DNA of 55,619 nucleotides, from NCBI RefSeq assembly GCF_000315625.1, contig NW_005434440.1:1-55619 (forward strand), read 5' to 3'. Positions 1-55,619 of this stretch are shown here, piece by piece (within the stretch, counting starts at the first letter, position 1; each line of letters begins with the position of its first letter). The notes beneath the pieces were generated by a model. It searched no databases. It was not told where the DNA came from and worked only from the letters and a program-made list of their open reading frames with translations. Source of the stretch: Guillardia theta CCMP2712 (Eukaryota; Protista; Cryptophyta). The position numbers and the translations under genes were made by a program.

Positions 1-928
1 AAGGGGGAAGCAAGTAACACGAGGAGAGGAGGGATATGTTGAGGGGATAGTATGTTCTCTTTAGTCTGCTGCCAGTGGGATGAACAGAGAGAAAAAGATA
101 AGGTTGCTCCTACCCTATTAGTAGCTCCAACTCTTTTCCCCTGTTGATTACCAGGTGTGTGTAAAAATACCTAGTGATCGTCTGAGTTCAAGGACTAGGA
201 CTGGTTGATCGTATCAGTCATCATCTCTACCTTATTGATCAGATGGTGAATTTCAAAGGTGTAGGAAGGTACCTCATGAAGACAGGAGAAACGAATGAAC
301 GAAAGCAGCGACGATGACACAGTAAGAACAGCAGGCAAGCACAACAGGAGAGTGAAGATGAAAGAGGATGAAGCCATGAGGACAGATCGAATCTTCAACG
401 AAGGATAAGAAAAGGAATGGAAAATTAACAGGTAAGAACGTGGGAATGAAGCAATATGTAGATAGCAGGATAATGAGATGACAAGAGAAGGAGGCCGAGA
501 AGGGATGATACAAGGATAGGGAGCAAGGGAAAGAAGGAAATAGAGAAGGAAGAGGAGGAGGCTGAAGGGATAAAGGAAGATGATGGAATGAAGAAGGGAA
601 CAAAGGAAGATGATGGAATGAAGAAGGGAAGAACGAAAAGGAGAAAAGAGGAAGGAAGAATCAATGTGAACAAGAGGACATGGCAAGATCAGAGGAATAA
701 GAAGCGAAAATTGTGATGAATTGGACTTGGCATTTCAACCAAATGCTCACAAACAAATAAAATAATCACAAAATAGGAGTCCTCGAGGTATCATACCAGA
801 CTTGAAAAACCGGGATCAAGAATGGAATTTCCTGAGAGGTTAAGAGGTAAATGCAAACGAAGATGACTGGCTGTAAGATAAAAGATGGAGAGGAGAGATG
901 ACAGAGAGGTTCCAAGAGTCCGACTCTT

Positions 929-2110
929 CTAGTCGTCGTCATAGACTTGCGCATAGTCGTAGAGCAGGTGCACCAGGTAGCATTTGATGATGTCGGAGTT
1001 GAGGTTTTCGAGCACAAAGTGAGTCGAAGCATCTGAGACATGCTTCAATAGCGTCTCGTTGCTCAGCGACCGCTTGACGACATCCACTAGGTCGGACACG
1101 TCTCGCTTGAAGGGGATGTAATGTTCATATGGCTTGAGGTCTTGGTACCAGAACTCCTCGTTGCCTGACTCCTGCTTCAACACGACGACGTTGCTCGCCA
1201 GAAAGTCGAGGAGACGATCGGGCACCGAGTTGCCATCAGGAACGATGACCAGCTTGAACTTCCACTGCTCCGAATGAGCCACTCGCTTCTTCACCACGTA
1301 CCCCTCCCTCTTCATGATCTTGGGCAGTTGTTTCGACTCGGTCTGCATCACCCTGGTAAAGCGAGCATCGATGAGGTCTGGGTGATCCAACGAAGCCTTG
1401 ACGATCTTGGTCCTTGCAAAGTTCCTCCAGTTGTCTTCGGTGTAGATGCCACCGGTGGTTGTCCCCCTGAAGAAAGCTTTGCTGATCTTCCGTTCCAACG
1501 GAATGGAGTTGTCTTGCGAGGCAGTCTTCAGTATGTAGTCGGAGAACCCTTGGACTGATCGGGGAGTTGCGAGAATCCCGTTGCTAGACCTTGGCTTCTC
1601 CTGCACGAAGACAGGAAGGCACTCGTTCCTCGCATTCGGAAGACTCAACCCGTCAAACCCGTCGTTGAACCAACAGATGAATTCCATGTCCGGGAGGTCG
1701 ACCTCCTTAGCTAACATGCCGATGTCCTGGATGAGCCCTTCCTCCGTCCTCACGTCGTTCTCCCATGGCGTCCCTTCGGTGCCGTAGTAAGTGACGTGGT
1801 TGTCTTTGATGCTGACTCCTATGTAGTCCTTGTCCTCCCGCACGCTCCTCCGTATGGCAGACCTGGTCACCCGTCCTCGGCATGCGTGAGCGCGGTAGGG
1901 GCGGAGAGACCTCTCTATGTAAGGATGGCGCCTGCATCGCTTCCAGTGGAGAAACTCCTCCCTTGACAGCCTTGACTTGAAGTTGAACAGCCCCAGCGCG
2001 TACATGCTGAGGGCCACGTTGAGGATGATGGACAGGCAGGCGAGCAGGACGACGGGGATGAGGATTCTTCCTCGCAGGTTTGACATGCGAGGAAACCTTG
2101 GGAGCTGCAT
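929..2110 (-). CDS. Glycosyltransferase family 90 (CAP10/KDELC/POGLUT-like), type II membrane protein
   Basis: Intronless ORF with an N-terminal TM anchor (ILIPVVLLACLSIILNVALSMYALGLF). GT90-type motifs: LPDMEFICWFND, KAFFRGTTTG, KFKLVIVPDGNSVPDRL, EFWYQDLKPYEHYIPF. The track start at 2134 is a GTG inside a minisatellite; the first ATGs are at 2110 and 2086. Confidence 0.85.
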   Translation of the reverse strand: MQLPRFPRMSNLRGRILIPVVLLACLSIILNVALSMYALGLFNFKSRLSREEFLHWKRCRRHPYIERSLRPYRAHACRGRVTRSAIRRSVREDKDYIGVSIKDNHVTYYGTEGTPWENDVRTEEGLIQDIGMLAKEVDLPDMEFICWFNDGFDGLSLPNARNECLPVFVQEKPRSSNGILATPRSVQGFSDYILKTASQDNSIPLERKISKAFFRGTTTGGIYTEDNWRNFARTKIVKASLDHPDLIDARFTRVMQTESKQLPKIMKREGYVVKKRVAHSEQWKFKLVIVPDGNSVPDRLLDFLASNVVVLKQESGNEEFWYQDLKPYEHYIPFKRDVSDLVDVVKRSLSNETLLKHVSDASTHFVLENLNSDIIKCYLVHLLYDYAQVYDDD

Positions 2111-2114
2111 CGCA

Positions 2115-2420
2115 TCTATCCTTCCTCCTCTCACTCTTCAGCTTCTATCCTCCCTCCTCTCACTCCTCAGTCTCTATCCTCCCTCCTCTCACTCCTCAGT
2201 CTCTATCCTCCCTCCTCTCACTCCTCAGTCTCTATCCTCCCTCCTCTTCCTCTTCAGTCTCTATCCTCCCTCCTCTCACTCTTCACCCTCTATCCTCCCT
2301 CCTCTTCCTCCTCACCCTCTATCCTCCCTCCTCTCACTCCTCAGTCTCTATCCTCCCTCCTCTCACTCCTCAGTCTCTATCCTCCCTCCTCTTCCTCCTC
2401 AGCTTCTATCCTCCCTCCCC
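2115..2420. repeat. 29-bp pyrimidine-rich minisatellite, ~10 copies
   Basis: Unit TCTATCCTCCCTCCTCTCACTCCTCAGTC recurs at 2115, 2144, 2173, 2202 and onward. Confidence 0.95.
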
Positions 2421-2550
2421 CCTTGTCAGCTTCTTGTCAGCATCGCACACCCCCACCATATTCGAAAAGGTCAGTCAAGCTCGCCTCAGGCAAGGACTAT
2501 CAATAACATGGGGGCAACATTTTCCTCGATTGCTTTTCAGGTCAACAAGT

Positions 2551-2611
2551 CTCCAACTGCCCCCACGTGTAGGTATGTGGGGGCAGTTCCTACATGTGGG
2601 GGCAGTTGGAG
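2551..2611. repeat. 23-bp inverted repeat (hairpin)
   Basis: CTCCAACTGCCCCCACGTGTAGG (2551-2573) pairs with CCTACATGTGGGGGCAGTTGGAG (2589-2611) with one mismatch. The loop is a partial direct copy of the right arm. Confidence 0.8.
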
Positions 2612-3443
2612 GTATGACATGATCAGCTGTAGTGTTGGGAGATCATCAGGAAGTTGATCCGAGTTGTGTGAGGTGTTTGGTTGAGTGTGAGAGTCAGCGG
2701 TGACTTGGTGCGCATATCTGACAAGGGAGTCTTTGTCTTTGCTTGTCTGTCGGTTCTTAATAACCTAATCAGTGACTGTTGAGTCATCATTCAGCTGTGC
2801 ACAGACTTTTAGAGTCTTGAATTGATTCCAATACTCCGAGTGATTTGATTGTCAGATCTTCGAGCGCTAGACTGACTACAAGTTGACTGGGTCTGAGAGG
2901 TTCAACTAGCCTGACTGCCGGCAGTCCCGCCCACGGCGTCCAAGTCGCACTTCAGTATTTCAAACAACTGTACTGAACACTTTTATTCGGGAATAAACAA
3001 AGTGTTCCCGACGAGCAAATGCAAGAGGGAAAGGAGGAGAGACTCAACAGAAGACTCAACATCTGCTATGGCCATCAACTTGCCATGGCTTGTAGCGGCA
3101 GAGGCTGCAGCAGCACAGGATACAACGGCAAAGGTTCAGAAAAGGGAGGAGAGAATGAAGAGGGGAGAAGGGGAGGGGAGGCGAGAGGGGCTGACAAGCT
3201 TGACAAGGTGACGGGGCCGATGTACTACTAATATCTCCCTGCGAACCCCAGACGAGGTCGCCAGCAGATCATGACACGACGACTGCCAATGGCGGCGTTC
3301 AAGAAATGCGAGGACGGCGATCCAGTGGGAGCTGAGATACTGGATGGAGGATAACCTTGCATAACAACAAGATCTCATGTACAAAATCACTTGCTGAGTT
3401 ATCCAGCAGGTGATGACTTGAACATGAAAAAGATATCTTTGTC

Positions 3444-3509
3444 AGACGGTAGTGGGAGAGGAAGGGGAGAAGACGGTAGTGGGAGAGGGAGGGGGGAAGA
3501 CGGTAGTGG
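3444..3509. repeat. 27-bp tandem repeat, ~2.5 copies
   Basis: AGACGGTAGTGG recurs at 3444, 3471 and 3498. Confidence 0.8.
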
Positions 3510-4210
3510 CGTTGAGCACGTGTGAACGAACCTCAACACTTTAGGATATTTTGAGTACCCCACCCCCTAGTCACTCTGATCACTGAATTCCCATACAAAT
3601 GCCCAGACAACAACCCCCTGTGTCTCAGCCGTGATATACCCGTCAGCTTCTCCTCCAGCATCTGCTTACGTCCCCCCTTCCTACCGGCCTCTACCCCCCC
3701 ATTCCCATCGGATTCCAGTACCGTACCCCTACCTCCTGTCAGCCTTTAAACTCAGAATTCCTAGCTTGGAACCACCTGACCCCCCCCCCGAGTTCCCGCT
3801 GAGGAGCACAGGGGTGCGTGTTTCCGTGCTAGGAGCAAATGACTCTTGGATTTGACCCCTCGCCGTTGACCGATGGCTCTTGGGAAAAAATTAGCGGGTC
3901 TCAAATTCTCCTCTCAATCTCTGTTTTCGTCGTTTCGTTTTCAAACTTTGGCAACTGTACGAAATTTACGTCATATCTCCTATATTTGTCGTGCATTTCA
4001 TCGTCTGTACCACCTCCCAAAATTCATGTACAACCATTCCAAATTGAATTCGAGAGATAAAAATCAATTTTAGCTCAAACTGTGAAAGTTTTTCACGTTC
4101 ATGATTATTCAAAGTTGCTAGCGGAAAAGTCAGCGCGCAATGGCGGATGCGCAATGGCGGCAGCAGAACATGCACTGACATGACAGGGTAGCGCAGGCGT
4201 ACCAGTCGAT

Positions 4211-7200
4211 ATGGAGCACAAGCTTTCTATGTCTCTGCGTCTCCAGTGGCATCGCCTGTCTCTGCTGTCTCATCTGATCATCCTGACTTCCAGTGAGAAC
4301 TTTCTTTCCGTATGTTTCAGTTCACCCTCGCTGATACTTTCCGCAGTTTACTTCTTCCTTCCTGCAGTCTCGGCTCAGACTATGAGCTACAATCTTACTC
4401 ATTCTGGATCATGCTCAACAGGTCAGTGTGTCATGCCTGTCGATGCAAACATCTCCATTTCAAGACAAGGCGTCGGCAATCTTGTCAGTGCAAAAGTGTC
4501 GATAGACCTTTATCCATATCTGTGGCCTTATGATAGCACCAAGATCTACCAATTGCGTTCGGCGATACTTCATAACAATATTGAAAAAAAATTCACCATT
4601 ATCAGAGTAATTTTCCCAAGCTCATTCAATGTTTCGGATTCAGTCGTGAACATAGAAGGTGGAGGGAAATTCGGTGTTGGAGTCACTGGACTTGATGGAA
4701 TTACGGATCAGGCTGGTTTTGTGAAAATCTTTCCGTTTTCCAAAGGTTCTATAGTAACTGAGGTTCCTGTAGTCGACAGTCAAATGGAAGGTGTGAGTGG
4801 TGGTAACACAGATCCTTGCAACATGCCTTGCAGCAACATATTTGAGATGCAGACGTATGCAAATACAGACACAGATGTAAAATCATCCACTGTACAGGGG
4901 ACTATTCAAAGACTTCATTTCACTATATCTGGAATTGTGAATCCTCTGTACACTCCCGGAGAGTTGCCTGGGGCATTGCAACAGAAAGCTGTTCAATTCG
5001 GAATCCAGATTTATGACTTCACGATAGACGATCGAGGATACAGAACTTACAAAATGCTGTTTTACAACAATCGTATCAATGACCCACAGTTGAACAAGAC
5101 AACTCATTATTGGTTCAGCAGGACAGGCAACTCCCCAGTGAATCTCACTTCCAACGTGTTGCCAAGGGTGGACCTGTCCTTAGCTTCTCCCAGGTTTTCT
5201 CAGCTGACTTCAGCAAAAATTCAGTTCAAGACGGTTACAGGAATTCCCAAAGGGGGCAGCGTCTTGGTCAAGTTTCCCCCTGACCTTGTCATCAGCTCCT
5301 CGTCGAGGATTTCAGTGTCTTTCATCGATGTGAGGAGCGCAAACTCCTCCAGCAATGTTACAGGAACAACCTATATCTCATCCAAGGACCGCAGCATCCT
5401 GTTCTACAGGATTGAAAGCACGCTAGATCGGAACCAAGATATGATTCTAGATGTCACGAATGTCTTTACTTCTTCACTCTCGCAATCTGGAGCCATTCGA
5501 ATTGAGACCTGGAACGGTACGAACTTCACGCTGGATTATGGCACGAGCAATTCAGTTCCGCTGCAAGCGAATCTATTGAGAAATCTGGTGATTGGGCTCA
5601 GCAGCTACGAGACTGGCAAGACAAATGTGACTGTGTCCATCACATTTCAAATCAACAATCCTTTGGCAAGCAATCTCAGCAGAATCATACTCCAATTTCC
5701 GACCAGCGACTTGTCTCTTGCTGCTGCAAAACCTTCTTTAAAGATGTCTTTGGATGCTCCATACCAGGATTGCAGTCCACGTACACCTGGAGTCCCCGGT
5801 TACACTTCCGTTGAAGTCTGCGCCTCCCAACAGCTGGAAGGTGGAAGCACCGTCAGCTTCGAAGTTGAAGGATTTCGTAATCGACTTCATGCAGGAACTT
5901 TTACCAACAGCATTTTGATTGAAACCCAAGAGATTTTCAGTGGCAGTACCCGAATTCTTGATTTCGGGGCGGCCAAACCTGCAGCGGAACTTGAACCTTC
6001 GAGTCTGGCATACTTGAACGCGACATTTCCATCAACAACGGATGACTTTGGAAATGTGACTGTAGAATTCACTCCAAGCATCTCATTGTCTACCGGAACA
6101 TCATTCATAGACATCAGTCTTACTCCGGGATTTGATGTCTCACAGAATTCCGTTGCTTACTTGGAAGGAGTTCGCAAGTCAACCTTCAATCAGAGCTTCA
6201 TATCAATCGATCTTGATGGCATCGCTTTGATGGCAAACGTCAAGTACAGACTTATCATCGTCGGAGTTGTTTCTCCTTACTACACTATCGAGAGGGCTTT
6301 AAATATTACCACTCGGAATGGAGACGCTGCTGTCTTAAAAGCAGTTCAGAGAGGCAGGTATGCTGATGGATCTTTGAACGCATCGCCGATGCAACACTTG
6401 CAGATGCGTTTGTTGCCCCTTGTGAGTGGGGCAACATCTTCATTGAATATCAGCTTCCATTGTAACAAACAAGTTCCTGCTTACAGTGGGATCTTGCTCG
6501 ATTTCCCGGACGGTTTTGATGTCACAGCGGTGCATGTAGTCAGGAAGCAGAACCTGTCGCTAGTGGCAGATCGTCTTTGCAACATGGAGATCTGCAACAC
6601 AAGTTTTGTTATCAACTCCACATCCCATTTCTTGGAAGGCAATTTTACCTACGACTACAAGAGGATGTTCACTTACTTCGACTACTCTTTGACGGGCATA
6701 GGAGGAAGCCTAGCAGTTCGAGTCGATGGGACTTCACTTGAACTGACGCTCATCGATCGCATTATGAATGCAACTTGGCATCCGCCCTTGTTCAGGCTCA
6801 AACATTGCATGAAGATGGAGGCTCAGCAGTGCTCCCAGCTATGTTCCAGCAGCGTCGTTGCGAATTGCTCGGAGCTGATTCGAGATTCCTACTGGGTGAA
6901 TGTGACTCAGCCGTCCGAGCCCTTGACTGTTGGGTCAAAGATCGAGTTTGAGCTGGAGGGTGTTGTCAATCCAAGAGTGAGCGGCCTGACCGGGAGCTTC
7001 AGGTTGAGAACTTTCTTGAGTGCTGCGAGGTATCTTGAGGGCTCTCAGCATGATGGTGTCTTGCTCCTACCAGCTGCCTTGACAAATCCGTTGATCCAGC
7101 TCAATGACAGCAACGCTTTCGCGGTTACCTCTTTCCAGTTGTATTTCGATGTGTTCAATGGTTTGCAATCCAAGGACATGATAAGGATCGTGTATCCGCC

Positions 7201-10200
7201 CTTCTTCCACTATGAACCTGCTGAAAGTTCAACACAGCTACATTGTCTGAACTCAAGCGTCATGGACGATCTTTCAATCATTGCGAGCAATTCGAGCTAT
7301 GTGCTGTTGCAACGAAAGGGACTATCACTGCAGCAGTGCAGAGGTAGAGTATTTCTACAGTTGTCTGCAATTCAAAACAGGAACGGGTCAGCTGGAGATT
7401 CGGGAGCCTGGACAGTCGAGACGCTGGCATCAAGTTCAAACCTCACCATGGACAAGGGAATCTTCAGCGTTCAAATCACGACCGCACATTTCAAAGACGT
7501 CAAAGTTGACGTCACGGCGTTGGACAGCCGAGCTCCGACAGCTGGGCGAGAGGTCAACCTGACAGTCAAGCTACAAGTGAATCAACCCATGGTTCCTCCC
7601 GACTCTCGCATCGTCATTGACTTGGGATCAGACCTGTCGTTGACCAAAGACACAACCATCACATTCGCCTGCAAGGAGCCCTACGACTATGTGGACTACT
7701 GTCCAGGAGCATCCTGGAACTATACCTGCCCATTCTCCATTCTAGATGTTCAGCGGTCAGGACTGAATGTCTTGACGATCAAGAGACAGAGATGGTCTGT
7801 GCTACATGAGGCGATCGGCAAGACAGCAGAAGAGGGATCTGAGCTCACCTTTCATGTCTCTCCGCTTGCTACTCGCGCTACGGCAGGACCAATCCAAGCT
7901 CTCACATTTCAGCACGTCGCGTCAACGGCAAGAGGGTTGGAGGTTTACGAGCAAGACTCCGTCAAAGTCACCGAGCTATCGCCGTGCCTGAATGAAGCTC
8001 AGGTTGAGTTGCAGGAAGCTAGTCTGGGCTCGAAGACTTCAGTCACAGTCACGTTACGGGTATGTAGTGCTGTGGCGGTTGAAGAGAGGGTCGGACTTTT
8101 CCTCTCAGCCTTCATCTCCTGTCAAGATCAAGACTGCGACAGTTTCCGAGATGCCCGAAAGTTCTCCATCGCTGACTTCAATGTCACAAGTGCAGAGTTG
8201 GAGTACGCTGGTTATCATTTCGGGAATATTTCAGATTCCTCCATCCAGATTTCAAAGTGCAGCAATCAGGATGGATGGAATTTCGGGTCTCGATTACCAG
8301 GTTTGCTTTTCAAGCCTCGAAGGAGCATTGTTGCTGGCGAGCTAATCATCTTCACCATCACCGGATTTCGCAACCCGGTCATCAGCCCCTCGCTGCCTCC
8401 TAGGGCATACGTTCAGACGTTGAGCAGCTCACTCGAAGTTTTCGGTTCTGTCTGCACAGTTTTCAGTCCTGCTGGTGGATTTCAGTTGCCGACGGATTTT
8501 CAAACTGGTTCCTGGGTCACAGTGACCCCCAAGCTCACATATGCTGAGAGCAACTTTTCTCTCGCTCTCGTTTCTCCTCTTCCTGTCAGTCCCAATTCAA
8601 CATTCAAGGTTCATCTCAACCTCCCATACCCCTATGAGTGGCAGGATCCGAAGTTAGTCGAGGTGTTTGTCGATGCCTTTCAAGTTCTCTCAGCTGAGTT
8701 GTCAAACGTCACTCGAACATCCCTGACAGTTGTCCTCGGCTCTGTCAACTTGACCTCAGTGCATGCTGCTCTACGCATCCTCATATCAGGCGTGCAGAAT
8801 CCCAGCTATGAGGAAATCTCGCCTCTCGCTGTGAATGTAACGGTTGAGAGTGAGCAGGGTCAGGAGCAAGCAGAGGTGATTGGTTTGGAGATCAAAGCCG
8901 TGGCATTGAAGAAGGCTGTCTCGGGTCAAATAGCAAGTCAAACCGACCAGCAGTCTGTCTTCACGTTTGCTTTCACCCTCTCCTTGCATTGGGACCTTCG
9001 TGACAGCGTCAGAGTTCAATCTTCTGAGATGTTTGGAACGAAAACAAATGACGTGTTTTCTCAGAATGTCAATACGACAGTGCTGGCTAGCGATGACGTC
9101 TTGAGAGGCATCGAAGGGTCAAACCTGCTTTGGATCACACCATCTGGTTCAATCTTGTCTGGAGATGCCCAACTAACAGTGGAGGCTCAATCTCAAACTA
9201 GTTTTCAAGTTCGATTTGGACTGGCATCAGTCACAGTCTTGAAACTGTCTCCAACAGAAGACCAGTTCCACATCAATTGCTCCAACAACACGCGCGCCCC
9301 TCCCCTTCACAACGAGACTAACTGTACCTTTGAGCTCGATCATGTCTCTTCTATCCCTGCTCACTCGAGAGTTGCGTTTAGCATTGGAGGATACAAGAGC
9401 GCGAGGGTAGGAGGCGTCTACTCCTTCACCGTAGAGATCTGTGAGCTCTCTACCTCGCAAGCAAAGCAGAGACAAACTGCTGTCACCTTCCGTAGTCTCC
9501 TGCCGGCGAAAGATTCAGCTGCTGTCAACTTTACGAGCTGGGACAGACAGGCTTCTGTTGGTGAGAATGGCGATATCAGCATGGAAGTAGCCCTTGACTC
9601 GACAGTTTTCGGCCAGCAGCTGAGGTTGGATTTCCCAGCTGGTCCGAGGGGCTTTTTAGGAGTTGAAAGTATCACAGTGAAAAACTCTCCCGACGTTCTA
9701 TTGATTTCAGCAGGCGGGAGCCAAGTGAACTTGGAACTGTTGGTAGACAACATTCAGTCAGTTCGTTTCACGTTACAAGGAGCATCGTTGCGGCTTCCGC
9801 TCCTATCAGGCTGGAGTGATCCTATTCAGATCATCTCGTCTCGAAAGTCAGACGGGAGGGCAATCAAGACTGCGGACGCGTCAGGGTTGATAGCTTCGGT
9901 CCCCTCCCTGAATAGCTCAATCCTTCCCTTGTTCTCTGCTGCTCGTTTCGGTGCGACTGTGAGTACCGTCGCAAGGGATAGGTACGTTGACGTGCTGATC
10001 AAGAACAGTCAACTTGTTCCGAAAGACGGTCAGTTTGCCTTGAGCTTCCCTTCAGTCTACGACGTTCTGGTTCCTGTCTGCGGAGGCGGGCCCTTGTGGA
10101 GCTGCACCAACAGAGCTGAGTGTGTGGAAGGCTGCAATGAGGAATTGAAGGTTGTGAAGGACATCAAAGTTGTGATTCTGAACAAGACAGTCAATGCTTA

Positions 10201-13200
10201 CTTCAACTTGACGTTGCAGCGTCTTGGAGATGGAGTTGACATCGAAGCCGGATCCATCATTCGGCTGAGGCTGTACAACTTCTCCAACAAAGGATTCTCT
10301 CAAGCGCAGACACAGAACGTAACAGTCGATGAAACATGGAGAGAAAAGTTTTTGATGGCTACGGCGACGTCGCAGGGATATGCGATAGAGACAGGTTCGA
10401 TGCCTGACTTCCAAGTGACTGCGTCAGAGTTTGAATGGCTCGACACATCATGGAGCATGAACAACGACCCAAGTCCATTGCTGTGCCCCCTCCGACAACC
10501 CGCGAGTCCATTGAGCAACGAGTATGCTGGAGCGAGGGCGCACTTCTCGTACTTGAGCATGAAGACGACTAATGCAGTTGCGTCCGGGTCTGTCCTGAGG
10601 TTCAGCTTTCCCAATGAGGACCTTGAAGTTGTCAGGACGACAGTGAACGCGTCACTTGCTATCTTCCGTTGCACCAACCTGTCAAGCAGTCTGGCTCGTT
10701 TGTCCACATTGTCTGCTCTTCGTGCGAATGATCGTGACACGTGCAACGGAACTTTTCAGAACTTCTCGTTTCAGGTGAATGTGAGTCAAGGCAGAGTTGT
10801 TCTTTCCACCATCCTTGGGGACTCGGTTCCTCCGGATGTAACGATCAACATGTTTGACATCGGGAAGTCGCCCGACGGTCTTGACAGTTTTCGCAACAAG
10901 AAGGTGTCAGGTGCTCATGGCATGTATACGTTAGAAACAGTAGACCCCTGGGGTGTTGTCGTTCACCAGCAAGACTTCTTTCCTGCGTACTGTGTCGAGG
11001 GTCGGACAGTGAGAGTTGTCACCAGGAACTATGACCTCACATCAAATTTCTCAGTCTCCGTCACAACAGACGTGGCAGGGGAATCAGGCGATCTGCAAGT
11101 CAAGTTTTCATACTCCCCTGTCATCGATCTTCCATCCTTTCAATCTGACAACTACTTGGTCGTTCACTTCCCATCAGATTTTGACATTGATTCAGCTACA
11201 GGCGAAGTTTTGTCGGGGTCAACCAGAGATTTTGGTTCTGCCGTCGCTCCCGGGACTTGCTTTGCAGAATCCTCAACGACTCCTCGTTTTTACTTCAAGT
11301 TGTCAGTGTTGCGCCGAGAGACTTCAATCATCATCAAGAGTTTCAGAAATCCTCCCTACGCGCAAGGTTTCTCCGTTGCTATCAACCACTCGCCTCTCAG
11401 AGGAACATTCTTGTTCGAAGTTTACGTCAAGTCAGGATCATGTTATCATTCGTTTGCTAGTGGCTCATGGCTTTCAACGGTCGTTCCTGGAACTCTTTCC
11501 TCAGCTGAACTGTTTCCACCTTCTCTTCCAGCTGGATCAGCGAAGGTCTCAATTCAGATCAAGTTCAAGCTTGCCAACATCGTACCAGAGAACGCAACCT
11601 TCATTGTTCGTCTGCCATCAAAGTTGCAATTCACTGACAAGTCTCGGATAGTTCCCAGCACCGAGGGATACATCTTCAAAGGATCGCTAAGTTCAGACTT
11701 TGACAACCAGACTCGGTTTCTTACACCCTACCAGTGCAGCTCTTTGTCATTGCAGTACTGTCCTGGCCCAGCAGAGAATTTCTCGTACTCTGTTGTCAGA
11801 TGTTCTTCTTGTCATTTACAGGCAAGCAGTCCCTCGTTCCTTGCCGATACCCTGGTAGCCTCCAGATCCCCGAGCTTGTCAAACCAAACCTACACCATTC
11901 CAGACATTTGTGAACCACCGTCCATGACAGACATGGAACCTGGATCGTTCATTGTACCGGTTGGTTGCTCTCTGAACGGAGTCAACTACTCCAATCAGTC
12001 TGTTGTCATCGTCTACAGAGAGCTACCTACACCGATCTCTGCCAATCAAACAGTGTCTTTGACCATTCTTGATGTCATCTCGCCGGATGAATACAACATC
12101 TTGCCAGGAAACATTGACGTGCAGATTTGGTCCTCCATTCACAATGCACTTATAGACCGCAACAATCTCATCGCACTGCAGGCAACTCGAACAGGATCAT
12201 TAGTTGACTTGGTTGCTCACCTTTCAAACGTACTTGTTGGACAAAGTACCATCCTTTATCTGAGCTTCAAGATCCCCGGCAAGGTCAATTTCCCTTTGAA
12301 CATTACCATCGACATTGATCGGAGCATGACTGTTGTGGGCCCCGTGATTGACTTGAACTTGTCAAACACGTATAACATCAGTGGTACACCGTTGGTCAAT
12401 GCAGTGACAGGCTCAACAAATCTCACCTTCTCAGTGCAATTGACATACCAGTCGACTGATACACATGTCATGCTGGCTGTTTCAGGACTCAGAAATCCGT
12501 CGGCAGGTGGAAGTTACAACCTAGTGAAGAAACTAGCGATCAGGAAACTTATTGGAGGAACCATCCAGGAAATGTACGAAGCTCCTCTGTCACCAATCTT
12601 TTACATAAATCCCGAGGGTTGCTCTATCAACACTCGGTTTGATGTCTTTCCGTTGACAACGGCCGATCTTGTCAACCTGACAGTCACCTTTGACCAGATT
12701 GTCAATGGCTCGAATGGTCTCAATTTCTCTGTCAGTGTTCCAACCGCTTTGCGTACTTCAGGAGCACTCAGATTGTATTCTGTTCTTGTGAACCAAGTGA
12801 AAGCAGCTCCTTCGGAGACGTCTGTCATTCTGCACGAGAGCTCTCAAGGATCTATTATTGTCGGAAAGGTCTCTGGCCTTTCGCTACTCTCCTGCCCTTG
12901 CACCATCAAGCTTGTTCTTGGACCCTTTCAAACAATGCAAGTGCAGCCTCCTATTCTCGTTGACAATCTCAAATTCCGAACTTTGTCCAGTTTTGACATA
13001 GCAAGCTATCAGCTGTCAGCCTGGGAGTCGCCGCTGTCATGGGGTTCGGAGACGTCAAGAGTTGTCTGTCAGTCATCCAACGCCTCTTTGACTCTCTCTG
13101 GTGCGGGACCGATCTCAAACCTCCTCACCTTGTCGTTGACGAATCCTGTCCTCGGGTATTGGGGCGGCCTTGACATCTCATTTGTGACCCCCGTAGCAGT

Positions 13201-16200
13201 GAAGAAGTCAAGTGTTATCGTCCTGAAATTTCCCCCTCGCTCCTTGTCCTTCTGTCGGTCAGTTGGAAGCAACCCTACGATCCGTGGAGCCCAGTGGTCC
13301 TCCTCACTCACCAGCAGAGCTTTGACTGAGGTCAACACCTCTTCAGCAACGCTCAACTTGACGTTTCCTGTACAATGCGGCGAGCCTGCCTACCCTACCA
13401 TCTTGGTCAAGCCTCTTACACCTGATACCATCCCAGCTGGCGTCCGGGTGGCTATGAATATCTCGCTGGTGAGGATGCCAGTCAACCCGATCTCAGTCCA
13501 GCTTGAGGTTCAAATCTACAATGGGTCGGTCGACTTCGCCTCCGCCGATGGGTCCCTCAGCTCTGGTCCAGCTGTCCAGCAAGCCTCAGGACTCTCAACA
13601 CCGGCAGCTGGGTTTGCGAATGTCGAGCTGCCGAGGAGCAATGTGTGGATCTATCCGGAATCAACGCTGGTGAGTGCAAGCACGTCCTTCAACGTTCTTT
13701 ATCACAGCCGGACGGGGCTGCCGTCCGATGGCTACCTTGAGGTGGACTTTCCTGATGGTTTCGATGTCTCTCAAGCTTCAGTTGCCGGTGCTGCTCTCTG
13801 TGGTGCTGCCACCTACAAAGACAGCACCAGTTACTCGCTCTCCTGGACCTCCACCTCGATCAACTCCAACTTTAAAGACCGACAGATTTACCTGATGAAA
13901 ACAACCGATTGTACGGTCTCAGAGTCCTTTTCATCTGACATGACAACCATTCTTCCCACCACCTTCTTCGGATTCACTGGTGGGGTTCGTAACACGCCAT
14001 TTCAAGGCTGCGTCAACAAGGGATTCGCAACGTACAAGATTTCGAAATATTCTGTGACGGCGACCACGAGGGTGGTGGAATTCTCTTCAACAGTGGCAGG
14101 TGATTCAAACACAGTGCTCAGGTACGCGATTGACAACATGTGTAGCACTTGCACTACAGTCATCGAGCGTGTAGGGAATCGGACCCTCAGAGTAAGAGGC
14201 TTCGCAAACAGCTTTCCACCCTTCTCTCTTGTCAACGTGACTTTTCAAAGGATTCTCAACGGTCCCGTTGCAGGCATCGCGAAGCAGGGCTATGCTCTCC
14301 GGGCATATGACAGTGCTGGTCGTCTGTTAGAGAGAGCTTTGGATATCACCCCTACCAACTTGACCAAAGTAAGCACCAACGCGTTTGTTCGGCTGCAAGA
14401 CTACTCGGCTCATGCGCGAGGAAGTTTCTATCTCTTTGTGGCCGCCACCAACCCGATAGCGGCTGGATCGGTGATCGTGATCTTCTTTCCTGCTGGTTTC
14501 GACGGAGCTGAGACGATCACACAAGCGCTTGTGCCTCCAGCCTCTGAAGTCCTTGACTTCCGACCCAGTTGGCTTCAGAACGCTGGCAATGTGCAGCAAG
14601 CGGTTGAAATGGAGGTTTTGAGCTCAGCTTGTCTATCGCAATGCTCCTCTCTGCGCGTGCGCGTCCTTTCTGATGTTGTGAGGGGAAAGATACTCTGCAT
14701 CAAGTTGGTGGGTATGCTGAGAAATCCACTCCGTCCCACCTCATTCAGCAATCTAACTGTGCTGGTACAAGACAGCACAGGGCAGGAGCAGATGTACAAT
14801 CAAAGTGTTCCTGGCTTCTCCATAACACCAGGCAAGTATGCAAACATGCAATTGACAACCAACAATTCGATCGTCGGAGAGACCTCAGAGCTTCAGTTTC
14901 AGTGGTACTCCGAGTCCGGAGTCGCCAGTACCGACTACTTCCAACTCCAAGTGCCACCGGCCTACGAATTCGTATGGAAGAGGAGTGATACACAAGAGGC
15001 CGTTCAGGTCCGAAGCTTCTCCAACTTACGGGGCATCCTTGCAGTGTATGCTGTCAATGGCAGCACCATCATCATCCGCCGAGACACTGCGATTCCAAGT
15101 CAAAACGTGTTGGTCAGCTTTTCGTTGGGACCCTTCAAGAACAGGTGAAATGTTCACATATAAGATGTATGTGTGATGCTGATGATGTTACAGGCGAGAA
15201 GCATCAACAAACTACAACAATCAAAGTGTTATTCCTGGCAATTTCACTCTCACCCTCTTTGATGTGAACAACAAATCAGTGGAGAGCTCTATTATCGTGG
15301 GTCCAGCACTAACAGCCAAGTATCTTGACGTGGAACTCAATTTCTCCGACTCCCGATCATCCTCGTTTTCGAATCTCACATTCGCTTTCACCTTGTTGAG
15401 ATCTTTCAGTTTTTCGGACAAGCTTATGATAGTTCTTCCACCGGGGTTTGCGGTATTGCCGCAGATTGGCTGCACTTTTGTTGTGAATAATGCGTTTCCG
15501 TCAGTTTGCTCCGTCTTCAATAAGAAACTGATCAATGACACGAAACTCTTCGTCGGCCTTGAGTTGAGAAGCTTTGGAAATCTCAGCTCAGGACAGAGTT
15601 TTTCTCTTACTCTCAGCAACGTTCTGAATCCTAAGGCAGGGAGACAATTGACTGGTCCCTTCCTGCTCATGACAACTGATGGTGTTTGCAGCATAGCATC
15701 ACTTCAGTCTTGCTACTCGACCATCCTGTCAAACTACCGGGCAAACAAGGACTATCAAATTGTTGAAGGAATGATGTCAGGAACCATCAGTCTCTCTCAA
15801 TCCCTAGCCGGAGACCAAGTTCAGCTGTCAGTCGACCTGACAACTCGCAACCCATTCCCAGCAGGGGGGAGTGTAGTAGTCAAACTCGCTCCAGATTTTT
15901 TTGCGGTTGAAGGAGTGCGGTACTGTTCTTCTTTGTTGTTGAACGGAGTCTGCAACAACCCATGCCATGACGGCATCAACTGCGCCGTCGGCTTGAAAGC
16001 TGATGTTCAAGTCTTCTCTGCAGATTCAGGGCGTGAGGTGGTGCTTGTCAACAGTATGCAACCAACTCTTTTCACCGATTCCGGACTTGTGTTTCTGCCA
16101 GGTCTGCAAGACTTGGGGGCAACGGATGCCTTGTACGTTCCCGGGTTCGAAGGGGTTAGGATAGCTTTCAATATCTCTTCCATTCGAACGAGACAGGTTT

Positions 16201-19200
16201 CTGGTCGCGCAGGTCTGTTTGACATCTTCACGAGAGACGCCAACGGAATGAATGTTGACCGATTGACTGACTACGCCGACTCCTCATTGTTTCAGCCCAA
16301 CTCTCTACTGTCAGTCGAAGTTGCTCCTCTCAGCCTTGCCGCGGGTCTTGTCACTGCCTTGTACGTTCGCTTCGAAAATTTCAATCCGATCCCTCAAGAC
16401 GGCAGCATTGAGATCGGCCTGCCTCAGAGCTTTGCCTTGAGTGATGTCCGCATTCCTAACGGAGTCTTTCCAGACTCGTCTGGCATGAAGTATCTCAACG
16501 GAAACATCAATATCTCACACGTCAACCAGACCTCAGTCGTTCTTTCGCTCGTCCACCTCAACGAGTCGATAGCTTCCAACACCAATGTCAGATTGTTCTT
16601 GCAAGACATTCATAACCCTCTAGAACAAGGATTGTATTCCATGCCAAAAGTGAGAACCAAGTCCTCAGCCAACCTTGTCATCGATCAAGATCTCCAGGTG
16701 CTTGCAAACTCAATCCTCCCTGCTGTGATGCAGTCTGCAACGCTGTATCAACCTGCTGGTCCTGTAGTTGGCATTGGTCAAGATCAAAAACTCAATTTTG
16801 TTGCTCGAACTCTTATCAACGGTCATGTCAAAATATCGTTCCCCCCTTCATTCATATTTGCTATCAAAACCGTCCCCGTCAAGGAGATCAAGAAGGATGG
16901 TCTTACCCATTGCAGTAACAACTGTCAACTTTCAGCAGCTGTTACACCCTCTAACGTTGAGCTCTTACGAGTGCAAGGTGTCATACCATTCTCAGTGTTT
17001 GCTGACAGGGTGCAGACTGTAACGGTTTATGGATCAGGTTTCTCGTCTCAACTTGGACCAGTGATACCTGTCTTGGGTGGCGAAGTACTCCAGGTCATGT
17101 CAATGACGGACGTACGAATGCTGGTCCAGATCACTTGCCCTGCTAGTTCCTACTGCCAGATTCAATCTTCAGACAAAAGAATGTTGTCAATCGAATTGAG
17201 CTACACCACAGAGAAAAACTTGACGCTTTTCACCGCTGACAAGGTCAACATTACCTTATACAAACCAGTGGCTGGTGCATGTCCAAACAACTGTGGAGGG
17301 TCGAAGAGAGGTGTTTGTACAACATCTGTTTGCACCTGTTTCTATCCTTTCACAGGGATCGATTGCAGCACTGCTCCTTTCATTCGCAGTGTTTCACCGA
17401 ATTTCGCCAGTTCTTCGGGAGGCTCCGTCGTTGAGCTCTCAGTCACAAGTCCTTATCCTCTTTCCGACCTGGGCAGGAGCTACAGGTGCATCTTTGACAC
17501 TAGGATTGTGACGGCTGTATACAACAGCGCAAGGCAAAGCTTGACGTGCACAGTTCCTCCTATGACGAACAATGATGCAATCCTCATAGATATTTCGATC
17601 GATCAAGGCTTGACATGTGAGGTCGAGGGCTGCTGTTTCACCTCAGACCCTTGCTTCATCGGCGCCTTGTCGGGTCGACCACTGTCATTCAGCTATTATG
17701 ATGCTGCAGCTGTACCAACAGTGGGCTATCTTGAAGTAGACGCTTCGTTCCATGCTCACATCTTCACGCATGGGTCTCATGCCGGGTCTGATCTGCCTCA
17801 TGCGCATATCGTACATGTCGCAGACCTTGTGAGTGGTACAGTGCAGGACGCCACGAGGTTTGGGTTCCACCTGGAGCCAGGAAAGGACTGCGGTCAAGAT
17901 GCAGGCTGCGTGGGGTTCACGGTAGTCTTCCAAGGAAGCGACTTCGAGCAAACAGCAGAGATCCTGAGCTACTCGCACACAGACAAGTATGCCACCATCT
18001 CGGAGATTGCCATCGCTCCAACGTCTGGCTTCACTTACACCATCGGCCAGTACCTCGTCGCTCGATCCCTCACCGTCGATCGCTCGTGTGCGTGCGAGCG
18101 AGGCAGCTTTGACTGTCACTGCTACAGCCGCACCGGCTACCACGACCACGTCTTGATTCATAGACACCTGACCTCACCTCCTCACGTGCACATGATTCAC
18201 CTCGCTACCCCCGCCATCGGCACTCCTCCACCCCTTGCAAACTTGAGTCAAACCAAAGAGATGGATGAATCGATCGCGAGACTCTTTGCCGGTGGTCCCT
18301 ATGACATTGTTCCATGGCAGTTCGTTCAGGGGCTGACCGACTTCAGTATCCTCGAAGAGGACATGATCAGATCAGACGGCTACGACGTTGAGTTCAAATT
18401 GCCCTTCAACGTGACCTCTGCGACTGACATTGATGTTACCTTTGACAGCTCCAACCTGATCATGATGCGGCAGAGCTCGGGGCCGTCGGGAGTCTTTCAA
18501 GTTCGTACGATGGATTACTCAAGGCAGACGGCATGCCTTAAGTCTGCTCGAGCTTGCAACACTGTGGTGGAGCGAGGCTTGTTGGTTTCGTCTGTGTTGG
18601 TCACTCCTGGCACTTTGACGCTCTCAGTTGCTGCTTCGGTTCAAACTGCCGCAAGTCGGTGTGATCTTCTTTTCAGCTTCAAACTTCAGAATCAAATTCC
18701 TAGCGCAAACGGGAAACCAGGACACTTGGAAATCTTCTTGCCAAAGGTGGTCAAAGTGGACAGAACGAGCTCGGTTTCAAGGTGTGGTAGCGTGGCTTGT
18801 GACAGTTCTGACTCTGTCCCTTACTACTTCTCTCTTGTCCAGTGTAGCTCTCCAAACTATGCCAGCGCAGAGCCATGCAAGGCCGCGTCAAACTACATGC
18901 TGGCATCCAAGTATCCAGACTTGTTCAGTGACAGTCAGATTGTCCTTGTGGAGCTTGACAGCGCCTTGCCCGTCAACGAGGCTCTCACGTTCAAGCTGTT
19001 CAACGTCGTTCTACCCCCGTTCTCAGGGCAAACTGACCCCTTCTACATGCGATCTACGGTTGCAGATGGCAGTGTGGTGGACTCCGGAATGGCTTCAGGT
19101 ATCAGCATTGAGCCTCAGGCATTTCTTTCAGCAGACCTTCAGCACAGTGACGAGACTGTCTTAGCTCTCAGCAGCTTTGTGATCAATTTTGTTCCCATCG

Positions 19201-22200
19201 TTCCTTTGTCGTCTGGCTCATCTTGCAAGATAGAATTTCCGTCAAACTTTGACATTGCTAACATTCAAATTTCTGTTGGGAATATTTCCTCTCAGAATTT
19301 CAGCCTCGTCAACAGAAGCGCGACCTTCACATGCGCGTCTGCTCACATTGTTGTTGAGAACGTGAGGAATCCGGACAATGTGGGCTTGAGTGGGAGGGTG
19401 AGGGTGTCAACTTTGGTACAGGAGGGAAGTGCTTACGAGCTACAATCGTTTCTGTCGCAACCTCTGAGTGTAAGAGAAGCTCATTTTGACAACGTCATGA
19501 TCGATCTGACCGACTCGTTCACATCTGCCGTGTCAACCATCAAGATTTCATTGAAATCTCCCATCTCTCTCAATCATGCGACGAGCTTGAGGATCTCTTT
19601 CCCTTCTGGGTTTTCAATCAGATGCAGGAGAGACATCGGTAGCTTGACGTTTCAAGATGGTTGTGAGACGCCATTTGAAGCGTTTGACTCCAACGGAAAG
19701 AACTGTACCGGAAGGCATTGTACCAGCTGCCCGATTGCCTATATCATCGCACAGATTCCTTCCTGTGTGTCGAACTCCTTGTTTGTTGCCAACTTCTCCA
19801 TTCCAGATCTTGTCAACCCAGACTTTGATGGAAGGTTGGAGGGATTTTCGCCAAGCTTGGAGAAGCAGGGGAGTGTGTTAGTCGTGAGTACGGGCATGCC
19901 AATACCCAACCTGTTCCTCTATCCCCGGAAACTTCTGTCTAACATCAGTTTGACTCCGCCTTACGCGGGAAGTGAATCAGTGTTGAACTTGTTTGTAAAC
20001 AATTCTGATGGAAACATTACAGATCCTTTCCTTGTGCTCGACATCCCAGCGTTCTTTGAGTTTGATCGTAACGCTGTTCATATAATGATCAACGGAAATT
20101 CTTGCACTTGCATGCGAGCAACCAACGAAGGGTGCTGTCAGTATGGGCGAAGTTTTTACCTACGCCCCACGATCAGGCTGCCTCCTGCGCTCTCTTACAA
20201 CCTGACGATCACGGGGGTGAAGAATCGTTTGACGGCAGGCAGCGCCACTTTTACCTTGCGGTCTGCAAACGACTCAAAGACGATGAAATTCACGAGTCAA
20301 GCTCTGATCGACACATTCATAGATCCATACCCCTTGTCAAACAGCTCAGTCAAGCCTTTTCTGCGCGAAGTTGTCAAAATCCAACCGAATGGAGCGTCTG
20401 AGGGAGTGTACATTGCTACTGGCGAGTTTCACGCTGGGTCAATAATGATGTTGAATGTGAGTTTTCAAGCCATACCAGGACATGCGTTCTCTAACCTGAG
20501 CATCGCGTTTGACCAGGGCTTCAACTTGGATGAAGCTCAAGTTCAGTTGGAGCCTGGGATTCGGGACTATGTGAGCAGTTCAAACACCACCGGCAATGAC
20601 CTTCTCTGTATTTCTCTTCCCCTCGAATTCGCTTCACAGTATCAACTGTGTAGAGCACGAGACGTACCAGCAATCAACCTTGACTTGACAGGCGCTTCCA
20701 GCAGACTCCCTGCAGTCATAGAGTTTCAGATCTCTGGGATCAGAGCTCCGACCAGCCGACAGGGAGAGTTGATGGACTTGAGGATCCAGACCATCTCATC
20801 ACGTGGGTTTGTGGTGGACGAGGGTCGCTCACACAAGTACATCTTGAAGCCCGGGACTCTTAGAGACGTTGAGATCAAGATGATTCCCTCTATTCGATCT
20901 CCTTTCCCTGCCGTGAATCAAACCATGTACCTCAATGTCTCCTTTGCCTTCTCTACTGAATTCTACCCGGAAAGTGAAGTTGCTCTTAACTTCGGTCTAG
21001 GACTGCGGCAGAATTTTGATTTTGTGGGCATGGGAATACCGGATTACTTGAACGTGTCGGAAGGGAGTAATTTTGAGTTCATTGCAATGGAGGGAGTAGA
21101 TGTTCCTACCAAGACAGTGAGAGCGTACAATGCAGATGTCAACTTTAGCAGTGGTAACTTGAGCTTCTCTGTATCCTTCAACAGCCACTTTGATCCAGGA
21201 GACAGGATTTGGTTTGTCCTCTCCAACATTCGGAGGATTGATTCGAACAGTACTGGCAATGAAACTGTCAGCAGTGACGCGACCGTTACTCTCGTGGCCA
21301 AGAACCGCTCATGCACTGATCCATCATGTTATCTTGAATCAGCAGTGAGCAACATCACCTTCTACAACTTCAATCAGACTTCTGCATGCTCAACGGGCAC
21401 GTTAGACAGCACGAGCTTTGTTGCCTGGTCGCAGAGCTTGACCAGTCAGCTTGACTGTCAGAGCAGCTTTAGCGCAATGACACCAGTTGCTCCATCAGAC
21501 ATTACACTAAAAGTTGTCTCAAATTTGACGATGTCAATCTCTTGGAAAAATCCAACCCCGGATTATTCTACAAATCAAGATTACTTCTTTCTGGGCTATG
21601 AGTTTTTGATTCGACTCTTTACAGGGCAATCGACCTTGTTCACTGAGACCAGGAGTCATCAGTGTTGTGCCGGCTATACTGAATGTTGCCAATTCAATCA
21701 GCTAGATTACAATCCAGCAAACAAGACGAGCAATCTTAATGGGAAAGGAATTGGGGTAAGCATAAGAATCAAGAATGCCTTCGGGTTCGGCCCCTACAGC
21801 AGCGAACAAACTTCAGTCATCGTCGGAGCTCCATCGGCACCCTCTCTCACAACAGTCATCATGGGCACCAACCTTATCTTGAACATAACGAGACCACAAG
21901 ATATGGGGGTAGGTGTCAATGTCGACCCTTCGAACAGCTTGGCAGCTCTCGCCTACTATGAGATCCAGTACAAGCTCAGTGATTCAAACAAGTGGCTGCT
22001 TCTAACAGAAACTGCAAACACCATCATCGTATGGAACCTCTTTGTTGAATTCTTGGAAGGAAAGAGTTATGTGTTCCGAGTGAGAGCTTACAATCGGATC
22101 TCTCCCGGAGACTGGCTTGAGCTCACAGAGCCCCTTCTGATTACGGGCGTCCCCGATGCTCCGATAATCAGAGATGTAGAGATGAGATGGCTGCAACTCA

Positions 22201-25200
22201 AGGTGACCATGAGCAACCCAGTGGTCAACGCTAGCAACACAAGTTATGACGTACTAGAAGCTCAAGTCATCCAGCTCACTGAGAGCAACTTTGAAGCTTG
22301 CTGCAACAGTGAACCCTGGAAGGACTGCAGTGCGAGAATATCGAATGTCAGTTACGCCACCACACACAACTTCACTGTCAGTGTTGCTCAAGGGACCCTC
22401 GCTCGTCTTGGCTCGACAGACCTTTATGTATTCAATGCAACTGCTGTTGAGTTCAGAAAGGCGTATAGGTACAAGGCCAGAACTCGCAGCGTGGTGGGAT
22501 GGAGCACCTGGTCTGAATGGTCCCCAGCAGTTCAGATGCAATCGAATCGACTGCCCTCGGTGTCGGCACCTGCAGCAGAGTACAAGGAAGCGATGAAGGC
22601 CTCGATCTCATGGCAAGTGAACGACTCTTTGACTAGAGATTACATCTTCAAAGTCACGCAACGGCATCTACCTTCTTATCCCTTCGCGGGAGTCAGTGAT
22701 GCCTCGCAAGTCCAGGACGTTTCGACGCCTTCGGAGTACCTGAAACCAGACACGCCTGGATTTCAGTCGCTCAGGTCATGGAACGCGACCGATATAGAGC
22801 ATTTTGACTCGGACGGCCAACATTACGTCATTGTTGCTAGTTACAACTCACAGAAAGCCTCCAACCCTGGCGCTACAATAATATACCGTAAGAGAATGGC
22901 TTGGAGCCTATTTGAAGGCGAATGCCGCGGCGACGCGTATCATTATTGCAATCATTTCAAGGCCAACAAGGAACTGTTTCCTAATGACATCACGTTTGCA
23001 GGCAATCTCTCCATCCATCAAGTTCTGTCGACCTTTGGAACCACTCGCATCAAGGTCGTCAAGGTAACGGAAGAGGAAAACAAAGTCTTTCTCTTCACAA
23101 TCAACGAAAGAAAGCCTTCTGGTTATATCTGTGTAGATGACATGACCGGAAGGCCCGTGAATGGTACCTGGGACGCAACTGTATCGTGCAATCACAGCAT
23201 GGCTGGTTCTTGTGCATTTCCAAATCAGACTTGCCTAGCAAATCCTACCTTACCAATGGTGGCAGGACATGAAGTGATGGTGTACTCATTTCGTAGTGAT
23301 GGATACTTTCATTATCAGCAGACATTAGATCTCAAAGCTGTCAGTGATGTGAAGCAAACTTATGAATGCAACTCAACAATGGTAATCTTCGCAAAGACAA
23401 GTGACAACGTAGAGATATACAAGTGGAGCAAAGCTGATCAGTCCTTCGTACCCTTCCAGATCATCTCATCGGATGGAAGTCGAGCGGTTGAGACCTATAG
23501 AGATGAACACGATTCGCTCTGGATGTTCATCTCCCACACCTTGGCTGCAGACCTTCTGCAAAATGTTTACAAGTGGCACAATTGCTCCTTCATAGCAAAC
23601 AACTCGATCCCTGACATCAACGATGGGGACTGTTTGCATTCTGTCAGGATTGAATCTCGAGATCTTTTCATCAAGTGTTCTGGTCAAAATATTTCTGTTC
23701 TTGATATATCCAAACCAAACATGGCGCTTATACAACACATAGAATTTGAAGGCCAGGTGCAGGTTCAACCGTTCTCTATGCTCAACGGCAACGCAGTCAA
23801 TTACTTCTGCCTGGTTGCTTGCAGAGGTTCATATCATTCAGTGCTGATCAAATGGGAAAAAACAGTTGCCAGCACTGGAGTTGTGTTGTTTGAAGGATTT
23901 GTGGCTTTCCGATATCTTTACACGGCAAACCCTCAGCGGTGGACTGTCTTCAAAGTTGACAGCAGCTTGTTTGCAGCTGTTGCTACCATGACTCATTACG
24001 AGGCGACCAATGAGCGATCCTCGCAAGTTCTACTCGGCTGTCAACATTCAGATGTTCAGTACACGTCTGCAGACTCTTGTTGTGCCAAAGCCGGTTCATT
24101 CTGCATCGCACAAGGTTCCTCATACTTTGATATCTTGTGGAATGGAACTGCTTCTTTTGTGCCTGTCTTTCAGCTCTCTCAATATTATTGGCCGACTTAC
24201 GACATTCAAGAATCTTTTGCGTGAGTGATTGTTTCCCTTTATTTGAAAACCTTGACTTTGTTTTCAGGTGTAATATGCACACTGAAATCAACTTGACCTG
24301 GGCATCGGCTGGACCATCATACGATATGTTTGGCGACAAGACCATCGTCTCCATTCAATCTTACAACTTTTACGGTCTCGGTCAAAAATCGACAACAGTC
24401 GACGTGAGGGGAATAGAGCCGCCAGCGCCTCCTTCACGTTTGGTTGTTGCTAACGGGGATGCAAAGACTCTGGAGATTTCCTGGACTGCTCCGTTAAGTG
24501 ATGGTGAAATCAGGCCCGACGAAAGACGATCAGATCCGAGCAAAAGGATAATCGACAAATATTATGTTGTGCTCTACCATTCAGACTGCAATTCAGTCAA
24601 TCAGCTTTCAGTTCCGGCGTATGAGGCGTTTGTTGATTCAAACACTTTTAGTCGCACTGTAACTGATAGAAACTTCGTGACTGGTGACCAATACTGCGTT
24701 CAAGTACAGGCTGCGAACCTGCTGGGATTTAGCGAAAAGATTGACAAGCTTGTGTACATGCTCAAGAAACCAGGACCTGTCGTTCGATTCGAAGCATCCA
24801 ACCTTCCAGGTCCCATGTCAGTTTGTGTCTCTTGGGAGTTTCCAAGCGACGTCGGCTTTGGGCTAGCAGAAACTCCAGCAGGATTCACAGACTTTGAGAT
24901 TGAATTTTTCTTATCTCCCGTCCCGGTAGCATTCTATCCCGATGGAACCTTGAACAACGCTTCTTCTGCGCAGAACTTCACTTTCACAGCCCTCGATCCG
25001 AGGAATACGACCTTGGACCGACAGCATCTAGTCAAAGGAAAACATTACTACCTCTACGCTCGCTGCAAGAACAAGGCTGGGTACTCTGATGTTACTTTTC
25101 TGACCTTCTGCGCGATTGACTTGCCAGCTCCTCCGCAACTACAATCGGCTCTTGTGAGTGGAGCGCTGTCAGTGAATGTCTCCTGGACTACACCCAACGA

Positions 25201-28200
25201 TATAGGAGTCGGTTATGAAAGCACTTGTCCGAATGTTTCTCTGTCTTGGGTCGTGATCCAGGTGTCTGTCAACAGCAACTTCGCCCCTCTGATGATCTTC
25301 GCGGGTCGTGATCATGTCAAGCAGGAGGCTGCACAGAGTTGGGTGCTTGTTCGCGGGTTACAGAAAGCAGTCAATTATTTCTTCCGTGCGTTCTCTGACA
25401 ACGTTGTCGGGTCCAGCTTACCCTCAAATGCTCTGAGCAGAAAGGCTGCGGCACCTCCATCTGCTCCCTTCATCAACAGCACAAGCAACGTCAACCCGAA
25501 TGCTATTCTAGTCAACCTGCTTCTTCCTTTGGACACGGGCTACGGGGACACATCGCTTGAGATCATCTCCTATGATCTTCAGTTCTGTCCCTCGCCAGAC
25601 TTTACCGGGAATGGCCTCAAACAGTTTTCATCTCCCCAACTTTCGTTTGAAGGTCAAGGCCTCGTGCCTGGCATCCTCTACTACATCCGAGCTGCTGCTG
25701 TCAGCGCAGCTGGGAGAGGAACGTGGTCACTCGCAGTGTCTCAGGTCTGTGTGGGCGTCCCGTCGGCTCCTCACATCACAACGGCCGTTGTTTCAGGCCC
25801 TCTCACCATCTCCCTCCATTGGACTCGCCCGGCGGATACAGGCGTTGGTCCTGACGCCGCGTACCCGCTCACCCAGTACGCCGTGCAAGTCTCAGCTTCT
25901 AGAAGCTTCGAGGATTATTCCGAGGTAGTCGTAGATTCTGACATGTCCCTGCTCTCTCGGGAGTTCAAGCTAACGAGTGCAAATATCTCTCTCAAGTTTG
26001 AAGCCGGGCAGGTGTACTTCTTCCGGGTAAGAGCGCACAACCTTGTTGGTGCTGGTGCTTTCTCTCAATACAGGACATGTCGTGCAGCGGATCTGCCTTC
26101 ACAACCTCTTGGGTTCAGTTATGTCTTGCAGCAGGGTTACTACATCTTCTCTTGGAAGTGGCCACTTGACACAGGCACGGGAGACAACACTTACCCTCTG
26201 GTGTCGTACGTGCTTCAAGTGAACAACACCAGCTATGAGGTGTTGCCACTAAGAGAAGTCTACCGGTTGTCAACCAATCTATTAGAGCCCAACAGCCTGT
26301 ACGAATTTCGAGTAGTTGCAAAGAATCTAGCAGGAAATGGCCCACCATCCGACTCTCTGTTTGATTCCTTTATCGGACCCTCGCTGCCCCCACTCAACCT
26401 GAAAGCTTTCTTGTGGTCAAGCTCCTCAATTGGCCTAGCTGTCAACCTGACCTGGTCGATGGAGTCCAGTAGGATCGCAAACAGCAGATTGAGTTTCGAG
26501 GTTCAAACGTCTTTGACTTATGACTTCCAAGCTCCTCTTGTTGAATTCACGCCCATGCTGGACAAGCTGTCTTCCTTGTTCCGCTTCACCAAGACAGGGC
26601 TGACAAGCGGAGTCATGAATTACTTCAGAGTCATTGCATTAGCCGACAACGGCTTCAGCCAACCAAGCAACATAGTCAACATTTCTGATCGCTTGATGCC
26701 AGTACTCTTGGATACCATCCCCAAGCTTATCCCATGCCATGGCAACAGTGAAATGAAAATCGTTCTCCGACATTTCGCCTTCGAGCTTGGGAGCGATAGG
26801 AGCAAGTATGGACTGACATTCGATGGCACAGCCGCGACGGTCAATGCGGTGGTGAGGCAGAGCTCAAACCTTGAGGATAACAAACCAATCTTCTCAATCC
26901 TAAGCATCACGTTGGGAGAGAGACAGACTCAGTCGGGAGGAGAAGGTCTCGTTGAATTGTTTTACAACGGTCAGAGCAAGTTGATATTTGCTGTGCCTAG
27001 AGAGATCTGCGAGGCTCCAAAGATCCAATCAGTGCTGGGCAATGGAATCACATACAATCAAACTTTGAAAACGTGGCAAGGCGCTAGATGTGGTCAAAAC
27101 ATAACACTTGGTTTAGCAAGATTGCAGGATGTGACGAGCATTCAATTAGCAATTATTGATAGGAATGTATCGACCTTTGTTCCCTACCTACTTTCTCCAC
27201 AAACAGCAGATACCCTTGAAGGAAGAATTCATTTCCTTCAGTTCAGACTTCCCACAGCTGCATGTTCATCGACAGTCATACAGATTGAACTTCACATGTC
27301 ATCCTTGAACCTCACTTGCGCTCTCTCTGTCGCTCCTGGCACAGGGCACAGTCTGCTTAGTCTTGGACCTGCTTTCATGTATGCAGGGGAGGAATCCAAT
27401 GTCACCCTGGGACTGGCAAGTGAACATCATGAGACGTTGAATGTTTACTTGGAATCCGAACTTCTTGATTGCAACGTTAACCTTTCGATTCCGCTGAGGA
27501 CGTCAATCCGTTGTAAAATACCCGCGATGAATGCGGTTGACTCCCAGTTGAAGCTTCTGCGGGTCGTTGACTTGCAGGCCTCAGTCGTTACAATCGGTTA
27601 CATTGACCTTGTGGTTGATCCCGTGCGATTGTCTTCATTTCTGGCGTATCCTGTCAATGGTGTTGCTATCAACCATTCCCTTTCACTTTACGGTGACCCT
27701 GCAATCTTGCATCAAGACAGTCAAGATGTTCTGTTGTTCGAAGTAGCAACTACTTACAAGAAGATTTCTAGGACTTCAATCATGCATATAAACATTTCCA
27801 ACAACCATTCCCAAACTTTTGCTCTCAGTGGGATGAAAGCTGAATTGATCATGCTTGGGCTGAATACCATTCGCTTCAGATTGAATGTGATCTCCATCTT
27901 GTCTTCTATGACTGAATTCGTGCCTCATGGAGTGTACGCAATCGAAATCGTTTTGTCCAGTGGTGAGAGGCTCAAAAACAAAGAAGCTTTCGTGTGGCTA
28001 CCAGGACAGAAATGCGAGGTGTCGTCTGCTCCAGCTTTTGCTGTTCCAGGGTCCAACCTCTCTCTTCGCTTGAGCCTTCCATCCTGCTTGAACTGCGATC
28101 GACCTGTTCCCAAAAGCCTTTCGTCCCTATCTAACTTGACGGTCAGACTCGGTATCTCGATGGATTCTTGCTCGGACAGGCTCGGAGACTGCGAAACATA

Positions 28201-31200
28201 TGCGGTGGGAGGATTCAATCATGGTTGGTGTGCAGTAGACAATGTCTGTCAAGCATGTGCTCTATCGTGCTTCAACGATGCCTTGTGCGGGGGTTTGACG
28301 GAAACAGTTTGTGGGTATGAGGCGTCTATAGAAGGTATCCAGCAAGCAGACAGCTTCACAGCCGTTAGCTTGAAGTACCCACTCTTAGCCATGGAAGGCA
28401 TCGGTCTTGTTCGTTCGGACAAGGACTCGTGCTTCTTCTACCTTCCCGACCTAGCGAAATCACCTCAGCGACCTGTCCGTATGATGCAGGTCAAGAGACT
28501 CTCGTCTACCAGCGGAGAGATGATAGTCAGAGTTGAGAACCTACCACGAATCTTGACAGATGAAATTGTTGAGATTCGATTCGAGTCCAGTAGGCTGCTG
28601 TCAATCCTTCGAGTATCGTGGAATCCTTCTTTTTGTGATTTCCTGGTCCAGACCCCCTCTGCCTTGGGCTTGTTTGGCTTAAGGAACTTGAGCCTGTGGA
28701 TGGCGGGAACTTACGTTAGCAGCTTCCTCGCTGACTTGTCATCAGACGTGAGATCAGCGATGGAGATAGTGAGTCCTCGCCGGATTTTCCAGAACCAGGT
28801 TGTTGCCCTCACAATCAAAGTGAGCAGAGCTCCGGCATTGTCTCTTGACCACCTTGAGATGTATCTGGACGGTCAAGCCATCAAAGTGTCGCATTTGAAT
28901 CAGACGGACACGCCCTTGATTTCTGCGGATAACGTGTACACTGGAGAAGCAAGAGAGGCTGTTCTAGTGCTGAGAAGTACTCTTCATCAGTTGGTCGAAC
29001 TTGTGCTGCCGATTACAATCGAAGGTCAAGTACAGAATCCAAGGATTCGACGGATAGTTCCCACCTCAGTACCTAGCACTGGAGGATTGCTGGAGGTGGA
29101 GATGGAGAACGTGGTCGGTTCCCATACCGAAGCATCAATTCTAGTCTATGTGCTGGTCGGCAGCCAAACTCTCCCCGTTTCAATCTCCTCAGGATCTTTG
29201 ATCATCGGACTAAACTCAATGACAATGCAAGTTGTACTGCCTGATGTCTCTGACGTTTTGCTGTCTGGAACTGCAGAGCTGCAGATTGTGATGAATGAAA
29301 CTTTAACTTCTCTCATTGACATCTTCGATTCCCAATGTGCCAGCATATCTGCAGTGTCACCGTCGCAGATGTCCATGGATGGAGGTACTAAAGTGACTGT
29401 TAAGCTGCAAACATTACGTCTATTCAGCAGCAGTCTTGACTTCATTGTCAATGTCGGTCTTGCCTCCATTCCAGTCACAAAGTTTGAGCAGGTGGGAACA
29501 ACATGTATCTTGCAGTTTGATTCCCCGAAACAATCGTTGCAAGCCCCCGCAAACGTATCTTTGCGTATAAGTATCAACGGACTCCCTCCACGCTGTAAAG
29601 TAGAAACCGAAGTCAGAGTCTACCCGCCATCTCCGAAGCTTCTTTCGGTCTTCCCTCAGAACATCTCAGCGCTTGGAGGGGACTTGGTTTCTCTGCTCCT
29701 TGAGGACGTGGACCCGTCGGCTGTCTCAGCTGTCAGCCTTGAAGACATTTCTCTTCAGTTTCAATCGGTTCAGATCTCGAGGGCTGAGACCGTAGTCACC
29801 TTTGTTACCCCTGCTCTCATGAAGGGACCTGTACTGATGAGGTTGCTGGGCAAAGACAGCGAGTTCAGCCACATCCTCACTGTGATAGACTCAAACACAG
29901 TCAGTACAGCTGACTTGAACCCCAGCAGAGGCTCAGCGGCAGGTAACTGGTACCTGCAGGCAAGCTTTGATGTCCTCGATTCAACGTCTCTGGTCTCTGG
30001 TTGTACTTTTACAGCTTCCATGGGGCAGAGAGTGATGGAAGTCACAGACGTGCAACGGGCTTTGGCAAAGTCTGTCAACAGCGTCACTTTGACCGCTCTT
30101 GTTCCTCCCATGCCAACAGGCCAACATCATGTAAGCTTCTACAGCGTCTGCCCGAGCTCTGACCGTCCAAGGCTGACTGCTGTTGGCTACCTCAACATTG
30201 AACAAACCAATTCATTTCATGTGGACCGAGTGTTTCCTCCGCGGGTGCAATCGGGCCATGAGCCAACGCTCAATCTGCGGCTTCAGCGAGTTCCTCTTAA
30301 CGCCACCGTCTCTGACTTTGACGTTGACATCGCCGGTGTTCCTTGCGTTGCTCTCGATCTGTCCCTATTCCACCTGGACTCGGCCTGGCTCAGCTGCTCC
30401 CTGCAAGAAAGTTTGCCCGTGGGCTCATGGCCTGTCAACGTGTTCTTGCTGAAAGCCTCCGAGAACCCGCAGACTTCCAACTTTCGTCTTTCAGTCGCAG
30501 GTGGGCCTCACCTCGTGCTTGCCGAGCCATCTTCCGGGCCCGCTCTTGGCGCAAATGCTGTGAGAATCCTTGCCCAGAACTTTCCTCTGACATCCATCAA
30601 GCAAGCTTTTATTTCTGTGGGGGGAAAGCCAGCCAGCCCATTCTTCTTGAGATCTGGAAGTACTTTCGAGACGGAGTTTTCTTTTGTGGTACCTCCAACC
30701 AAGTGTCAGCAGGCCTGTGAAGCTCCGGTGAAGATTATAGACATCGTGTCAGGCTCCTCAATTACTTTCAATTACCTCTATCAACCTCCTCGATTGCAAG
30801 CGTGGGGTCAACAAGTGTTCAACACTGAAGGGACAGTTGAATTTCAGCTTTCAGTGACGGGTATTCCCGAAGTCAGAAGCAAGCTTGAACTTCAGGTTGC
30901 GTTGGAGTCAAGATGGTTGCAAGATTCAGAGTTTGACCTTGTCTTCGCTCATCCTTCACTGCTCATCATCGCAGTAAAGCCCATCGGGAATCAGTTTGAC
31001 GGACTAGATGTCTTGAGTGGAATCGTCCTGTCGACTCTGAATCGAGAGTTCTCAGTCGGGTTTCAGGTGGGGATTGAAAGAGGCAACATTCCCACAGTTG
31101 TCTCCGTCTGGCCTCCTCATGTGCCCAGACGTCTGCCGTCGAGGCTCGAGGTGATTGTGCGGAACTATCCTGTCTTCCCCAGCATGAGCTTCGACAACAA

Positions 31201-34200
31201 CTACAGGGACATATCAGGACCTGTTTCTCCAGCTCTATATGTCACATCTAATATCAAGGCCAGCGTCGAATCATTCGACATTGTCCGACCTCAATTGTAC
31301 AATGTCAGTGCGGTGGTTCGTGTAGTATTGCAAGTTTATTCCGCAACCTCATCAGGCTCTGTGATCAGAATCCGAGCAGGCGGCCATGACATCTTCGTTG
31401 AGGTTTCTTTCTACGATATCGGCACTCCAACGCTCCTCGAGCTGAATCGGAAGAGTGGACCTCGTAACGGCTCGCTTGTCATAGCACAACTTGGAGGCTT
31501 CAAAGTCAACGACATGAAGTCAATCTTGGTTGGAGCTGCAGACGCCAACGCGAAGGTGCAGGAAGTGTCCAGCTCGAGCTTGATCACAACCATCGCTTTC
31601 TACCTCCCACCTTTGATGGCGTCGGGTCCCATTCCTATTCGAATCTCAAGCACTGACGCAAGTCAAGCAGAGGTCAGTTTCCTTTATTCGTTGCAGCAAG
31701 TTTGCGACTACACTTGGTTCTGCGCGCAAAGTTCCCTGTTGGTGCCGGTAAGTCAAGATATTGATCAAGTCATCATTCTACTTCAGCTGACCTCTTTACA
31801 GGTGTTTGCGCCTCGATCATGTAATGCTGCCAAGTGCTTCAATCTCCGAGCAAGACAAGCCCCTGTGCTCAGCTGGGTCAGCATGACTGAAGGGCCTTCA
31901 ACGGGAGGTACTCGAGTCGAGCTTCAGATCTCGAACCTTTCTGAGCCAATGAGTGATGTCTTGATTGTCTTCGGCTCCAAGTCCGCGAGGGTGCTTGAGA
32001 TGATGGCAGACCCAGGGGGTAAGCTCCTTCGGATTGGTGTGATCACTCCCGTACCGGAGACAGACGGTCTCTGTACAGTCAATGTCAACTTTCTCAACCC
32101 TGGGGTTTCAAACCTTGAGTTCGCCTTCCTCTATCGACCTGTCGCCTTGCCTCCTGCCCTTGCCTCCTTCTCACCTCAGCGGTGTGTACAGGGCACCATA
32201 TTCAACTTGACTCTATCCTACGAGGGATGGTCTCCTATCTTGCAAGCGGAAGAAGTCATCGCTGTCAGCCACAAGGGCACATCAACTCAGGGGCGAGTGG
32301 TAGTCTCAGACTGGGCATCCACTGTAGTCACCTTTGAATCCTTGCACTGTCCCAGCAGTGGCGATTTACTTTCAGTGGACATTATTCGAACAAGTCAGCT
32401 TCACAAACTCAATGTGACATTGACGATTGATGCAATGGACTCAAAGCTTCTTTCCTATTTCCCTTCAATTGGGCCCCTGCATCGACCGTCGCAGGTCTTC
32501 GTTCGCATTCGAAGTTTCAGTTCATCGGATTTCCAACTTGTCTTGACCAACTTGAGCAGCAGCGCTAACAGCTCTGAATCTCAGTCATCCCTTGCGAACA
32601 ACGTGACATGCCGAGGGCTTTCAGCCAACCGAGTCTGCTCCATGACCTTCACCATCCCCGCGCGGTCCTCTCCTGGTACTGTTCGATTCACGCTGGTCCA
32701 GGTTCTTGGCGGGGCAATTGACTGGATTGAATGGAAATATTCACAGAGCAACGTGACTCAGATCGAGTCGATCAGTGCAACCAGCTCGTCTTCAGCTGGG
32801 GGAGACCTGATTGAGGTCGCTTTCTACGGATTTCCTCGGCTCCACACAGAGACAGAGGCAGGCGAGGACTTCTTGAGTCAAGTTCAGATCTCCTTTGGGC
32901 CTTTCAGCGGATCCCTCCAGAGCATCTCATGGAGCGAGGAGCCGAGAAGCGACAGGGACCCGCCTCGTCGCACAGTCATCAAGTTTCTCACCCCGTCTGT
33001 GTGGAAGTCGATGAACACAACCGTGACAATCTTTCAAAGCTACAACACGCAGCGCTTCGCCAGCTATCTTCATCAGTTTTACACTCCAGATGTCTTCTTG
33101 TACCAGCAGGAATGCAGTATGACAGGAGGTTGCACAGTGAAGATGAGGATCTACAACTTCTTCATTTCAAATTACAATCAAATGAAGGTGTATGTTGGCG
33201 AAAAAGAAGCAACGCTTCTTCCAGACTCTTATATGGAATCGGCGCTTGATCTGGTGGTCAACGTAACAATCCCAGCAGCAAAGTCACCAGGTCAAGTAAC
33301 GATGAAAGTGTCAGACAGTCTGCTGGGGTCTTCAGCTACCACAAGTTTCCGGTACATCGCAGGCCCCGAGGTGAAGTATGCACGTATATGTTCATGTTGA
33401 TTGTCTGACTGCTCTTGCAGACGAGGATGTTGACGCCTCCAACAGCCTCGGCGAATGGAGGCGGCCAGGTCGAGCTCCTCTTGCTCAACTTTCCCGAGGT
33501 GTCATCGTCGCAGGAGATCGGAATCGGGTCATCGAATGTTTCCAGCCTCAGGTTGATCTCCTCCAACGCTCGCAGAACAGTAGTCGCAGTGCTTGTACCC
33601 GTGCTTCCTGCTGGAGCTGCCTCGCTCTCCGTCTCTCTGTTCCCTCTCGATTGGTTCACCATCTTTCCAGGCGTCACTTGGGCAGCAACTGTCGTAAAAG
33701 TTTGGGAAGCTGCTACGATTGTATCGATCACTCCAAACCATGTCAAAGAAGGAGTTGAAACCATCTTGACTTTGCTGCTCCGAAACTTTCCCGACCCTTC
33801 TACTGACTTCAACGGGTCAAGTCACTTCGAGCTTGCGGTGGGTCCTTACCACGGCAAGCTTCACAACACTACTTATGACGACGCGAGTGCCAGTGAGGTT
33901 GCGTTTCTGCTGCCGCCGATGCTCAATGGGGAGTACGACCTGGTCATACGCAGAGGCAACTTGATGGCCGAGCGCAAACTCCGCGTGGTATCTGATCGAC
34001 TGAAAGTCGTGCAAGTCGTCGGGAGTGAGGGATCCTCGCAAGGAGGCAACAAGGTGCTGGTGAGTGTGCTGGGGCTTGTCACCCCGACACAAGTAAGCGA
34101 CCTTCAAGTCATCTTCGGAGGGCAGGAGCCAGCTCTCATAGGGAACATAATGATAGACAGGGCAGTCACCAGCTTCGAGCTCATAGCTCCTCCTTCATCG

Positions 34201-37200
34201 CCTGACATGGACGGAAGCAGCACGGTCGAGGTCTCGGTCGCTACCCGTCAAGAAGTCACAACCACCCTCACCTTCGAGTACATGTACGTTCATAGCCTTC
34301 AGGTGCTTCGAGCCCAGCTGAGCTCCGATGGAGGGAAGTTAATCATGACAATGAGCCAGGCGATTGACTTGAGAAGCCTCGGATATGAAATTGTAGGAAC
34401 TGCTTATGTACAGGACAAGCGTCTTTTCAGCTGCAGTCAACTGTTCTCATACAGCACGGTGAATGACTTGGGGTATCAGGCTTCTTGTTTCTTCGCATCG
34501 GACGTTCTTATCGTCGTCGCTTTGGGCTGGACAACTGCAATCAAGCAGGGCTACGTTGGTACGCTCAACCATGCTGTGTCTCCGGTCAACCAGCACGCTC
34601 GGAATCTACCTGTTCAGCGGGAGTTTACAGTAGGAGACTTGTTCTTTGGCTCTCGGCCCAACAAGCTTGGAAGGCTTTATGGACCCTCGTTCGTCGGCCC
34701 TTGCGATGACTTGGAGTTCGGCATAGACCTGGAGAGCATGAGAGAACCGATGGCGGTGGAATGGAAGCTGTTGACACGGGAGCTGCAGGAGATTCCTGGA
34801 GCTCTTGTCGACCAGACGTCTCTCAACATCGTGGTTGCACCAGATGTCTTTCCGTTATCCGTCAACGATTTCTTGGTCAGGTCAAGAGTCACACTTTTAG
34901 ACGGGCAGGTGCTCGACTTCCAACATCAAATATCTCGCAAACGGTTCCCAATCCCCATGGTTGACTTGCAAGTAGTTGGTTATCAGTCAGCAACCCAGCC
35001 GTTCCAAGTTATAGCCGACGCAAGAGACTCTACGTGCCTTCAAGTCTCCCTAGGTGAGCCATCGACCCCTAGCTTGATGTTGTTAGTTGACTTCTGTGCG
35101 CAGGGATACCTGTTCAGAGCTCCGCCATGCAGTACGAGTGGTATCAAATGACCGGGCAGGTCTGGTCGTTGATCAGTGGACAGACTGGCTACCGGCTGCA
35201 AGCTGAAGGTGCAAATAGAGTGAAGTTGAAACTGACTCCAATGGTCGACCCCTCAGCGTCGATCCAAGTAGAAGCATTCCTTCCCCCCAACAGAACTAGA
35301 ACGATTGTGAAGCTGCTTGGGGGCAATCGCATGATCTCGCCAACTGAGCAAGTCGTCTTACAAGCTCTTGTGTCGACCTCGAGCTTGTTTGGAGCAGTTC
35401 GATACCGATGGCAGTGCTGGAGTGGTGGAGAAACCTGCAGGCAATCAGATGGCAAGATGTTGATGCTTGGAGATAGCTTGAACTTGACGGTGGAGGGAGG
35501 GACGTTGGTGGCTGGAAGGCTCTACTCATTCCATGTCATCGCATTCTCAGCTTTTGACTTTGCGTCTGCTACCACAGACATTGTCGTTGGAGCAGGTGAG
35601 GTAGGCATGACGACAATCAGTATGTTCCAGAGCTTCAGAGAGGTGGACTGCTTTGAGGAGGTACTGGGAGGCACCGACCTTGTCGTACATGCAGTCAGCA
35701 CAATCCCAACTGCAAATGAGCAGCTTTCCTGGACATTCAACAGTACCTTCCCATACTCGAGCACAAGCTCCATCGAGGTGCAAGGCAATAACCAACTCGT
35801 CGTAGCTGGAACCTCCCTGGGTTTGTTCTCAGCAACAAGCGTCGTCTTTGCCTCTGATCCTCTCACAAGTTCAACCTCTTGGTGCAAGCTGACGGTGGTT
35901 CCTCCTCCTAACAGCGGTCGCTGCTGGCTTCGCTTTCTTTCTGCTGTCCAGCAGCCCTTCAACGCTGCCTTGCGATGCGAAGGGTATGAGGGAGGGCTGG
36001 TGGGCGGGTTGAGCTACTGGTATGAGCTGTCAGTGGAAAACAATATTTATTTCTCTTTGAGGGTGAAGAAGAGCGAGCAGCAGGTCATTCTTCCAAGCGG
36101 AGCACTGAACCTTTCTGTGCATGTGGAAGATGAAACAGGAGCTTTCTCTCGATTCTACTTGCCGTCTACAAAGGTTCCCTTCAGCTCTGTGACTCTAGAG
36201 CACGTGCTCGCCCTCAAAGCTAGAGTCCAACAGTCAGGGCGAGCTGACATCCTGTGGGCGGGTGCGCTAGCGGTAAAGTCGAACCTTGGGAGTGAGAACG
36301 CGGCTCTTGGACAGCAGCTCTTTTCTCAGCTTTTCCCGGTCATGCTTGAAATATACCAGGCACAGCAGCCCTCGCTAGATTCCACTTTGCAAATACTTCA
36401 GGTCTTGACTGTGCTCACTCAACCCCCAGCACAACTTGACTTGAGCAACGTGTCGTCATGTGTTGAGCTGATTCAGAGTGTCCTGTCAACGATAGAACAG
36501 CTGGGAGAAAGGGAGGTGGACAGGAGGCAGTTGGAGCAGCTGGTGGTGCTAGTAGATCAGATCTCGGCGAGCGTCTCTTCGCTTCAGTTGGATCGCACAG
36601 GTGGGTCGACCATCGCCAGGCTGTGGTGGTCAAGTCAAATGCGACTCATCGACTCCCTCGCCTCGGTGAGTTTGCGGTTGACACGCACGTCAGGGGTCGA
36701 CCAGGCCCTTCACCTGACGCAGGTGTCCATGCTCCTACAGCCCGTCAAAGTGGCCGCGCTCTTGGCTGGCCCTCTCGTTCTCTCGCTTTCCAACCAGCAC
36801 GTCGCATTTGCTCTTGCTCCAGCAGTGCTGTCGGACATTACGGTACAGGAGGAGGCAGCTCGATACGTTGTCGTGAGCTTGTTTGTGTCTGCTCCCTCCT
36901 ACACTGCAGAGTTTCTCCTCCTCTCTCAAGCTGTCAGCCTCGCTCTCTCCTCCTGGCCTGATGGTTCCCTCGCCAACCGCCTGCTGACCGCAGGGATCAG
37001 AGTAGACATCGTCTTCTCCGTCCCGAGCCAACTCCAGCGGGACTCTAGCAGGAGCGGAGTGATGTGCATGGTGTGGCAGGTAGCGAGCGGGAGCTGGGAA
37101 GAGGGATGCAGACTGGACGCTATCCTCCAGCTGTATGACGATGCAGGCGCAGTCATTGAGGGGAGAGAAAATGCTGTTTGCGTCTGCCCGTCGCTCGCGA

Positions 37201-37988
37201 CTGTCGCCATCGGGTATCGCTTGCAAGAGAATAAGTTTATCTCCCCCACACCTGAGTGGGGGGACGTTCTGGTCGTGAGGGCCGGTGAGAGCCTTTCGCT
37301 CCTCCTTCGCTTCGCCGTCGCTGAGGGATCTACAGCAACTGCTGCCTCTCGCCTCCCCTCCTCTCCTCCTTCCTTCCAGCCTTTGACCGCGGGGATTATG
37401 CGCCATGGCCCAAACAACTCGACCGAGCTGAACCTGACGTGGGTGCCGATGGTGGAGGGGAGGGAGAGGCTGGTGCTGGAGCTCTGGGTGGACGGGAGGA
37501 AGAGCGACGAGCGATGGTTGTCTGTACAGGTTCTCTTCTGCGAGCACTGGGCGATGGAGGGAGAGACGCTGGAAGACGTGGCGAGACTGTATGGGACCAG
37601 CTGGCAGGCCTTGTTTGCCATCAACCCAGGCTTGTCATCAGTGCGAGGAGCGCTGAGGATCAAGGCAGGGTCAGCGGGAGAGCGAGGGTCCATGTGGGAG
37701 TGCAGGGAGGGACAAGAATGCGTGAAGAGGACAGCAAGGGGGTTGTTGGAGCCAAACGTGCTGCGGGTGGGGGTGAGGCTGGCTGTTGGGAGCCTTGGGT
37801 CAAGAGAGGAGCTCCTGTCGTACCTGCGCAGACTGGGAGGGAGTCTACATCAGACCGTCTTGATGAGCCCTCGAAGAATCCCTCTCATCTCCTCCAACCC
37901 GCTCGTCGCAAACTTCTCGAAAGTGCACGGAGACGGCAGGTTGTGTGTAGTCGCAATGTTTGCTGATAGCTGCCCTGCAAGTCAATGA
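4211..37988 (+). CDS. Giant secreted multidomain protein (~11,150 aa): beta-sandwich repeats, IPT/TIG, EGF, FN3, EPTP-like, REJ, GPS-like, LysM
   Basis: The five large track ORFs join in frame across GT-AG introns 15145-15193, 24221-24267, 33371-33420 and 35054-35103. Two probable in-frame 54-nt introns lie at 4293-4346 and 31748-31801. Exons: 4211-4292, 4347-15144, 15194-24220, 24268-31747, 31802-33370, 33421-35053, 35104-37988 (33,474 nt). Signal peptide ends ...FFLPAVSA. EGF CPNNCGGSKRGVCTTSVCTCFYPFTGIDCS (~17280-17370); FN3 YxFRVRAxN motifs (~21500-22500, ~24400-26700); REJ-like GGNRMISPTEQVVLQA..YRWQC; GPS-like CMVWQVASGSWEEGC...CVCPSLATVA (~37060-37215); LysM GETLEDVARLYGTSWQALFAINPGL (~37560-37635). 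Confidence 0.85.
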
Positions 37989-38127
37989 CAACTATAAGTC
38001 GCAGCAGTAAAATATAGTAAAGTGTTCAACATGTTGACATTTTTCCAAACATTCAATTCATCTCGAACGTCGCCCTGTCTCTTGTCCGAGCGAGCATGAC
38101 GGTAACTTCCCGCGTTTCCCCTCGCTT

Positions 38128-38373
38128 TCAATAGATCCATCGTACCAGCTCCTTCACCCCCTGACCCTCAAGACAGTTCACCCGGAAGCTCTCGCCTCCG
38201 TTGATCACATGTAACGGCAGGATATAAACCTCGTCTTCCTCCGCCATCTTCTTCAGCTCCTCTTCCACACATGCCTTCACCTCCTCACACTGATCCGTCA
38301 CCTCGCTCTCCTCGGCAAGATCGATGTGCGTTACTACGAGCAACACGCTCGCTCCCAGATGATGGGGTGGCAC
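38128..38373 (-). pseudogene. Fragment of a Roc (Roco-family) GTPase domain
   Basis: ASVLLVVTHID resembles the Roc G4 motif (THxD) and SFRVNCLEGQGVKEL resembles the G5 region. There is no P-loop upstream and a stop follows immediately. Confidence 0.55.
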
Positions 38374-38586
38374 TTCCTACATGGTATGTTTCATCTGCAT
38401 CTGATAGCTTCTCTCCTTGTTACACCCGGCCATTCTTTCTCTCTTTCTTGCTGAGAGTACCTCTGAAGGTATGTACAGCACATGGTTACCGCATCTCATG
38501 AAGAGCTGAGACGAGCCAACAGGTTAAAAGAGAAAGAGTCAATCAGATTTCAGCTAGTTCGTAGCTGCTGCTGGCTGATCTCCGTA

Positions 38587-39639
38587 CTAGTAGATCTTGT
38601 AGATGCTCGTCGCGCTCGAGCGACACATCGGGCATGGCCTCGACGTCGCTCCCTCCTTGCAGTCCTCGCACAGACACTTGTGACCGCAGGGGATCAGCGC
38701 CCAATCAGCTCTTCGCTCCATGCAGACGACGCATCGCTGCCCGCGATCTTCGACGGCTTCGTCGTACTGCTCCTGAAGCAGCTGCTCTAGCTGGCTGAAG
38801 CTTGGTCGCTCGGTCTTCTTCTCCTTCCAGCATTTTTGCATGATCAAATAAACTTTAGGCGGACATGCTGAAGGAGCCGCTAGTCGCTCGCCTTCCAGCA
38901 CCTTCGAACCCACCTGAGGGTCTTCAGTGATAGTCCCATAAGGGACTTTGCCGTAGGTCCAGACCTCCCACATGGTCACCCCGAACGCCCACACGTCGCT
39001 CTTCTCCGAGTAATGCCTCCTCTCGATGCTCTCCGGCGCCATCCACCGCACGGGTCGAGCCGTCGAGCCTGCCGTGCTCACGCTCCCGGCCCTACTCTCC
39101 CCGTACCCGCGCGAGGCCATGATGGACAGCCCGTAGTCGGCTATCTTGACGCTGACAGCCAGGTGATCCTCCGGGTCCAGGCTGAACACAAGCACGTTCC
39201 TCGCCGCCAGGTCCCGATGCACGACCTCATGCAGCGACAGCTGCACCATCCCGTCGCAGATCTGCCTGACCACCTGCAGCTGCACCAGCAGACTCATCGT
39301 CTCCTCTGCCTCGGCGTAGTTGGACAAGATCCCATCGAGAGAGTCCTTGGAAGCGAACTCAGTCACCAGGCAGTAGTCGCCGGAGCTCGGCTCGATGCTG
39401 GTGGCGAGGAGGCGAAGGAGGTTGGGGTGACGGCCCAGCTGGTGGAAGATCGTCACCTCCTGCTCGAACTCTTCTCTCCTCCCAGTTGGTCCGCTGCCTC
39501 GGATTCGCTGGATTGCCACGTCAGCGCTGCTGCCATGCGGCTGCTGCCACCGAGCCCTGTAGACGAGCTTGAAGGAGCCTGAGCCGATCTGCTGCAGGCC
39601 CGTGAAGGACTCGAAGTTGCACGATGGGAATGGATCAAG
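38587..39639 (-). CDS. Tyrosine-kinase-type protein kinase with C-terminal C3HC4 RING finger (last exon; 5' exons uncertain)
   Basis: The frame is open from the acceptor TTTCTCTTTAG (39642-39640): LDPFPSCNFESFTGLQQIGSGSFKLVYRARW...DVAIQRIRG...HRDLAARN...KIADYG...PVRWMAPES...SDVWAFGVTMWEVWTYGKVPY. RING motif CVVC...PCGHKCLCEDC...CPMCR. Confidence 0.85.
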   Translation of the reverse strand, partial: LDPFPSCNFESFTGLQQIGSGSFKLVYRARWQQPHGSSADVAIQRIRGSGPTGRREEFEQEVTIFHQLGRHPNLLRLLATSIEPSSGDYCLVTEFASKDSLDGILSNYAEAEETMSLLVQLQVVRQICDGMVQLSLHEVVHRDLAARNVLVFSLDPEDHLAVSVKIADYGLSIMASRGYGESRAGSVSTAGSTARPVRWMAPESIERRHYSEKSDVWAFGVTMWEVWTYGKVPYGTITEDPQVGSKVLEGERLAAPSACPPKVYLIMQKCWKEKKTERPSFSQLEQLLQEQYDEAVEDRGQRCVVCMERRADWALIPCGHKCLCEDCKEGATSRPCPMCRSSATSIYKIY

Positions 39640-39661
39640 CTAAAGAGAAAGGTTCACCATG

Positions 39662-39859
39662 TCATCGATGCCTGCATCCATACTATCGACAGCAACCGTC
39701 AGCTCCGATGTAAAGGGGTTCCGAAGTTCCACTCAAAGCTATCACATACCTCGTCGTAGTTGAACCATCCTATAGACTTGGCGCACTGAGTCAACCAGTC
39801 ACTAAACAAACAAGACCACTATCAACCAACTGTTGGAAACACAATGAACTTACATTCTA
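39662..39859 (-). other. Paralogous copy of the 3' zinc-finger exons of the kinase-PARP gene (3-nt exon AAT, 36-nt exon, YGCRHR* exon)
   Basis: TAG|AAT|GTAAGT (exon 39856-39854); exon 39785-39750 = CAKSIGWFNYDE; exon from 39682 = YGCRHR-stop. These match 44334-44332 (AAT), 44261-44226 (CSKSRGWSDYEQ) and 44168 onward (YGCRHC), with similar intron sequence. Confidence 0.75.
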
Positions 39860-40817
39860 TGAGCATAGGAATAGAACGTTGAAGCCAAAACAAGAACACT
39901 CGGCCTCTCAGTCTCTCACTCGTGGAGCTACTAAACCCGAGCGATCGCCTGGTCTGAGGGTCAAAGGAATATTTTCCCTATCACCTCAGCTGGCAGGACC
40001 GAAAGTCAACACTCGCACAGGCCTTGTAGTGCAGAGAGGTCTTGCAGCGAAATGATGAAAGCACCAGCTGATTGCAAGCTGACAGCTGCTTTGTGGTATC
40101 CAGCCGGTAGCGTAGAGAGACGTGGGCCATGGCGGGCAGACAAGTGATTTGTGTGCTTTTGATAGATAGAGATGATTTACAACTTGCTGTGCACAGTGGA
40201 TCATGAAACATCTCCGAGATCGAATCAATGGTAAGCAAGACGAGACCAAGTTTCTTGCGAGGATGTATGATTGTGTGCGCGGGATCACGACGAGCTAGTC
40301 CTTTGAGCGAATAAGTTTTATCCGAAGATGTTGTATACCAAAGATGTTTCCCACTCCCAGCAACTTGCTGCTCATGTACCCCGTACCTCGTCTTTTGTAT
40401 CACGCACATAACGTCCCAATTTGACCTTGCTCCTCCTCCACCCTCTCTCCTCAGCCTCATCCCTTTCATAACCACCATCATCGTTGTCATCGTCATAGGG
40501 GAAGCAGGAGGAGGAGTAGGACGAAGGTAGGGCGTAAGCTCGGAGGAGGACATTAGACTGCGGCTTTGTAAGGAACGATGGAAAGGCGACATGGAGGAGC
40601 GATGATTTGGCGTGATCATTCTTCCACAAGAGTTTATGAAGCAGTTATAGAAGCCCAAGCGCTTCCTTTCTTCTCGCTGAGAAACAGATGGAGAGATTTC
40701 CAAGCATTCGTCTTCTTGATGCTTTCTCTCTCTGACATCCTGTTTGACTGACGTCCATGACTCTTTGGAAACAATTGCTACTGTCCACGAAATCGGGTAT
40801 TCGCAATAAGCATAAGC

Positions 40818-43800
40818 CTACACTCGACGGAACTCAACAAGGAACTCAGGGTATGTCTGTCGCCGGTCGTAGACGATGAACTCCCTGTACTTTTGCAAGA
40901 ACGCTGAAGGATGCGTATCCTGTGTCACCCCAATCACTGAGTCATGCAGGCGGTCACTGCCCGGCATTACTGGTGGTCGCCTCGCGTTGTTCATCGCTTG
41001 CAGGGCCTCGTAAGGCGTCCCCAGCACAGCTCGCACCACAAACATACGACAGATCCCGCGGCTGTCTGGCGTGCAGTACTCGTCGCTCTTGCTCGAGTTC
41101 TCAGCCAGGTAGATCCCAGCTCCAAACAAGCCTTCTAGACTGCAGACCCGCTCGTCAAGCCCAGCCTTCAAGATAACATCCGCCATGTCGTGTTTGGTGC
41201 CATGGAACAGCAACACCTCGTTGCTGGTCTTATCCTGAAGGAGAGACTTTTTCATCCAATCTTTCCACGTACTCACCTTGGTCTTGGGGTGTCGTTTGCC
41301 CTGTAGCATCATGAGGTAGCCTGTAGCCTTTCGCTGTAGGGCATATGCCGACCACAACTCCGAGTGCTCTATACGGAAGACCCGCTCCACGTTGTAGCCT
41401 TTATGCTTCAATCCCAAGTTGTCTCTTCCTTGGCCGATGTACTGCGACTTACATGTCGATGTCATGAGCTCTTGTATCTTGTCCTTCCACTCGCGTGTGA
41501 CGTCGACTTTGATGTCCGTGCTCGCGGAGCTTGCTCGACCCTGCCAATAGTAGGGAGCTTTCAGTACGGCACGATCGTGTGCCAGAAGCAGCTTCTCTGT
41601 CTCTAAATCTCTCGCTTTTCGTTCAAGCTCGGCCTCTTGCTTGCTCAAGGTCGTCAGCTCCGACTGCACCTGACGCTTTTGCTCATTCAGAAGCCTCTCT
41701 TGTTGGCTAAGCTCTGCCTTCTCCTTGTGCAGTTGTTCCTTCCTCGACTTGGCGTCGTGTTCAAGTTGCTTTCCTTTCGAGATCAGCTCTCGCTGCTGCT
41801 TCACCAGCTGCCTCTCTTCAAGGTTCATGCGCTCCATGCGCTGATTGATGTCCCTCTCCCTCTCTGCAAGCTCATCTTGCCTGCTCACAAGCAACGCAAG
41901 CTGTCGATCTTGCTGTTCGCGCATGGCAGTACGCTCTTTGTCGACATGTTCGCGCTCGAGTATCATGGCATGACTGAAGTATCGATGTGTGAGAGCCTCA
42001 GCTGATGAAGGCCTGTTGTTCGGAAGAGGATCGATGAGTCTAGAAACAAGATTCTTTGCCTCGTCTTCAAGTCCCGACAGCAATGCCGTGGTTTGATTGC
42101 GCTGTGACCCGCTTGTTGAAGCTTCTGTCAAGAATTCAAGCATCACCAAGCCAAACGAGTACATGTCTGATTTGTGCGAAACTTTCTTCGTGCTTGAGGT
42201 AGGATTGATCAGCTCCGGAGCCATGTAGTTCAGCGTGCCCACGGCAAGAGTTGTGGTCACTGTCGCTGCCAGGTCTTTAGCACGGTCCTCCTGCTCCTTG
42301 GACACGTCGAAGTCTGCAATCTTCGGCTCTGCATCCTCTTCTTTGGAAGTCATCATGATGTTTCCGGGCTTGATGTCGCAATGGATGATCCTGTTCTGGC
42401 GCAGGTTCTCGAGTCCTTGCAGCAACTGCATCAGCACCCTGTGTTTCTGCTGGTAACTCGGTTTCACATCCTGCATCCAGATCCAAAGCGTCCCTCCAAC
42501 AAGGAATGGCATCTTCAGGTATCCCTTCAAGACCATCAGCCCATGCTCGTTCGTCTCCTCCACAAAAGCACTGCTCAGCTGCATGATGTACGGGTGCTCC
42601 AAGCGACGCAAGATGCTTGCTTCTCGCAGGAAATGCTTCCTTCCTCTCTCGCTGTCCGAGATGCTGTATTCTTTGATGACATACTTTTCACCTCCTTCTT
42701 TGACGACCATCACATTGTGTCTGGCCCCCATCTGCCCAAGTTGCGACAGCCGGTCTACCACTTGAAACATGTCGATCTTCTCATGATCGATTACAAAATC
42801 ATTGATAGCAGCACCAGCCTCGAGTTGCATCTCTTCCTTCAACTCATTTCTGTACTCAGGATAGTGACAGATGATGCTCCAAAGCGTTGACTCCATCCTC
42901 TCAAGCTCCTTGTTGCTTGCCAAGAGGTTTGTTCTGACCGCATCTATCTTCTCCTCAACCTCCTGGTACGCTAACTTCTTCCTCTTGCACCTTTCCAAGT
43001 CAGATTTATGATCAAAAAGCTCGTCTTCCAGGCACTCAATAGTCTTCTTTAGCTCTGCCCTGGTATTGATCAAATGCTGCGGGTCTTCTAAGCTCTGAAA
43101 CACCTTGTTGTACCTTTCCAATGATTCTACGTCTGATATCTGACCCAACTCGAAAAGCACAGACTCTGCCCATGACAAGGCCTTCTTCTGAACTGTAAGC
43201 AACATGCTTAGGGGAAACGTTTCGATCAAAGAGCTGTCTATCCACACTTCCTCCTCGGACACAAACGCTGCTTCAAGCGCCATGTGCGTCTCCGGCAGAG
43301 CGTCTTCCAACTTGCTCGTATCGTCGACGCTCAACCCAGTGGAGCTTCCATCCAGCATACAAGAGAGCTGACGTAAACTGTCGGCATATCGGATTGCGAT
43401 CTTTGTCCTCTCCTCCCTTGCAGATGCCAGCCTCCCATTCACGGTCTCAACCCACACTGATACCATCGACTTTGTTTCTTGTAGCTGCTGTCGAAGATCA
43501 TCTGTACAAGGACAGTATGAGCCTGCAGCTTGCTGTCCATGGCTTGAAGAGCTTGAATCTGCTGCAAAGCACCTTGAAAACGACTCGATTTTGCCTGCAA
43601 TCTTCTCCAACGACTCCCTGTAACCCAGTAAGCAAGCCTTAGAACCACCTTTTAACGCAACCAGCTCGTCAGATTCCCGTATCAGCTTAGCCCTGGTCTT
43701 GTTCCTCCTGTCTATGCCCGTACCTCCCCTCATGACCTCAGCTTGCGCAGCATCAAGCTCATCCTGCAACGACCGCACTTGCCTCCAAGCCTGCTGCATA

Positions 43801-46142
43801 CGCACGTACGCTTCGTGCCCCTTGCTGCTCAGTATGTCCACCAATTCAAGCAGCAATCCGTAGGCCCCTTCTCCTGAGGCGAGCTCACGGCTGCATATCT
43901 TCTCTGTCAGGTCATGCAGTGATAGCTTCAATGAACCCTCCGAGCCCACGGATGATCCATGACGCCTGGCTAGCTTGACCGCAGATCGCAGGGTGCTGCA
44001 CTTGTCCACGTGGTCGAAACGCTCCCGCTCCTCTTGTTCCTCCCTCTCCTTGCGCTGCTGCTCCTCCCTCTCCTTGCGCTGCTGCTCCTCCCTCTCCTTG
44101 CGCTGCTGCTCCTCCCTCTCCTTGCGCTCCTCCTCTTGCAGCTTTTCCTTGCAATGTCTGCACCCGTACTACCAAGAGCACACGTCACAGGAGACTCACG
44201 CGCATCACTCAAACCAATCATACACCTGCTCATAGTCGGACCATCCTCGAGATTTGGAGCACTGAGTCAACCAATCAATACCAACAAAACCTCTAAAGAC
44301 CATGTGCTTTGAAACATCATCGATGACTTACATTCTGTGAGTTTCCCAATGCATAATGCAATCACAACAAGGTCAGATCAGCAGGAAGATATGTGATGGT
44401 GTCAAATTCTTACGCAGCACTAGTAGATCCATACCAGATGTCGCCATTCGTTGATCAAGACATACCAGAAAAAGAAAAATGAATGTCAATCCCTACCGAC
44501 CGCATGTTTCAATCGAGATATTACTTACAAGCTATCCAGCCCCATCACACCACCCATCCGATGACAAGTCCAGAAGATAAACGGAAAACGTCAGCCAATC
44601 GTCCCCTGACCGCATATTTCATAATCATCACTTACCGACTGTCCGGACAAATCAACAACCCATCCGATTAGAAACCAAGAAAAAACACAGAAAATGTCAG
44701 CCAAATCGTCCCCTGACCGCATGTTTCATAATGCTACTTACTCCCTATGCAGACCGATTTCATCCATCCAAGCAACGAAAGAGCAGCAAGAATTGAAAAG
44801 AAAGTCAGTCCCTATCGTCCCCTGAGCATCTTTCATCGTTGTTACTTACATACTATCCAGCCCCATTCACAACCCATCCGATGAGATAACCCCAAAATAC
44901 ACACAAAATGTCAGCCTATCGTCCCCTGAGCACATCATTATGATATGACACTTACTCCCTATGAAGACGAATTTAATCCATGCAAGCAAGGAAAAACCAG
45001 GGATTTGCAAAATACATGTCAGCCAATCATCCCCTGAGCGCGTATTTCTGATTGTGACTTACATTCTATCCAGCCCGATACACGACCCATCCGATGAGAA
45101 ACCGAAGAATGCACCAAAAATTTCAGCCCAATCGTTCACTGACCGCGTCTTTCATTATCATAACTTACTCGCTGTTGAGACCCATGATCAATCCATTCGA
45201 GCAGGAAACAAAGGAAATCGCAAAAATAAATGTCAGACAATCGTCCCCTGACTGCAGCTTTCATATTCGTCACTTACCAGCTATCCAGACCCAAGTTTCA
45301 TCCATCCGAGCAAAAAAGCGATGAGATTTGCAAAGTACATGTCAGCCAATCGTCCCCTGAGCACATCATTATGATATGACACTTACTCCCTATGAAGACG
45401 AATTTAATCCATGCAAGCAAGGAAAAACCAGGGATTTGCAAAATACTTGTCAGCCAATCATCCCCTGACCGCATCTTTCATCATTGTTACTTACATACTA
45501 TCCAGCCACATTCACGACCCGACCGACGATAATCCCAGAAATTTGCAAATCCACATGTCAGCCAATCGTCCCTTGACCGCATGTTTCATTGTCATCACTT
45601 ACCCACTGTCCAGCATCATCGATGGTCCATCCGAGCAAAAACCAACAAGAAAGCAAACCAAATGTCAGCCATATCGTCCCCTGACCGCATCTTTCATCAT
45701 CGTTACTTACCAGCTATCCAGCCCAAGTCACGACCCGACGGATGACAAACCAACAAAATTGCAAAACCAAATGTCAGTCTCTATCGTCCTCTGAGCATAT
45801 GCTGCACAGACTGATGCTTACCGCCTTCCGAATAACAACATTGCAATTCACGGCAGAACGTAAAACACTCAAAGTCAGGTGACGCCTACTGGAAGCTATT
45901 CAAATTACGCATTTTGTGCTGTCGTTGGTATCATATTCGATCACGATCTGGAGAAACACAAGTCAGAAGGTCAAAAAAGTGTTATGAGGAAGTGAAGGAG
46001 CCGCCAAGAAAGGAGTTGAATGATGGAAGGATCAGATGCGGGGGAGCAAAGGAAACATCTCCATCATCAAACATGTCACTCAAGGTAACAGCATCTCATC
46101 GCAGCTGCTCCTTGCCTGGCAATTAGAGCAGTTGTACGGCAT
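40818..46142 (-). CDS. GATA-like zinc finger - coiled coil - Ser/Thr kinase - coiled coil - PARP catalytic domain protein (~1166 aa, 19 exons incl. 15 microexons)
   Basis: Main exon 44168-40818 carries a kinase (YVIKEY, HCDIKPGN, DFD, GTLNYMAPE, DMYSFG) and a PARP domain (LLFHGTK, GLFGAGIYLAENSSKS, KYREFIVYD). Predicted 5' exons: 46142-46116 (MPYNCSNCQ, GC-AG donor CAG|GCAAG), 45947-45909, thirteen consecutive 3-nt exons between 45824 and 44529, 44419-44414, 44334-44332, 44261-44226. All introns are phase 0. The main exon is high confidence; the 5' exons are inferred from splice signals. Confidence 0.8.
44038..44127 (-). repeat. 24-bp coding tandem repeat (QQRKEREE), ~3.7 copies
   Basis: Plus-strand unit TCCTCCCTCTCCTTGCGCTGCTGC, in frame upstream of the track ORF 40818..44009. 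Confidence 0.9.
44326..45908 (-). repeat. Tandem array of ~103-109-nt homologous spliceosomal introns (outer introns 79 and 84 nt) separated by 3-nt microexons
   Basis: Plus-strand ACTTAC-NNN-CT(A/G), i.e. minus-strand YAG|NNN|GTAAGT, at 44326, 44523, 44630, 44736, 44844, 44950, 45057, 45163, 45272, 45381, 45489, 45597 and 45705. Variants occur at 45816 (AAG|GCG|GTAAGC) and 44408 (TAG|TGCTGC|GTAAGA). A conserved GCTGAC-type branch motif is present in nearly every unit. Confidence 0.9.
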
Positions 46143-46397
46143 TGCGGAGGTTGAGAACAGAGGGTGGGGTAGGTGGAGATTTGGGGATGTAGGCAAATAG
46201 CGGGTAGGGGTAGTCGAATGAAGGAGGGAGGCAGGGGACTCGAATCATGCCGGTGAGAACGATTCGATTTTATAAGTGAGACACTAGTAGCATTCAACGA
46301 GGGTGAGAGAGCGAAGGTGTTTGAGGTGGTACAACCAAACGTTGCACAGGTGCTCACCACCCACCCCCATTTAAATGTTGACATCAGTCTCGACTGG

Positions 46398-46762
46398 CTC
46401 GACAAAGGTTTTTTTCGCACGGGTAGGGTGCACAACCTTTCAATCTTAAGAAAGGTATTGAATATATTGTTCAATATTTCAAAGATTGGTGTGTATATCG
46501 AAGAAGATTTTGAAATCAAGGATGAGCGAAACGCAGTTCCGGCATGTTTTCCCAAGCGACCCCACTAAAATTAGTAGCAAGGGGAGACTTTACCTAGCCT
46601 ATCATCGATATTCTCTATATCTCTTCCTAGTCTCAAACGCATATGCCCCTACCCACCAGCTCCTTGTCCCCACCTTCACCTCAACCTCCACCACCTGCTC
46701 CACCACACTCGACGGAAGGTTTTTTTTCGTACGGGTAGGGTGGACAATTTTTCAATCTTAAG
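46398..46762 (+). repeat. Imperfect ~53-bp direct repeat pair (46398-46450, 46708-46762)
   Basis: CTCGAC..AAGGTTTTTTTCG(C/T)ACGGGTAGGGTG(C/G)ACAA..TTTCAATCTTAAG occurs twice, ~310 bp apart, in the divergent intergenic region. Confidence 0.8.
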
Positions 46763-46769
46763 GGAGATA

Positions 46770-47490
46770 TCTTGTCCCGGCTGCTTCCCCCCCTCTTGTC
46801 CCGGCTGCCCCCCCCCCTCTTGTCCCGGCTGCTCCCCCCCACACCTGTCCTCCTTCCATCACCATGCTCCTTCTTCCTCTTGCTCTTGCCCAGGCTCCTC
46901 CTTCCATCGCCATGCTCCTTCTTCCTCTTGCTCTTGCCCCGGCTCCTCCTTCCATCACCATGCTCCTTCTTCCTCTTGCTCTTGCCCCGGCTCCTCCTTC
47001 CATCGCCATGCTCCTTCTTCCTCTTGTTCTTGCCCCGGCTCCTCCTTCCATCACCATGCTCTTCTTCCTCTGCTCTTGCCCCGGGCTCCTCCTTCCATCG
47101 CCATGCTCCTTCTTCCTCTTGCTCTTGCCCCGGCTCCTCCTTCCATCACCATGCTCCTTCTTCCTCTTGCTCTTGCCCCGGCTCCTCCTTCCATCACCAT
47201 GCTCCTTCTTCCTCTTGCTCTTGCCCCGGCTCCTCCTTCCATCGCCATGCTCCTTCTTCCTCTTGCTCTTGCCCCGGCTCCTCCTTCCATCACCATGCTC
47301 CTTCTTCCTCTTGTTCTTGCCCCGGCTCCTCCTTCCATCACCATGCTCCTTCTTCCTCTTGCTCTTGCCCCGGCTCCTCCTTCCATCACCATGCTCCTTC
47401 TTCCTCTTGCTCTTGCCCCGGCTCCTCCTTCCATCACCATGCTCCTTCTTCCTCTTGTTCTTGCCCCGGCTCCTCCTTCCATTGCCATGC
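46770..47490. repeat. Minisatellites: 24-bp unit x3 followed by 48-bp unit x~13
   Basis: TCTTGTCCCGGCTGCYYCCCCCCC x3 (46770-46840). CCTCCTTCCATCRCCATGCTCCTTCTTCCTCTTGYTCTTGCCCCGGCT x~13 (46849-47490), with one indel-bearing unit near 47060. Confidence 0.95.
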
Positions 47491-47560
47491 CTCTCCTTCC
47501 TCCTTCCCTTCCTCATGCCTTGGTCACTTTCTTCCTACACACACATTCCTGCTCCCTGGG

Positions 47561-48967
47561 ATGGTTTGGCCTGCCTTGTTGAGTTTTCCACCGTCCCCGT
47601 TCTGTTGCGGTCATACCGTGCCCCTGCGCACCTGCAAGGATGAAGCGAGTCCATCATGCGGATGTTGCCAGCCGCCTTGCTGTCCATCAGCGGAGACAGC
47701 GGAGACATCGGAGATGACGGGGGCAGCGGAGACATCGGAGATGACGGGGGCAGCGGAGACATCGGAGATGACGGGGGCAGCGGAGACATCGGAGATGACG
47801 GGGGCAGCGGAGACATCGGAGATGACGGGGGCAGCGGAGACATCGGAGATGACGGGGGCAGCGGAGACATCGGAGATGACGGGGGCAGCGGAGACATCGG
47901 AGATGACGGGGGCAGCGGAGACATCGGAGATGACGGAGGCAGCGGAGACATCGGAGATGACGGGGGCAGCGGAGACATCGGAGATGACGGGGGCAGCGGA
48001 GACATCGGAGATGACGGGGGCAGCGGAGACATCGGAGATGACGGGGGCAGCGGAGACATCCATGCTACACTCTCCTGTTGTAGCCAAGCGGCCTGATGTT
48101 TCGGAGCCTCGCCTGCCTTGTCCGGCGGCGGGAGAGGGTGCAGATTCAGTGGCCGATGATGTCATGACATCGGATGTGCACGTTGTTGGCAGCTCACAGT
48201 ACGGCGCTGCAGGGGATTTGCAGTGCCTGGACACAGATCATGAGCCGCGGTGTCGAGATGGAGAAGGTCAGGTTGACGAGTTAATCTTGCGAGCCTTGAT
48301 GTCTTCGAATCTGCTTCGCCTTGTGGGGAACGCAAGCTACGTCCAGGGCTTGAAGGAGAAGATGCGGATTGAAGTGTCGCAGAGGAGGCGGGACTCGCTA
48401 GACTTTGCCGGGAAGCTTCCCTTGGCACTGAAGGCCTTGAGCATCGGCATCCCTGCCGATCAGCTTCTGATCGACGTTGCACAGGCAGGTGGGCTGCATG
48501 GCAAGAGCGACGGGTGTATCATAGTTGGGCCCCAGAGACAGGTCAGCGGGTCGAGTCGGGGTGAACCTCTGCCGCTGTGCCGAGAGCCGCTGGAGGTGAA
48601 GTCGTCCTCGTGCAGGAGTGGTGACAGGACCTTCGGCATCAAGTCCATCCGCAGGTCCTTCCGTCATCTGTTCATCGTGGGAAGAAAGGACAACCCTGAC
48701 GACTGGACGTCCCTTGACGCTCTAGACGACAAGTGCTCCCTCGGTTACATCAGCGGGGAGGACTATGACATAGCTCTAGAGCGGCACCTTGTGCGCCAGG
48801 GTAGATGGCCTGCAGCTTCCGACGAGCCACAGGATGTGACGGTGACGATGAACAGCAGGAAGAGGACCGGCTGGCTCTCGCAGCACATCCGGTGGGTGGG
48901 CTTCAAGGACCTGACACTGCAGTGGTGGCAGGCTACTGTAGGGAGCAGTGTGCTGGCAGTTAGGTAG
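47561..48967 (+). CDS. Putative PD-(D/E)xK restriction-endonuclease-fold protein; start uncertain (track ORF from 46772 is inflated by repeats)
   Basis: The non-repetitive C-terminal ~300 aa has GKSDGCII...LEVKSSS..TFGIKSIRRSFRHLFIVG, a D...E-x-K pattern. In-frame ATGs are at 47561 and 48062. Confidence 0.5.
   Translation: MVWPALLSFPPSPFCCGHTVPLRTCKDEASPSCGCCQPPCCPSAETAETSEMTGAAETSEMTGAAETSEMTGAAETSEMTGAAETSEMTGAAETSEMTGAAETSEMTGAAETSEMTGAAETSEMTEAAETSEMTGAAETSEMTGAAETSEMTGAAETSEMTGAAETSMLHSPVVAKRPDVSEPRLPCPAAGEGADSVADDVMTSDVHVVGSSQYGAAGDLQCLDTDHEPRCRDGEGQVDELILRALMSSNLLRLVGNASYVQGLKEKMRIEVSQRRRDSLDFAGKLPLALKALSIGIPADQLLIDVAQAGGLHGKSDGCIIVGPQRQVSGSSRGEPLPLCREPLEVKSSSCRSGDRTFGIKSIRRSFRHLFIVGRKDNPDDWTSLDALDDKCSLGYISGEDYDIALERHLVRQGRWPAASDEPQDVTVTMNSRKRTGWLSQHIRWVGFKDLTLQWWQATVGSSVLAVR
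47699..48060 (+). repeat. 27-bp tandem repeat, ~13.4 near-perfect copies (AETSEMTGA in the long ORF frame)
   Basis: Unit GCGGAGACATCGGAGATGACGGGGGCA. Confidence 0.95.
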
Positions 48968-49802
48968 CCTTATTCCATGACGCTGTGGTGGCAAGCTGAG
49001 ACAAGCGACGGCAGGGAGTCACTAGTGTTGTAGTCAGCTAGGTTGACCTGCCTATGCCTATGCTGCAAGGTGATGCACAGTGATTAAGGCTTGGGGGCCG
49101 TGCATCATCTCCCCTTGAAGCAGCAATTTTAGAATCAATACAAGCATGCAGATAACCTATGAGCCGCTTCCCGCCTCTGTCCTCCACAGAATCTCCGCTC
49201 GCCTCCTACTAGTGACTGGCTCCCATCCAGGCTCCTGTCAGTCTCTCGTCCTCTCCTGCTTGCCAGGCTGGCTCCCGTCAGTCTCCCGTCTAGGCTTGAA
49301 TTCCTATGAATTCATATGAACCTGCAGCGCAGCCTCTCACATATCATGGGCAAAGAATCATCCAAAACTCGCATGAGATTCACAAAAAACCACGAGCTTC
49401 TGCTGGTCTTGCGTCCTGGTGACGTATGAGCCTGCATCGCGAGATCAGAAATTGGGTGCGCATGCGTTCATCAGAAAATCAGCGACTACCTAGTAAAACA
49501 GGGCTAGCGTGCAGAAATGTCACATCTGACCCCGAAATCCCATTTCAAGACATCCGAATGGGGGTCAGAGCATGCAAGAAGCATCCCAAACGGCCCACGG
49601 GAAGCGTTGGAAGCGTTCCCCTCCCCTTGCTGCAGCCTCCCATCGAGCGGTTGCATCGAGTACCCCACCTCTTCAAGATTAAGAGTAGGGGGTGGGGGGT
49701 ATTGGTCACTGAGTGGAAATTTATCATACTGGTTCGGCAAAAAAAATCGGCCCGAGGGGAGGGCGGCCGCGAAGGGCCCGGACTCCTGTAAGAACTCGGA
49801 TA

Positions 49803-50364
49803 AGGGTTTAGGGTTTAGGAGGCGCCGGTTATTTCAGGCACCATGGCTGCACGCCGCGTGGTGTAGGGGAAGCCGCCAGGGCGCAGCGAGAGGTTTGTAT
49901 AGTTTAGGTATAGTATAGTTTATACAAACCTCTCGCTTAGGGTTTAGGGTTTAGATTTCCCGGCATGCAGATCTGCGGTACCCCTGCGCTGGTGGAGTAA
50001 GAGCCGCCAGGAACGACGGAAGCTTGGGAAACCATTGAGAATGCTCCGAAACATGTGGCCAATATCTATTGTGAACCCTGACGAGATCGTGCAGTACCGT
50101 ACCTCCAGCTACCTCAAGAGGCAGACGGAAACTGGAACGATGCCGTCACCAGCTGAGCTTGTGCGACGACTGGATGACTTCGCAAGGCAGAACCCCAAAA
50201 GCAGGACGAGCAAAGCTCTGAAAGCCAAAGAGATATCCTTGGAAGCCTTAGCCGAAGCCATCAGTCAGACATGCAGCTTTGCTGAACCCTCGTCACCGTG
50301 AAGGCATGGAGGGTTTAGGGTTTAGGGTTTAGAGCGCCGGTTATTTCAGGCAGCGCCGGTTATT
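49803..50364 (+). repeat. Interstitial telomere-type (TTTAGGG)2-3 blocks with an associated repeated motif and a hairpin
   Basis: Blocks at 49803-49819, 49937-49954 and 50310-50332. GCGCCGGTTATTTCAGGCA follows blocks 1 and 3 (49822, 50334; partial copy at 50353). Perfect 17-bp inverted repeat at 49885-49901/49921-49937. Confidence 0.85.
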
Positions 50365-50372
50365 AAAGGCAG

Positions 50373-52172
50373 ATGGAGGCCAGATCATATGATGATCAGG
50401 GCACCAATGTGCAGACGATTACCATGAAGGTACTTGGGATCCCTGCATACTTTTCCAGACAGGTGGAAAACTTATGCCTCAAGCTTGAAGAGCAAGGCTT
50501 GATCGTCGATCAGACGCAAGATAGCAGGAGCCTGATCTTCAAGGCTCCCTTGAAGCCTGACCTTGTGCAGGCAGCGGAGATCCCAGCAGTGATCACATTT
50601 GTCCGCAATGAGGCGGCTGAGAAACTCTGGAAAGGAGAGGGTACCTTCAAGGTGGCAGGCAGGAGGATTCTAGCAGTGAACCCAGCAGCCAACCCACCGA
50701 TCTCGTTCAAGATGCGGCCAAAGAAGGAGAACATGGGCAGAGTTGGAATCCTAGCTGAGGTGGCCCAACTCCTGAGGCTCAACGATTCGAGCACAGGTGA
50801 CATATGTGAGATCTACAGGCAGCTATGCCTGAAGCAGGGATTAGCGATCATTGATCTGATCCCAAACGCGGGAATGACAGTGAACCTCCCCCCCAAGAGG
50901 AACCTACCGCCAAAGAAGGTGTTCGCTGCGGTAGGAATAGAAACAGTCAACCAGAACAGAGAGGTCGACTGGATCGCAACGTGCTCGAGCCTTGAAGCAG
51001 CGGACATCGTTCTTCAAGCATTCGATCGACATGGAAAGGATCGTGCAGGAGTCACTTTGGGACTGGTCTCAGAGAATGACAAAATACTGAAATGGTTCTC
51101 AGTGCAGATGGAAGCAACGGCGCTGCACAAGAATATGAAGAATGCGGTGCGACAAGAGGGCACGGCAATGGCAACGGGAGCAGAGATGCTGTACTCGGTA
51201 CAAATCTCCTCTCCTGTGCCGTCAGGGAAGTTCTCCCGAAATGAGATTGAAAAAATCTGCGCAAGTGACGAAACGGGCAGAGCAAAAGTCATCCGAAACA
51301 TTCGGAGGGCTGTCGCTTGCTTTGATCCACAGGTGGAAAAAGATCTCCAACGGATCCACCTCCAATGCGATCCAGAAACAGGGATCTGGGATGGGTCTGG
51401 TATCATTCTCCGGCTACGCAGTGAAAGTAGTGCAAGAAAGATGATGGCTGAATTCCCCACACAGCTCCTCTGCTGGCAAGGCACAGTTGAAATCCAAACG
51501 ACAGCGAGCAGTCTGAACCTCAAAGTGTCGCCTCAGGCAACTCGCGATCAGTCTAACCCTGAGGCCAGGTCACAAACGACGGGGACCAGAGCAGAGGGAA
51601 CTGTGTGGAACAGTTCCATTATCAATGAAACCAACTTCCCAGATGCGGGAACGGACGTGGTCGTCGAAGAACTTAAGGAAACTATTGCTGACCTAACTAG
51701 GAGCGAGCTGCAACAGCAAGGGCAGCTTCAACTCCATCTTGATGACGCGGTGCAAGAGATGGCTCCGGAGAGCCCAGGAAATGCATCCTTCCCCACGCTA
51801 CAAGAGTGGGCTGATAAGGGTGCCAACGCGGCAGAGAATGCCGTGAGCAAGCGACTACGTGAACGAGTCAGGGTGATTGCAGACAAGCATACGTGGAAGG
51901 TAGCGAAACGTAAGAGCAGCGCTTTCGCACCAAATGAGGAGAAGCCCTTGAAAACTGACCTTCTCTTCATTGCTTTGAATAAATTCCTGGAGGAAACGGC
52001 GCTCTCCCTCGTAGGAATGCTGGGAGACAGAAACGAATTGAAACTTGTTTTGAGCAGTGAGATACAGATGGAAGACGCGCGAGTGGAAGATGCACCCGAA
52101 GCAGGGAGCAGAGCGGTAGAAGTGGAGGAGATGTCGCTTGACTCCTCCCCAACCGCGCCGCTTGACGCCTAA
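50373..52172 (+). CDS. Retrotransposon ORF1-like protein (599 aa), possibly with degenerate RRM-like segments
   Basis: Intronless ORF directly upstream of, and overlapping by TAATG, the APE-bearing ORF2. No motif was confidently recognised. Confidence 0.6.
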   Translation: MEARSYDDQGTNVQTITMKVLGIPAYFSRQVENLCLKLEEQGLIVDQTQDSRSLIFKAPLKPDLVQAAEIPAVITFVRNEAAEKLWKGEGTFKVAGRRILAVNPAANPPISFKMRPKKENMGRVGILAEVAQLLRLNDSSTGDICEIYRQLCLKQGLAIIDLIPNAGMTVNLPPKRNLPPKKVFAAVGIETVNQNREVDWIATCSSLEAADIVLQAFDRHGKDRAGVTLGLVSENDKILKWFSVQMEATALHKNMKNAVRQEGTAMATGAEMLYSVQISSPVPSGKFSRNEIEKICASDETGRAKVIRNIRRAVACFDPQVEKDLQRIHLQCDPETGIWDGSGIILRLRSESSARKMMAEFPTQLLCWQGTVEIQTTASSLNLKVSPQATRDQSNPEARSQTTGTRAEGTVWNSSIINETNFPDAGTDVVVEELKETIADLTRSELQQQGQLQLHLDDAVQEMAPESPGNASFPTLQEWADKGANAAENAVSKRLRERVRVIADKHTWKVAKRKSSAFAPNEEKPLKTDLLFIALNKFLEETALSLVGMLGDRNELKLVLSSEIQMEDARVEDAPEAGSRAVEVEEMSLDSSPTAPLDA

Positions 52173-55100
52173 TGGAAGCAGGAGGAGGAGGAGAGGGCAG
52201 GTGGGACAGTGGGCACCAGGGCGTGGTGGAATCAAGCAGAAAGAGACAAGAAGGTGAGAAAAAGAATGACAAAGAAAATCCAAAAAACAGAAAAATACAA
52301 ACATTCGACTTGATAGGGGAGATCCCCTGGAGTCTACGGGAAAACAATAGAGAGTACGGAGCAGCGGCGCTGCTCAACTCAGGAGAAGATGGATTTCTCT
52401 CTGAGGACGTTATGGAGGCATTAATCGTTGAGGTAAACCGAAATTTAGAACCAGCGGAAGACAGATTTCAAATAGCATGGCTCCAAGGCACGAGGTATGC
52501 CAGCGAGCAAACTAGAAACCAATTTGGGCTGCAGAGAGGGACCATTGTTCTCCCGAGAATAGTAGCGGGTTTGAGAGATCAGGAGGGAAGGGCAAGGAGA
52601 GCAAAGCGACTGTTAGCCGGAGCAGATCAACCATTATTATTCCCATGCGTAGAAAACGGCAATCATTGGATCCTAATCGTGGCAGATGTCAACACAAAAA
52701 GAATACACATCGTCGACTCGCTCAACACGGCCGGGGAGAGAGACCTGGGGACAGTCAGAAGTCAAAGGGATGCACAGTTTCAATTGGGGGGCGCACAGCG
52801 AATGGACCTAGCATCACTCGTGGCGACGATCATCACCGAGGCAATTAGCGACCAACAAGAACAAGACGACAAGGCATGGAGGGCATGTGTGTCAACGGGA
52901 CTGCAACAAACGGACGGCTACAACTGCGGAATTTTTGTACTACTGCATCTGCTACTGATCGCAAAGACACGAAAGCAGACGCAACAACACGATATCTTCA
53001 ACATAGGTAGGCAACAAGGCGTCCCGCCACACCAACAATGGCTCGTGAGAACAAGGCACCTGCTGCTGGATGGGCTCTGGGGAGGGGGTCTAGAACAAGT
53101 TCACATGCGAGAAACGATCCAATGCATCTGCAGAGCGTTACAACACGCGCAAGAAACAGGCTACAAGGAATGGCAAGCAGCAAAGCTCACCATGGAACGT
53201 AGACCTAACCAGATGGAAAGGCGAGAGAATGGCCAAAAACGCGCAGGCGAGCTTCAGATGACCCAGGTAGCCGAAGATGCATGGCTAGAGGAGAGATGGA
53301 AAGACGGAGCGGCCCTGCAAATACCAGACAGGTCAGCACAGGGGGACATCCTGCCATACCCCCCTCCACCACCTCCCGCCCCATGCCCCGTCTCTCCACT
53401 CCAGCCACCTTCCCCCCCACCAGACATGCACGCAGAGACAAACTCGAAGCACGACAAGGAGACTAGGGGGGAGGAGGAGCCATCAGCCCCAACGAAGATG
53501 CAAGAGAGGTACGCGTCCCACCTTCAATGGGCATCGGAGGCGGAGGAGCAAATCCTAACAGCAAGCAGCAACGCACACGAGGCTACCACCGATAGGTCAG
53601 TGCACTCAGCATGGGTGGAAACCCACAAGAAGGACAACGCGCCAGGCAACATCATCTCTCAAAATGTCAATGGATGCAGTCAATTCGTGCTGAAACACAT
53701 CCTGGCATATTTGATTGAGAAGTATCATCCATCTATTGTCATGTTGCAGGAAGTCAGGGTGGGGCGTGGTAAGAAAAAGGAAACAGATCTCCGAATGATG
53801 ATCAAGAAAGAATGGGGATGTTACCGAATGTTTATGACCAAGGGTACAGGGTTTGGGAGAAAGGGTAAGAGTGATCTACGCCTTGTGATACTGGCGCATG
53901 CTGACCTTCTCCCGCGCCCCCCCTCCTCGCCAAATGGTACAGCATTGGAGGGGGCACACAGACAAAAAATACAAGTTTTACAGATCTCACGAAAAAAAGA
54001 AAACATACTTTTGTGTAACATTCATATGCCAGTGGCGACGGAGGAGGGGGAACAAGACAGCATGTGGAAGGCGCTAAGCCAGATGCTCAAGCCAGACCCA
54101 AACATCAAGCTCATCATCATCGGAGGCGACTTCAATGCATCTCGACAACATCCAGAGATCCCCATGAGAATAGGATACGGAAGCAATTCGAGTGTACACC
54201 GTGCAGATGAGAAAATGGAGCAAGTCTTAAATGAGCTTGGGCGAGTCCAGACAGTCACCTGCGAGAAGATGTGCAGAAGCAGCACACACTTCACCTTCTC
54301 CACATGGTACAAGCAGGGTCACCACCAAGCGAAATTGGATCATATCTTTGCTTTCCATCATCCATCTCGCACAGTAAGCCTGATATCGCAGACCGCAGAA
54401 GACTGCATCATAGGAGCTGCCGTCGACCACAGAGCACTCGTAGTGAATGTGAGCTCGCTCGATGCTGAGGGGGAGCAAGCCATCCCAAAGATTGAAATTC
54501 TCCCGCAAAGGAGAGATCGAGAAGCAATTCCTCGACGAAAGAAAAGGGTGGTCGAGATGGACAAGTTATCAGGAAGATTAGGTGTAGAATGGGCAATAGC
54601 ACTGGATGAGAAGATAACAGCGGCAAAAGCCCTACACCAAGACTTGGACATTCTCGAACTGATAACAACAGCCCTCCCCACCAAGGAAATCCCCCTACGA
54701 GGCTCAGGCGGTAAACGACATGCATCTAAGATTCAGATGGATCTGAAACGGAAACTCAAGCAGCTTCAAAGGGATCTGAGAAGCGCATCAGAAATTCCCG
54801 ACTTTATTGATCGGGCACACAAGGAGTCAAGCTTACACGCAGAAATAAGAGAGACAATGACCAAATTCAAAGAGATCTGCGCAGCACAGGACCAAGAGAT
54901 ATTTCTGAAAACTTGCGACGAACGAAGAAGACGCTTGGGGACGATAGGGAGTAAAGAGTCTCAAAATGCAATGGGCAAGAAGTCAGACTTTAAGCCCAAA
55001 GCCCCAATGCTGAGTCAACTGTCAGAGAAGTGCCACCCAAATACAATCGAACTTACGTCATGGAGGGATCTCCAGCCAGCGCTGCAACAGCCGGAGACAG

Positions 55101-55619
55101 CATATCTTCAAGAACTGAACCCGTTAATCGAAACATTCTTACAAAGCAGCTCCAAAGAATCAAGCAAAACCTTTTGGAATGCAAGACATCAAACCATGCT
55201 ACACGTCGAGACTCTCGGGGCGAGAAACCAGGCACCACAAAAGATGTGCATAACTCTGGCGCCTGCACACGCGATCGTACCCATCATCCGAGGACTGATC
55301 ACCCGGGGGCAGCCAGGAGGGTGGCGCTTAGTAGGATACAAAAACATCGAGCAATTCATCCCCATGAGATTGGCAAGAGACCTCGAAGATGAAACCCACA
55401 CGGCAACCTTCTTTGCAGTGAACGGCTGTACATTGAACGGAACATGCGCACGGGCTGAATGTCAAACAAAGGGAAGAATGATTCCGCTGTACGACAGACG
55501 TCAGGAAAACAAAGAACCAAAGATCCTCTTCTTCTGCAAAAGCTGTCAATTATTCACTTCCATCAAACCACCGGACTTCGACCCCCCAGATCAAATCAAT
55601 CAATATCAGACCAGGAGAT
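52172..55619 (+). CDS. Retrotransposon ORF2 (partial, >=1149 codons): Ulp1/C48 cysteine protease + AP endonuclease + Cys motif
   Basis: Translated by hand from ATG 52172 with no stop before the window end, which explains its absence from the track. Ulp1: FPCVENGNHWILIVADVNTKRIHIVDSL...QQTDGYNCGIFVL (~52640-52945). APE: NIISQNVNG, IVMLQEV, CNIHMP, IIIGGDFN, AKLDHIF, VDHRALV (~53650-54445). CARAEC...CKSC near 55445-55550. Confidence 0.88.
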   Translation, partial: MEAGGGGEGRWDSGHQGVVESSRKRQEGEKKNDKENPKNRKIQTFDLIGEIPWSLRENNREYGAAALLNSGEDGFLSEDVMEALIVEVNRNLEPAEDRFQIAWLQGTRYASEQTRNQFGLQRGTIVLPRIVAGLRDQEGRARRAKRLLAGADQPLLFPCVENGNHWILIVADVNTKRIHIVDSLNTAGERDLGTVRSQRDAQFQLGGAQRMDLASLVATIITEAISDQQEQDDKAWRACVSTGLQQTDGYNCGIFVLLHLLLIAKTRKQTQQHDIFNIGRQQGVPPHQQWLVRTRHLLLDGLWGGGLEQVHMRETIQCICRALQHAQETGYKEWQAAKLTMERRPNQMERRENGQKRAGELQMTQVAEDAWLEERWKDGAALQIPDRSAQGDILPYPPPPPPAPCPVSPLQPPSPPPDMHAETNSKHDKETRGEEEPSAPTKMQERYASHLQWASEAEEQILTASSNAHEATTDRSVHSAWVETHKKDNAPGNIISQNVNGCSQFVLKHILAYLIEKYHPSIVMLQEVRVGRGKKKETDLRMMIKKEWGCYRMFMTKGTGFGRKGKSDLRLVILAHADLLPRPPSSPNGTALEGAHRQKIQVLQISRKKENILLCNIHMPVATEEGEQDSMWKALSQMLKPDPNIKLIIIGGDFNASRQHPEIPMRIGYGSNSSVHRADEKMEQVLNELGRVQTVTCEKMCRSSTHFTFSTWYKQGHHQAKLDHIFAFHHPSRTVSLISQTAEDCIIGAAVDHRALVVNVSSLDAEGEQAIPKIEILPQRRDREAIPRRKKRVVEMDKLSGRLGVEWAIALDEKITAAKALHQDLDILELITTALPTKEIPLRGSGGKRHASKIQMDLKRKLKQLQRDLRSASEIPDFIDRAHKESSLHAEIRETMTKFKEICAAQDQEIFLKTCDERRRRLGTIGSKESQNAMGKKSDFKPKAPMLSQLSEKCHPNTIELTSWRDLQPALQQPETAYLQELNPLIETFLQSSSKESSKTFWNARHQTMLHVETLGARNQAPQKMCITLAPAHAIVPIIRGLITRGQPGGWRLVGYKNIEQFIPMRLARDLEDETHTATFFAVNGCTLNGTCARAECQTKGRMIPLYDRRQENKEPKILFFCKSCQLFTSIKPPDFDPPDQINQYQTRR

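Follow-up and report, generated by a model that had tools for sequence, protein, structure and literature searches.

Introduction

According to textbooks, an internal exon is poorly recognised once its length falls much below about 50 nt, and single 3-nt microexons count as curiosities that depend on dedicated enhancers. The ratchet points of recursive splicing (Drosophila Ubx, long vertebrate introns) consist of juxtaposed YAG and GTRAGT; the introns concerned are very long and nothing, or an exon that is removed later, remains in the mRNA. Introner elements are near-identical introns dispersed singly into unrelated genes by transposition. The host genes of SNORD115/116 are non-coding and made of tandem exon-intron repeats, with a snoRNA in each intron. 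In animals, exons of only 3 nt are known that are recognised and spliced into the mRNA, as is the 3-bp microexon of RPS24 (PMC12207440). The micro-exon genes (MEGs) of Schistosoma contain 10–20 very short symmetric exons in series, mostly of 6–81 bp with a majority of 15 bp, separated by introns of 0.1–5 kb; they form fast-evolving families that are missed by automatic annotation, and the protein, small and secreted, is encoded for the most part by micro-exons (bioRxiv 10.1101/2023.06.21.545858).

The window analysed here, i.e., the whole stretch of 55,619 nucleotides from Guillardia theta, carries an array that can be compared with these systems as follows: (i) like Schistosoma MEGs, it is a run of symmetric exons whose lengths are multiples of 3, so that gain, loss or skipping keeps the frame; unlike them, the exons are of one codon, the introns (~105 nt) are tandem copies of one another, and the array accounts for no more than a loop of 13 residues in an algal signalling protein (intracellular type, 1,166 codons); (ii) as at ratchet points, the 3' splice site adjoins a strong 5' splice site and stepwise removal is probable, but 3 nt are left in the mRNA per step (180/189 junctions; seen in paralogue RNA) and the introns are short; (iii) animal 3-nt microexons are isolated, regulated and surrounded by long unrelated introns, whereas Guillardia theta has repeat-built chains of 13–30; (iv) like introners, there are many near-identical introns within one genome, but the copies occur only head-to-tail, in one gene family and at one protein position; (v) like the SNORD115/116 hosts, the units are tandem exon-intron repeats, but here the exons are in-frame codons, and neither an RNA family (Rfam) nor a stable fold was found. 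No description of a one-codon-exon array is present in the literature searched, in agreement with a preliminary description of this DNA, made from the letters alone, which knew of no described run of 13 consecutive one-codon exons built from a tandemly amplified intron.

Anatomy of the array

Thirteen tandem units of ~108 bp are localized at 45826–44529 on the minus strand, with 3 nt after every intron. A single unit being repeated head-to-tail, the array is a minisatellite, i.e., tandem repeat DNA. Tandem Repeats Finder gives a period of 108 over 44586–45794 (11.2 copies, 66% matches) and higher-order periods of 214–216 and 431 (71–75% matches for 216 and 431). The 13 homologous introns (introns 3–15) measure 103–109 nt each, and neighbours are separated by a one-codon exon. 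The motif CTGAC, CTGAA or TTGAC at −58 to −67, followed by AG-free sequence as far as the 3' splice site, is found in 12 of the 13; the sole exception, intron 6 (45494–45390), has a single AG directly behind the branch motif. By their consensus boundaries, branch motif and AG-free stretch, the repeat units appear to be spliceosomal GT-AG introns. The pattern YAG-NNN-GTRAGT occurs 15 times in the window for 1.46 expected, a number reached in 0 of 100 shuffles. UGAUG-like and CUGA motifs are also seen inside the intron core.

In the array, 15 exons in succession measure either 3 or 6 nt (Table 1). The preliminary description had placed the 13 triplets, TGCTGC and the last AAT at these positions, to the exact base, and had rightly given all introns as phase 0 and no triplet as a stop; the number of stop codons among the one-codon exons is 0. 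Two of its statements must be restricted. A GTAAGT donor in each unit holds for 12 of the 13, the first unit having GTAAGC. The other restriction concerns the intron preceding GCG (45908–45825, GTAATT..AAG, 84 nt), which does not belong to the repeat.

A coding repeat of 108 bp (36 aa) was considered and rejected: stops are present in every frame of the unit, and the even spread of unit lengths modulo 3 also contradicts it.

The gene is probably composed of 19 exons, i.e., 27, 39, 13 × 3, 6, 3, 36 and 3351 nt, giving a coding sequence of 3,501 nt (1,166 codons) to which the micro-exons contribute 48 nt of about 3,500.

Table 1. Exons and introns of the proposed gene in the window, in the order of transcription.
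Feature	Positions	Strand	Observation
Exon 1, 27 nt, ATG at 46142	46116..46142	-	M-P-Y-N-C-S-N-C-Q, first CxxC; from sequence
Intron 1, 168 nt, GC-AG type (GCAAGG..CCAG)	45948..46115	-	joint in X1, depth 138.8
Exon 2, 39 nt	45909..45947	-	I-V-I-E-Y-D-T-N-D-S-T-K-C
Intron 2, 84 nt, weak donor GTAATT, acceptor AAG	45825..45908	-	outside repeat family
13 homologous introns, whole span	44420..45821	-	core TCAGGGGAnGAT..CTGACAT, AG-free zone, YAG
One-codon exon GCG (Ala)	45822..45824	-	AG before, GTAAGC after; also read in paralogue RNA
One-codon exon CTG (Leu)	45711..45713	-	AG before, GTAAGT after
One-codon exon TGG (Trp)	45603..45605	-	AG before, GTAAGT after
One-codon exon TAT (Tyr)	45495..45497	-	AG before, GTAAGT after
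One-codon exon GGA (Gly)	45387..45389	-	AG before, GTAAGT after
One-codon exon CTG (Leu)	45278..45280	-	AG before, GTAAGT after
One-codon exon CGA (Arg)	45169..45171	-	AG before, GTAAGT after
One-codon exon AAT (Asn)	45063..45065	-	AG before, GTAAGT after
One-codon exon GGA (Gly)	44956..44958	-	AG before, GTAAGT after
One-codon exon TAT (Tyr)	44850..44852	-	AG before, GTAAGT after
One-codon exon GGA (Gly)	44742..44744	-	AG before, GTAAGT after
One-codon exon TCG (Ser)	44636..44638	-	AG before, GTAAGT after
One-codon exon CTT (Leu)	44529..44531	-	AG before, GTAAGT after
Two-codon exon TGCTGC (Cys-Cys)	44414..44419	-	TGCTGY throughout family
Intron 16, 79 nt, GTAAGA..CAG	44335..44413	-	retained in one abundant X1 contig from a paralogue
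One-codon exon AAT (Asn)	44332..44334	-	AAT or AAC across family; X1 joins paralogue's copy to next exon
36-nt exon	44226..44261	-	C-S-K-S-R-G-W-S-D-Y-E-Q; homologous exon in all paralogues and in Hanusia phi P0003
Last exon, 3351 nt	40818..44168	-	open frame: Y-G-C-R-H-C-K, charged coiled-coil repeat, protein kinase, PARP catalytic domain

Sister arrays in the genome

The Guillardia theta genome (87.1 Mb, 669 scaffolds) was searched for sister arrays, as the preliminary description had proposed. The two-unit pattern gives 194 matches vs. 4 in the control, and a 4-unit probe gives 90 matches, all within tandem arrays. There are about 30 such arrays, all in one gene family, with sister arrays on >25 scaffolds. 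The inspected flanks have exon 2 and the TGCTGY-AAT tail in common, exon 2 being nearly identical in paralogues C228, C23, C206 and others. The arrays contain about 5 to 30 units, and the number and order of units vary among paralogues. The effector domains of the family include Roc-COR and kinase-PARP.

The exon is of 3 nt at 180 of the 189 in-chain junctions and of 6 or 9 nt at the other 9. GTAAGT is the donor in 161/180 cases, and the acceptors (n=180) are TAG (152), CAG (21) and AAG (7). CTGAY is localized at a median of −59, and 162 of 171 units are AG-free from CTGAY to the 3' splice site; across the family the AG-exclusion zone contains 10 AG for about 397 expected. The unit lengths modulo 3 split 61:61:58. 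Stops are absent from the 180 triplets (~6% expected), i.e., P about 1e-5 if the triplets are independent, which is optimistic since they are copies of each other. The conservation profile shows a conserved donor, a conserved core ending in CTGACAT and a conserved TAG, with about 0 bits for the triplet columns. Within the unit, conservation is lowest at the triplet: in pairs of the most similar cassettes the codons diverge 7–14x faster than the flanks, and the excess is present at all three codon positions. On C116, C75, C12 and C60 the architecture is retained although the intron bodies have diverged, only CTGAC and the AG-free zone persisting in the intron. These arrays have their own composition (C116 is W/L-rich, C75 Y/G/D-rich). 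This comparison supports selection that keeps the spacing at 3 nt, the splice signals intact and the triplets free of stops.

Such selection could, however, bear on removability and frame only. The array would then be a tolerated minisatellite able to be spliced out; it would grow and shrink neutrally in a loop that is permissive and whose residues have no role. An open downstream frame explains by itself the spacing, the splice signals and the absence of stops, and these features are therefore no proof of a role for the loop residues; the loop is conserved neither in sequence nor in length across paralogues, and the higher-order periods show recent block duplication. Nevertheless, we hold this neutral origin to be unlikely. 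Codons differing 7–14x more than adjacent intron bases are not expected from neutral co-duplication or gene conversion, although this quick change may partly reflect constraint on the flanks or their homogenisation. Moreover, the same protein position is kept where the intron bodies have diverged beyond recognition, and the composition is array-specific.

Splicing of the one-codon exons

Run X1 is labelled RNA by automatic guess only, and it is RNA-like: it contains a canonical intron joint and has zero depth over unique intronic parts. Its loose ends were matched to genomic triplets codon by codon, by reading. Beside the exon ending at 45909, one loose end reads GCG GGG CAT TGG TTT TCG GAA CAC TTC TCG, i.e., 10 ordered triplets of the C228 array. 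A second reads ACT GGA ACG CAT CCG TCG GTT, then GCT ACT TTT, i.e., 7 codons of the C23 array followed by the next exon of C23. The one-codon exons of these two paralogues are therefore spliced in; it is formally possible that the joined-triplet strings are processed DNA copies in the genome.

The X1 contigs anchored on exon 2 derive from paralogues, since their second codon is GGG or ACT and not CTG. A contig joining 46116 to 45947 has 3 mismatches to the window and comes thus from the C228 paralogue. In X1, the only informative run, no contig is specific to the window's own copy, whose big exon has a depth of 0–3, i.e., this copy is almost silent. The near absence of depth, the lack of a window-specific junction in X1 and the weak donor of intron 2 (GTAATT) would agree with an array that is skipped as a block in the window copy (exon 2 to TGCTGC or to a later exon), or with a decaying paralogue without productive expression. 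Both are improbable in our opinion: (i) donor, branch motif, AG-free zone and acceptor are kept in all 13 units, apart from the GTAAGC donor and the AG in intron 6; (ii) there are no stop triplets, and the last exon (3.35 kb) has an uninterrupted frame in which the kinase and PARP matches are intact; (iii) in paralogues sharing exon 2 and intron 2, all triplets are included; (iv) joints from 45909 to 44419, 44261 or 44168 are absent from the read data.

Single one-codon exons could also be skipped alternatively, giving many loop variants per gene and a somatic generator of diversity. All exons being of phase 0 and symmetric, any subset is in frame; the same logic has been proposed for schistosome micro-exon genes (bioRxiv 10.1101/2023.06.21.545858), and Roc-COR and kinase-PARP are kinds of effector domains known from immune-type proteins. 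On the contrary, in both informative X1 contigs the codons follow each other as in the genome and none is left out (minor isoforms being beyond the reach of contigs), and the uniformly strong splice signals point to constitutive use. Somatic diversity is thus rather improbable.

In the X1 contigs of paralogues, intron 2 is found both removed and retained (loose ends at 45908 and 45821), and intron 16 of a paralogue is retained in a 583-nt contig of depth 180. Family fragments that are unspliced, or spliced only in part, are abundant in X1, and splicing may therefore be inefficient or regulated. Runs X2 and X3 were rejected as evidence for splicing: introns and exons are covered alike, the joints are non-canonical and link repeat to repeat, and both have the appearance of DNA or of material that is unspliced. 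Run X6, made of raw RNA reads, contributes only 14 reads.

The preliminary interpretation, i.e., a functional codon-cassette array in which skipping or duplicating any unit preserves the frame, is partly supported. The one-codon exons are surrounded by real introns, as the RNA of C228 and C23 shows, and the array is not a plain satellite. Unit number and order differ among paralogues, as expected from gain and loss in frame; skipping, on the contrary, is not seen in the two informative X1 contigs.

Encoded protein and its relatives

The 13 one-codon exons would encode the loop A-L-W-Y-G-L-R-N-G-Y-G-S-L, preceded by a conserved Cys and followed by a conserved Cys-Cys-x-Cys, in a Cys-rich module at the N-terminus. 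The transcript protein P0003 of Hanusia phi has a homologous N-terminus with a loop of 7 residues. The continuous parts of the Cys-rich module (P0003:1-70, L026:4496-4705, window 44001-44168), compared with curated profiles to recognise known zinc-finger families, have no Pfam match at E<0.1. The last exon is open over 1116 codons and contains Pfam matches to Pkinase (E=4e-38) and PARP (E=5e-21), which argues against a dead gene. A protein search with the entire last exon gave no match, low-complexity words having probably swamped the candidate list; with region 100-1116, cryptophyte relatives at no more than 55% identity were obtained. The gene's own product is absent from the latter matches, so that no transcript-derived protein among them confirms its N-terminus.

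A model for splicing and evolution of the arrays

The anatomy of the DNA, the signatures of selection and the RNA of two paralogues, into which one-codon exons are spliced, make it likely that the array is a genuine coding segment of a kinase-PARP gene, in which one-codon exons encode a fast-evolving loop and behave as recombining cassettes. Each intron of ~105 nt would be recognised singly, by intron definition. The near-perfect U1 site GTAAGT on the intron side would make up for the unconstrained exon side. The putative branch nucleotide would lie in the CTGAC motif, at a distance of about 60 nt from the 3' end of the intron, and the 3' splice site would be the first AG past the AG-free zone. 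An exon of 3 nt is too small for the complexes of the 3' and 5' splice sites together, and neighbouring introns are therefore probably removed sequentially.

The strong conservation of the core TCAGGGGAnGAT..CTGACAT, with the UGAUG-like and CUGA motifs it contains, might also mean that the core is itself the real product, i.e., a small RNA or snoRNA-like element comparable to those of the SNORD115/116 hosts, the triplets being incidental; tandemly repeated snoRNA-host introns are known. This is very unlikely: no Rfam family is recognised (the best matches, with E=1.3 and 5.6, do not come near the gathering scores), the predicted folds of four introns are not more stable than those of shuffled sequences (z from −0.4 to +1.1), the arrays are always within a coding frame at a single protein position, and the persistence of only CTGAC and the AG-free zone in diverged arrays fits a branch site.

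In the preferred coding model, intron plus codon is the unit of a tandem repeat, and unequal recombination thus adds, deletes and reshuffles whole codons with the frame intact. The comparison of copies suggests that the arrays grow and shrink by such recombination between homologous introns. Selection on the codons would then lead to a loop hypervariable in length and sequence across some 30 related signalling genes (Roc-COR, kinase-PARP).

A stronger version of the model is that the cassette satellite is a purpose-built device for variability, which varies a metal-clamped recognition loop of Roc-COR, kinase-PARP and related proteins by germ-line recombination and possibly by alternative inclusion in single cells. 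These proteins could then serve a unicellular alga as sensors in innate immunity or cell death. We regard this version as doubtful; if true, it requires a spliceosome that copes with as many as about 30 exons of three nucleotides in a row.

Guillardia theta appears to string 10–30 one-codon exons routinely, which would set a new lower bound for the spliceosome working in series. The arrays would constitute a natural system for the study of intron definition, of distant branch points with AG scanning and of the order of intron removal. They also suggest a new route to an evolvable protein segment, i.e., a repeat unit with its own splice sites that expands, contracts and shuffles without frameshift. 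Gene predictors and standard RNA-seq aligners miss one-codon exons, and the N-termini of the family are thus probably mis-annotated in this reference cryptophyte genome. The related JGI model P0002 begins downstream of the array.

Anatomy of the array and gene model

The 13 one-codon exons announced by the preliminary description, as well as the TGCTGC and AAT exons downstream of them, are all recovered with their coordinates (minus-strand reading of 44100-46100 and scan for AG-NNN-GTRAG). The triplets are, in order, GCG, CTG, TGG, TAT, GGA, CTG, CGA, AAT, GGA, TAT, GGA, TCG and CTT. Each is preceded by AG and followed by GTAAGT, except the first one (GTAAGC). YAG-NNN-GTRAGT is found 15 times in the window vs. 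1.46 expected, and none of 100 shuffles reached 15. A lone CAG-AGG-GTAAGT site is located at 26189-26200 (minus strand), remote from the array.

Tandem Repeats Finder gives a 108-bp period over 44586-45794 (66% matches) and higher-order periods of 214-216 and 431 scoring 71-75%; growth of the array thus occurred partly via duplication of 2- and 4-unit blocks. A 36-residue coding repeat is ruled out since the unit has no open reading in any frame. All junctions of the gene model are in phase 0, as previously claimed for the introns of the array.

Gene model of the array gene (window coordinates)
Feature	Position	Strand	Remark
ATG	46142	-	start of gene model
Exon 1	46142-46116	-	27 nt, encodes CxxC
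Intron 1	46115-45948	-	GC-AG type, donor GCAAGG
Exon 2	45947-45909	-	39 nt
Intron 2	45908-45825	-	84 nt, outside repeat family
13 one-codon exons	45824-44529	-	introns between them 103-109 nt
6-nt exon TGCTGC	44419-44414	-	
3-nt exon AAT	44334-44332	-	
36-nt exon	44261-44226	-	
Last exon	44168-40818	-	3351 nt

In the last exon, Pfam detects a Pkinase domain (E=4e-38) and a PARP catalytic domain (E=5e-21). The loop encoded by the one-codon exons is A-L-W-Y-G-L-R-N-G-Y-G-S-L, preceded by ..S-T-K-C and followed by C-C-N-C-S-K-S-R-G-W-S-D-Y-E-Q-Y-G-C-R-H-C-K. Together with exon 1, these flanks would form a Cys-rich N-terminal module enclosing the loop, presumably metal-binding. The continuous parts of this module have no Pfam match. 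The nearest database proteins are from the cryptophyte Hanusia phi and from an MMETSP transcriptome.

Sister arrays in the genome

The Guillardia theta genome comprises 87.1 Mb in 669 scaffolds, with a mean intron of 106 nt (PMC6260743, Table 1). Its search (87,145,349 bases, 669 pieces) leads to the conclusion that sister arrays exist genome-wide: (i) a 4-unit probe gives 90 matches on about 18 scaffolds; (ii) a two-junction pattern (85-112 nt apart), independent of intron sequence, is found at 194 places vs. 4 in the reversed control. The family amounts to a few dozen members. In the 21 loci parsed by script, AG is exactly 3 nt ahead of the donor in 180 of the 189 in-chain junctions, the remaining 9 corresponding to 6-nt (TGCTGY) or 9-nt exons. 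The triplets of these loci represent 39 distinct codons. None of the 180 is a stop, vs. 6% of intron 3-mers (P ~1e-5 assuming independence, which is not fully true). The lengths of the 180 units modulo 3 are distributed 61:61:58, i.e., the frame constrains exon spacing only and not the unit.

Intron bodies are diverged in the arrays on scaffolds C116, C75, C92, C56, C60, C12 and C33, and the layout is kept, together with a common tail (TGCTGY and AAT or AAC, followed by exons of the types C..GW..Y and GC..CK, in this order). The longest array found (L041, G000:C116:129876-134120) has about 30 one-codon exons. The C116 array is characterized by codons rich in TGG, CTG and CTT (Trp/Leu) and by purine-rich (GA-rich) introns sharing with the window units only GTAAGT, CTGAC, TTTGCAAC and YAG. 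In modular members (stretches L021, L022, L033, L034 and L040), ordinary exons of about 90 nt, encoding x-T-F-D-x-G-x-D-G-K-C-x-x-C..C-Y, alternate with further one-codon arrays; one protein can thus have two or three variable loops. The effector part also varies among members, e.g., Roc-COR in the paralogue on scaffold C228 and kinase-PARP in the window gene.

Splicing of the one-codon exons

Run X1, dated 2014 and labelled only «RNA?», behaves as RNA: the intron 1 joint is clean (45947 to 46116, depth 139) and depth is zero over unique intronic bins. Exon 2 of the window serves as anchor for the X1 contigs because paralogues share this exon; the contig supporting intron 1 removal is from the C228 paralogue. 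The C228 loose end reads ..AAATGC then GCG GGG CAT TGG TTT TCG GAA CAC TTC TCG, which are one-codon exons 1 to 10 of the C228 array, in order. A second loose end, from the C23 paralogue, continues after GCG with ACT GGA ACG CAT CCG TCG GTT GCT ACT TTT, which corresponds to the C23 array and then the nine initial bases of the ordinary exon next to it. In a third loose end, AAT is joined to a C..GW..Y exon of a family member. Thirty letters match in order, which is beyond chance, thus the one-codon exons are spliced in. The predicted splicing therefore holds for the family, and it is constitutive in the C228 and C23 contigs; no window-specific junction is seen in X1. The joined forms are not seen in X2 and X3, which both look like DNA, and X6 is too thin to inform on splicing.

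In X1, expression of the window copy is very low: one exact contig of 175 nt lies on the last exon, at depth 3.1. By homology, its one-codon exons are probably spliced in the same manner. Skipping of the array as a block, or decay of this copy, is unlikely, the signals being intact in all 13 units and the last exon open over 1116 codons. Alternative inclusion of individual codons is possible in principle; it finds no support and is judged quite unlikely.

Partly processed forms are abundant in X1: (i) intron 2 is retained while downstream codons are already joined; (ii) the 3' part of an intron plus GGA is followed by non-intron letters; (iii) intron 16 is retained in a 583-nt contig. These forms suggest that the introns are not removed in strict 5' to 3' order, and that their removal is perhaps slow. 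In X1 record 7 (window 45822-45921, minus strand; 115-nt contig, depth 120), a paralogue exon 1 (..AAT TGC) is joined to CAGCACAAAATGC, which lies inside exon 2, and intron 2 is kept. Either an aberrant product or the use of an alternative 3' splice site, which would lie 29 nt inside exon 2 and shift the frame, may account for this contig.

Splice signals and codon divergence

In the alignment of the 180 units, information is high at GTAAGT, at a core ending in CTGACAT and at TAG, and about zero in the three exon columns. CTGAY is at a median of 59 nt from the intron 3' end, and the interval up to the 3' splice site is AG-free in 162 of 171 units (10 AG observed vs. about 397 expected from composition). 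In the window, 12 of the 13 units have this AG-free zone; intron 6 has one AG immediately after the motif. Such AG-exclusion zones are well known to accompany distant branch points, and we infer a branch nucleotide at CTGAY. That the introns host small RNAs is extremely unlikely, Rfam and folding checks giving no support.

A neutral «spliceable minisatellite» accounts for the 3-nt spacing, the splice signals and the lack of stops. However, the layout persists in paralogues with diverged introns, and this remains unexplained by such a model, as does the contrast between codons and flanks. In unit pairs with 3-8% intron difference, the per-site difference of the triplets is 19-48%. When the codon is taken as the centre of the comparison, with 27 nt of upstream and 24 nt of downstream sequence (i.e., 30-nt flanks minus YAG and GTRAGT), flank divergences of 0.024 and 0.07 correspond to codon divergences of 0.34 (ratio 14) and 0.50 (ratio 7), for pairs that are not independent. 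The excess is seen at all three codon positions. Flanks are more alike in same-codon pairs (0.46 vs. 0.58), thus cassettes are partly inherited together with their codon. Under neutral co-duplication or gene conversion, codon and flanks would be homogenised together; judging from these divergences, selection on the codon, diversifying or position-specific, would be needed. The neutral model is thus unlikely, and a hypervariable-loop function of the array is plausible.

Comparison with known systems

The array can be regarded as an extreme and novel form of micro-exon architecture. Schistosome micro-exon genes follow the same logic of symmetric tiny exons, but most of their exons have 6-81 bp, the introns are long and mutually unrelated, and the proteins are small and secreted (bioRxiv 10.1101/2023.06.21.545858). 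At recursive splice sites the signals are similarly juxtaposed, yet no nucleotide remains in the mRNA. Animals are known to have single 3-nt microexons (PMC12207440). In agreement with the novelty initially supposed, the full-text literature search found no published run of serial one-codon exons, no such arrays in Guillardia and no tandemly amplified intron-codon units.

Neighbourhood of the array gene

A partial second copy of the family tail is located at 39690-39935 (minus strand), directly upstream of a distinct kinase gene. It contains catag-AAT-gtaagt (39848-39859), then a C-A-K-S-I-G-W-F-N-Y-D-E exon, then Y-G-C-R-H with an in-frame TGA after it, without array or TGCTGY exon. It resembles either a relic or a 5' part that has been recruited. 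Perfect coding-type tandem repeats are present on both sides of the array (44038-44135 and 46770-47490): within the last exon, a 24-bp unit x 4 (Q-Q-R-K-E-R-E-E on the minus strand); upstream of the gene, a 24-bp unit x 3 and a 48-bp unit x 13.4 at 96% identity.
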